Shown in pieces: positions 1-64,000 of a DNA stretch of 64,000 nucleotides. The position numbers and the translations under genes are program-made. The notes below the pieces were generated by a model, which saw nothing but the letters and a program-made list of their open reading frames with translations, made no database searches and was not told the DNA's origin. Within the stretch, counting starts at the first letter, position 1; each line of letters begins with the position of its first letter. The DNA lies in contig NC_043016.1 of the NCBI RefSeq assembly GCF_006345805.1, forward strand, positions 5,828,001 to 5,892,000, in the 5' to 3' direction. Source of the stretch: Octopus sinensis (lineage: Eukaryota).

Positions 1-42
1 AATGATTCCCCTCTCCCAATATATATGTCTTGCAAACAAGAC

Positions 43-77
<35 letters not shown>

Positions 78-2239
78 GGAGATCAAATTTAACGTGACCA
101 CTCATCATTCATCGTTGAAGTGTGAATGAAGGGTTTCCGGTAAATAAACATATTGGCATGCTTTTCGATTTCCCTTATTTAAAGCCACAGCTTATACACC
201 GGAAATTGTGAAGGTACGTTGATGTAGAGGGTTCGATTCCCTGGACCGGCTGAATGGATTGTGTCGTAGAGCAAGGCACTTCGTTTTTATATCGCTCGAG
301 TTAACTCAACTGTGAAAGAGTAACCAGCCAAGTGTTGGTGCAGCCCTCTCTCATTCACCCCCACCTCTTTTAGCTGTCACATCGACGATGTTCCGCTGAA
401 TCAAAAATGCTGGGGTCAAGAGGGTGTATACTTCTGACTATGTAGGATCCTAAAACAACCAGAAAAAGCGCAGTACAAGCTCCCAAACCACACACGTTCG
501 CGGGTGACGTCTGTCTGTCAGTCTCTCCCCAATTCACAAATTCACGATGGTTCATTGGGTCCAGAGTACGAGGGCCAAGAGGAATACATATTTCTGGTTG
601 TGTCAATAAAGAGGCACCGAAAACAACCTTTCACACCCTAGTCCACCACTTACTCAGAATGTTAAAAGCCGAAAAAAATGCCGCTAAGCATTTTGTCCGA
701 TACTAGCTTGCTGCCTAAATAATAATTCTCTCTACTGAGGGTTTAAGGTCTGAAATTCTAGAGGCTGGGTTAGCCGATTACATCGACTCCAGTGTTGTTG
801 GGATCGACTTGCTAACAATTCGCCCAGCTCGATGCCTTACCCTAGTAGCGGACAACAGTGAAAGGAGCACAAAAACTGAAGACTGTATGTGGTAAATCTC
901 ATTCTTCCTTTCGTAAATGCCAACGATACATTATAAATGCTACATCGTTGGCCATTTTAGTACATAAAACGAAAGATGGCGTATAAGAATTTCCTAGATG
1001 CTATCTAAACCTTCCCTAAATACTCTAACGATATACATGCAATCCAATAGCTATAACCGAAACTGTAACGTTAGCTTATGAAACCTGTTGCTTACATAAC
1101 CCCAAAAAAAGGAGCCCTTAAGGCAGCTGTTTCCAACAAGGAATTTCTGCATTTGCTGGAAGTGAGACATGATTTGTCAGGTGTTACGAAAAAGAAAGAA
1201 GTAACCATCATCATCTATTTTTAACGTTCACTTTTCCATGGGTTGGATGTAGTTTATTGAAGCATACTTTCTGCGGCCGGGTGTCCTTCCTGTCGCCAGC
1301 CTTCACATATTTCCAAGTAAAGTGATATTTTCCAATAACAAGACATACTAGAATCCTCATCTTCATCACCATCATCCTAATACCCACTCAAGTTGAGTTT
1401 ATTGAAGGCTTTTCTACAGCTAAAGGCCTTTCCTGTCGCAACCTTCAAACTGTTTCCAAGCAAGGTAATAATTCCCCATGGTCAGGCATGTTCTGGCGGA
1501 ATACTGGGAATCAGTGACACAGTTTGTAAGACAGTGACACACATCTACACCTATCACACGATTTCAAGACAAGGAATCACAAACGCACGTTCAAACACAC
1601 AAATAAATACAAATATACATATATTCGCCATGTTGACCACTGAACTCAACACGTTTTTATTTATTCTCTCTATTTTCTCGTTCCTTTTGGTCGAAGAACA
1701 TAGGCTCGAAACGTAAAAGACTTTTCCATTTTTCCCGAGCGTCGAACTTGCTTGTTGTTCCTACGCTTGTCTTCGTCTTTGTTTTTCTATAAATTTAACT
1801 AAACACACACACACACACACACACACACTGGAGTTGCTTTCAGTTTCTCAATCGAATCCACTCAAAAGGCATTGATCGATCCGAAGCTATAGTAAGAGAC
1901 ACTTGCTCAAGGTACCATGTGGGACTGAACGGAAAATTGTGTGGTGGGAAGCAGACTTCTTAATCACACGGGAACACCTGTGCCAATTATTTTTCTTTTA
2001 TTAATCAGTAATAAATAATTACTTTATTAAAATCTATTTTTAGAATGAAATTAATTAACTAACTCTTAAAATAAATAACTTTATGCTATTAAACACACCA
2101 AGAATTTTATTATTGTTTTTTATTATTATTTAGAATTAACTTGTAAGAGATTATGAACCAACATGTGTCCCCATTCTATTTTGAACGCCATATAAGATTT
2201 TCTACGGACGCATGGAACTTTGACGCAACCATTCACTGT

Positions 2240-2615
2240 ACCGACGAAGATAAGACAAAGTTATCTGCTATCTCACTTTTCCTAAAAGCAATAGATTGTG
2301 TGATGAAAGAAAACACGAAAATACAACCCAGAGGAAAACAACGGTTCCTAGAAGATATCGGCTTCTGCCCTTCTCTCCTAGTGCCATATTGACATGGAGG
2401 AGACGGTAACAGCAACGAAGGCAACATCCAAGAAAGTTGGTCTCAAGATCAATACCAGGAAGACAAAAAGCGTGTGAGTGCACGTGGCCATCGATGTCAG
2501 TTTCACAGTCAGAGGAGAAGAAATTGAAGACCTCGATCATTTCACATACCTGGGAAATGTTATCAATAAGGAGGGTGAAATATATCAGGGCAGAAAAACA
2601 AGGATTGGCAATATC
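2240..2615 (+). mobile_element. Degraded RTE-like RT fragment
   Basis: LFLKAIDCVMKE...LEDI and KVGLKINTRKTK...EEIEDLDHFTYLGNVI in shifting frames. Confidence 0.6.
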
Positions 2616-2870
2616 CTGTTTATACACTGATATCATTTGGAGACCCAGTTTTGTATCTTCAAATGAGCTCTTTCATTTTACAATGCTATGATCATTTTTA
2701 TTAGGGATTTCTCATGTAGAGAAATTTGGAATAACAATAGAAAAAGTTAAGACACATCTGTATATTTCGTTTTAGCCTTTGATTCCAAGTTAATATACAA
2801 AAATTGTAAATATACATTTAATAACAATGACATCAACAGTAACAAAAAAAAAATAAAAATATGAATATGT

Positions 2871-3284
2871 GGATCTTTTCGGTTTGAACGGCAGATTTTT
2901 CTAGCGGTCTCATATGAAATTGTCACCCATAATTATGACCCTAGTATCGATCTATTGCATTTCAATCTGTTTTAGGGTTAGGGGTAGGGGGAAGGGTATC
3001 TTTTTTTCTTCACAAATGTAAATAAACCCAATCTGTTTCTTAAACGAGGGACATATTCATACGACACAGAATGTTTTTTTTTACCTCAATGGACGTCATT
3101 GATTGGTTGAAATTGCAGAAATTGAAGAAAAAAACAACAAATATCTTAAAAACTATAGAATTTTCTCAATAAAGCCAAGAGAAAAAGATGTTTTATAAAC
3201 ACATTCTACCAGTATACGAAATTTAAAAGTGTTTAGTTACGTGGAAATTATTTTTAAAAACTGCCGTTCAAACCGAAAAGATCC
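2871..3284 (+). mobile_element. MITE, GGATC-ended family (Merlin-like), copy 1
   Basis: TIR ggatcttttcggtttgaacggcag / ctgccgttcaaaccgaaaagatcc; flanks gaatatgt / gaatatat (7/8). Confidence 0.9.
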
Positions 3285-3899
3285 GAATATATAAAATAGA
3301 ATGAAAAATTATCAATTTATCATATATGCATATAATTTATAAAGATTAAAAAATTAAAAATATATTGTCAAAATTTGCAGATATTTCCATACATGCAATG
3401 AAGACGTCCAGTGCACCTACAACAAATCTCTCCCTCTCTCTCTTTCACACACACACATACATCTGTACACTTTGTTTTACTCTTTGTTTCCATGCAAATA
3501 ATTTTTTTCTTTTTTCAAAGAATATTAAGACGATTATGAATAACCAGTGGTTTATTATAATTTCCATACATGTAAGTAATGGCAACGACTGCTCCCAAAG
3601 AAAAGACATAACTGTGTATATCGTTTCAATCTTTCCCAAGTATTCATTTAAAGGGGGGGACGTTTAATATTGCGTTAAACCGCTTGTTGGCCACAATTAT
3701 GACAATAACAATACAAAAATTTCGAAATATACATCAACCATGCATGTAAATTATGAAGAAAAGAAAAAAATTAAAAGGCATTGTCTAAATTTGTGCTCAT
3801 TTCTATACATGCAACAAAAGCGACCTTATATATATGTAATATATATATTTATATAATAAGGGGGAAAGTAAAAAGAAACAAAGAAAATGCACATTAGGT

Positions 3900-6035
3900 A
3901 TACCAATTTTCCATTTAATGCCCTACAAAAATAAACGAATTAAATCCAACCTCAACACAAATGAACGGAAAAACTTAATGTAGTTAAAAAATGATATAAA
4001 CCTGAACCTTAAAGAAGCCGATAAAGGAAGTGCGGTAGTAGTGATGGACAATACTTTCCATGCTAGAAAACAATACTTACTATGCGAAGATAGAGTACTA
4101 TATAACCCACAGAAGACACTTAAAAACTTATCCTCATTAATTCAAATACTTGGAAAGAGCCTCACTAAAAGAGAAATTGATTATTTATCCAATTTTCAAT
4201 ACAAACCAAGTCTCTTTTACGGCTTACCCAAAATACACAAAAATACACATAGTAAAGCATGCATGGATTTATCAAGCCTATGTATTAATATCCTGCCGCC
4301 CCCCCCCTTACTGACCTTAAACTGAGACCAGCTTGTGAAACAGCTTGAGCAATTTCCTCGACATCTTACTTAAACCATTTTTAAAATATGTTAAAAGCTT
4401 CATCAGGGATAATTTAGACATACTTAACCCCCTCCCGAAAACAATAAATGAAGGAACCCTATTGGTATCATTCGATACGGTAAACTTGTACAGCAGTATC
4501 CCACAAGATTATGGTATAAAAGCAATCACCTTCTGGTGAAAAAAATACCCAGAAGAGATCCCAGGACGCATCAACCACCACTTCACAATCACAGCACTGA
4601 AATTTATCCTTCAGAATAACTACTTCGTGTTCGATATAGTTTACTATCGATAGAAATGTGGAATTGCAATGAGAACTCGAGCTGCCTCAGTTAGTGAGAA
4701 CCTTGTAATGGGTTATCTAGATCGTAAAATATACCAATTATCACAACAAAAATATGGTACATTTCATTGCTATTTAAAGAACTGGAAGAGGTACTTAGAT
4801 GATTGCTTTATACTTTGGAATGATGATGGCATGGACAAACTCCTCGATTTCAAAATAAAGCTCAACAATATCAATAGCAATATACAATTCACCATGGAAC
4901 ACAACAATAAACAACTTCCTTTTCTTGACATCCTAATTAAAATAGTCAATAACCACATCGAAACGGACATCTTTTAAAAACTTAAAGATTCAAAACAATA
5001 CCTGTTATTCAACTCATTCCACACGAAACGCACAAAAATTAATATACCTCATAATCTAGCGAAAAGAATTTGTACCACAGTTTCGGATACCAATACCCGT
5101 GAACTAAACACTCCGTGAACTTAAATTAACACTAATCAGGAGACATTACCCAACAGGGATTAAAGGAATTAGACATAAAAATATTAAGGGAAGTAAATAC
5201 TACACCAAATTTAAAAGTACTCCCTTACATCTCCACAAACAACCCCAAGAAACAATGAGGCGTTCAATATCATCATTCAAAATCTACCCATTCTCATTGG
5301 AGATTAAACAATGAACGAAATTTTGGGCTCAAACAAAATTATCAAAGCAAAATACAACCGAAATCATGGAAAAAATATTAACCGATGCAAGATTATATCC
5401 CTTAACAACGGAACCAAAAGTGGAAAAATGCGGGAGGCCCAACTATGGAACATTTTGAAGGGTACAGAATTTCATTTCAAACCAAGTGAAATATTTAAGA
5501 TAAAGTCAAATTTCACTTGTGCCTCTGAAAACCTAGTCTTTGTTATTACCTGGTTAAGTTACAGAAACCACTATATATGCCAAACACGAATATCCCTCAG
5601 ACGAAGAACAACGATTCACAAAGAACAAATCTGATTCCCACAATATAGACAGATACAGGTCAGTGAGCACATAGATAGATGTGCTAGGAACCTTAAACCA
5701 AACTTCCTAATTTTCTTTTATTATCAATGCTCCCAGAACACCGTAGCCCATCAAAGTCTAAATAAAGAGGCAACTTTCATTACTAGGTATCAACCACAAC
5801 TTAATACATGACACTACTAACTTTACTGATGCCAATAATCTCACTAATCCTCATACATCCCATATACCATTCATATTCTATTAATCATATTAACCTAATT
5901 GCATCACTTTCAGAACTGCTTACATCCCTTACATGCAGTCTTTTCACTCAGGTACTATTAAACCCAACACCGTTTGGAAATCGGTGTTGAATCAAAGTCA
6001 GTGAACAGTAATGACGAAACCGGTGTGACTTTCTA
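3900..6035 (+). mobile_element. Penelope-like element (RT plus GIY-YIG), degraded
   Basis: KEADKGSAVVVMD, FYGLPKIHK, LVSFDTVNLYSSIP, WKRYLDDCF, IQFTME...LPFLDILI, and the GIY-YIG-like NLVFVIT...YICQTRISLRRR..IHKEQI. Confidence 0.88.
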
Positions 6036-6224
6036 TATTGACTCATGCTAATGATTTCTATACTTCTTAATTCCACCTCAAATCATTTATTTGTATGTAT
6101 ATATCTTTGTTTTTATATTTATTAAAGCCATTACTTTTATACCTAGTGCGCATTTTTTTTTGTTTCTTTTTACTTTTCCTCTATTTATGCCACGTGTAGA
6201 TTCTTTTTATTCACACCTGTTTCT

Positions 6225-6237
6225 ATTATATATATAC

Positions 6238-6290
<53 letters not shown>

Positions 6291-6525
6291 CACCACACAC
6301 ACACATATATATATATACACACACACACATACGTACATCAATATATAATACTTGTGTGTGTGTAATTATATACACACACATATATACGTATATACCACAC
6401 ACACATTATACATATACACGCATCCACACACACACACATACACACACACACACACACACACCACACACATACATACATACATACATACATACATACATAC
6501 ATACATACATACATACATACATACA
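6225..6525. repeat. (TA)n/(CA)n/(CATA)n microsatellite
   Basis: Direct reading. Confidence 0.95.
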
Positions 6526-7439
6526 TGTAATGTATTCATTTTTACCGAAAATGGTATAGAAAAAGTGTTAGCAAAAGAAAAAAGAGGTTAGTTTAAAAAA
6601 TTTGAGACGCACAACATTAAACAATATTGAAAAAAAAGAAAGATTTGCTTTACCTCAAAACTCAAAAGTGACTTCATTCACACTATATGAAAATTGCCTT
6701 ACCTGCAACATAGAAAATACAAAAAGAAAATTTTAGTACAAATAAGGGACTAAAAACAAAACAAAACACAGCAAAAGGGTGTGAAACAGTAAGGCAATCA
6801 ATTATGTAAAAGGCATATACCTCTTACGGACTTCATCATAACAAATTTTTAATTTTTACCATAACGGTAGCGAGTAGTGCATTGCTGAGAAATACCGTGT
6901 ATACTTAAAATGCAGATATCATAACTATATATTTGCATAGTGCATATACACATAATACGCACATACGTCATTATACTTATACATATATTACGAATATTTT
7001 ACTTCTTTGAATCGTTAGACTACGACCATGCTGGTGCACTGCCTTGAAAAATTTCTAGTCGAATGAATGAACTCCAGTACTTTTTTTTTCTTGTAAAGCC
7101 TGGTATTTATTCTATTGTGATCTTTGCCGATCTGCTAAGTTACTAGTTGTCAAGCGATAGTGGGGGTCAAACACAGACACAAAGACACACACACACACAA
7201 CTGTAGAACAAAACAGTAGATTTGGCTATACTCGTGTTGTATCCTGCTCTCAGAGATAATATAAGGCATAAATAATGTGCTTTATACATTTATTTGTGTA
7301 TTGTGGACTTGGAGATGTTTCTGCTATGCATTTCATGTGCGTTCATGGTTCTGTTTACTCAATCGCCTCACGAGAATGTGTCATAATTACCAAATGCCAA
7401 GAGAAATGTGCATTTATACAAGCAGACACAGTGGGTGGA

Positions 7440-8330
<891 letters not shown>

Positions 8331-8765
8331 ATCAAGCGTGATATCAGTGAAGAGAAATATATCTAAGCGATATTTACCCCTAATTTGGGAGGCAGCAGGC
8401 ATAAAAGACAAAGGACCATCATAATAAGCAATCAACAGTGGGAACCCCCGAACGTCAGTCATATAATAGAATATTCACGCAGTAGGATTTTTGACTGACA
8501 TGTCACGAAAATGTAGAGATGGGGAGGAAAAAAAAAACAGGGATGGATTCAGAAGGAGGAGGAGGAGGAGGAGGAGTATGTATGTATGAGTGTGTGTGTG
8601 CAGATAAACACATGTAGATAGACATAGAGATAGATAGACGGATAGTGACAGACATGCAGATACACAGGCAGACCGACTCAGACAGAGAAACAGATAAATA
8701 GATAGAGAGAGAGAGATAGAATGATAGAGAGAGAGAGAGAGAGAGAGAGAAAGGGAGAGAAAGGG

Positions 8766-8820
<55 letters not shown>

Positions 8821-9607
8821 TAAAGTGACAATTGACAGCTAGTCATGCGCCTCTCTTGAGAATACGCAATTTAATGAAGCGTGCAAGTTTGAAAGACAAG
8901 AGTCTATCTAGGGGTATAGTCACCAATATAACAGTGCGACTCTTGGGAGAATATTAGTTTATTCACTCACCAACAATGTTGACAAGCGTTCTTCTTTTAC
9001 CCACCTGAGCCCTCCAATTCCAAAACTTTGTCATTTTCTTTGTTGGTTTTTGTCGCGAAGTATTTCTTGTGACACCGTACACTGAACGGGTTATTAAGTA
9101 TAACTGAGAGGAAACTAACTAAATGCAGATGATTTTTAAATAACAAAATCCCGTAAAATGTTTGCAAAGGAGTGTCATCGTTTAACGTCCATTTTCCACG
9201 CCAGCATGGGTTAGACGGCTGAACTGGATTCGGCGATGAGCGCAGGACTACGTACTCCGATGTCAAATTTAAAATGTGCATTGGCTCCTTTTTTTCTTTT
9301 CATGATACTCACACTAATAATATTGCACAAACACATACACACACGCACGCACTGGACTGAAAGACAAACTGGACTGCACAGAACAGGAGGGGGGGGGGGC
9401 GTGGAATAATTTGTCGCTGAAGAGATCACAGGATGTGTGACGAAAGATTTTAGACAAACGACACTAGAATAATAAAATTGAAGAACGAGTATATATATAT
9501 AGTGGGTGTGGTGTTTGTTTAGCAAGGGGAAAAATGGCCATCCTGAAATAAATATATATATATATATATTTCAGAGTGGCCAAAGAAATATACACACAGA
9601 CACACAG

Positions 9608-9661
<54 letters not shown>

Positions 9662-10022
9662 CTTTACTGCCCACAAGGAGCTAAACATAGAGGGGACAAA
9701 CAAGGACAGACAAATGGATTAAGTCGATAACATCGACCCCAGTGCGTAACTGGTACTTTATTTATCGACCCCGAAAGGATGAAAGGCAAGGTTGAACCTC
9801 GGCGGAATTTGAACTCATACACACAAACATATGTATTGACGTAGGCATGGCCGTTTAGCAATGAGATTTCGGGTTCAGTCCCAATGCCTGGCACTTTGGG
9901 CAAGAGTCTTCTATCGCAACCCCGTGTCGACTACCTTGTGCGTAAAGACTTGGACAGAATGTGGAAGACCTATTGTGTACGTATGTGTGTACATTTGCGC
10001 GCGCGTGCGTGCGTGCGTGCGC

Positions 10023-10061
<39 letters not shown>

Positions 10062-10330
10062 GGCGTGCGTGCGTGCGTGCGTGCGTGTGTGTGTATTTCT
10101 ACCTGAGCAACAACTGCTGCTGGTTTTCTTTACATTCCCGTAAGTTAACAGTTCGCAAAAGACAACGATAGAATAAGTACCAGACTTAAAGTAAACGGTT
10201 TGAAGACGATCCAACTGGCCAAATCCCTTCCAAGTGGTGCTGCGTCGTCTTCGCAATCCACTGACTGAAGTAAAAGTAAAAGGCGGAAGATACGAAACGT
10301 TTCTGCTAACACTAATTTTCCTCAATCGTC

Positions 10331-10397
<67 letters not shown>

Positions 10398-10792
10398 ACG
10401 TCATGCCAGGAGGTGGCAATCATCAAGCCTCCATGTCAAAGTTGAAAAGTTCATGATTTTTAGGAAGGAAGATAGGGCAGTGGTTATTTTTTGTAAAGTC
10501 ATGTCTTTTTCTATCAGTTTCTTTTGCCGAACCGTTAAGTTAAGGAGAAAAATACCGCTTGACAAGCGGTGGCGGTGAAGAAATACAAATGAGCACACGC
10601 ACACACACATACATACATACATACATACATACATACATACATACATACACACACACGATGGGCTTCCACACAGTTTCTGCCAGCAATATTCACCCAAAGA
10701 GCATTTGTAGGCCTTTGGCTATAGTAAAAGGCTCTTGCCCAAAGTATTGCGCTGTAAGAGTGAACCCGAACCACATGATTTAAAGCGTATGA

Positions 10793-10852
<60 letters not shown>

Positions 10853-11424
10853 TATATAAATTTGACATGGGCGATTCTTTCTTGTCTTGGGATTCACGGT
10901 CAAACGGCTGGGTGGAAATGCGCGAAAATTTACACACATGTGTAGAATGATCCGATGGTGATGCTGGGCTTTGTACTTTTTTTCATAGTTCCCATGGTTA
11001 CAGAGATAATCTACTATAATAATACTCTTGCGCTTATGAGTGAAAAAGGAAGGAGTGATAGATGAATAAGGAAAGAAGGGGTGATGTCATACTTGGTAGT
11101 GTACGCTGTATGAATATATGTGTGTGCATGTAAAAAGCGGGAGGGTATGTGAATGTGTGTGTGCGTGGAAGCGGAATGGAAGTGGGAGAGTTCATCTTTG
11201 TTCCTTTACTATTTGGTTTTATTTTTTGATTTGGTTCAATCTTGTTTTTCTTTTCTTTTTGGTCAGTTATTTTTAGCTTTTTGACAGAAAAAAGTAATTC
11301 TAAAATTGTTTTTCAACGTAAGCGTGCCCAAACAAGTCGAATGCTTACACAGACTAGGTTTTGCAGCCATATCATCTAAAACATCCGGGTGCAACCGGGA
11401 TTAGCTTCTAGTATATATATATAT

Positions 11425-11810
11425 AAACTTAGATATGTTTTGACCAAAGATTGGTCCAGGCCATGTCTAACTTAATAGCACCACCTGATATGATTATCTA
11501 AAGTTTTGTTTGTGGTCTATTCAAGTAGTGAGTTTTTGTTGGGTGAGTTGTATCCAATTATGGGTGGCTTATCTGGTATTCCTTGAAGGAATCTATCCAG
11601 ACTCCGTTTAAAGTTGATGGGATCCTTTTCCTCTTTGATCTCTTTCAGGACAATGTTAAATAGGGCAGGGCCTGTTGAGGAAAAGAAATTATGCTGCAGT
11701 GTACATGTATGCTGTGATCTTGAATTGGGCAGGGGACTATGGCCCGTGGTCCAGTCATGGATCCCAATGCGTTCGCATTGTTTTAGACTTCGAATGACGC
11801 CACCCCGCTG
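11425..11810 (-). mobile_element. CR1/L2-group LINE 3' end fragment
   Basis: NFFSSTGPALFNIV.KEIK....FKRSLDRFLQGIPDKP...NSLLE-stop, then a 3' UTR with aggtggtgc...catggcc. Confidence 0.7.
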
Positions 11811-11833
11811 GCTAAGCGAGCAGGCCATATATA

Positions 11834-11889
<56 letters not shown>

Positions 11890-11984
11890 GCATGCATATA
11901 TATATATACACACATGAATAGACATACACGCATGTAGAAATATATATACACATCCATAATATATATATATATACATACACACAC

Positions 11985-13345
11985 ATACATCATCATCAAG
12001 GCTTAACGTCCGCTTTCCATACTGGCATGGGCTGGATGGTTTGAATGAGGGTGGCGAACCAGATATCTGCACCAGGCTCCAATCTAATCTGGCAGAGTTT
12101 CTACAGCTGAATACCCTTCCTAAAGCCAACCACTCCGAGAGTGTAGTGGGTGATTTTACGTGCCACCGGCACCGGAACCAGTCAGCGGTCCTGGCAACGA
12201 TCACGCTCGGGTGGTGCTCTTAGCGTTCCAGTGGCACGGATGCTAGTCATGTGGTGCTGTCATCGAATTTGATTTCGATTTCACTTCTCTGAACAGGTCA
12301 TCGCAAGCAGAGTTTAGTGTCCAATGAAGGAAAGATACGCATAAGTGAGCTGGTTACACCCCTGGCATATGCCACGGGTTATGGTCTCATTTGGCTTGCC
12401 GGGTCTTCTGAAGCACAACATATTTCCAAAGGTCTCGGTCACTAGTCATTGCCTTAGTGAGGCCTAATGTTCGAAGGTCATGCTTCACCACCTCATCCCA
12501 GGTCTTCTTGGGTCTACCTCTTCCACAGGTTCCCTCAACCGCTAGGGTGACACACTCTTTCACACGGCTATCCTCATCCATTCTCACCATATGACCATAC
12601 CAGCGCAGTTGTCTCTCTTGCACACCACATCTGATACTTCTTAGGTCCAACTTTTCTCTCAAGTTACACTCTGTCGAGTATGCACACTGACATTACACAT
12701 CCACCGGAGCATACTGGCTTCATTCCTTGTGAGCTTACGCATGTCCTCAGCAGTCACAGCCCGTGTTTCACTGCCAGGTAGCATGGCTGTTCGTACACAT
12801 GCGTCATACAGTCTACGTTTTACTCTGAGCGAGAAGCCCTTTGTCACCAGCAGAGGTAAGAGCTCTCTGAACTTTGCCCAGGCTATTCTTATTCTAGCAG
12901 CTACACTTTCAGAGCACCTACCCCGCTACTGAATTGGTCACCTAGGTAATGGAAGCTATCGACTATTTCTAGAATATCAACTATTTCTGGAATATGACAG
13001 AAGTTGTTCTCTGCATATTTTCAGTGTTTATTGCTCCTGAGCATCTGCCACATACAAAAACTATCTTCCCAGTTAGCCTTCCTTTGATATTGCTTCACCT
13101 CTTATGAGTCCATAGCTTACACTGGGTACATCTTATAGAGTTTCTACTTACACCTTTTCCACAGATCTTTTCTACCTAAACCTTTTCTATAGATCCCTGA
13201 AGGGATTTGTGATTTGTCTGCCTTCCAACTTAGGATTTTGGTTTTAGCTAGGTTGACTCTAAGGCCCTTGATCCATACCTGAAACTTCTCCTCTAGTTCT
13301 GATAGTGACACACCAATTACAGCAAGGTCATCAGCACAGAGGAGC
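11985..13345 (-). mobile_element. RTE LINE 3' portion (RT C-terminus, 3'UTR, (ATG)n tail)
   Basis: LLCADDL, LRVNLAKTK, RLYDACVRTAML.GSET, QLRWYGHMVRM and GRGRPKKTW; tail ggaaagcggacgttaag..tgatgatg. Cut at its 5' side by Helitron-like DNA. Confidence 0.88.
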
Positions 13346-13351
13346 ATTAAA

Positions 13352-13940
13352 AATGGGAAAAAATGGTGGTAAATCTTTTTTAAAATCGTAGACTCATCGT
13401 AGACGCGCGCTAATACCCAGAAGGGCTTGATATGAATCACGACTATAAGATACCCGCTTTTGGTTACACTGCACCGCAAAATGTGGGAGTAGTTAGGAAT
13501 CTAAATCGTAGGAGACAGACACACAACTTCACTTTTATATATAACTAGCAGTATCGCCCGGCGTTGCTCGGGTTTGTAAGGGAAATAACTATGTAAGCAT
13601 TTTTAGAGAGTTATAGCCAAATAATAGTTAAAAAATGCATTAAAAATGGGGGGAAAATGATGGTAAATTTTTTTTAAATCGTTGACTCATCGTAGACATT
13701 TTTAGAGAGTTACTTCCCTTATATAATAGCGAAAAAAATGCATTAAAATGGAAAAAATGATGGTAAATTTTTTTTAAATCGTAGACTCATCGTAGACGCG
13801 CGCTAATACCCAGAAGGGCTCGATATGAATCACGACTATAAGATACCCGGTTTTGGTTAAACTGCACCGCAAAATGTGGGAGTAGTTAGGAATCTAAATC
13901 GTAGGAGACAGACACACAACCTCTCTTTTATATATAAAGA
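13352..13940 (-). mobile_element. Non-autonomous Helitron (13545-13940) with a head-to-tail partial second copy (13352-13543)
   Basis: On minus: A|TC 5' end at 13940, hairpin cccgagcaacgccggg, then CTAG|T at 13545. 13360-13540 is nearly identical to 13755-13935. Confidence 0.75.
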
Positions 13941-14998
13941 TGTATATATATATATTCAGTCATAGAAAATGTGCCTTAAACTCCCGCCGACCCATGCTAG
14001 TATGGAAAAATGAACACTAAAATGAAGAAGATGAGATGAAACTGATCCATCAAGTATACGTAATCGAAGTAGAATTAAATTAAACTAGATATATCTCCTG
14101 CTTAATGCATATACACCGTCGATAGGTCAGTTATTGCTGTATTCTTCCTCTAATGGACTTGATGTGTTAAAACTACAACAAACATCAGAGGAAGACGAAA
14201 ATTCTACCTTGCAGCAGCCAGCGTGAGCGCCAAATACACTTCGGTGTTTTTTGCGCTTTTTCAATGGCGCGCAGTCGAAGCCGACCATATGCACGAACGA
14301 CAATTTATCGTCTCTGATATGGGATATAGTAAATAGAACATACACTGATGTTGCAAATAGCTGCCCAATTGAATAAAGAGCAGGTGTACGCAATCGAGTC
14401 AGTATTTAATTAGCAGAGCCATATATGAGAGTGAGTGTACGTATATGCGCGTGCATGATGTGTGTGTGTGCCTGTGTGTGAGTGCACGTAAGTATGCGTA
14501 TGTGTAAGTTCAAGTATCTCCACATGCGCTAGCAATCTTGTACGTGTGCGTGCGTTATTGCGTTTACGTGCGCGCATATGTACGCATAAGTGTACGTGTG
14601 CTCTCGTGTATATGCGTGCATATGTGCGTTAGCGTATGTGCTTGCGTGTGCTACAATGTTTGTAGTTTATATTCATGTGAATATCGTTTGTTGATTGGTG
14701 TTGGTCTGTTCACAGCCCCCTAACTTAGCAATTCAACCACAAAGAAACCGATGGAATCAGCACTGGACCACAGAACTAAGTTTTGACTTCTATCCTGGTT
14801 GAGTGAGGTACCATTTAAGGAAATTATATGCATATAGGCGCAGTAGTGGCTGTGTGGTAAGAAGCTTGTTTCCCAACCACATGGCTCCGAGTTCAGTCCT
14901 ACTGCGTGGCACCTTGGATAAATGTCTCCTACTATAGCCTCGGGTCAACCAGAAGCCTTGTGACTGGATTTGGTAGATGGAAACTGAAAGAAGCCTAT

Positions 14999-15039
<41 letters not shown>

Positions 15040-15390
15040 GTACGTCTTTGTTTGTCCCCCTACCATCGCTTGACAACGAATGTTGTGTAACTTAGCGGTT
15101 CAGGAAAAGAAATCGATAGAATAAGTACTAGGCTTACAAAGAGCAAGTCCTGGAGTTGATTTGTTTGACTAAAGGCGGTGCTCCAACATGGCCGCAGTCA
15201 AAGGACTGAAATAGGTAAAAAGAATAAAAAAAGGAATATAACCATTAACCCCTAAATGCAGCTAGAGAGGGTAAAACGAATCGAACCTCTCCCGGGAGCT
15301 TGGAAGATCTAGATTAAATACGTGAAGACAGTGTCTCAGTGAGAGAAAATAAAAACTAGAAGGTACTGAAGAAGATATGGAACAAATTCC

Positions 15391-15795
15391 GGATCTTTTC
15401 GGTTTGAACGGCAGTTTTTCTAGCGGTCTCATATGAAATTGTCACCCATAATTATGACCCTAGTATCGATCTATTGCATTTCAATCTGTTTTAGGGTTAG
15501 GGGTGGGGGGAAGGGTATTTCATAGAAATGTAAATAAACCCAATCTGTTTCTTAAACGAGGGACATATTCATACGGCACAGAATGTTTTTTTTACCTCAA
15601 TAGACGTCAGTGATTGGTTGAAATTGCAGAAATTGAAGAAAAAAACAACAAATATCTTACAAACTATAGAATTTTCTCAATAAAGCCAAGAGAAAAAGAT
15701 GTTTTATAAACACATTCTCCCAGTATACGAAGTTTAAAAGTGTTTAGTTACGTGGAAAATATTTTTAAAAACTGCCGTTCAAACCGAAAAGATCC
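15391..15795 (+). mobile_element. GGATC MITE copy 2
   Basis: Same TIRs and body as 2871-3284; TSD imperfect. Confidence 0.9.
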
Positions 15796-16039
15796 ACAAT
15801 TTCATTCTAATTCTGGTCAGAAATTTTGAAGGGAGTGGGGCAAGAGGATTACAGCGACCGAAATATTTTACAGGTATTTATTTGTATTTCATCGACGTCG
15901 AAAAGATGAAAGGCAATAGTGAACTCGGGGTGGAATTTGAATTCAAAACGTAATATATTTTGTCTGACGCACAACGGATTCTGCCAACTTGCCATCTTAA
16001 TAAGTATGAAGAGAAAAAGACAGGAGCAAGAAAAGCAAA

Positions 16040-16800
16040 AACGATAGCTAGACGGGGGCCGGCGCAGGGAGGGGGGGAGCAGGGTAGGAGTTCTGGGGGT
16101 CGGAGAAGATGAGGGTAGCAGGTTTTTTCATTTTGTTACTCAGTATTTTCTTTCATTTGTTTATACATTTAAGTTTTTTTTTTTTTTTTTCATTTTTATA
16201 ATCTTTCATTATGTTTGACGCCAATCGTCGATAATGACGGAGTACTACTTTTGAGAGTGTAACTCATTGTCCCGTTTGATGGCGCCGACTTGGGCGGGTT
16301 TCGGGGCGGGGGGGGGGAGAAAGGCTAATGCCGGAGTGCGAGGAGGTGGGGAGGGGGGACGGGACGAGGGAGTGACGCGGGTAAAAAGTGCTCATGTTTT
16401 GCTGCCTTAAGATATATGAGGGAAGGGGGGTGTTCGGTGTATTATCATCAAGTGGTTAAAAAGAGGGGAGAAGAGGAGGAGGAGGAGGAGGAGGAGACGA
16501 TAACGTGTAAACAGCCCACATAACAATATGTGAGGTGATGATCATGAGCAATTATCGTAGATGTGGTTCACTTTTAGCTTTACCTCTAAGCTCTCTCTCT
16601 TTCTCTCTCTCTCTCTCCATACGACAAGGCCATCACTTCTCTTTTACACGACGGCAATCTTTATTTCTCATTTCTTGATCTTGTTCTCCCTCTCTCTGGG
16701 CGGCTGTTTTTCCCCCCTTCTTCTTAATTTGGGAGACAGACAGGCGCGCGTAGGCCTACCTACCTATCGCAACCTTCCGCGCGCGCGCGCGCGCTCCCCT
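16040..16800. promoter_or_regulatory. GC/CpG-rich promoter- or enhancer-like island with G-quadruplex-capable tracts
   Basis: Non-TE-looking sequence with GGGCGGG and GGGGCGGGG boxes (~16292-16316), gccaat (~16220), tgacgc, G-runs and a (CG)n run at 16778-16794. No transcript evidence. Confidence 0.35.
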
Positions 16801-17220
16801 GTGTACATCTGTGCATCATATCTTTTCATTATATATACACAGCCACAGCGCGCACGGATTTATATATATATATATATATATAAATAAAACAAAACATATG
16901 CATATATAATAAACATATATGTACGTACCTACATGTACATATACACGCATATATATATATATATATATATATCGATATATATATATATATATATCGGGAG
17001 AGAGAGAACTTGAGTGACAAACACTTTCACAATCACAGCGCGTGTTGATATGTATATATATGTATGTGTGTGTTTGTGTGCATAATATACATGTGTACGC
17101 ACGCACGCACGCACACACACACACACACACACACATAAATGCTTTCATGCTAAGTTACATAAAAAGACAATTTTACATTTAACTGTGGCCATTACACAAT
17201 GCTTTCTTCTAGACTCTCTC

Positions 17221-17616
17221 TTTACTCTTTTACTTGTTTCAGTCATTTGACTGCGGCCATGCTGGAGCACCGCCTTTAGTCGAGCAAATCGACCTCCAGG
17301 ACTTATACTTTGCAAGCCTAGTACTTATTCTATCGGTCTCTTTTGCCGAACCGCTAAGTGACGGGGACGTAAACACATCAGCATCGGTTGTCAAGCAATG
17401 CTTGTGGGACAAACACAGACACACAAACATATACAAATACATATATATATATATATATACATATATACGACAGGCTTCTTTCAGTTTCCGTCTACCAAAT
17501 CCACTCACAAGGCTTTGGTCAGCCCGAGGCTATAGCAGAAGACACTCGCCCAAGGTGCCACGCAGTGGGACTGAACCCGGAACCATGTGGTTGGTTAGCA
17601 AGCTACTCCTGCGCCT
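17221..17616 (-). mobile_element. tRNA-derived SINE family A (CORE-like central motif), representative copy
   Basis: B-box-like GGTTCAGTCCC, CCTTGGGC.AGT motif, internal (TA)n, tail ggcggtgctccagcatggccgcagtc...(gtaaaaga)n. Further copies at about 14837-15225, 23527-23878, 32437-32750, 35450-35640, 41050-41400 and 62661-63100. Confidence 0.85.
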
Positions 17617-17620
17617 CCAG

Positions 17621-17909
17621 ACCAGTACTTCTCAAACAATCTGATGTGGCATACCAGCAATTTTTTTCCCAATGTGCCAGGGACCGGTAATATTTCTTAG
17701 TAATATTAATTTATACAGCAAACAATATATATAATGAATATATTATAAAAGTTGACAATTCTTTTTAATCTCATATTTATTCTGTAAACAAATAACACAA
17801 TATTACATAAGCATTTTATGATGCTTCTTTTCTGGAAACACGCCGTGTACCGGCAGCTGATGGCTCGCGAACCGGCACCGGTCCGCGGACCACCACTCTG
17901 TGCAGCACT
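17621..17909. mobile_element. Possible hAT/Charlie-type MITE
   Basis: Ends cagtacttctcaaac and tgtgcagcactg, right flank ttctagag (NTCTAGAN-like); TSD poor. Confidence 0.4.
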
Positions 17910-18914
17910 GTTCTAGAGTACATGTTAAACTTCTATAAGAAACGGAGTAACAGTGATTTCGAAGTGTTGACTTTGAGAGAGTAAGAAAGAATAAGACGCT
18001 CACCTACATTCGCACGAGTACAAGCACATTATATAAGGTGAGGTATTAAGATGCGAACACACACGCGCACACACATACACACACACACACACACATATCA
18101 GCAGTGACGTATGCATACTACTTTTCTTTATCTTTTACAGGTTTCAGTCATTGGACTGCGGTCAATACTTTTAAGTTTGGCATTTACTGTATTGGTCTCT
18201 TTTAGCCGAATCGCTAACTTATGGGGGATGTGAAGAAACCAACATCGGTTGTCAAGGTGGTGGGGAACACAAACATACGCGCGTGTACACGAAGGGTCCC
18301 CACCCCCACCAAAAATTTCTGTATCCTGAATCCACTTACAAGTCTTTGGTCAGCCCGAGGCGGCTATAGTAGTCATTTGTCGAAGGTGGCCACGCAGTGG
18401 GACTGAATGTTGTTAAGAAGCAAGCTTCTTACCACAAGAACTATAGGGGCCTGTGCCCCTATAATTCATTCACTAATGATTCACGCACAAAGCCAACAAT
18501 TTTGAGAAGGGAAACTCTAATTCTCATTGGACTTTTATTTTATCACAGGGTAAATATATTAATGGCTTCTGTAGGATTCGAACTCATAACGTACAGTGAT
18601 GGAATAAATACTGCAAAGCAATTTTCCCACTCTTTAGCATAAGTCCAGCAATTTGAGGGAAGGAACTATTCTATTAACATCAACCCAGGTGCACAACTGT
18701 TACTTACACTTTATCGACCCCCGAAAAGATGAAAGGCAACATAGACCTCAGCAGAATTTGGACCCAGAAAATAAAGATGGACGAAATACTGCTTTGCATT
18801 TTGTCCGCCGTGCTAACGATTCTGCCCACAAGGTCAACAAGTTCGAGGGAAGGGTTGATCGACTCCAGTATTCAGATGGTACTTATTTTATCGACTCCAT
18901 ATTACCTTAATATG

Positions 18915-20830
18915 GACAAAACAGGAAAAACATTGTTGCTTGAATGTTATACCAGGAGCGAGCCAGGGAAGCGGGGCTACAGAAAAAAAGTTACTGGAGG
19001 TCTGGAAAATATATTATCAACACGATGAGATGAAGGATATAAGAGAAAAAAAAATAGCTGATCAGATTAGACAAATGATAATTAAAAAAAACAAAGTGGA
19101 TAGTAAAGATTGAACAAGAGGTGATTACACTGGCAGTGCGAAAGAAACTGCAGGAAACTTCTGGTCCAAAAGAAATACCCGTTGAACGTAAGAATCTACA
19201 GAGCTTAGACATGGAATGGGGAAATGTACCGTCTATAGAAGACCTAAGTGTACTTCATACTGGAGAGTCGCCGAAAGAAATTAGCCCAGAACTAGCTACT
19301 CTCGGCGACAGAATTGCGGAAGTGATGCTCGTTGAGGAAAAGAAAAGGTTACTATCAATGAAGTCATGCGATATAACAAAGCTAGGATCAAAACTCAAGA
19401 AAGATAATGAAGTTGTCATGAGAATTCTAATTAAGGATATCCCTGATTCAAATTCTTTAATGTACGCCATTGCTTATGTCATTACTGAGAACATGGAAAT
19501 GTTTAGAGAAAGGAAAGAACAAAGAAATCAAGAACCAATCTGGACAATAAAAGAAAGCGTCGATAGATGGCGGAAGGGTTTAAATAAGATCAAGGAAGTA
19601 AGGACTGGTTAATATGAAGCTCAATGAAAGAGATCAGAATGACATGAATAAGAAATAACACCTGGTGGATTAAGGACATTCTGATTATATCGGATACGTT
19701 AAAACAGAAGATCAAAGAGAGAAGAATTAAGACCAAAAGAAACGAGGAAAATTTACAGTTTAAGCAAAATCAGAAGCTGTTGAATGAGATTCTGGTTGGA
19801 GGAGATAAGAAAGAAGCAGAGTTGCCTTCGTTTTGGAGCAAGATCTGGCCAGAAAATGTCAAAGACAACCACAAGGCAACCTGGCTTTATGAAGTGGAAG
19901 AAGAATTTGTTGACATGGAGATACAGGAGAAGATCACTGTCACGTTGGAAGATATACAAGCAGGAATCGGTAAGATGAGAAATTGGAAAACAACAGGCCC
20001 GTATCTAGTTCAAGGTTTTTGGTTCAAAGGTTTGATGAATTTACATCTCAGGCTACAAAAACGCAAGGCCGTGTGCGCCAAAGAATTGTACAAGAATTAT
20101 GTTGATAGAGAAGGACCAAGCCAAGGGTGCTGGAACAAGTAACAATCGTCCGATTACTTGTTTATCTATGACGTGGAAGCTTCTAAATGGGATAATGGGG
20201 AAAATATTGTACGAACACCTTGAAAGAAATGAACTCATAGCAGATAAACAGAAAAGCTTCAGGTTGGGATTAAGAGGGCCGAAGGATCAGTTGCTGAAAG
20301 ACGAGACAATTTTGGGAAACTGTCAGAAAAGGTCGACAAGTTTATCATTGGCTTGGATTGACTATAAGAAGGCATATGGTATGATTCCTTACTCTAAAAT
20401 GTCTGGAGATGGTCGAGACAGCTAAAAATATTTATTCAGAAATCAGTATGAGGAACTGGAAAACAGTTTTGACAGAAGATGTAAGGGAAATTGGGCAAGC
20501 CGACATTAAGGTGAGGTTCTTTCAAAAAAGACTCTGTGTTACTTCTTCTGTTTATTGTTAGTATGTTGCCATTCTCCACGGTTCTAAGGGAAAAGGGAGC
20601 TGGTTGCAAACTGCTGAAGAACCACGAGACCAATTAAACACTTACTGTTTATGGATGGTTTAAAGCTTTACAGATCTAGCAGAGGTTAACTGTATTCCCT
20701 TACTCAGGCCATGCAGATTTTCTCTCATGACATCTAGATGGCATTTGGTCAAGATAAATGCGCTGTTACTGAACTGAAGCAGCAGGATGGAGCTGAGATG
20801 TAACATAGGCAACTCAAGAGAACAAGGGAA
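18915..20830 (+). mobile_element. R4/Dong-like non-LTR retrotransposon, degraded
   Basis: ECYTRSEPGKRGYR, FWSKIW, MRNWKTTGP..VQGFWFK, RPITCLSMTWKLL, KDQLLKD and LSLAWIDYKKAY.MIP. Confidence 0.8.
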
Positions 20831-21338
20831 AATAGAAAGAATAATTCCTTCTACTATAGGCACAAGACCTGAAACTTTGGGGGAAGAGTGCTAGTCAATT
20901 TCATCGACCTCAGTGATGACTGGTACTTATTTCATCGAGCCCGAAAGGAGGAAAGGCAAAGTCGATCTCGGCGGAATTTGAACTCAGAACGTGAAGACGG
21001 ACGAAGTGCTGCTAAGCATTTTATCCGGTGTGCTAATGATTCTGTCAGCTCGCCGCCTTAATAATAATAATAATAATGGTTTCAAATTAAGAGAAAGAGA
21101 GAGGGAAGGACCAAAATTCAAATTTTCACTCTTAACTGTACTCAGAAATGATAGAGAAAAATCAAGACTTGGAACGCTATAAAGAACAATGACGTCATAG
21201 ATTAGAATATTTACCAGGTAAAATGAGAGTGTAACAAAACTTTTATTTAAACGGCTTATTTATCAGAGGGAAAAGTTCCAAAAGCCGACGCTTTTCGAAA
21301 TATATCTAAGCCATTAAACAACTAACAACATCGATCAA

Positions 21339-22007
21339 ATGCTAGCACATGCAAATACAAATGTAAATGGTTCCGATGAAAACATCGAAGAGATGGAGAA
21401 AAAGGAATTACTTTTATCTAAAAGTGTAACGGAGGTGAACAGGAATGCGACCACGTTGACAAGAGAATCTGAACTAAAAAAATCGGAAAGTTTAAGCAAA
21501 CAGCAGTTTGAAACACCAAGAAGACTCACGAAGTCTGCAGAAGATCAAGACAACGAAAACAGGAAGAGCAAGACTAGACTTATAATTCCAAAGAAAAAGT
21601 ACTTTCGCAAACATGCAAATTGTAGAGAATCGATAAGTTTTAGAGAACTTCCACCGCAAAAAAATGCTAATTACACTCAAACTGATGATGAATATCATGC
21701 TTTTAAAAGCAAATTAAAAGAATTAGAAACAGAAGTTAAAGAACTGAAAGAACATATCGGCGATCTAAGAGAAGTTAAAGAAAATTTATTGTCTAACATT
21801 AAAACTTATCAGCAGAGTAATAAAACTTTATCAGAATATTTTGAACTGACGTGTAGAGAGAGGGATAGTTTTCATAAGAAACTCCGCGAAATCGAATTGG
21901 CTTGCTATGACAAACCCAATCGATGTTTGGTCAAATTAATTACAGCAATTTTAAACGAAGAAGAATTTTGCGATGATAAAAATAAAGAGTCTTGTACAGT
22001 TATGTAG
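21339..22007 (+). CDS. Intronless ORF: coiled-coil protein with divergent EB1 C-terminal (EBH) motif and C-terminal CaaX box (CTVM)
   Basis: 222-aa ORF in non-repetitive sequence; in-frame stop at 21315-21317 upstream of the ATG. ERDSFHKKLREIELAC (21858-21905) matches 10/16 residues of human EB1 ERDFYFGKLRNIELIC, followed by L..I..IL..EEF and then CTVM-stop. Expression is not shown by the sequence. Confidence 0.7.
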   Translation: MLAHANTNVNGSDENIEEMEKKELLLSKSVTEVNRNATTLTRESELKKSESLSKQQFETPRRLTKSAEDQDNENRKSKTRLIIPKKKYFRKHANCRESISFRELPPQKNANYTQTDDEYHAFKSKLKELETEVKELKEHIGDLREVKENLLSNIKTYQQSNKTLSEYFELTCRERDSFHKKLREIELACYDKPNRCLVKLITAILNEEEFCDDKNKESCTVM

Positions 22008-22117
22008 AAAAGAACAAAAAATGTATTTTATTTATCAAAATAGAAAGAGAAGTATCTGTACTCTTGCTAATTTGGGATTTTTAAAACAAAGTATTTTGAA
22101 GTTATATATATATATAC

Positions 22118-22165
<48 letters not shown>

Positions 22166-22189
22166 GTATATATATCTTTTCTTTTATTC

Positions 22190-22342
22190 ATTTATGGGTT
22201 TCAGCCACAGGCTGTGGCCATGCTGGTGCACCGCCTCTACTGCGATTTTTCCAGGATTGCTTCTGGTGAAGTAGCGAGTTAGACGTTGCCGCTCGTCTTT
22301 GTGCCTCCTACCGCGATGTGGGTTCATCCGGTATTGCAGATA
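22190..22342 (-). mobile_element. Very short 3' fragment of a LINE related to 49766-51560
   Basis: IPDEPTSR*EAQRRAATSNSLLHQ versus VPDEPTSRQEGQMRAAASNSLMHQ; same ggcggtgc.ccagcatggccacagc tail. Confidence 0.75.
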
Positions 22343-22477
22343 AAAAAAAACTGAATACATGGAAATATATATATATATATATTTCTATGTTGTATTATTT
22401 TAAGGTTAAAGTGATTTACTGTTCCGTTAGTTTACGTTTGGTTTGCTTTAAATATAATTTCGTATTTTAAATATGTA

Positions 22478-22922
22478 CAAGGGTTGCACAAAATAATGGA
22501 AAGCACCACTTTTTATTTAACTTTTCTTTCTTTTTTTTTTCTATTGGCAATATCACAAATTCAAAACTGTTCTGCTCTGTCAATATATATGTGTTCATAT
22601 GCATTATGTATGCCTTGTACTCCATGATATAGTCTTTTTTTTTTCTTTCTATTTTTGCAAATATTTATAAAATGTGCGACTTTTCCGATTTCCAAATGGA
22701 ACAAATTGTTGAAGCACCTATGGCTGGAGCTTCGGTCGCTAAAACCGCTGAGTTGTTTAATATTTTGGGAGGTACAGTCTCTAAAACTACGTTGGCATTC
22801 TAAAAACAAGGTAAAAACCAAAGCTATGGTTGATATCACAGGTGGACCAATTCACTATCAAAAAAAAAAAAAAAAAAAACTTCCATATAACAAGGTGTTT
22901 CCATTATTTTGCCCAACCTGTG
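22478..22922. mobile_element. Non-autonomous Tc1/mariner derivative
   Basis: Imperfect TIRs caagggttgcacaaaataatggaaagcacc / ggtgtttccattattttgcccaacctgtg flanked by TA. Confidence 0.75.
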
Positions 22923-23006
22923 TATATCAATAGGTAACAATGTCAAATGGTATCTGTACTCTAATTAATCAATGTTTACAGTTTTAGGTTGATTAGTCTT
23001 TTAGGC

Positions 23007-23043
<37 letters not shown>

Positions 23044-24239
23044 TCCCGTTTTATGTATTGGCAACGTGGTCTTCGACAGTGTTCAATCACTTCTGTTCAA
23101 TACGTTTAGTTCGGTAATCCGGTTTAGTTTAGTTCGGTAATCCGGTTTAATGTTTTATGGTTTTTAAGTTCCATTGAAATGGCAATGTCCGTTTTCATGA
23201 TATTTCTATTTTCTACATTGTATTTTAGTCTTCTTTGCTTCGCAACCATAAGTGGGTAACGATTAATGTTTGAGATTTGATGCTTGTATCTGTTTTGCAA
23301 CAAAAATAAGTAGACAAAAATAAGGCGTAGGAGTGGCTGTGTGGTAAGTAGCTTGCTAACCAACCACATGGTTCCGGGTTCAGTCCCACTGCGTGGCATC
23401 TTGGGCAAGTGTCTTCTGCTATAGCATCTCTCTCTACTTCTGTCTGTCTGTCCGTATACATTTTAATTATTTCGCTTAAGCATGGCGATACTAAATAATC
23501 TGATGTTAAATTTCAATATACATATAGGCGCAAAAGTGGTTGTGTGGTAAGTAGCTTGCTTACAAACCACATGGTTCCGAGTTCAGTCCCACTGCGTGGC
23601 ACCTTGGGCAAGTGTCTTCTACTATAGCCTCGAGCCGACCAAAGCCTTGTGAGTGGATTTGGTAGACGGAAGCTGAAAGAAGCCCGTCGTATATATGTAT
23701 GTATATGTGTGTGTGTTTGTGTGTCTGTGTTTGTCCCCCCAACATCGCTTGACAACCGATGCTGGTGTGTTTACGTCCCCGTAACTTAGCGGTTCGGCAA
23801 AAGAGACCGATAGAATAAGTACTAGGCTTACAAAGAATAAGTCCTGGGGGTCGATTTCCTCGACTAAAGGCGATGCGAGAGAGTAAAAGAGATATGCTTC
23901 AGAACGAAACGTCAGTCAAGTTCAACGCAGGAATCAGAAATTGTCGTGAACTTCCTTAGAATACTGCTGTTCTGCAATGCACTCATAGTTGAGAGTTTAT
24001 GCATGAACACACGCGCCATATATTCATATTAACACACCCACATTATACATAAATATAAATTCATATAAATTATGTTTACATTAATAAAAACAAAAAAAAC
24101 AACAACATCATACATCTATCTGTCTCTGTCTAAATGTATCTACCTGTCTCCCTATTCTTCTCTATCTATCCATCCGGCCATCCATCTGTCTGTTCATCTA
24201 TCTTTCTACCTACCTATCACTTATCTGCCCGCACAGTTT

Positions 24240-24470
24240 TCTTATTTTTTTACTGCCCACAAGGGGCTACACACAGAGGGGACAAACAAGGACGGACAAA
24301 CGGATTAAGTCGATTATATCGACCCCAGTGCGCAACTGGTACTTATTTAATCGATCCCGAAAGGATGAAGGGCAAAGTCGACCTCGGCGGAATTTGAACT
24401 CAGAACGTGGCGGCAGACGAAATACCGCTAAGCACTTCGCCCGGCGTGCTAACGTTTCTGCCAGCTCGCT
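24240..24470 (-). mobile_element. SINE family C (Meta-domain-like centre)
   Basis: gaggtcgactttgcccttcatccttt.gggatcgatt.aataagtacc motif; other copies at about 9660-9820, 18660-18860, 20900-21060 and 28000-28140. The domain name is from memory. Confidence 0.7.
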
Positions 24471-25684
24471 TTCTACCTACCAACTTACCCATCTGCCCGT
24501 CTGTCTGTCTACGTACGAATCTATCTACGTCATATCTAGCTAGCTAGCTATATGTATCTATATGTAAAGATACGTGACGTGCGCGCATATATATCTACAT
24601 AAATATTTTTACGTTTTTATTGAAGACAGAAAAGTTAAACACAAACGAACACTCAACCCTCCTCCCGTCAGATTCTGACGAGAGCGCCTACCCCCTAGTT
24701 AGTCACTTAGTTGTATAATATACGTCAGTTATGTTAGCAAGTTCTTCTACCTTGATAATGGCTCATAATTTAGGCAGAAGGCCATCAATTTCGAGGGGCT
24801 TTAACCGATACCATTGACCCCTACCCATTAATTCTAGAAAGACGACGACGGGTACTTGAAGATACGTACATCAGGGTGTTGATAACAAGACGGAGACGAT
24901 TTGACTAAAGGGTATTTAACAGCAAGAGAAAGGTAAGGGGATGGAGGGATGAAGAAGCGATGAATAGAAAACAAATATAAAAAGCAAAAGAGAAAAGGAC
25001 CCTCTTCAAACACCGCCGCCAGCATCACCACAGGCAGACTCCTCGTTACAACGTTGGAGTGACTACTTTATACATATTAGGGTTTTCAAAGACTGATGGA
25101 ATGGAATGGGCAGCGTTATGAAACGTAAGGTACAGGCGTGGCTGTGCGATGGAAAACTTTGGTTCCTAACCACCTAGTTTCGGGTTCAGTCCCTCGGCGT
25201 GGCACCTGGGGCAAGTGTCTTCTATTGCGGTTTCGGACCAAACAATGTCTTTCGAGTGAATTCGACTGCGTGAATGTTTGCATCTCCTTGTCTCGAGATC
25301 GCATAACAGTTGAAAATGAATGTTACTGTCACACAAGTAGCTTTTCGTTTCCAATATTTTGTGAAAACATATCTGGTCATGGGGAAATATTTATTTACTT
25401 TACTTGGAAACAGGTGAACGTAGACGGTAGGAAGGGTATCTGGCTGTAGGAAAGCTGCTTTAATTAACTCCGTGCAAGCATGGAAAAGTGGACATCAGGA
25501 CGACGACGCCCCCACCTTCATGCTGAGGACTTTGGCTTCGAAGCCAAATTCTCTCTATTTCGTGGCTAAACTGCCATATTTCTTCAGTCCATTCTGCTTT
25601 CACCTAGCATAGTGAAATGTTCGGTCTCATACAACTCTTGATGATGTCTAGTTGATACTGTTCTATATTTTAGTGATGAGAAAT

Positions 25685-26925
25685 TCTGTACATTATTTAC
25701 ATTGGACGGGTATGTGTCCTCATCTTGTTACTACAACGTTTCGACTGATTTACTCTCCAGCCTTCATCAGCCTTCTCATTCCTAAGGTATATTTTTGCTG
25801 AAGTTGTTGTTGTTTATTCAAGGTACTGCCTGCAAGTGAACTCGCAATTTTGGGGTTAATAGCCCGTGCTCTTAACCATTACGCTATATGTCCGTGGACA
25901 ATTATGGAGTGAATTTTAGGGCTTATAAACCTAATATTCTTGTATCCTTCCTTAATATGGTTCCCATATGCTGTTCATATCTGCAATCGGTCTGCTTAGG
26001 AGGTTGTTGTGTCCTAGCATATGTGCTGCTTCTTTTAGTTTTCGTATTTTCCATTGATGTTCTCTGTCTATTATTTTGACTTCATCCCACAGGGGGAGGT
26101 GGTCTCCATTTTTCCATACATGATCAGCTATACCTGATTTTATCAATATCTCACCGTGTCACAGCTTTGCGATGTTCCCCTACCCTTATTTTGAGTGGGT
26201 GGCACATTTCGTCTTTGTATAACCAACCACAGCTGCATGGGATGGAGTACACGCAGTCTTTGGTCATATTCTCTTCTATTGGTGGTTTTTGCCGAAGGAG
26301 ATAGTTGCGAAGTGTTGTATTACTCTTGAATACTGTCCTGATGTCATATGGGCCATATATCTTTTGTACCTTTTACGAGAGGCCTTTCACATAGGGTAGA
26401 CAGACTGGGGACAGTTTATTGGTTTCATCCTCTCTTCTCTTCCTAATTGGAGTGAAGAGTATGTTTTGGTGCCAGTTGTTGCTTAATAGATTATTACTGA
26501 GCTTGATCATTTCTTCGTGGTGTGTATCAAGATCGAAGCTTATATTCTTTGCTCGATATTTTAGGCACTGAGCAATCCCTCTCTTTGCACTGTATGGATG
26601 GTGGGAATTGAAGATGTGGTATCGTCCAGTGAAGGTTGGCTTGCGGTATACGGATGTCCTAAACCCGTGCGTGTTATTAATACATCAAGGAATGCTAGCT
26701 GATTGTCTTTTTCTTTTTCCATTGTGAATTGTATGGATGGTTTTATTGAGTTCACATGATCTAGCAGTACTTGAACATAACAAGAACAATATCAGCAAAA
26801 AAATACCAGGATTGGGTTCAAAATTCCACCAAGACACCTGATGAAGGCTGGAGAGTAAATCAGCCGAAACGTTGTGGTAACAAAAAACAAGATGAGGACA
26901 AATATCTGTCCAATGTAAATAACGT
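25685..26925 (-). mobile_element. 5'-truncated Penelope-like element with an inverted copy of its 3' pLTR at the 5' end
   Basis: NSIKPSIQFTMEKEKDNQLAFLDVLITR and GIY-YIG C-terminal KSGIADHVW...IIDRE..WKIRKLKEA. 25695-25770 and 26838-26920 are inverted copies of each other. Confidence 0.85.
26835..26876 (+). ncRNA. Minimal hammerhead-like motif in the inverted Penelope pLTR
   Basis: CAC CTGATGA A GGCTG(gagagtaaat)CAGCC GAAAC GTT GTG; palindromic AACGTT; stem I is short. Confidence 0.55.
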
Positions 26926-27705
26926 ATGTTCAGTTTAATCATCCATTGAGGAAGGTCTGCTGGGCACTCCTAATTATCATCCACAGTAGACCCTGCTTCC
27001 ATGATCCAGTTGGCTTTCTCCCAGAAATTGAGCGCCGTTGCATAAGATCATGGGCAGATATTCCCCAACAGAAACCCTCACGGACTTAACCTCAATGCCA
27101 AGGATTCTGATTTGGAAGATTAATTCTCAAACTGATGGTTAAACTCCAGTATTTCTTCAGTCTTGGGGGCTTCCTCCATTTCACCTTAATACGGTAATAT
27201 GGCACCAGTGAGTTCAGCTAGAATCACTTGTTTTGATGAAAGGGAGAGGAGTACAGTCTATAAATATACGAGAGTGTTGACAAGACAAGGAGAACATGGG
27301 ACGTCCCATAGCGATGAGGAGGGGGGAAAGGGGACGAAAGAATCATTATCACTGAAGACCTGTTATCTACAGGGAGAGGGGTGAGGGGTTAAAGAAGCAG
27401 TGAATAAAGAGAGGTGTTGACATGACAACCAGAATTTTAGGGGCCCAGTTCCGCACATGAACCTAACTTCATTCAAGGTCAGTTAAATACCCTGCTAGGA
27501 AGGAAGAGACTATCTCTTCTCTCTCCATCCCCTCTCTTGCTATATATATATATATATGTATATATATATAATATATATATATATATATACACACATATAT
27601 ATAAACACACACACAGACAAACAGAGTGAGGGATAGATACACAGACGTTACCACATACAAACATACGCATAGAGATGCGTGTGTGTGTGTGTGTGTGTAT
27701 ATATA

Positions 27706-27767
<62 letters not shown>

Positions 27768-28349
27768 ATATATATATATATATATTATGCCATTATATTC
27801 AACACACACACGCACACACGGGTGAGTGCATAGCAGCGAAGAAAACAGGTACTTAACATATTTTGTAGGAGTTACATTATTAAAGAACAGTTTAATTCGG
27901 CCTCACGCAACTTGATGATAACAATAATGGTTTAAAATTTTGACACAAGGCAGCAATTTTAGGGGAGAAGGCAACTCGGGTTACGTCGACCGTAGTACTC
28001 AACTGGTACTTATTTTATCGATCCGGAGAGGGATGAAAAGGCAAAGTCGACCTCGGCGGAATCTGAACTCAGAATGTGAAGATAAATGAAGTGTAGCTAA
28101 GCACTTTGCCCGACATACTAACGATTCTGCCAGCACGCCATCTTTAATAATATGTGTATGTATGTTTTTTGTATTATACATACATATACGTATATACACA
28201 CATGTATATATATACACACATGTATATATATACATGCATATATACATGCATATATATATATATATATATATATATAACGGGAAGCTTTATGAAAATAAAC
28301 AAAAGACGAAGGTAGGTGGAATACAAACAAACAATTGTATTAGTATATA

Positions 28350-29619
28350 CGAGGGACGTTCAATAAGTAATGCCTCTGACCCACTTGCAGTTGTTTGATC
28401 TAGCTGAAATTTTGCATGTGCAATCATTTATATCTCTATAGAGTAAGTGGCAAATTACAGCTCTGAATTAATTGTGGTTTCTGATTTACAGGTGTTTGAA
28501 CCGAGTCAAGTGTGAAATGGAGCCTGTTGAGTGTCGAGCAGTGATCCGGTTTTTGTATTTGAAAGGACGCACACCACGGGAGACTTTGATGAAATGAAAG
28601 TAACTTATGGTGATGATGCTCCATCATATGACCTTGTAAAACGCTGGCATCGTGAATTCAAACATGGTCGGAACTCTGTGGAAACAGCTCCCAGATCTGG
28701 TCGCCCCTTCTGCCATTGATGAGGCATCTGTCCGTCAAGTTGAGGCTGCCATTTTGGAAGATCGACGCATAATTATTCGCCAAATAGCCCATGAGGTCAA
28801 GATTAGTACCGGGTCTATGGAAACTATCATTCATGACCTTTGCATATGCAAAAGGTGTCTGCCAGATGGATTCCCAGGTTGCTCGCGTCTTCCAGAAGCA
28901 AGAACGCGTCGAGTGCTCGAGGTGTGAATTTGGGAGATGTGCCAAGAAGATGAGTCAAAATTTTTCAAAAGACTGATACACAGGATGAAACATGGGTCCA
29001 TCACGATGATCCAGAGACCAAAAGCCAGTCAATGCAGTGGAAGCACCGTGACTCACCCCTCAAAGAAGGCAAGGGTGCAGCCCTCCGCGGCAAGGTCATG
29101 CTCACAGTCTTCTGGGACCAGGACGGAGTAGTGATGACAGATTTTCTGGCAAAGGTACCACAATTGCTTCACTTTTGAGGAAAATTAAGAGAAGTTATCA
29201 AAATCAAGAGGCGGGGCAAGATCAGCAAAGGCATCCTCCTTCTGCAGGGACAACGCTCCGGTCCACAACTCGCTTGTCGCCAGATCAGAAGCACAGGCGT
29301 ATGGCTATGAACTCCTCCCCATCCCCCCTACTTTCCTGACCTTGCACCCTCTGATTTTCACCTCTTCCCAATCATGAAGTTGTTTTTGAAAGGAAAGCGT
29401 TTCCCAGATGATGCAGCCTTGATTTCTGAAGTCACGTTGAGGTTGGAGGACCAAGCTGGGTTCTTCTACAAAAACGGTCTCCAGAGCCGCATCAAACGAT
29501 GGGAGAAATGCGTAACTCTGGGTGGTTCCTATGTAGAAAAAGACTAATAACTGTGCCAAGTTTCGTTGCTCAACTGCTATGGGAAGTGGGTCAGGGCAAT
29601 TACTTATTGAACGCCCCTC

Positions 29620-29620
<1 letters not shown>
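28350..29620 (+). mobile_element. Full-length mariner transposon with frameshifted transposase
   Basis: TIRs cgagggacgttcaataagtaatgcc / ggcaattacttattgaacgcccctcg with TA TSD; 1271 bp; RAVIRFL, PRSGRP, DETWVHH, VMLTVFWD, DNAP and HPPYFPDLAPSDFHLF. Confidence 0.95.
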
Positions 29621-29656
<36 letters not shown>

Positions 29657-29658
<2 letters not shown>

Positions 29659-30815
29659 AGCTGGTGTACCCGGTAATTACCGGGGGTAAAGCTGTTCTAC
29701 TGAAACGCCTTATTACTCTGATATAAGAAAGCAATTTCGCTATAACTGCCACAAAAGGTGTGTTTTCCGTCACAAAAAGTACAAAAACTGTCAGCTGGAG
29801 GAGGATGAGATTGTTGGAGGTTGGCGAGAAAGATTGTCGGAGGTTGGTGAGAAAGATTGTCGGAGGTTGGCGAAAGGCAAAGTCATTATTCTGTCTAGGG
29901 AAGACATCTAGGGAATGTATAACTGCAGTCATTCACAGAAAATTGTTTTACAGCGAGAAAAGCGCTGTTGAAGTGTTAAGTGAAATTTGGCAATCGGGGA
30001 TCGAATACACGCGATGCCTGCATGAAGCCACGACACATACGTTGTGGAATAAAAAAAATTATCTATTGTCATGGAAAAAGTGTGACTGTAAAAATACAGA
30101 ATTATCGGATTGATGGTCATTCAAAAAAGTATGTATGTATAGAAATGTATGAATGAAGTCGTTAAGGTTTAAGATTCAAATTAAGGAAGTGCAATAATAA
30201 TGTTTAGCAGTTCAAAACTGTGAGTAGTGAATTACAGAATTAGGTCAGCTGATCGTGAGAATGAAATATTGATCGCTTCGCTAAAATCTGCAGGTGGTAT
30301 AGGTTATTTCCCTTGGGTTGTTTAAATAAAATATTAGTAATATGTTGTTGATAGAAGGATCCATTGGAAGGGCCCTATTATCGATTTTTTTTTCCAACAA
30401 TCTAAATATGTTACGAGGTTTCCAGACACGAGTTCTACTCACGTGTCAAATAAAGTATAAAAGTGATATTGTCTGCAAAAATTAGAAATAGGACACAAAA
30501 AAATCAATATTCAAAGTAATCGAACATAAACAAAGAAATGCGTTATTTCCCTTGAGTGTTTAAAATATATATTGTATGTGTGCTATGGGTTATTTCCTAT
30601 AGGTGTTTTAAAAATAGTTATATGAGGTAGATATAAAGATCCCTTCCAGGGGCCGTATTATCGATTTTTTTAAACAATCTAAGTATGTCACGAGGTTTCT
30701 AGACATGAGTTCTACTCATGTGTCAAGCTACATCAAAATCAATGAAACGATCTAGGAGGAGTTAGCTAACAACTCCACAAATAAACACACACCGATTTTC
30801 CACATATGTAGTAGA
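29657..30815 (-). mobile_element. Non-autonomous Helitron-like element with internal tandem repeats
   Basis: Minus 5' ATCTACTAC; 3' ccgg hairpin followed by CTTG|T; three 23-bp repeats near 29810-29877 and a ~150-bp internal duplication. Confidence 0.6.
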
Positions 30816-30874
30816 TATACAGAGTGCGGCAGAAGTAACGCTCTTCTGTATTTGAGATTTCTAGTTTCTAATTG

Positions 30875-31295
30875 GGATCTTTTCGGTTTGACCGGCAGTT
30901 TTTTTTAATATTTTCCACGTAACTAAACACTTTTAAACTTCGTATACTGGTAGAATGTGTTTATAAAACATCTTTTTCTCTTCGCTTTATTGAGAAAATT
31001 CTATAGTTTGTAACATATTTCTTGTTTTTTTGTTTTTTTTTTCAATTTCTGCAATTTCAACCAATCAGTGACGTCTATTGAGGTGAAAACATTCTGTGCC
31101 GTATGAAAACGTCCCTCGTTTAAGAAACAGATTGGGTTTATTAACATTTGTGAAGAAAAAAAGATGCCCTTCCCACACCCCTAACTAACCCTAAAACAAA
31201 TTCAAATGCAATAGATCGATAATAGGGTCATAATTATGGGTGACAATTTCATATGACACCACTAGAAAAAACTGCCGTTCAAACCGAAAAGATCT
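30875..31295 (-). mobile_element. GGATC MITE copy 3
   Basis: Same family in the opposite orientation; perfect 8-bp TSD tctaattg. Confidence 0.92.
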
Positions 31296-31692
31296 TCTAA
31301 TTGAGTTTTTTTGTTATTTCCTAAAACTTTCGAGATTTTTTTTTCATTAGTTTATTATTCGTTTCCTTAAGTAACGCAATAAGTTTGTGTTCAATAAAAA
31401 ATTACTTAATAAACATTTATATACTATAAAAGTTATTCGATGCAAAAAGGGCGTTACATCCTGGAGCACCATGTATATAAAAACCCTGTTGTTAAGAACC
31501 TCACTTCGCAACCGTGTTTTCGGGTTCAGTTCCATTGCGAGGTACTTTGGGGAACGCCTCCTATATTATAGCCCCGAGCAAACTAATGTGAGTGCGTTCA
31601 GTACACAGAAACTGTATGTCAGCCAACAATATAAAGACAGGCGTATATACATACATTTGTGTGTAAGATGATGGCGTTGATCGTTGATAATT

Positions 31693-31726
<34 letters not shown>

Positions 31727-31822
31727 GTCCTTGTATTTGCGCCGCCCCTTTTGATGACTGTTGTAGATTTATGTCCTCGTCACTTAAAGGTCGGGTGAAA
31801 AAAAGTAAATATATATATATGT

Positions 31823-31861
<39 letters not shown>

Positions 31862-32019
31862 TGTGTGTGTGTGTGTAAAAAGCCCACACACATACATGCA
31901 CACTCGTCTCTTATCGCTCATTGAGAGTCTGGATTTCAATGCTAGCAATGGATGATGGGTGTATATGTGTTTAAGATATCTATATTCTATATGTATCTGT
32001 GTAAGTAACCAGATAAGTA

Positions 32020-32435
<416 letters not shown>

Positions 32436-32767
32436 AGGCGCAGGCGTGGCTGCGTGGGTGGTAAAGAAGCTTGCTTCCCAGGCAAATGATTCCTACTATA
32501 GCTCCGGGCCGCCCGAATATTAAAGCTGCGAGTGGAAATGAAAATGAGCCTGTCGTACATATGTATATATATCTATGTGTCTGACACCCAACCGGTGCTG
32601 GTATGTTTACGTCCCCGTAACTTAGCGGTTCAGCATAAGACACCGTTAGGATAAGTATTAGGCTTATAAAAAAAACTAAGTACCGGGGTCGATACATTCA
32701 ACTAAAAATTCATAGCCGCAGTCTAATGACTGAAAGAAGTAAAAGACAAAAAAAAAAGGATATATAT

Positions 32768-33155
32768 ATATGGTGGAAGCACTCCGTCGGTTACGACGAC
32801 GATGGTTCCGGTTGATCCGATCAACGGAACAGCCTGCTCGTGAAATTAACGTGTAAGTGGCTGAGCACTCCACAGACACGTGTACCCTTAACGTAGTTCT
32901 CGGGGATATTCAGCGTGACACAGAGAGTGACAAGGCCGGCCCTTGAAATACAGGTACAACAGAAACAGGAAGTAATAGTGAGAGAAAGTTGTGGTGAAAG
33001 AGTACAGCAGGGTATCACCACCATCCCCTGCCGGAGCCTTCGTGGAGCTTAGGTGTTTTCGCTCAATAAACACTCACAACGCCCGGTCTGGGAATCGAAA
33101 CCGCGATCCTACGACCGCGAGTCCGCTGCCTAAACCACTGGGCCATTGCGCCTCT
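32768..33155 (-). mobile_element. tRNA-derived SINE family B
   Basis: Head ggcgcaatggcccagtgg (A box) and gtttcgattcc (B box); body gtggagtgctcagccactt. A decayed copy lies at about 56985-57295. Confidence 0.8.
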
Positions 33156-33389
33156 CACTATTATAGATATATATTAGATATATAGATATATATATTATAT
33201 TATATATATATAATAAAAATATTAGGGTATAAATCCAAATTTACAGGGAAAAAATCAGATTTAGGATTAAATCCATTTTATAGTAAAATATTATAAAATA
33301 TTATTAGAGACAAAAACCACTATTTTGCAAAACAAACAAGGAAAGACTTAATCAATACATAAAATTTTAATAAATAGTCAAAAAAACCG

Positions 33390-33431
33390 CCACTACAATT
33401 GTTTCTTGTCTTGATCGAAATCTTCAGGTGG
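33390..33431 (-). ncRNA. Second hammerhead motif on the opposite strand (1-nt loss in stem II)
   Basis: Minus strand reads CCAC CTGAAGA TTTC GATCAA GACAA GAAACAATTGTA GTGG. Confidence 0.6.
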
Positions 33432-33458
33432 ACTTCCAATAAGTAAATTATTGGAAGT

Positions 33459-33501
33459 CCACCTGAAGATTGTCGATCAAGACAAGAAACAATTGTAGTG
33501 G
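33459..33501 (+). ncRNA. Minimal type I hammerhead ribozyme motif (Penelope-type)
   Basis: CCAC-CUGAAGA-UUGUC(GAUCAA)GACAA-GAA-ACAAUUGU-A/GUGG: intact core, 5-bp stem II, palindromic stem III, 4-bp stem I, GUA cleavage triplet. Confidence 0.75.
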
Positions 33502-33620
33502 CGGTTTTTTTTTTGACTATTATAAAATTTTATGTATGATTAAGTCTTTCCTTGTTTGTTTTGCAAAAATAGTGGTTTTGTCTCTAATAATCTTTTTTAA
33601 ATATATATATATATATACTA

Positions 33621-34351
33621 CCAGCTAAGCCCTGTTTTAGTCGGTCGGTCGGTTTGGATGATATGGCTGTAAAACCTGCTCTGTGTAGCATTCGACTTGT
33701 TTGGGCACGCTTACGTTAAAAAAATAATAAAAAAATTTAGAATGACTTTATCTGTCAAAACGCTAAAAATAACTGACAAAAAAGAAAAAAGAAACAACCA
33801 AGATTCAACCAAATCAAAATATAAACCCAAATACTAAGCGAACAAAGAAGAACCATCCCACTTCCCCTGCGCGTGCACATGCACTCACACACACATTCAC
33901 ATACCTCCCTTTTACATACACACACATATATTCACACAGAGTTGAAACACTGTTTGTTTTATTTTTTCAGCGTACTATTTTCATCATCCCACTACCAAGT
34001 ATGACATCACCCCCTTCTTTCCTTATTCCTCTATCACCCCTTCCTTTCTCATTCATAACCACAAGAGTATTATACCAGATTTTTTCGGTAACCATGGGAG
34101 CTATGAAAGAATATATCACCCTTTCCTTCATTATTCATCTATCACCCCTTCCTTTCTCATTCATAAACACAAGAGTATTATTATAGTAGATTATCTCGGT
34201 AACCATGGGAGCAATGGAAAAATACAAAGCCCAGCATCACCACCAGATCATTCTACACATCTGTGTAATTTTTCGCGCAATTCCATCCAGCCATTTGACC
34301 GTAAACTCCAAGAAAAGAAAGAATCGCCCATGTCAAATTTATATGTATAGA
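33621..34351 (-). mobile_element. Non-autonomous Helitron-like element
   Basis: Minus 5' ATCTATAC and 3' CTGG with a degenerate hairpin; internal ~110-bp duplication at 34000-34210. Confidence 0.5.
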
Positions 34352-34356
34352 TATCG

Positions 34357-35159
34357 GGTGCGCTGAATGAATTGTCGTCTAATTTTCGCAAAAATGCAAA
34401 CAACACTGACATCTCATTTTAAAAGATACATTTACCAAAACTGCATAAAAATATCTTGAAATACTTAGAGTAAATTTATTCAGTAAAGTCGCCATTGGCT
34501 TCAACCACACCCTCCGGACGACTTCGAATCTGCAACTCTTCTGGACAGCCTCTTGGTTGAAGGTGGTGAATGCTACCATAATCCCTGCCTTCAGTTCATT
34601 TTTGGTGCTACTAGGAGTTTTGTTGGTCTCTCGCCCAACTGCGCCCCATACATAATAATTAAGGGGGTCACAGTCTGGGGAGTTAGGTGGCCAGATGTTA
34701 GGGGTGACGTGATCGCAAAAATTGTCTGACAGCCATGACTGGGTTCACCTTCTAGTGTGGCATGGTGCAGAGTCCTGTTGCCAGATATAGGGTCTTCCAG
34801 CAGCCACCCTCTTGACCCAGGGCAGCACTACATCCGTCAGGCACTTGATGTAGCTCTCCGCTTTGAGTCTGAGGTCGTGTGGGAAGATGAATGGAGGCAT
34901 AACGTCGCTATCACTATACTATGATATTGACTGGATGTTTGATTTTTATCATTCTCGGCACATGACCCCAGATTGACACCCAAACACTCAGAAATGTTCG
35001 TACTGGAGCTTCTGGCTCGAATATCAAGCAGTACAGCATGTCGTTTCCAAATTTCTAGCAGAATCAATTGCGTCATGGTACTGTTTCTGCTCTTTTCTTC
35101 ACCGAAAGTGCCCAACTGACCCTGCTACACTGTGTAGTCGACAAAATCAAAAGTACCCA
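34357..35159 (-). mobile_element. Internally deleted Tc1/mariner element (maT/DD37D-like)
   Basis: Minus strand gives WPPNSPDCDPLNYYVWGAV and N-terminal EIWKRHAVLLDIRA; degenerate TIRs. Confidence 0.65.
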
Positions 35160-35231
35160 ATGTGCATGCGGAAAATTATAAAAAATATAAAATGGCGACA
35201 ATTTACCCATCGCACGTTATGTATGTCTGTG

Positions 35232-35295
<64 letters not shown>

Positions 35296-35377
35296 TTTTT
35301 TTTTTATTTTATCTAGTTTCAGCTCACGAGCTGTGGCCATGCTGGGGCACCGCCATTCAAAAATATGAGGTCTCACC

Positions 35378-35422
<45 letters not shown>

Positions 35423-35685
35423 CATATAAACACACACACACACACACACATACATTCTTTTACTTCCTTCAGTCATTTGACTGCGGCCATGCAGGAGCAC
35501 GCTTTAGTCAAACAAAGTGAACCCAGGACTTATTCTTTGTAAGCCTAGTACTTATTTTATCGGTCTCTTTTATCGAACCGCTCCGTTATTGGACATAAAC
35601 ACACCAACATCAGTTGTCAAGCGAAAGCTGAGGGGACACACAAGCATATACTCATCTCTCCTCTCTCTCTCTCTCTCTCTCGTGT

Positions 35686-36120
35686 CGGTGGCATGTAAAA
35701 GCACCATCCGTTCGTGCCCGTTGCCAGCCTCGCCTAGCCCCCGTGCCGGTGACACGTAAAAGCACCATCCGTTTCGTGGCCGTTTGCCAGCTCTGTCTGG
35801 CCCCCGTGTTGGTGACACGTAAAAGCACCATCCGTTCGTGTCCGTTGCCAGCCTCGCCTGGCCCGTGCCGGTGACACGTAAAAGCACATCCGTTCGTGGC
35901 CGTTTGCCAGCTCTGTCTGGCACTGTGCAGGTGGCACGTAAAAAAGCACCCACTACACTCACGGAGTGGTTGGCGTTAGGAAGGGCATCCAGCCGTAGAA
36001 AACACTGCCAGATCTGACTGGCCTGATGAAGCCTTCCAGCTTCACAGACCCCAGTTGAACCGTCCAACCCATGCTAGCATGGAGAACGGACGCTAAATGA
36101 TGATGATGATGATGATGATA
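35686..36120 (+). mobile_element. 5'-truncated RTE 3'UTR with a ~60-bp tandem array
   Basis: Shares ccactacactc.cggagtggttggcgttaggaaggg...ggacg.taaa(tga)n with the 3' end of the RTE at 11985-12300; related copies at 55735-56168 and 63380-63710. Confidence 0.75.
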
Positions 36121-36149
36121 TATATATACATATATATATATATACTACT

Positions 36150-36765
36150 ACTACTACTACTACTATGGCAATCCCTCAAGGTCGAGGATGATGGTTTTCG
36201 CGCAAATTTATTGGTGAGTCCGCAGGTGACTGATAAGACCAATTCTTGCTCGAAAAGATCGGTCACAGTGCGGACATCTAGTGCCGGAAGGGAGAGTCAC
36301 ACGTGGTTGTTGTTGGCGCTCCTTCCGTCGTCGTCTTTTCTCCTCCAGCTTTGCAGACCTTTTCGACTCGAAATTCGCCGTTCCCTCATGGATGGTGGTT
36401 TTCCCAGTGGTCTGTTTTTTGCCGTTTCCTCCCGTGGTGAAGTCAATGTCACACTTTTGAGGTTCGTTTTCAGGGTGTCTGTTGTAGCGTTTCTTCTGGC
36501 CTCCTTTTGTACGCTTGCCATCTTGGAGTTGAGTAGTAGTAGAAGATGATCTGTTTGGGAAGTCGTTCGTCAGTCATTCTAACCACGTGGCCGCTCCATC
36601 TTAGTTGGCCTTTGATGACATAGGCTTCGATGCGGTCATTTTTGCTTCTGTAGCACGCTGACGTTAGTTCTTCTGTCTTCCCAGCTGATGTTGAGGATCT
36701 TCCGAAGACAGCGTTGGTGAAATTTCTCGAGCGTTTTCAGGTGGTGACTATACGGGGTTCCAGGT
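36150..36765 (-). mobile_element. RTE LINE 3' fragment with (TAG)n tail
   Basis: Minus frames give LEKFHQRCLRKILNISWEDRRTNVSVL and TDTLKTNLK; the tail appears as (tac)n on plus. Confidence 0.8.
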
Positions 36766-36779
36766 TTCGGATGCGAATA

Positions 36780-36868
36780 TATATATTCGAATATCGCATC
36801 CGAATATATATATATATATGTATATGTATATGTGTGTATATTATATATTATTAATATATATATATATT

Positions 36869-36910
<42 letters not shown>

Positions 36911-37231
36911 GTATATGTGTGGTATATATATATATATATATAGATATATATTATAATATATATATATATTATGTATAGTGTGTGTGTATTTATATATTAT
37001 ATATATGTATATGTGTGTGTGTCTATATATATATATATATGTATAGTGTGTGTGTATTATATATATATATATGTATATGTGTGTGTGTGTGTATATTATA
37101 TATATATATATGTATATGTGTGTGTATTATATATATATATTATTATGTATATGTGTGTGTTGTATATATATATATATATATGTATATGTGTGGTGTGTAT
37201 ATATATATATTATATATATATATATTGTATA

Positions 37232-37290
<59 letters not shown>
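36780..37290. repeat. (TA)n/(TG)n compound microsatellite
   Basis: Direct reading. Confidence 0.95.
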
Positions 37291-37449
37291 CATACGACGG
37301 GTTTCTTCCAGTTTCCGTCTCCCAAAACCACTCACAAGGCTTTGGTCGGCCCGAGGCCATAGTAGAAGACACTTGCCAAGATACAATGCAGTTGGACTGA
37401 ACCCAGATCGATGTGGTTGGGATGCAAACTTCTTACCACACAGCCACGA

Positions 37450-37489
<40 letters not shown>

Positions 37490-37492
<3 letters not shown>

Positions 37493-38769
37493 AACCATCC
37501 CTGATATAATTCCACCTACCTTCAGCAGAGGAGGTTGGGCAGCTGCTGAGGGCAACTTGATAGAAGCAGCAAAACATTTTCGCAGTGTAGGGTCCGAGGT
37601 TGGCTGGCAGTGTTAATGCGTGGTCGGCCCACTTTCTTGGAGCGATGGACTTTTTTAGGCAGAATCCTCACTCTACTTCTTATTAGTGAGTGGTCGTGTC
37701 ACAATCCGCGCTGTGGTAACTGCTCGGGTCAATAGAATAGAATTCAGAAGGATCTCCGTGTAATGATGAGATCCAGCTGATGCGCCAGTGGTGAGATCTG
37801 GATGTCTCCGAGATGCCTGTGGGGATGGCTTGTTGGCAAAGAATGTGGTGGTGAAGCACAGGTTATGGTATGTGCAAAATTCAAGTAGTCTCTAACCATT
37901 GTCGTTCATGTTGCCAACACCAAAGTGTCCAACACAAATGGGTCACGAATCATGGCCAGATCCCACGTGAGCGTTTTAAATCCCCTAGAAGGTAGATATT
38001 TTCAGTTGTTGGTATATTTTTATGACACAGTTGAGATCTTTGTAGAACTAGTCCTTGGTCTCCTCTGAGCGAGTGTAGAGAGTGAGAGGGAGCATAGATG
38101 AGTAGAGTAGATGTACTGAGCCAGAAGAAGTCGAGAGGTGCAGTGGAGAGGATACGCTCAGTGGCTCCTGATGGTGATTCTATTGAGGAGAGTAATGAGT
38201 TTCTCACTGCAAAGCCAACGCCATGCTGACGAGGTTCTCTGGATCGCTTCCCTGCCAAAAGACGGTGAAATCCTGTTCTTTGAGTTTGCCGTTTGAGGGG
38301 AGTCTTGTCTCCTGTAGCCCAGCAATGTCTAAGCTAAGCCTCTTTAGTTCACGGTCAATGATGGCCGTTTCCTGTGTCTTCAACCCTGGGGTAGATCATC
38401 AGATATTCCAGGGCACATGGTCCTGACATTCCAGCTTGCCAACCGCAGGACTGGTAGTTAGTTTCTTGTCTTTTTAGTTGTGCCTGGTGCAGAGGTTGCA
38501 GGCCGCTTTTCAAGCCAAAATCTAGCTCAAGCACCCAAAAGCAAGCAGGCGGCGGCTGTGGCGGGTCAGCACCTTATTAACTGGGGGCTGCCCAGCTTGA
38601 GGTGGGCAGAGTAGCTAACCAATAGGACATGGAGGTCCCTCCCACCGTCAGAGGTAACCCGTAGCGCCCATATTTTACGCCAATCTGAATGGACTTATCA
38701 CTCATGATGTTACCTCCCGTATTGTTTCTGCAGCTTTTTACAGCAGCACTGAAGTGTCCTCCCCAGTTT
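37490..38769 (-). mobile_element. Inverted 5' segment (5'UTR plus APE endonuclease) of the same RTE
   Basis: Minus strand reads LRLASWNVRTMC, DIAGLQETRL, HGVGFAVRN, GNMNDNG.RLLEFC, HSADCDTDH and WNYIRDGLH. The plus segment resumes at IDTFG...DWF. Confidence 0.88.
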
Positions 38770-41030
38770 CAATAGATACATTCGGCATGAGAGAAAGGTA
38801 AAACTCAGATTGGTTCAGTGCTGGGCTCTCAGAGCTGGAGCCAGTTATCGAAGCAAAGCGTGCAGCTCTGATGCAATACAAGAGTGATTCTTCTACAAAG
38901 TCACTCGAAGGACTCAGAAAGGAAAGAAATAAAACCCAACTGACAGTCAGACGCTGTGCAAATAGGTATTGGCAGAGTATCCAGTCAGCTGCTGACGGGG
39001 GCGACACCCGTGGGATGTATGCCGGTTTGACGAAGGCCCTCGGTCCATCCGCAACCAAGTCAGCCCCTCTGAAATCAACTACTGGAGATCTTATCAGGGA
39101 TCAAAGCAAGCAAATGGATAGATGGGTGGAGCACTACCAGGATGACTACGGGAGACTACAGTGGCTGAGGCTGCAGTCGAGAGTGTCAAGATCTTGCCAG
39201 TCATGTGCGAACTTGACAGTCCACCATCTATAGCAGAGCTCACCAAGGCTATTGACTCCCTAGCAAGAAACAAGGCTCCGGGAAAAGACGGCATCCCTTC
39301 AGAGATCATCAAAGCCGGCAAAAACACCATCTTGCTGCGGCACCTTCATGAGCTTCTGTGTCAGTGCTGGAAAGAGGGTACAGTCCCTCAGGATATGCGG
39401 GATGCTAACGTCATTACGCTTTACAAAAACAAAGGGTGACCGTGGTGATTGTAACAATTACGTGGAATATCTCTTCTAGCACTGTTGGAAAGACCTTTGC
39501 TCGCGTTATCCTGGCCAGGCTACAACTACTTGCTTCTCGAATCTATCCGGAATCGCAGTGTGGCTTTAGAAGAAGCAGATCAACTATTGATATGATATTC
39601 TCCATACGCCAACTTCAGGAGAAGTCCAGAGAGCAGAAAATGCCATATATATGGCCTTCATTGATCTAACAAAGGCCTTTGACTCGGTAAGCAGAACAGG
39701 CTCTTCATCCTGCTCCAAAAAATCGGATGTCCACCAAAGCTGCTGAGGATCATCAAGTCTTTCCATGATGATATGCAAGGCACCATACAGCACAATGGTT
39801 CAACATCAGCCGCCTTCCAAATAAAAAACGGGGTAAAGCAAGGTTGCGTCCTCGCTCCTACATTATTTGGCATCTTCTTCTCGCTCTTACTCTCACATGC
39901 CTTTCAGACATCAGATGATGGAGTGTTTCTGAACAGTAGAAGTGACGGGAAACTGTTCAATCTCTCGCGCCTGCGTGCCAAGACCAAAATCAGAAACGTC
40001 CTGATCAAGGAGATGCTATTTGCTGATGATGCGCTCTGGTATCAACCCAGAAGAAGCCCCCCAAAGGCTCATTAACTGTTTTGAGCAAGCATGTAACGAC
40101 TTTGGCTTAGCTATCAGCCTAAGAAGACCAACATCATGGGTCAGGCTACATCAGACATCCCAAACATACATATTGGACCACAGATTACAAGAGGTGGAGA
40201 AGTTTAACTATCTTGGCTCTACCGTCACCTACAACCTATCCGTTGACGCTGAGCTCAATATACGCATTGGCAAGGCAGCTGCTGCGATGGCCCAACTCTC
40301 CAAACGGGCATGGGACAACAATAAGCTGACCAAGACCACGAAAATGAAGATCTACCAGGCATGTGTACTTAGCACTCTACTGTATGGAAGTGAGACTTAG
40401 ACGCTATACACATGCCAAGAGCGTCGGCTAAACATCTTTCACCTGCGCTGCCTCCGGAAAATCCTCCGCATCAAATGGCAGAATCATATCCCCAACAAAT
40501 ATGTCCTCAAGCAAGCAGGAATACCAAGCATGTTTGCACTCTTCACACAAAGACGTATGAGATGGCTTGGGCATGTTAGCCGTATGAAAGATGGCAGAAC
40601 CCCCAAGGACATACTCTACGGAGAGCTTGCTAGGGGTACTAGGTCTGTGGGTAGACCGTTCTTACGATACAAGGATATTTGCAAAAGGGACATGAAGGCC
40701 TGCAACATCAATATTAGCGGTTGGGAAGCAGTTGCCGGCAACCGTGAAGATTGGCGACGTTTCGTAAAAGAGGGAATACAAAGGAGTGACAGAGAGAGAG
40801 AGAGGAGAAATGGAAAGACAAGAAAAGACGTCAACAAGAAACTATGGCATTACAACCAGCCAGGAACAGTCTTCGCTACATTTGCGGTACCTGCCAGAGG
40901 GAGTGTTTGTCCAGGATAGGACTACACAGCCACAGCAGGAAATGTATTAGGACAGGAAATGTAAAAGCCGGACTAGATTATTTTATGCGCAACTCCATTG
41001 TCTCCCGAGACAAAAAGGATGCCAACAACA
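38770..41030 (+). mobile_element. RTE LINE, direct (RT and 3') segment, frameshifted
   Basis: KAPGKDGIP, PESQCGFRRSRSTIDMIF, GVKQGCVLAPTLF, LFADD and RMRWLGHVSRM motifs across several frames; ends ccaacaaca before (TA)n. Confidence 0.92.
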
Positions 41031-41885
41031 TATATATATATATATATATACCGACCTGGCTGTGTGGTAAGAAGCTTGCTTCCCAACTATATGGTTCCGG
41101 GTTCAGTCCAACTGCGTGGTACCTTGGGTGTTTTCTTCTATAGTGTGTATTTATGTACGTCTTTATATGTATGTTTGTCACACACACACACACATTCGCA
41201 CGTGTGTGTGTGTGTAAAATATTTTTCTTTTTTACTTTTTTTAGTCATTAGACTGCGGCCATACTGAAGCTCCACCTTGAAGAATTTTTGCGGAAGAAAT
41301 CGACCACGGTTTTCATTTATTTATTTACTGTTTAATCCTGGTACTTATTCCATCAGTCTCTTTGCCGAACCGCTAACTCGCCAAGTGGTGACGAACACAA
41401 ACATGCTTCTTACCACATAGCTACGCCTCTGTGTGTGTGTGTGTGTGTTTGTGTAGGATATGCACGTAGTACACGTCCATTGACATATATACAGGTGTGT
41501 ACAACGAGTGCTTAGATCCACTAAAACACCTTCTTGAAGTGCGAATGAAAACGAGGTGTTGAAATCGAAGGCGGCTAGAAACGGTGCCTGATTCAACGGA
41601 TATTATTAGATCAAAAAATGAAAAAATGGTCAAGCAAAACATTTATATAACACCTCTCATTCTAACTTACAATTATGGATCTAACCTCAATTATGGATCT
41701 GTACTTCTACACCGTTTTACTTCTTCGATCTTTCCGATGACAGCATACGTGGATTTGTTACACATTGATATGATCCACTTGCTCGGGTATTCCAGGAACA
41801 GCTGCAAGAGACTGCTTATCTGCCATAACCATTTCATACCTTCATTATGAAGTAAACAGCCAAATACTTTGCTTGCCTGTCTTCC

Positions 41886-42187
41886 ATTTCTATCTATCTA
41901 TCTATATCTATCTATCTATCTATATCTATCTATATCTATCTATATCTATCTATCTATATCTATCTATCTATCTATCTATCTCTATCTATCTATCTATCTA
42001 TATCTATCTATCTCTCTATCTATATCTATCTATATCTATCTATATCTATCTATCTATATCTATCTATATCTATCTATCTATATCTATCTATATCTATCTA
42101 TCTATATCTATCTATATATATCTATCTATATCTATATCTATCTATCTATCTATATCTATATCTATATCTATCTATCTATCTATCTAT
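41886..42187. repeat. (TCTA)n/(TCTATA)n microsatellite
   Basis: Direct reading. Confidence 0.95.
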
Positions 42188-42823
42188 CGTAAAAATTAAT
42201 ACAGAGAGTTGCTTATTTGCAAAAAAAAAAAAAGAAATATAACATGTGACTTCATTGACCGAGGTTACCGTGGTCTTTTCCGTAGGCTTTTCTTTCCACG
42301 GGTAAACCTCACCTGTCCTCCCCTTTACACTTCATATTGACATTTCTGTGATAACGATCCCTATTGATCAATTTTTTTTCCTCTCCCCCCTTTTTGGTCC
42401 TCTTTCTCTCTTTTTACGATCCCTTTTGATCGACCCCCCCTTTTTTATTTTATTTTATTTTTTATTTTATTATTATTATTATTATTTTTTAATTTTTTTT
42501 TTTAAACCTTCAAAAGAAAAGCTCTACCTTGTAATTTGTTCTATCTGTGTGCAGCCCTGTGTGGCTAATAAAGAAACATATCTATCTTTTTTTCCTCTTT
42601 TTTTCTTCTTTTTTTCATTTCTCTTTTCTTTTGTTCCTTTTCCTTTTTTTCTTTTTTTAATTTTACTTTTTGTTCTTTTTTTTCCTTTTTACGATCCATT
42701 TTGATCGAAAAATACGCCACCTTTTTTTTGTTTGTTTCTTTTGTTTTTTTTATCCTCCAAAAGAAAAGCTCTACCTTGTAACTTGTCCATCTGTGTGCAG
42801 CCCTGTGTGGCCAATAAAGAAAC

Positions 42824-42854
<31 letters not shown>

Positions 42855-43080
42855 TATATATATATAGGGAAAGTTTACGAAAAAACAAAAGACGAAGACA
42901 GGTGGTGTACAAAACAAACAGATGTATTAGTATATCTATATATATATATATATATATATTATATTATATTATATTAAATTAGAGATAAAACCACTATTAG
43001 GCAAATCAAACAGTGAAAAACATAAGTCAATACATAAAATAATTTTAAAATATAAAAAATTATTTAAATAATTTAAACTT

Positions 43081-43165
<85 letters not shown>

Positions 43166-43514
43166 GAGGAAAGAGAGAGAGAGAGATACACACAAGAAAT
43201 TATATTTCTGATATCTTGTAATTCGAATGGTGTGTGTGTGTTTTAACAGACAAAGCCAACTGTGAAAGAAAAGGATCTCTCTTTCTGGTCATAACAAAAG
43301 GAATTTTGGTCCCATGTGTTCTGCGACAGAAGAAGTGTGAAATCCATGTGTCTGTGAAGAAAAACACCATGGCCATGAGGGAGCATATTAAAATGAAATA
43401 TGGCGTGTGTTAAACTGTGATTTGAAAGGTGAGAAAGAAAGGGATCGGGGAAAGAAGAGGTTAAGGTTCAGTATGTTGGCATTTAGATTTATTATGCGTT
43501 TGTATATAGCATTC

Positions 43515-43855
43515 AACGACAACAGCCATGTCTACACGCACTGTTAAAATTAGCTTCGTCGTCACCACCACGACCACCACCACTGCAAGCATCATCATCA
43601 CTGCAAACAAAGTTATCACTACAATTGTCATCATCTACATCATCATTATCATCATTACCAGCATCATTGCCATGGACATCAACAACCACCGTAACCAACG
43701 AAATCACTATTGCGATCATCATCATCATCATCATCATCATCAACAGCAGCGTCGTCGCAGTCAGCAGCATCACCATCACTATAACCATCACCATCGACGG
43801 CACCGCGTTGTGAGAAGCAGCAGCACCAGCATCATTGTCATCACAACTATCACTG
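43515..43855. repeat. Degenerate (CAT/CAC/CAA)n trinucleotide tract
   Basis: Direct reading. Confidence 0.9.
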
Positions 43856-43949
43856 AACAGGCAACGGATTCCCTATACAATTGCTCGCTTCCCGTGTACA
43901 TTGGTTTCGGGTTCAATCCCACTGCGTGGTGCCTGGGTTAAATACAGAC

Positions 43950-44046
43950 ATATGTACGTATGTACGTGTGTATGTATGTATGTATGTATGTGTTTATGTT
44001 TGTATGTATGTATGTATGTATGCATGTATGCATGTATGTATGTATG

Positions 44047-44077
<31 letters not shown>

Positions 44078-44540
44078 GTATGTATGTATGTATGTATGTA
44101 TGTATGTATGTATGTATGTACGTATGTACGTGTGTATGTATGTATGTTTGAATGTATGTATGTATGTATGTGTGTATGTATGTACGTATGTACGTGTGTA
44201 TGTGTGTATGTACGTATGTATGTGTTTATGTTTGTATGTATGTATGTATGTATGTGTGTGTGTATGTATGTATGTATGTATGTATGTATGTATGTATGTT
44301 TGAATGTATGTGTGTATGTATATGTGTATGTGTGTATGTATATGTGTATGTGTGTATATGTATGTGTGTATGTTTGAATATATGTGTGTATGTGTACGTA
44401 TGTATGTATGCATGTGTGTATGTGTACGTATGTATGTATGCATGTATGTATGTATGTATATATGTATGTATGTGTGTATGTATGTATGTATGTGTGTGTG
44501 TATGTATGTATGTGTGTGTGTATGTGTGTGTGTATGTATG
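43950..44540. repeat. (GTAT)n/(GT)n microsatellite
   Basis: Direct reading. Confidence 0.95.
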
Positions 44541-44908
44541 TATTTCAGGTAGCCACGAAATAATCAAAGTTTTGTGAATGGATCTACAAGACAGAAACTG
44601 AAAGAAGCCCGTCATATATACGCGCGCGCGCGCGCGTGTGTGTGTGTGATTCATTGCCATTATTCTGCAAGAAGTCTGGCCATGAGGAAATATTACGTTA
44701 CTGGAAAACAAGTGAAAGTTGGTGATAGAAAGGGCATCCGACCATGGAAAAATTTGCCTTAATAAACTCCATCCAACTCTGTAACAAGCCTGGGAAAATG
44801 AACGATAGATCGATGATATACAAAAACACATTTAAACGTATGTACGTATGTGTGCGCGCGTATGTATGCATTCATGTATGTACGTATGAAATGTATGTAT
44901 ATGTAATG

Positions 44909-45002
<94 letters not shown>

Positions 45003-47033
45003 ATGCATGTATGCATATGTCTATGTATCTATGTTATAATGGAGAAAGCTGTTTATTAATTAGGTATGTAACAATTACTAAGAGTACCAAAAGAAAGCAA
45101 TTATTAAATGGTTGACTGTCTGTAAATATTTTTCTAAATTCATGTTCTAAGAAATTTCCTATAATTTCAATTTCTGAAGTTTATTGAATTTTCTTTTTTT
45201 AACTCCAAATTCTCGCAAATCTAAATATTCATTGCATTCCCTGTGGAGTAGCTTTTAATGTTTAATAATAAACACTAATTCGTTGCAGGCAACATTTTAC
45301 GTTTTTATTTGCAGTCTCATTCTCTCTCGCCTCTGTTTTCACTAATGATAATTAAGTAATAGCTGTATAACTTTGATACGGGACACAATTTCAAGAATAT
45401 TATCAGTTTCCATTGTTAAATGAATATTTTTGATAAAATGAAAATTCTTTAATATACGGGTATAATTTTATTTATTTTTCTTTTTTTAATGAAGGAGTGA
45501 TTTTGTTGGTATGGCTACTTGGAACGCTATAAGCCTCCCAGTAATAACCACTTGATCGCTGCTATTTCTAGCACGCTAGGATCTAGTTTTTTTTTCATTC
45601 GCAAAATATGCATTTTTTAAAAGGAAGTAAAAAATCTGAAAATCGGTTATAATAAGGTAGGTATGATGTTGTGGAGAAAAAAGTTACAGAGGTTTTAAAA
45701 ATCGAAAAAACTGGGTATTTTTAGCCAATAGCAAGACAGAAATTTTCTGCGTTTAACGGAGCGGTGTCAATTTTAAGGTTGTAACCTGTGAAATTTATAG
45801 TTTAGCATCTGACCTCTTCATTGTAGGTTTCTAAATAAACAGAAATAACTAATAAAATCAACATGTGTCATCTTACTTTTTCATTGATTGTATATTTTTA
45901 TCATTTAAAAAAAATTTGTTGTATTAATATATTTGTCTGTATGGGTTTACTTAATGCGTATCATGTATACCTGCCATGTATTTATGTACACCATTAATAT
46001 ATAAGTGCATGTGTGTGTGTCTATGTGTGAAAAGTGGACATTTGTCTCCCAAACTACAAAGTTGAGTAACGTTTTCATGCTTGGATTTGTAAACTACGAT
46101 AAAAAGTAACACTGGTCAACAAAGAATTTGTCCCAAGGAAAAAGAATACCTGTATCTAATATGTTTTTGCATGCAGAATTCAAAAATAACGTCAAATTAT
46201 CTGTATCACCCACAGTTTCTATGTTCCACGATGTCCCTTTCAGTTCCTATTAAGTGTGCTAAGTTTCAGTTAAGCTGTTGAAATGGAAACTAACGGTTTA
46301 AGAAATACTCCTAATTCATATTTTTATGAATAAAATTAACCTAGTGAAATCATAAATCCTGCTACCTGAATCAATGAGCTCCCAAAAAATATGAAATGAA
46401 AAATGTGTAAAAATACTAAGTGTGAAAAATCAACATAAACATCGGCACAGCATACGGGTGAAGCAGAACACAGCATGTGGTTGTTATGGTAACAAACTGC
46501 TAATGCCACGCTGTCTGTTGATTGGTTAAAATAACCCAAATTTCCCAACTTTAATTCCAAATAACAACAGATTCTTTAATCTACAAGATAAAGTAATTGG
46601 TTGGTCGTAATTAAAATTCGGAGTTGCATCGATACTCCAAAATTAAAAGCAATCTGAGCAAAATTAGGGGGGAGGGACTCATTCTGCAAATGAGAAAGAC
46701 TAGATCCGCACGATCAACAAGATAATTTTTAACGAGCTTTCACTTATACGATTTTTTATTTATTTCATATTTACACAAAATAGCTGTATAACTTTTATAC
46801 GAGGCACAATTTCAAGAAAATTATCAGTTTCCCGAGTTTGTTGAATGAATATTTTTGATAAGATGAAAATTCTTTAATATAACGGCATTTTTTTTTTTTT
46901 TTTGATGAAGAAGTGATTTGTTGGTATTGTTACTTGGGACGCTATAAGCCTTATAATAATAACTAGGTGATCGTTGCTATTTCTAGCATGCTAAACAAGA
47001 CAGTTTCTAACGAGCTTTCATTTATATATAATA

Positions 47034-47806
47034 CAAGCAGCATAGCCCAGCGTTGCCCGGGTATGTAAGAACCCCTAGTAGGCCACGACTAATCCCAATC
47101 TAGTCCTTTCCCTCTAGGGAACGAAGGCGCATGTGTAGGTTGCAATGTCTTCTCTTCACTCCCAAATAACTATCAAACAGCTATCGATAATTCAACCGAA
47201 CCAATTGCATCCCCTAGACAGTCTGTGGTTTGTGTTTAATACACAAATCGGTTTGCTATGTGTGCCACATATGATTTAATTAACCGATTTTTTCCAGTAA
47301 TAAAGTATCATATTGAAATAAAAAGGGCCATATAGCTCCTTGGACCAGACTAGATGCTCGCTCTAAATTTAAAAAAAAATTCCTGCCAATTTGTGAAAGA
47401 TATTGTCGAAAATATGTCATCTTGAATTTGAACGCGATTTCCCAAAATAGCATGATTTTATCGATTTTGTCTGATGGTAAGGTATTGCATGGAAAACTAA
47501 CGTCAGAATTAAGTCTCTTAGGGTAACATTAAGCTTCACCATGAGTTTGGTGAAAATCGATTGCAAGTTGCGAAAACTACAACAGAAAATGTGTTGCATA
47601 TAAAAAGCTTAGATTCTCGACCCCATGTGGAATTTATCGGTTTTTTCAGAACTGGGGGAACTTTTCAAAATTTTCGCTGCGTTAGTTTTGAATTATGACA
47701 TGGGCTATGTGTGAGTCAAGTTTCATCAGAATCGGTTGAAAGTCAGGGTCAGGGTACAACCTGACAGACACACAGACAGACAAACTGCCGTTTATATAGA
47801 GAGAGA
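47034..47806 (-). mobile_element. Non-autonomous Helitron-like element
   Basis: Minus 5' ATCTCTC; 3' hairpin cccgggcaacgctggg followed by CTTG|T. Confidence 0.65.
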
Positions 47807-47814
47807 TGTGACTG

Positions 47815-48790
47815 AAAAAAAAAATTTAGCAGCCAAGGCACAACAGCAGAGAGAAAGATGGCCAACTGAATCAGAGGAAACCAGGGCAAAGCAACTGGAT
47901 ATGCACGGAGACGTGGATATGATTCTGTTTCCGCTACACATGACCGACTGGTTCGGGTATCACGAGAGGAGAATATTCTACTTCAAAATAATGGTGTCAG
48001 ATCATAAATTGTTGATGCAACGCTAAAGAGATCTTTTCTTTGCGATCATGTAGAAAGTAGTGGAGTTGACAACCAATCAAAGACTTCTTACAGAAGATCG
48101 TTCTGATGAAAGAGAGTTTACTAATTAGTTTCTTGATGTAGGAAACGGTAACATTTTCGTTGAACAAAGCCTAGGTGAATTCAAAATCAAACTATCCATG
48201 AAAATGGTACTCTTTCAGATCTATGTGGTTTTGTATAGACTGGCCTCAAAAATAACTTCACAAACCCTGTGTGGTTTGCAAATAGAACCAGCGTTACTCC
48301 ACCAAATGAAGCAGCACAATTTGTGAATGATTTTCTATTGACCAGGATCCCTGGTGAGCTAAAAATATACAGAAGCTCAGATACAGTTGATAATGAAACT
48401 CTGTACCCAATCGAGTTCATCAACAAATTTACACCATCAGGGTTTCCATCAAACATTCTCAAACTGAAGAAAAAAACGATGCATAATGCTTCTGAGAAGT
48501 TTAGATGCTACTAATGGACATTGCAATGGCACACAGTACATCATCGTCAGTTTACATGATCACGATACTGAGGCTCAGGCTGCTTCTGGTCCTTATGCAG
48601 GATCAACTCTGCTAATCCCAAGAATACCACATGTATCACAAAAAATGGAATTTACATTTACACACAAAAAATTTCCTGCCAAGTCAGCTTTTGCCTTGAC
48701 GTGGAACAAGGCACAGGGACAGACTTTTGAACAAATTGGAATATATCTTCCGACACAATTCTTCTCACATGGTCAGCTAATGTAAAAATA
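47815..48790 (+). mobile_element. Helitron Rep/helicase remnant (PIF1 C-terminal part)
   Basis: LYPIEFINKFTPSGFP..LKLK, MLLRSLD...HCNGT, LLIPRI, FP...AFALT.NKAQGQT...IGIYLP..FFSHGQL. Confidence 0.85.
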
Positions 48791-49765
48791 TTGGCTGAGA
48801 GAAATGGAAACAGTACTACTTTAAAGCAAAATATGCTTTTTAGCAGGTTTCAGTAAATAGAATTGACACATAAATTCTATGTAAAGTAACTTATATTTGT
48901 GTGGAATTAAATTGTTTCGGCATATTTCAACACATGCCGAATGAAGGATATCCTTATATTAGATCATTTTAAATTTGGGTATATTTGAAAAAGTAAGGAA
49001 ACGCCATTCCCATGTGTTCTCACAGCACCAGACTTTTATGTGTGTGTGTGTGTGAGTGTCCATCCACACATCTATCTATCTATGCACACCAATGTAAGTT
49101 CTACCAATTATTAATGATAAATATGTATAACAGATTGACTCTTTAAAAAAGATAGATTATGACTGATAAAAATAATGAAAGCAATGTCTATTAAGTAAGT
49201 GAGCACTATTATACAAAGAAATAACTGGACGTAAAATATCATAAAATGATTAGAATTAGGAATCAAATGTGGAAATATTATCGAGTGACCAGCAGAAAAC
49301 CGCCCGGGAGGCAGCCTTCCCGCTAGTGTATGTAATGTATGTGTATCTATGCATGCTTGCATGTATGTCTACTATATAAATGCGAATACATGTTATGTAT
49401 ATGTGTTTAGTCCCAAAAGGCTCTGAAATGTTAAGTCCTCGAGAAAAGCAAATTTGATTTTAGAATTCTGAGTCCCACAGACAATGGCATTTGTAAATTA
49501 AAAAAAAAGAAAGAATTTGTCACGAGAAATAACTCAACTTTTAGATCGACAAATTTCCCACTCTCAATCTATTATCATCAAACTATCTCTCTCTGTTTAT
49601 TTACCATACCCACTGATACTATCTTTGTGTACGTATTAACTCTCACATATTGCTTTCATTTTGTTTAACACCTAGTCTTCTAACGTTTATTTTCCTTTTA
49701 TCACAGCTACCACGTACAAAAATTTTGTTTCCTGATTGGGTAAAAGTATTCAAACTTTACACCTA

Positions 49766-51560
49766 TGATTGATTGATTGATTCTAGTTTCAGCTTATGAG
49801 CTGTGGCCATGCTGGGGCACCGCCATTTGGTGTTGCTACTTGGTTTCACTTCATGGAGGCTTTCTAGCAACTGCTATTTGGTGCATGAGAGAGTTCGATG
49901 CAGCTGCCCTCATCTGCCCCTCCTGCCGTGAAGTTGGTTCATCTGGGACACCTGACAGGAAGAGATCCAGCTCCATTTTAAAGACATCTGTATCCACCCC
50001 ATGCAGGTCTCTCAGGTTCATCGGGAGGATATTGAAGAGCTGTGGGCCTCGGAAGCCCAGGCTATCACAGAATCTTGTCCTACATCTTGATGGCAAGTTT
50101 GGAGTCCTAGGCACCACGCAGTGGCGCCCAGTTCTGGCATTTGCGTAACTCTCGATGCCAAAGTTCAGGACACTTCCCTCCAGGATCTTCCAGATGTATA
50201 TTATGGCATATCTTTCCCGCCTATGCTCCAGGGAATATAATTTTAATCTCTTGAGTCTTTCCCAGTAGCTTACATTCTGCATAGAGGCTATCTTCTTCGT
50301 GTAGCTTCGTTGGATCGCCTCAAGTTCTGTGATCAACTTGACACTGGATGGTGACCATAGCTGAGAGCAATAGTCAAAGTGGCTTAGGACAAGTGTCTTC
50401 CAGAGGACCATCATGGTTTCTTGTTCTCTTGTTCTAAAGGTTCTAAGAATCCATCCAGCCAGCCGTCTGCATTTCATTGTCAGTTTAGCAACATGTGCAT
50501 GAAAGGTCGCGTCATCACTCATGTGAATACCCAGGTCACGCACTGATTGTGCCTCTGGGATTGCAATCCCTCCGGGTCCAGTGTATTCCTTGGGTATTGC
50601 ATTCAGTTTTGCATGCTGAGAGTATAAAGCTTGAAACTTTTCAGCATTGAACTGCATGCTATTCTTTTCAGCCCACTTGTATATTTCGTCCAGCTCATAT
50701 TGCAGGTGCTTAGTGTCTTCAGGGTTCTGTATTGCCTGTGAAACTTTTGTATCATCTGCATAACTTGTGATCGTGGCTCTCCGCGTGGCTGAGGGCATGT
50801 CTGAGAGGGCCATTATGAACAGTAGTGGTCCCAAAACAGTGCCCTGTGGAACACCGCTCACTATTTGCGTGCTAATGGAAGTGGCCCCATTGGCTACTAC
50901 CACCTGACTTCTATTCTTCAGAAAGTCGTGAAGCCATTCTCCTAGTTTTCCAACTATGCCAAGATCACGCAGTTTGTGACATATCATTCCATGATCAACT
51001 TTATCGAAGGCCTTTGCGAAGTCGAGATATATGACTTCCACATTTGAGTGGTTGAGCAGTTGTTTCAGCACCCAGTCATAGTGCTGCAGGAGCTGAGTTA
51101 AGCAGCTTCTTCCTGGTCGGAAACCATGTTGGGTGTCAGGCAGCAAGTTATTTTCTTCAAGGAAGGTGATTAGTTTCCTTCTGACTATTCGTTCCATGAC
51201 CTTGCTGATGTGTGAGGTCAGAGAGATAGGTCTGTAGTTCTTGGCCTCCGCTCTGCTACCTCCTTTATGAATAGGGCATATTTTACCTTCCTTCAGTTTT
51301 CTTGGAAGTTTGCCAGCTGCAAGGAAGTTCTGAAAGAGGAACTGCAGTGGTCTTGCTAAGACTCTCTTACATACTTTTAGGAGGATTGCCGGGAATCCAT
51401 CGGGGCCAATAGCTGAGTCTGTTTTCATTTCATCTATAGCCTTTATTACATCGTCTTCCTTTATATCGATGTAATTTATCGTCACCGCCTCTGATTCTAT
51501 ATCTGCAGTGGTAAAGAAGTCAGTTGGATTGCTGATTTGTAACATTTCACCAACATTTTC
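49766..51560 (-). mobile_element. 5'-truncated CR1/L2-group LINE with an uninterrupted RT ORF
   Basis: ORF 49851..51641 contains GPDG, YRPISLTS, QHGFR, VIYLDFAKAFDKV, SGVPQGTVLGPLLF, YADD and RDLGI. 3' UTR ends ggcggtgccccagcatggccacagc...gaaactaga(atca)n. No endonuclease domain. Confidence 0.9.
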
Positions 51561-51585
51561 CTGGAATAAATGAATTACAAACTCG

Positions 51586-52019
51586 GGATCTTTTCGGTTT
51601 GAACGGCAGTTTTTTAAAATGATTTCCACGTAACTAAACACTTTTAAACTTCGTATACTAGTAGAATGTGTTTATAAAACATCTTTTTCTCTTGGCTTTA
51701 TTGAGAAAATTCTATAGTTTATAAGATATTTCTCGTTTTTCTTTTCTTCAATTTCTGCAATTTCAACCAATCAGCGACGTCTATTGAGCTAAAAAGCATT
51801 CTGTGCCGTATGAATATGTCCCTCGTTTAAGAAACAGATTGGGCTTATTTACATTTGTGAAGAAAAAAAAAGATACCCTTCCCCCACCCCCACCCATAAC
51901 CCTAATCCTAAAAGAGACTGAAATGCAATAGATCGCTACTAGGGTCATAATTATGGGTGACAATTTCATTATGGGTGACAATTTCATAGAAAAAACTGCC
52001 GTTCAAACCAAAAAGATCC
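51586..52019 (-). mobile_element. GGATC MITE copy 4, no TSD
   Basis: Same TIRs; internal duplication of attatgggtgacaatttc; flanks caaactcg / aggatgga do not match. Confidence 0.9.
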
Positions 52020-53823
52020 AGGATGGATAACAGTGATTTTAAAAAGGTATATAAAAGATAATTTACTTTAACAGCATACTTTTCTGTTAGTAAATGTTTT
52101 CCTTTATACACAAACAATCACACATGGACTCGCTTGATGCGGGGTGGGGATTAAAGATTTAAACAAATTTTTTTTTAGGTGTTCTTGCTTATATCTAACA
52201 ATGCACACTGCATCATCGCTCCATAAAATGTGTTTATGGGAAGAAATATTTTGTAAAACATCAATAAATGTCAGACTGACAGAAACGAGGAAGGTACCAA
52301 GTGGTCGTGGGATGCACTAAAAATAACAGTTAAATCGCCCTTAAATCACCTTCTCGTCTGAAAATTATTTTGAAATTATAAACAGAAACAAACTGGTAAA
52401 TTTGGACTATTCATATTTTAAAACTGTGATTTTAAAAAATTTCTCAAAAATGCTGAAAGTTTAGGATTTAGGAAGGGTAATGAGAAAATTGAAAAGTTTA
52501 ATTTCCTGTTTGAAAATAAAAGAAGTAGGGACTAAAATGATCATCAATTTCCAAATTTTTTTTTAACCTTCATTTTAAGTGTGCAGTGCAAAAAAATTAT
52601 AGGCCAGAATCAAAAGCAAGAGAGAGGTTTCATAAGTTTTCAAAATTTTCAAAGTCTTTTTTCATCAAGAAGTGCATAGGGCAAAGAAAAAAAATTTGGA
52701 TGAAATCAGTCTGGAAGGAGGGGGGAGGGGGGGGGGCATAAATTTTCAAAACATTTTTTTTCATAAAAACCTTGTTCCCATCATTTGCAAAGGTGTGGTG
52801 AGAAACAAATTTGAAAAATCCCCAAAATTCTGCCAAGGTCAATTTTGCCTTTCATTCTTTCGGGGTCAATAAATTAAGTACCAGTTTGATATTGGGGTTG
52901 ATTTAATTGACTGTCCCTCCCCACCCCCAAAATTTCGGGCCTTGTGCCTAGAGTAGGAAAGAACATGTGTAGAGATGAATGGGGACAGGCTTTCTGTCTT
53001 GGAGGATAGAGTTTACAAGATTATAAAAGATAGTGAGTGGTGGGGAGAGGGTGAAGGAAGAAATATAATGAATGAAGAACAAGTATTTGAATGGATGATA
53101 AACACGGGGGAAGTAGGTGGCAACTGTAGAGATTGGATCAGGTTTGAGGGGTGGGTGTAGTGAATGGTGGAAAAAAATATCATCTGCAGCATCGTCTACT
53201 ATGTTTTCCATGGGTTGCATGATTTGATAGGATGATCCACAGGACTGTATTGAGCTCCAATGTCTGTTTTGGCAATCACTTTACAGAGTGTACGGGGTGA
53301 TTGTTTTTTTTTTTGGTTTTTTTTTGGATTTTTTGTGCCTCTGGCACTAGTGAGATCATCGAGTAACTTGTAAGATGAGAGAAGGAAGAATCCACCTTGA
53401 GTGAGTGGAGGATGCAGTATTTGAGAAAGGGCAATGTGGCATTTTATCGGGTATTGAGAGACTAGGGTATGATAAAGAGACAAGCCCAGGTGTGTTGTTG
53501 TGGAAGAGATAAACAGCTACCTCGTATTATACAAGTACAGGTGTAGGTGGAGAAAAGGTGGAAATGCTGGCGGTGGGATGCCAGAGCATCTCAAGATATA
53601 GGAAACTGAGTATAAAAGAGGATACAGACAGTGGATCGGGTGAAGAGAAAGCGGGTGGGGTAATTTAATGAGCATGTCAGAGGAGAGTATCAGCTGGGGG
53701 TGGAGGTGAATGTAGTGAGAGATGGAAAAAAGGTGGAGGTGCAGCTGACGAAATGCAGGTAAACAAGCTGAGAATGTATAAAATATATGATTAAATAAAT
53801 GAGGTAAATATTCTTTCACTGAC

Positions 53824-53960
53824 CTGTGGTGATATTTTCTTATTCTCTTTATCCTCTTCATCCATTTCAAAGTAAAGATCAGTTTTTGTAATTGACATTG
53901 TCCCAGCGACAGCTAGTCCCAAAGAGATCAGCTTACATGATGTTGACAAGGCCACTGGAC
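53824..53960 (-). CDS. NBEA: Neurobeachin/LRBA internal exon, start of the BEACH-type PH domain
   Basis: gtttttttag acceptor and CAG|gtcagt donor; 137 nt. Translates (G)PVALSTSCKLISLGLAVAGTMSITKTDLYFEMDEEDKENKKISPQ versus NBEA [37 protein letters not shown]...KKID. Confidence 0.93.
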
Positions 53961-54002
53961 CTAAAAAAACAAACAAAAACAGTAAGGTGTAGAATCATTC
54001 TG

Positions 54003-54456
54003 GGATCTTTTCGCTTTGACCGGCAGATTTTTTAAATAATTTCCATGTAACTAAACACTTTTAAACTTCGTATACTGGTAGAATGTGTTTATAAAACATC
54101 TTTTCTCTTGGCTTTATTGAAAAAATTCTATAGTTTGTAAGATATTTGTTGTTTTTCTTTTCTTCAATTTCAGCAATTTCAACCAATCAATGACGTCTAT
54201 TGAGCTAAAAAGCATTCTCTGCCGTAAAAATTTTCTGGCGGTGTCATATGAAAATGTCCCTCATTTAAGAAACAGATTGGGTTTATTTACATTTCTGAAG
54301 AGAAAAGCTACCCTTCCCCCCAACCCTAACCCTAACTCTAACCCTAAAACAGATTGAAATGCAATAGATCGATACTAGGGTCATAATTATGGGTGGCATT
54401 TTCATGACACCGCCAGAAATTATTTTAAAATTCTGCTGGTCAAAGCAAAAAGATCC
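54003..54456 (-). mobile_element. GGATC MITE copy 5 (variant subfamily) in an NBEA intron
   Basis: TIR ggatcttttcgctttgaccggcag / ctgctggtcaaagcaaaaagatcc; flanks tcattctg / tcatttta (6/8). Confidence 0.88.
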
Positions 54457-55330
54457 TCATTTTATTTTTATCCAATTATAACGGTTTTCAATTTTTGGCA
54501 CAAGGCCAACAATCTTTAGTAGGAGGGAGTTAGTTGATTATATCAACCCCCAGTTAAGGAGGAGAGAAAACATCAACCTCGATGAGACTGGAATTTAGCA
54601 AGTAAAGAGTGGAAAGAAATGCTGCTAAGCATTTTGTGCAATGTGCTAACAATTCTCCCAGCTCACAAACTTAATGATAATAATAATAATAATAATAATA
54701 ATCTTTTCTACTATAGGATAAGGCCTGAAATTTGGGGGAGAAGGATAGTCGATTTTTTGATGTTGTTGTTCACTGCCTGGAACTGAACCCGGGCATATGG
54801 TTTAGTGGTTAATTCGCGGGTTACTAACCTCAAGATTCCGAGTTTGATTCCAGGCAGTGATCTTAATAATAATAATAATTATTATTATTATTTCTACTTA
54901 TAGCTACAATGTGTTGAACTGGACATAAAATATGCAAGCTGCTGAGTTATAATAAGATGTACCACATAAAGACAGGTGTGGATCATCTTTACCTTCCCAG
55001 AGCCCATGGAATTCAAGGCTCAATCTAATTTGAACTCTCTTACAAAAACTACCACAACTGGACCTGGTGGTGTTTCCACAAATAAGGAAGTCTTTCTAGT
55101 CATAGCTTTTTTTTTTTTATCTCAAACTTCCAGGCTTTGGAACTCTCTTCTATTTCATTGTTTTCCCCACTTCTTTCAACCCAAATTCTTTCAAGACTAA
55201 AAGTAAATTCATTCCTTTTATCTTAATTTCTTCTTCATAGTCCTTTTACAGTATGTAGCATTTTGCCATGTTTGGGACTTGCAAAAAAAAAAAAAATAAA
55301 GAAAAATAAAGAAAAAATAAAATAGCTTAC

Positions 55331-55474
55331 CAGAGAATTCTTGTTCAAAATCTCGCTCTTCCATTAGTAGTTCTTCATCAGTATAGTCTGGAGGTTGCTG
55401 CTGGCCCCTCTTGGCATTTGCCAAATGTGCATGGAAAGCCTCCCACGCCTGATTAATTGCATCTTCTGTTGCAC
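55331..55474 (-). CDS. NBEA: Neurobeachin/LRBA internal exon, linker before PH domain
   Basis: ttttgtttag acceptor and G|gtaagc donor; 144 nt, phase 1 to 1. Translates (G)ATEDAINQAWEAFHAHLANAKRGQQQPPDYTDEELLMEERDFEQEFS, resembling the rugose linker (A.EDAI.Q..E.FH..A...D.ELL.E.R). Joins both neighbours in frame. Confidence 0.9.
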
Positions 55475-57929
55475 CTAAACAAAAGGAAGTAGAAAATTAA
55501 TTAGTTCTAACATCATTAAAACAACAAAAATTAATTACAATTATCACCATGTCTCAATCAACATAACTCAATCAACCTTCAACACTGGTCGATAGGGATA
55601 AACATCCCTCTGTTAAACATCCATTAATGTTATATTACCTGAAGAAATGGATGCATGAAGATGATCAACCTGATGCCTATGGATACTACGGGCTATACTA
55701 TAATCATCCCAGGAATAAGGACTGTGATCTTAAAAAATCGAAATCGAAATCGAAATCGATCAACATCAATGGAAATTGTAGCTGTGATACCAGTGCCGGT
55801 GGCACATAAGAGAACCATCCAAACGTGGTCGTTGCCAGCGCCGCCCCGACTGGCTTCCGTGCCAGTGGCACACAATAGAACCATCCGAACGTGGCAGTAG
55901 CCGGTGCCGCCCTGACTAGCCTCCATGCCAGTGGCACGTAAAAAGCACCATCCAATCGTGACCGTTTGCCAGCCTCGTCCGGCACCTGTGCCGGTGGCAC
56001 GTAAAAAACAACCACTACACTCACGGAGTGGTTGGCGTTAGGAAGGGCATCCAGCCGCAGAAACATTGCCAGATCACACTGGGCCTGGTGCAGCAATCTG
56101 GCTTCCCAGACCCCAGTTGAACCGTCCAACCCATGCTAGCATGGAAAGCAGACACTAAACGATGATGAACTTAAGAGACAAGCGATTGGTGGAAACACGT
56201 GTAGCGATGCATTTAAATGTTTATAAATACCATTCAAGGATTATCATTATTATTACTATATATATGTATGTATATAAGAGCATGTGGAGATGTTTGTGTG
56301 GGTGAATTCCTATTTTCCCTTATTTCAACATGTGTTTGCTGAATGTCCAAGCTGTTTGTTGTTTGAGAAACAGGTAATAAGTTGGTTTAGAAACAGGTAA
56401 TGGTTTGTATGAAAAAGGGGGCATCTAGTTGTAGAAAGCTTTGTGCTAACATATTTTCATCTGATCCATAACAAGCATGGAAATTCAAATGCTAAAGCAA
56501 AGATGATACAACACACACACACACATTAATAATGTGAAGATGCTTGTGCATATCATCATCATTATCAACATCATTTTATGTTCACTTTCCTTGCTAGCAT
56601 GGCTTAAATGGTTTGTCATAGAGCATTCTTCGTTGCAGTTACTTCCCCACTAGATGGGTCTTAAATACTTGCAACTAAGTCATTTAAGGTCCATTTTTGG
56701 ATGTAGTTTCTATGGTTTCGATGCCTTCCTAAGACCAGTTACACAATCCAGAAGTTAAATCACCATGGTTGACCACCTTTTCAATTAAAACTTGCAGAAA
56801 TGAAGCAGCAACAAAAAACAAGAACAAAAATATTACAAAAAAGGCACAAGTTTGGCTGCATGATCTAAGAAGCTTGCTTGGCAACTGCATAGTTTCAGAT
56901 TCAGTCTTACTACAAGGCACCTTAAGTAGGTGCATTCGACTATAACCCTGAACTAACCAGTACCTTGTGAGTAAGAGCACTCATGTGAAGGCAAATAGCT
57001 TAGTGATTAGGGTATTTGGTTCACAATTGTAAAATCATGCGTTTGATTCCCAGAAGTGTATTTTGTCCTTGAGCAAGACACTCTATTTCACATTGCACCA
57101 GTCTACACAACTGGAAAAAAAAGTACCTGTATTTCGAAGGGACAGCCTTGTCACATTCTGTGTCAGGCTGAATCTCTCTAAGATTTACATTTACAGTACA
57201 TGTGTCTGTGGAGTGCTCAGCCACTTGCACATTAATTTCACAAGTAGGCTGTTCCATTGATTGGATCAACTGGGACCTTCATCATCGTACCTCATACAGT
57301 GCCAGTGATTTGTGAGTGAATTTGGAAGATGGAAACTGTGCAGAAGCCATCATATATATTTTACTTAACCAGCTCCATACATTTCAAAGGAGAGATAAAA
57401 CAAAATCAATTTCTCTTGCCATAAAAATCTGGGAATGAAAAGAAAATAATACGTAGTTATATTTAACATGAAACATGCTAAGTTTTATCTAAGCAATAAA
57501 TATGATTGCAATCTCTGTTGTATAGAATTGTTTGAAATCTTGAAGTGCTAGAGTAACATTATTCATAAATAAATTGAATTGAGAATTAAATGCCTACCTC
57601 TATCCAAACGTTTCTACGTTTTAAACCCACTCTACAAAGGATTCTTGGCATGTTAGGAACATACTTGCTCTAACTATAAGTTATATACCATAAAACCTTA
57701 CTGTTATCATTAATTTTAAATCATAGTTTAAACAGTTTGGGACTATAATTATTTATTGTTCAAACTATATCAAATACAAAGGTAAAATTAAATTTTAAAA
57801 TATAATCAGAATAGTTTCAAACTTTAAACAAAACCCTTTTTGTATTTGTATAATTTCCCAAATAACAGTATAAAACATTTTAATCTTTACACCACTCTAC
57901 CTAATTTAGACATTACTATTTGGATTAGG

Positions 57930-59635
57930 GGATATAGCATCACATGATGTGGAAGGCAACTGGAGGTTTCTCGGGACAACCTGCTGAGGGCCAATGACTA
58001 GATCTGTGGATGGTGCAAAGTCTCCTCTCGACACAAGGTAATGTGGTGGTGGAACAGTGTTGTTGATAGGGCTATCAGAGAAAAGAAACAGGCTTGGAAG
58101 GACTGGAAGAACGGTGGTAGCAGGGAATTGTATCAGACTGCCAAAAGGGAAGCTAGGAGACAGGTTTATTTAGCCAGAGGGGAAGCAGATAAGAAAAAAT
58201 TTGCATGTTCTGCGCCATGAGGACTAAAGATGTGAGGTATTTTGTGTTGCAAGACAGTGTGTGAGAGAGAATCATGATGTCATAGGAGAGAAATGTGTCC
58301 ACATGGATGATGGCTCACTTGCACTAGATGAGGCTGCAAAGAGAGAGGTGTGGAGACGCCACTAAGAAAGGTTGCTCAATACAGAGAATGAATGGGAGAA
58401 AGAAAGTCTGCCAAATGCCAACCCAACAGAGGGACCAGCTATCCAAATTGACAGTACTTTGGTAGATAAAGCAATTAAGAGTATGAAGACAGGGAAAGCC
58501 CCCGCCCCATCAGGAATCACCGCAGAGTTGCTCGAAATATCTGGCGGTGTCAGCTATAGCCTAGTCACCTATATATTTAAGCAGGTAATACACGAAGGAG
58601 TCAGACCCAATGACTTGTGTAGCAGCACCATAGTCAACTGCTACAAAGGTAAAGGTGATGCTTTAGATACAAATAATTACAGAGGTATCAAGTTGTTGGA
58701 TCAGGTAATGAAGGTCACGGAGAGGGTCATAGCCCAACTAATTAGGGAGAGAGTCAGTTTAGATGAGATGCAGTTTGGGTTCGTGCCAGGGAAAAGCACC
58801 ACTGATGCTATATTTCTGGTAAGACAACTGCAGAAGAAATACCTAGCCAAAGATAGACCTCTGTACCTGGCTTTCGTTGACATGGAGAAAGCCTTTGACA
58901 GGGTCCCTGATCCCTTAACTGGTGGTCAATGAGGAAACTAGGGATAGATGAATGGTTAGTGAAAGCTGTGCAAGCCATGTACAGAAATGCTGTCAGTAAG
59001 GTGAGGGTTGGCAACGAGTACAGTGAAGAATTCCGGGTAGAGGTAGGGAAGATAATTTTTGTATGTAGCAGATGATCAGGAGCAATAAACACTGAAAATG
59101 TGCAGAGAACAACTTCTGTCACATTCCTGGGAGAAAAACTAGTTGTTGATAGCTTTCGTTACCTAGGTGACCAAGTCAGTAGTGGGGGAGGGTGCTCTGA
59201 AGGTGTAGCTGTTACAATAAGAATAGCCTGGGCAAAGTTCAGAGAGCTCTTACCTCTGCTGGTGACAAAGGGTCTCTCGCTCAGAGTAAAAGGTAGACTG
59301 TATAATGCATGTGTACGAACAGCCATGTTACATGGCAGTGAAACATGGGCCGTAACTGCTGAGGACATGTGTAAGCTGACAAGGAATGAAGCCAGTATGC
59401 TCCGATGGATGTGTAATGTCAGTGTGCATACTCGACAGAGTGTAACTTGAGAGAAAAGTTGGACCTAAGTAGCATCAGATGCGGTGTGCAAGAGAGACGA
59501 TTGCACTGGTATGGTCATATGGTGGGAATGGATAAGGATAGCTGTGTGCAAAGGTATCACACCCTAGTGGTTGAAGGAACATGTGGAAGAGGTAGACCCA
59601 GGAAGACCTGGGATGAGGTGGTGAAGCATGCCCTT
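57930..59635 (+). mobile_element. RTE LINE fragment, same family as 11985-13345, internally deleted
   Basis: MWWWN, KAPAPSGI, YRGIKLL, MQFGFVPGKSTTDAIF, LAFVDMEKAFDRV, LHGSETW and LHWYGHMV. Confidence 0.88.
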
Positions 59636-60538
59636 TTTTTCACATTCTTTTGTTCTTTGTTCTGATCCTGTTAGGTTCCCCTACTATTTACACACACAAC
59701 TTGACACTCCTCCTTTCTGCTGTCAATTTCTAGGGTAGCTAAATTGAATTCCCTGATTTCAATTAGCTCACTTCCACTTTTAAACTAGTGGTGTTCGTTA
59801 TTTGATTTTCAAATGCTGCTATACTCTTCAACAAAGTGGCATATCAACGTTTATCGGTCTACACTATAGTATAACCTAAAGCTTTGGGAGCTTAAATGTA
59901 ACAAATTACATAACCTTATAGATATTGCATGTCTATACATACCTGCCTATATGATGATGTTAACAAAACATTTGTAGATATACCACATAATCCATTCATC
60001 TGTCTTTTTATTATGACTTCAAGCTAGGTTTAAAGCTCCACTCAATTTCGAATATGCTTGGATTTGCAGATTATGAAACAACCCAATGAACTTTCCTTTG
60101 ATGTTGAACACTAATGGAAAGGATAATCAGCTGATTTGTGTCATATTGTCTAGTTATCAAGTGTGGTGTGCTCCACTTTGATATACCTCAGTATTTAAAT
60201 AAATCCCCTTCCATCAGGCACGGTTTTGTGGTTAAGTGTCTACCACTTTGGCCCTGGACTAACCAAATACCTTGTATGTGGAATTAGTAGACAGAAACAA
60301 TGTAGAAGCTTGAAGTATATGCATGTGTGGGTGTGGGGAGTGTGCCACCACCATCATCTGACAACTGATGTGTTTCTTTACATCCCCGTAACTTAGTGGT
60401 TCAACAATAGTGACTGATAGAATAAGTGCTAGACTTAAAAATATGCAGTTAATTTGTTTTCCCCAGCATGGCTGCAGTTCAATGACTGAAACAAATAAAA
60501 AGATAAAAATGATGAGAATTTTTCTCTTTGTTACATAC

Positions 60539-60660
60539 CATGTTCAATAGCAGCTTTTAATGTAGCTTCTGGGTGCGTAGAACCATAAGGATTCTTAACA
60601 AATCTGCGTCTCCTGCGGAAATCGTCTTCCCAGAGATCCAGTTTCCAAAATTCACTTCTG
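60539..60660 (-). CDS. NBEA: Neurobeachin/LRBA internal exon
   Basis: tattgcag acceptor and G|gtatgt donor; 122 nt. Translates [40 protein letters not shown], the hallmark NBEA/LRBA motif FWRLDYWEDDLRRRRRFVRN..GSTH.EA.LK.A.E. Confidence 0.97.
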
Positions 60661-62660
60661 CTGCAATAAAATACAAAATAACAGGATTTAGATGCCAAGA
60701 TAATTAATAAAGACAATATTCAACAACACCCCACGATCATTCTAATAATCTCTAAAATGTGAATAGCAATGAAACAAGAAACTTATAATGCTCTGGCCCC
60801 TTTCTCTCATATTTAAGTTGCTCATCATGTAATATAAAGATGCCTTCCTCTCAAATGTGACCCCAATCAGTCAAAAAGTATCTTAGTCTTACATGCTGCC
60901 TTGTGACCTTACTAGTGCTAGTTCACAATAAAGTCATCCCGTATTGTCTGTAAGTGGTTTGGCATTTGGAAGCACATCTAGCCATAGAAACCATATTAAA
61001 GTTGACAGTGAACCATAATGTAGACTTGGATCCTGTAAAACCATCCAGCCCTAAACCTAACCACATGACAGAATACTGTCAAGCTCCCAAACCTAAAATA
61101 TGAGTAGGCACAGAGATTATTTATAGCAAAAAACCTGTTCTGCTCTAGCCTCTTCTCTCATACATTTACCCCCCATTTCCTAGCATAAATTGCCTCCCTT
61201 ATGCTTCATAGTCTTTCAAACTGCATAGTGATCTCACTAGTGCTGGTGACATAAAAAAAGTAGCCAAGACAAGCAACGAAATTATCAACATTATTAACAC
61301 GTCATCCAGCAACAGAAACCATGCCAAAGTGGGCAGTGGAGTACAATGCAGCCATCGGACCTGTCAGATCCTGTCAGAACCAATCACCTCATGCCCGCAC
61401 GAAACACTGGACATTATATATGCTGATGATGAGTATCGGGTTACACCTTCACAGTCATGGTTGAGTAGATGTAACTAAGAAGTCAGCTTCCGAACCACAT
61501 GATTTCTGGTTCGGTCCAACTCCATGGATCCTAAAGCAAGTGTCTTCTACTCAAGATTTGGGCCAACCAAAGCCTTGTGTGTGGATTTGGTAGATGGGTA
61601 ACTGAAAGAAGCTTGTCATATAAGCACATAGATGCACTCATGGGTGTGTCATCATCATCATTGTTTAATGTCCATTTTCCATCTTGGTATGAGTTGAACA
61701 GTTTGAGAGGAGCTGCTCAGGCTCCAAACCTATATTGGCATGGTTTACTACGGTTGTATACCATTCTGTATGCCAACCACTTTACAGTGTATATTAGTTA
61801 CTTTTACACAGCACCAGCACAGGTGCTTTTTATATGGCACTGGCACCCAAGTGCGTTTGCATGTGTCTGTGTCCACTTGTCTTGGCATCATGTGTGATTA
61901 GGACACAAATGCATGCAAAAGTCATACAAGCAGTGTCGCTTATTTCCAGCATTCTGTGAGAACATGTCTGGCCATGGGACTTTCTATTATTTTGCTTGGA
62001 AACAACTGAGGGTTGGTGTCAAGAAGAACATCCAACCATAAAAAAAGTCTGCCTCAATAAACTGTCCATCCCATGCAAACACAGAAGACTGGATATCATA
62101 ATGACAAAGATACTGATAATTAACTATTAGATAATTACAAGTAGACTGGTAAGGTGTCTATCGCAGGTCGTATAACCCAAGGGAGGTCACTATTCATACA
62201 ATAGGAAGCGTTATATTGAATCCATGTGATTAATTTTATCTCAGATATCTGATTTAAGTAAAATCTCTCTCATATGTGGTCCACTTAACGTTCTCAGCTA
62301 CAAGGGAGATAATCATTTCGTTGTCATTCAAAACAATTAAAACTTTGAAAGGCGTTGATGCAAAGAATTCACATTTTTTTAAAACATTTTTTTGTTGTTT
62401 TTGTCTTTTGGGTACAGATATCGTTGTGTGGTTAAGACACTTATCTGGCAACTATATGTTTTGGGGTTCAGTCCCACTCTGCAGTACCTTGATCAAGTGT
62501 CCTCTACTAAACCCCTGGGCAGATCAATGCTTTGTTAGTCAATATGAGAGACTGACACTATGTGGAACCTGTCACATATAAGATGGATTTCTTTCAATTT
62601 TCCATCAATTAAATCCATTCACAATGATTTGGTCAGTCTGGGGTGGAAAGCAAGGTGATA

Positions 62661-62865
62661 TACTCTTTTACTTATTCAGTCATTTGACTGTGGCCATGCT
62701 GGAGCACCGCCTTTAGTCGAGCAACTCGACCCCGGGACTTATTCTTTGTAAGCCTAGTACTTATTCTATCGGTCTCTTTGCCGAACTGCTAAGTGACGGG
62801 GACATAAACACACCAGCATCGGTTGTCAAGCAATGCTAGGGGGACAAACACAGACACACAAACAT

Positions 62866-62947
<82 letters not shown>

Positions 62948-63100
62948 TACGACAGGCTTCTTTCAGTTTCTGTCTACCAAATCCACTCACAAGGCTTTGG
63001 TTAGCCCGAGGCTATAGTAGAGACACTTGCCCAAGGTGACACACAGTGGGACTGAACCCGGAACCATGTGGTTGGTAAGTAAGCTACTTACCACACAGCC
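62661..63100 (-). mobile_element. SINE family A copy in an NBEA intron
   Basis: Near-identical to 17221-17616. Confidence 0.85.
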
Positions 63101-63820
63101 ATATATATATATATTTATCAACAGGATATTCAGAGGTAATGCAGTATGACCGTTTCAAGCTCTATTTAATTGAACAATGCAATCATTACCAGCACTAGTG
63201 ACGCTGTCATACAGCTTGCAAGACTACAAAGCCTGAGGAGTGGTTTTGCACCAGGATATAAGTGATAATAGCATGTGAGAAAGGACCAGTGCAGTACAGG
63301 ATTTTTGCTGAAGAGGTCTGACATGCATTTTAGAAAAGAAGGTGGAAGTGGCTGGAAAGAGACAAAAATAGTGATGAGGTCACATGTAAAAGCACCCATG
63401 CCGGTGACACGTAAAAGGCACCTATACCAGTGACACATAAAAGACACCTGTGCTAGTGACACATAAAAGACCCCTGTGCTAGTGACACAAAGCCCATCCA
63501 TGCCAGTGACACATAAAAGACACCTGTGCTGGTGACACATAAAAGACACCTGTGCCGGTGACACATAAAAGACACCAACTACACTCTTGGAGTGGTTGGC
63601 ATTAGGAAGGGCATCCAGTCATAGAGACCAGAGAATATCAGAATGGAGCTCTCTATCTTACCACTTCCAGTCAAACCCATACCTGGAAAATGGACACTAA
63701 GTGAAGATGAGGTTTCTGGATGTATTCTTAGGGAACAAGTTGAGCGGAGGGGTTAAGTGGCTAGTCACATTTTAGAAGCTGTTGTTTTTCTTCAATAAGG
63801 CCCTGAATATAACCACTTAC

Positions 63821-63987
63821 CTATTACTTACAGTACCCCAGGCACCATGTTTGTTGGTTAATATGTTAACAATCTTCTCTCGCAGTACATTAGCAATGGA
63901 ATGGTCCCGTCTTTTTGCTGAGGTTATAAGATGGTCACATAGCTTCTCTTCCTCTTTGCGTTCAACTACAGTTTGGGCACAAAGCGA
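63821..63987 (-). CDS. NBEA: Neurobeachin/LRBA (rugose) internal exon, DUF1088 region
   Basis: ttctctatttcag acceptor and AG|gtaagt donor; 167 nt. Translates [55 protein letters not shown], matching the remembered NBEA segment REEEKMCDHLISAAKHRDH...[14 protein letters not shown]. Phase 2 fits the next exon. Confidence 0.95.
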
Positions 63988-64000
63988 CTGAAATAGAGAA

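What the first reader, a model, noticed from the sequence alone, without database searches (positions are those of the whole stretch)
21339..22007. CH-less, CaaX-terminated EB1-like (EBH) protein: possible membrane-anchored EB decoy or adaptor
Seen: an uninterrupted 222-aa ORF in unique sequence with a charged disordered N-terminal half, ~60 residues of heptad repeat (FKSKLKELETEVKELKEHIGDL...), then ERDSFHKKLREIELAC...LVKLITAILNEEEF, ending KNKES-CTVM-stop. Known: the EB1/MAPRE EBH domain is ERDFYFGKLRNIELIC...L.RIVDILY, mediating dimerisation and SxIP binding. Canonical EBs also have an N-terminal microtubule-binding CH domain and end in an EEY/F tail, and CaaX with X=M is a farnesyltransferase signal. 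Here there is no CH domain, the FYF groove residues are S-F-H, and a prenylation box ends the protein. Inference: a lineage-specific, possibly retroposed, EB derivative that could heterodimerise with EB1 or tether plus-end proteins to membranes. It would be nested antisense in NBEA if this region is intronic. I do not know a described protein with this architecture.
Basis: partly seen in the sequence, partly recalled or inferred. Interest (0 to 1): 0.85.

Follow-up and report, generated by a model that had tools for sequence, protein, structure and literature searches.

The report
Orphan octopus coiled-coil ORF, EB1-like end
An intact 222-codon single-exon reading frame in the Octopus vulgaris genome encodes a coiled-coil protein whose end weakly resembles the cargo-binding domain of the microtubule-tip protein EB1 and finishes with a lipid-anchor signal, but it has no detectable relative anywhere and no evidence yet that it is expressed.

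Summary
The ORF at 21339..22007 (+) is real, unique in the window and far longer than chance allows (0 of 3000 shuffles). It carries a 68-residue heptad run and ends in CTVM-stop. The window is Octopus vulgaris OX597829.1, where the ORF is annotated as a single-exon 'hypothetical predicted protein'.

The EB1 likeness is real but weak. Pfam PF03271 gives 19.3 bits against a cut-off of 27 (E 0.0015), and hhalign gives 63% probability. The only PDB sequence hits to this stretch (residues 173-193) are EB1 chimeras. The match survives shuffling of the upstream coil and disappears when residues 173-205 are shuffled. The heptad register and the hydrophobic core of the second helix match EB1. However, 5 of 11 SxIP-pocket residues are lost, including F216, F218 and Y247. 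Shuffled controls also gave spurious Pfam hits at this E-value in 3 of 20 cases.

No CH exon lies in the 64 kb. No homologue turned up in searches of 5.8 and 1.84 billion proteins. I found no retroposition hallmarks and no NBEA exon.

Expression, conservation, dimerisation and prenylation could not be tested here. My best reading, at about 0.4, is a lineage-restricted, CH-less, probably farnesylated coiled-coil dimer with a diverged EBH-like end.

The parts
21339..22007 (+). Single-exon ORF of 222 codons plus stop. It corresponds to OX597829.1:3808780-3809448 (minus strand in the record), annotated as 'Hypothetical predicted protein' of Octopus vulgaris.
   Evidence: length against shuffles
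21315..21317 (+). In-frame TAA 7 codons upstream of the ATG. Any upstream exon would have to splice in downstream of this point.
   Evidence: read from the sequence; no AG with a pyrimidine tract of 60% or more between 21318 and 21860
21339..21674 (+). N-terminal half (residues 1-112): charged and low in hydrophobic residues. AlphaFold gives a low-confidence helix at 12-53 and pLDDT below 50 for most of 54-110.
21561..21611 (+). Basic, acid-free stretch RKSKTRLIIPKKKYFRK (residues 75-91). It contains an 'IP' dipeptide in an SxIP-like context, or it may be NLS-like.
   Evidence: read from the translation; not tested
21702..21905 (+). Uninterrupted heptad run F122-C189 (68 residues). It lies within the predicted long helix 116-191.
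   Evidence: 16 of 20 a/d positions are hydrophobic and 0 of 5000 shuffles reach this; helix pLDDT above 90 for residues 120-160
21855..21968 (+). EBH-like motif, residues 173-210: RERDSFHKKLREIELACYDKPNRCLVKLITAILNEEEF. It forms the end of the long helix, a short loop (190-194) and a second helix (195-206).
   Evidence: Pfam PF03271 at 19.3 bits, E 0.0015, residues 173-205 matching profile positions 3-39 of 41; hhalign 62.6%; PDB EB1 chimeras; shuffle controls; MAFFT extends the likeness to 'NEEEF' against 'TEEGF'
21993..22004 (+). CaaX box C219-T-V-M222 directly before the stop codon (22005-22007). A further Cys, C209, lies 10 residues upstream.
   Evidence: chance frequency 0.38%; CTVM is the CAAX motif of RND3
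21178..21197 (+). Possible core promoter: TATAAAG (21178-21184), followed 5 nt later by the only TGACGTCA (CRE palindrome) in the whole window (21190-21197), 142-149 nt upstream of the ATG. This is an inference only.

Best explanation
This is a lineage-restricted, intronless protein-coding gene, or very recently active coding sequence, of Octopus vulgaris. Its roughly 25 kDa product has three parts: a poorly structured charged N-terminal half, a 68-residue coiled coil, and a diverged EB-homology-like end.

The coil runs, in the same heptad register as EB1, into a helix-loop-helix at residues 173-210. The protein ends in a farnesylation box, CTVM.

Inferred mechanism: two chains pair through the coiled coil, and the short second helices pack back to close a small four-helix bundle as in EB1. 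The C-terminal cysteine is farnesylated, which gives a lipid handle for membranes or for a lipid-binding partner.

The hydrophobic core of the EBH fold is kept, but the aromatic walls of the SxIP pocket are gone (F216 to S, F218 to H, Y247/A248 absent). The protein is therefore more likely a dimerisation or anchoring module with altered ligand specificity than a canonical SxIP receptor. Without a CH domain it cannot track microtubule ends on its own.

Shown: the ORF, the coil periodicity, the motif likeness, the CaaX box and the absence of a CH domain. Inferred: homology to EBH, dimer and bundle formation, prenylation, expression and function.
For: - ORF length is far beyond chance and heptad periodicity is far beyond chance. 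The frame also ranks 4th of about 1000 open segments in the window for protein-like composition, behind only transposon ORFs.
- EB1 is the only match that depends specifically on residues 173-205. It stays the top or near-top Pfam hit (20.9-23.2 bits) in 5 of 5 variants with the upstream coil shuffled, and vanishes in 5 of 5 variants with 173-205 shuffled.
- A local EBH HMM gives 16.1 bits against a maximum of 12.6 in 40000 shuffles, and no other open segment of the window exceeds 6.2 bits.
- hhalign against 25 EBH sequences gives probability 62.6%, E 7e-5.
- phmmer against the PDB: every hit that covers residues 173-193 is an EB1 fusion chimera (6pfp, 4xa1, 4xa6); the other three listed hits (8q5h, 1gk6, 3jqh) lie elsewhere in the protein.
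- The register is identical to EB1: R175/F178/L182/I185/C189 correspond to R214(a)/Y217(d)/L221(a)/I224(d)/C228(a). This is read from the sequence.
- The helix-2 core L197,V198,I201,I204,L205 corresponds to V238,L239,I242,I245,L246 (alignment).
- MAFFT independently aligns the motif and extends it to EEF.
- AlphaFold from the single sequence gives helix 116-191, a break, then helix 193-205.
- No CH exon lies in the 64 kb. The upstream in-frame stop and the absence of a credible acceptor favour a single exon.
- CTVM is the CAAX box of farnesylated RND3.
- Argument from divergence: if the end derives from an EB gene, about 45% identity in the most conserved EB domain implies long divergence. An unselected 229-codon frame with 8% stop probability per codon would not have stayed open that long.
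Against: - The Pfam score is below the gathering cut-off (19.3 against 27).
- Shuffled coiled-coil controls produced unrelated Pfam hits with E <= 0.0015 in 3 of 20 sequences (Cep57_CLD_2 8e-5, DUF2252 8.5e-4, EIF_2_alpha 1.4e-3). Family-wise, the Pfam E-value alone is therefore weak.
- An equal-scoring DUF4600 hit exists, though it is fragile.
- Five of 11 SxIP-pocket residues and 4 of 8 columns invariant in my EBH alignment are not kept.
- No homologue at all was found: E <= 10 among 5.8e9 clusters, and E <= 1e-3 among 1.84e9 representatives apart from two repetitive false hits. That includes the annotated proteomes of other octopuses, if they are in that collection.
- There is no transcript evidence. 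The gene model comes from a pipeline that also accepts ab initio predictions, and its neighbour model (19222-19623) looks like a transposon fragment.
- Foldseek gave nothing.
- The higher-confidence AlphaFold model used an EBH alignment and is circular.
Confidence: 0.4

Rival explanations
1. It is a genuine orphan coiled-coil protein whose resemblance to the EB1 EBH domain is chance or convergence. A short charged-hydrophobic pattern (ERD..F..KLR.IEL.C) at the end of a coil would arise this way. Under this reading it has no evolutionary or functional link to EB proteins. With a basic cluster and a CxxM box, it could instead behave like small farnesylated coiled-coil proteins such as Kugelkern or lamins at the nuclear envelope, or like Spindly and CENP-F, where the farnesyl group binds a protein partner.
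For: - The Pfam score is below cut-off, and spurious hits of equal E-value occur in 3 of 20 shuffled controls.
- hhalign probability is only 63%.
- The invariant F216, Y247, A248 and T249 are not kept.
- No EB protein reaches significance in the large searches.
- Coil, basic cluster (PKKK) and CxxM together match the architecture described for Kugelkern (PMC2947476).
Against: - The EB1 match is specific to residues 173-205 and independent of coil composition.
- It covers 37 of the 41 Pfam profile positions.
- It sits at the same place (end of the coil) and in the same heptad register as in EB1.
- The helix-2 hydrophobic pattern and the following EEF also match.
Confidence: 0.25
2. It is not a functional gene. 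It would be an unexpressed or decaying reading frame, for example a remnant of a partial duplicate or retrocopy of some coiled-coil gene, picked up by gene prediction in a transposon-rich region.
For: - It is a cluster of one, with no orthologue annotated in any other genome.
- The annotation pipeline merges ab initio predictions.
- The surroundings are SINE, LINE and mariner debris.
- There is no + strand AATAAA between the stop and 24083.
- The ATG has C at -3.
Against: - A 229-codon open frame is very improbable without selection or very recent origin.
- Perfect heptad periodicity over 68 residues marks true coding sequence.
- There is no frameshift or stop.
- A TATA-like box and the only CRE palindrome of the window lie 140-160 nt upstream.
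- There are no retrocopy hallmarks.
Confidence: 0.22
3. It is the last exon of a larger multi-exon gene, possibly an ordinary EB paralogue whose CH-domain exons lie beyond the window. Only the C-terminal part of the ORF would then be translated as part of that protein.
For: In canonical EB genes the EBH is encoded at the 3' end. Octopus introns can be long (median 2.5 kb, with many far longer).
Against: - No CH-like sequence lies in the 21 kb upstream or anywhere else in the 64 kb.
- An in-frame stop lies 7 codons before the ATG.
- No AG with a pyrimidine tract of 60% or more lies within 21318-21860.
- The public model is single-exon.
- No EB-like or other protein containing this sequence exists in the databases.
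Confidence: 0.08

Closest known systems
EB1/MAPRE family, EB-homology (EBH) domain, Pfam PF03271
   Same: - A coiled coil runs in the same heptad register into ERD-x-[FY]-x-x-KLR-x-IE-L-x-C, then a short loop and a second amphipathic helix ending in IL, followed by an acidic stretch with Phe.
- The residues corresponding to E213, R214, D215, K220, L221, R222, I224, E225, L226, C228, I242, I245 and L246 are identical.
   Different: - There is no CH domain and no EEY/F tail.
- F216 is S, F218 is H, G219 is K, Q229 is Y, and Y247/A248 are absent or replaced by N/E.
- The loop is 2 residues shorter, and the coil is about 68 residues rather than about 40.
- The protein ends in CaaX.
- The score is below Pfam's cut-off, so it cannot be filed as a member on present evidence.
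Engineered EB1-C / EB1-C deltaAc fragments (CH-less EB1 dimerisation domain)
   Same: The architecture is a linker, a coiled coil and an EBH, without a CH domain. Such fragments heterodimerise with full-length EBs and act as dominant negatives, removing EBs from microtubule tips (PMC2686402).
   Different: Those are laboratory truncations of EB1 itself. Here the coil and EBH are highly diverged, so heterodimerisation with octopus EB1 is unproven and may not occur. Even EB2 pairs poorly with EB1 in vitro.
Farnesylated coiled-coil proteins (Kugelkern, B-type lamins; Spindly and CENP-E/F from my own knowledge)
   Same: A coiled coil is combined with a C-terminal CxxM or CaaX box. Kugelkern is also lineage-restricted, and it combines a coil, an NLS and a farnesyl group (PMC2947476; PMC10630089 for CENP-E farnesylation).
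   Different: There is no sequence similarity to any of them, and this protein is much smaller. A nuclear localisation signal is only suggested by PKKK.
RND3/RhoE C-terminus
   Same: The CAAX box is identical, CTVM. RND3 is farnesylated (my own knowledge).
   Different: RND3 is an unrelated protein, a small GTPase. Only the four-residue signal is shared.
DUF4600 / CCDC169 (Pfam PF15372)
   Same: It gives an equal-scoring sub-threshold Pfam hit (19.3 bits, residues 127-187) and has similar protein size.
   Different: The hit disappears when either 116-172 or 173-205 is shuffled. It behaves like generic coiled-coil similarity and is below the cut-off of 27.

Membership tests
EB1/MAPRE (end-binding) family | N-terminal calponin-homology (CH) domain that binds microtubule ends | tested here: not met
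   There is no CH hit in the ORF. tblastn with human EB1 finds no CH-like segment anywhere in the 64 kb. Exons beyond the window are not excluded.
EB1/MAPRE (end-binding) family | EBH domain recognised by Pfam PF03271 at or above the gathering score | tested here: not met
   The score is 19.3 bits against a cut-off of 27, E 0.0015, covering profile positions 3-39 of 41. hhalign probability is 62.6%.
EB1/MAPRE (end-binding) family | Parallel coiled coil leading in register into the EBH motif | tested here: met
   The heptad run F122-C189 is continuous. Its a/d positions R175, F178, L182, I185 and C189 align with EB1 R214, Y217, L221, I224 and C228 (alignments).
EB1/MAPRE (end-binding) family | Conserved SxIP-binding pocket (L221, L246, F216', Y217', F218, K220', R222, E225, Y247, A248; Q229 for the Ser network) | tested here: not met
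   The residue list comes from PMC5686072. The ORF has L, L, S, F, H, K, R, E, N (or gap), E (or gap), Y. Five are identical, one is conservative and five are lost.
EB1/MAPRE (end-binding) family | Acidic C-terminal tail ending in EEY/F (CAP-Gly binding) | tested here: not met
   The protein ends ...DDKNKESCTVM. An internal EEEF aligns with EB 'EEGF', not with the terminal EEY.
EB1/MAPRE (end-binding) family | Dimeric four-helix bundle | not testable with these tools
   Only monomer predictions were possible. The helix-loop-helix topology is predicted. Foldseek was uninformative.
CaaX farnesyltransferase substrates | Cys at -4, small or aliphatic a2, X = M/S/Q/A/C, directly at the C-terminus | tested here: met
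   C219-T-V-M222 is followed by TAG. The box is identical to that of RND3. The chance frequency of such an ending is 0.38%.
CaaX farnesyltransferase substrates | Actual prenylation, and conservation of the box in orthologues | not testable with these tools
   No orthologue was found, and no biochemical data are available.
DUF4600 / CCDC169 (PF15372) | Profile match at or above the gathering score and robust to controls | tested here: not met
   The score is 19.3 bits against 27. The hit is lost in all 20 shuffled variants, including the five that keep 173-222 intact and the five that keep 116-172 intact.
Processed retrogene | Poly(A) remnant, target-site duplications and an identifiable parent gene | tested here: not met
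   There is no A-tract after the stop. The only flanking repeat is a 12-nt A-rich one at 20829 and 22037, which does not abut a tail. No parent was found. The ORF is intronless, which is compatible but not diagnostic.

The most novel reading that the evidence does not exclude
Octopus encodes a natural, CH-less, farnesyl-anchored EB-homology protein. Such a protein would either heterodimerise with EB1, acting as an endogenous dominant-negative or membrane tether for microtubule plus ends, or use a remodelled EBH pocket to recruit a new class of ligands to membranes. Its own basic 'TRLIIP' stretch might act as an EB-binding or autoinhibitory element.
Probability: 0.12. Interest if true: 0.7.

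Novelty: new variant of a known kind. Interest (0 to 1): 0.4.

Why it matters
CH-less EB1 C-terminal fragments are known only as laboratory dominant-negative tools. A naturally encoded, lipid-anchored version would be a new way for a cell to regulate or localise the microtubule plus-end network. It would also be an example of a young, lineage-restricted cephalopod gene built from an ancient domain.

If it proves not to be expressed or not conserved, it is simply one more unsupported 'hypothetical protein' model in a repeat-rich region, and the EB likeness is a curiosity. The case also gives a practical caution. For coiled-coil sequences, Pfam E-values near 1e-3 arise by chance in about 15% of shuffled controls.

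Tried and rejected
- **Homologue searches.** I ran a word-indexed search of 5.8e9 proteins at E <= 0.01 and again at E <= 10, which returned only the protein itself (one search was a parameter error). A full HMMER scan of 1.84e9 representatives returned only two repetitive false positives. Back-translated pattern scans of metagenome and viral contigs found nothing.
- **Structure.** The single-sequence AlphaFold model had low overall confidence, and Foldseek against the PDB gave 0 hits. The alignment-guided model was confident, but it is circular and Foldseek gave no hit below E = 2. Helical hairpins are too simple for fold search.
- **DUF4600/CCDC169 as an alternative family.** I rejected it as generic coiled-coil similarity. 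The literature gives no function for it.
- **Retroposition hallmarks.** None were convincing.
- **Splicing into the ORF.** There is no acceptor with a pyrimidine-rich tract.
- **RNA families and tRNA-derived heads near the ORF.** Only (TA)n artefacts turned up.
- **NBEA nesting.** No spanning gene appears in the returned gene calls. No NBEA-like exon appears among the most protein-like open segments, which are LINE, mariner or unknown. Not all open segments were scanned.
- **Literature on natural farnesylated or CH-less EBH proteins.** None was found.

Full report
**What is there**

The window is part of Octopus vulgaris chromosome record OX597829.1 (assembly GCA_951406725.2). The ORF at 21339..22007 (+) corresponds to 3,808,780-3,809,448 on the record's minus strand. 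It is annotated there as a single-exon 'Hypothetical predicted protein' of 222 aa.

An in-frame TAA lies at 21315-21317, so the open frame is 229 codons.

That length is not a chance product of A-rich DNA:
- None of 3000 dinucleotide-preserving shuffles of 21001-22300 reached 222 codons (maximum 186).
- The ORF's own composition predicts a stop every 12 codons or so, giving P of about 2.5e-9 for 229 open codons.

The frame also ranks fourth of about 1000 open segments in the window for protein-like amino-acid composition, behind only transposon ORFs. Residues F122 to C189 form an unbroken 3-4 heptad pattern with 16 of 20 a/d positions hydrophobic, and 0 of 5000 shuffles reach this. I therefore take it as true coding sequence, either current or very recently so.

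**Surroundings**

The ORF DNA is unique within the window. Immediately upstream lies a roughly 230-nt SINE-like repeat with an (AAT)n tail (about 20853-21078), which has at least four other copies in the window. Downstream lies a (TA)n tract and another short repeat.

The rest of the window is transposon-rich:
- an intact 596-aa reverse-transcriptase ORF at 49851-51641 (-) and an RT fragment at 58372-58932;
- a mariner-type transposase fragment at 28954-29175;
- many microsatellites.

The neighbouring annotated 'gene' (133 aa, window 19222-19623) lies inside what reads like a LINE remnant. It has no Pfam hit. This lowers my trust in single-exon models in this region.

I found no CH-domain exon anywhere in the 64 kb using tblastn with human EB1. 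The only hit was the motif itself.

I found no NBEA-like exon among the most protein-like open segments. The gene calls returned for +/-10 kb show no spanning gene. The NBEA remark therefore stays unverified.

**Is the C-terminus an EBH domain?**

Evidence for:
- Pfam's EB1 model (PF03271) matches residues 173-205 over profile positions 3-39 of 41, with E 0.0015.
- phmmer against all PDB sequences returns six sub-threshold hits; the three that reach residues 173-193 are all EB1 fusion chimeras, aligned on ERDFYFGKLRNIELIC.
- hhalign against an alignment of 25 EBH sequences gives 62.6% probability, E 7e-5.
- A local HMM from that alignment scores the ORF at 16.1 bits. The maximum is 12.6 in 20000 full shuffles and 20000 heptad-preserving shuffles, and no other open segment of the window exceeds 6.2 bits.
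- When only the upstream coil (116-172) is shuffled, EB1 remains a hit in 5 of 5 variants at 20.9-23.2 bits. When only 173-205 is shuffled, it is lost in 5 of 5.
- The heptad register runs into the motif exactly as in EB1: R175/F178/L182/I185/C189 correspond to R214/Y217/L221/I224/C228.
- The hydrophobic face of the second helix is kept: L197, V198, I201, I204 and L205 correspond to V238, L239, I242, I245 and L246.
- MAFFT, without guidance, aligns 'AIL--NEEEF' with 'DILYATEEGF'.
- Single-sequence AlphaFold predicts helix 116-191, a break, then helix 193-205.

Evidence against:
- 19.3 bits is below Pfam's curated 27.
- The same kind of shuffled coiled-coil sequences gave unrelated Pfam hits at E <= 0.0015 in 3 of 20 cases. 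The family-wise significance of the Pfam hit alone is therefore only about 0.15.
- Four of the eight columns invariant in my EBH alignment (F216, Y247, A248, T249) are not kept.
- Fold search was uninformative.
- The confident alignment-guided model is circular.

I put homology to EBH at roughly 0.6-0.65.

The equal-scoring DUF4600 hit is fragile. It is lost in all 20 shuffled variants, including those that keep half of its footprint, and I treat it as coiled-coil noise.

**What the protein could and could not do**

The SxIP pocket of EB1 is built from L221, L246, F216', Y217', F218, K220', R222, E225, Y247 and A248. Q229 takes part in the serine hydrogen-bond network (PMC5686072).

The ORF keeps L, L, K, R and E, and has F in place of Y217. 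It has S for F216, H for F218, Y for Q229, and N/E or a gap for Y247/A248. The fold-forming core is thus retained while the aromatic pocket walls are gone. Canonical SxIP binding should not be assumed.

There is no CH domain and no EEY/F tail. The protein therefore can neither track microtubule ends itself nor bind CAP-Gly domains in the usual way.

CTVM is a textbook FTase box: Cys at -4, Val at a2, Met at X. It is identical to the CAAX motif of RND3, and such an ending occurs on only 0.38% of open segments in the window. No polybasic patch is adjacent. C209, ten residues upstream, could be a second lipidation site, but this is inference.

Engineered CH-less EB1 C-terminal fragments heterodimerise with EBs and act as dominant negatives (PMC2686402). 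However, even EB2 pairs poorly with EB1 in vitro, so pairing of this much more diverged coil with octopus EB1 is doubtful.

An alternative model is the class of small or large farnesylated coiled-coil proteins: Kugelkern and lamins at the nuclear envelope (PMC2947476) and CENP-E (PMC10630089). In CENP-E the farnesyl group acts at the kinetochore corona rather than at a membrane; Kugelkern and lamin Dm0 act on the nuclear membrane directly (PMC2947476).

**Gene status**

No homologue exists among 5.8e9 protein clusters at E <= 10. None exists among 1.84e9 representatives at E <= 1e-3, apart from two repetitive false positives. Metagenome and viral contigs gave nothing.

The annotation pipeline combined transcripts, protein alignments and ab initio predictions (PMC10700109). 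The existence of the model therefore does not prove expression.

Features favouring a single-exon gene:
- the upstream in-frame stop;
- no pyrimidine-rich acceptor inside the ORF;
- a TATAAAG at 21178-21184, followed 5 nt later by the only TGACGTCA in the whole 64 kb, at 21190-21197 (expected 0.63 per window). I noticed this after the fact, so I treat it only as a lead.

Features against:
- no + strand AATAAA after the stop until 24083;
- a weak Kozak context;
- no retrocopy hallmarks to explain the origin.

**Verdict**

The most likely reading (about 0.4) is a lineage-restricted, CH-less, probably farnesylated coiled-coil dimer with a diverged EBH-like end and altered ligand specificity. The rivals are:
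- a real orphan coiled-coil protein with only chance likeness to EB1 (about 0.25);
- a non-functional frame (about 0.22);
- a terminal exon of a larger gene (about 0.08).

Expression and cross-species conservation are the decisive missing data, and neither could be obtained with the tools at hand.

Noticed in passing
window 21561-21611 (residues 75-91): The acid-free basic stretch RKSKTRLIIPKKKYFRK contains an 'IP' dipeptide in the kind of basic context that surrounds EB-binding SxIP motifs. T-R-L-I-I-P resembles a TRIP motif with two extra residues, but it lacks Ser/Thr at motif position 1. PKKK could equally be NLS-like.
   Followed up: no
window 21178-21197: TATAAAG is followed 5 nt later by the only TGACGTCA (CRE palindrome) in the whole 64 kb, 142-149 nt upstream of the ORF's ATG. 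A CAG|GTAAAA donor-like site lies at 21215-21223.
   Followed up: partly
window ~20853-21078 (+); copies ~24290-24470, ~27990-28150, ~54520-54700 (+), ~52825-52956 (-): A SINE-like repeat family of about 230 nt with an (AAT)n tail. One copy abuts the ORF's 5' flank. ARAGORN (run on 18000-25000 only) found no tRNA-like head in the copies at 20853 and 24290.
   Followed up: partly
window 49851-51641 (-): An intact 596-aa ORF with a full RVT_1 reverse-transcriptase domain (112 bits). This may be a recently active LINE. A second RT fragment lies at 58372-58932 (+).
   Followed up: partly
window 28640-29544 (+): A mariner/Tc1-type transposase remnant (Transposase_1, 42.5 bits at 28954-29175), split over several frames.
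   Followed up: partly
window 19121-20142 (+): The neighbouring annotated 133-aa 'gene' (19222-19623) lies in open frames that read like the region upstream of a LINE reverse-transcriptase domain. It has no Pfam hit. This suggests that some single-exon models in this annotation are transposon fragments.
   Followed up: partly
window 21981-21986: The only + strand AATAAA near the 3' end lies inside the coding sequence, 19 nt before the stop codon. The next one is at 24083.
   Followed up: no
method note: Heptad-preserving shuffles of this coiled coil gave unrelated Pfam hits with E as low as 8e-5 (Cep57_CLD_2). Pfam E-values around 1e-3 are therefore not trustworthy for coiled-coil queries.
   Followed up: yes
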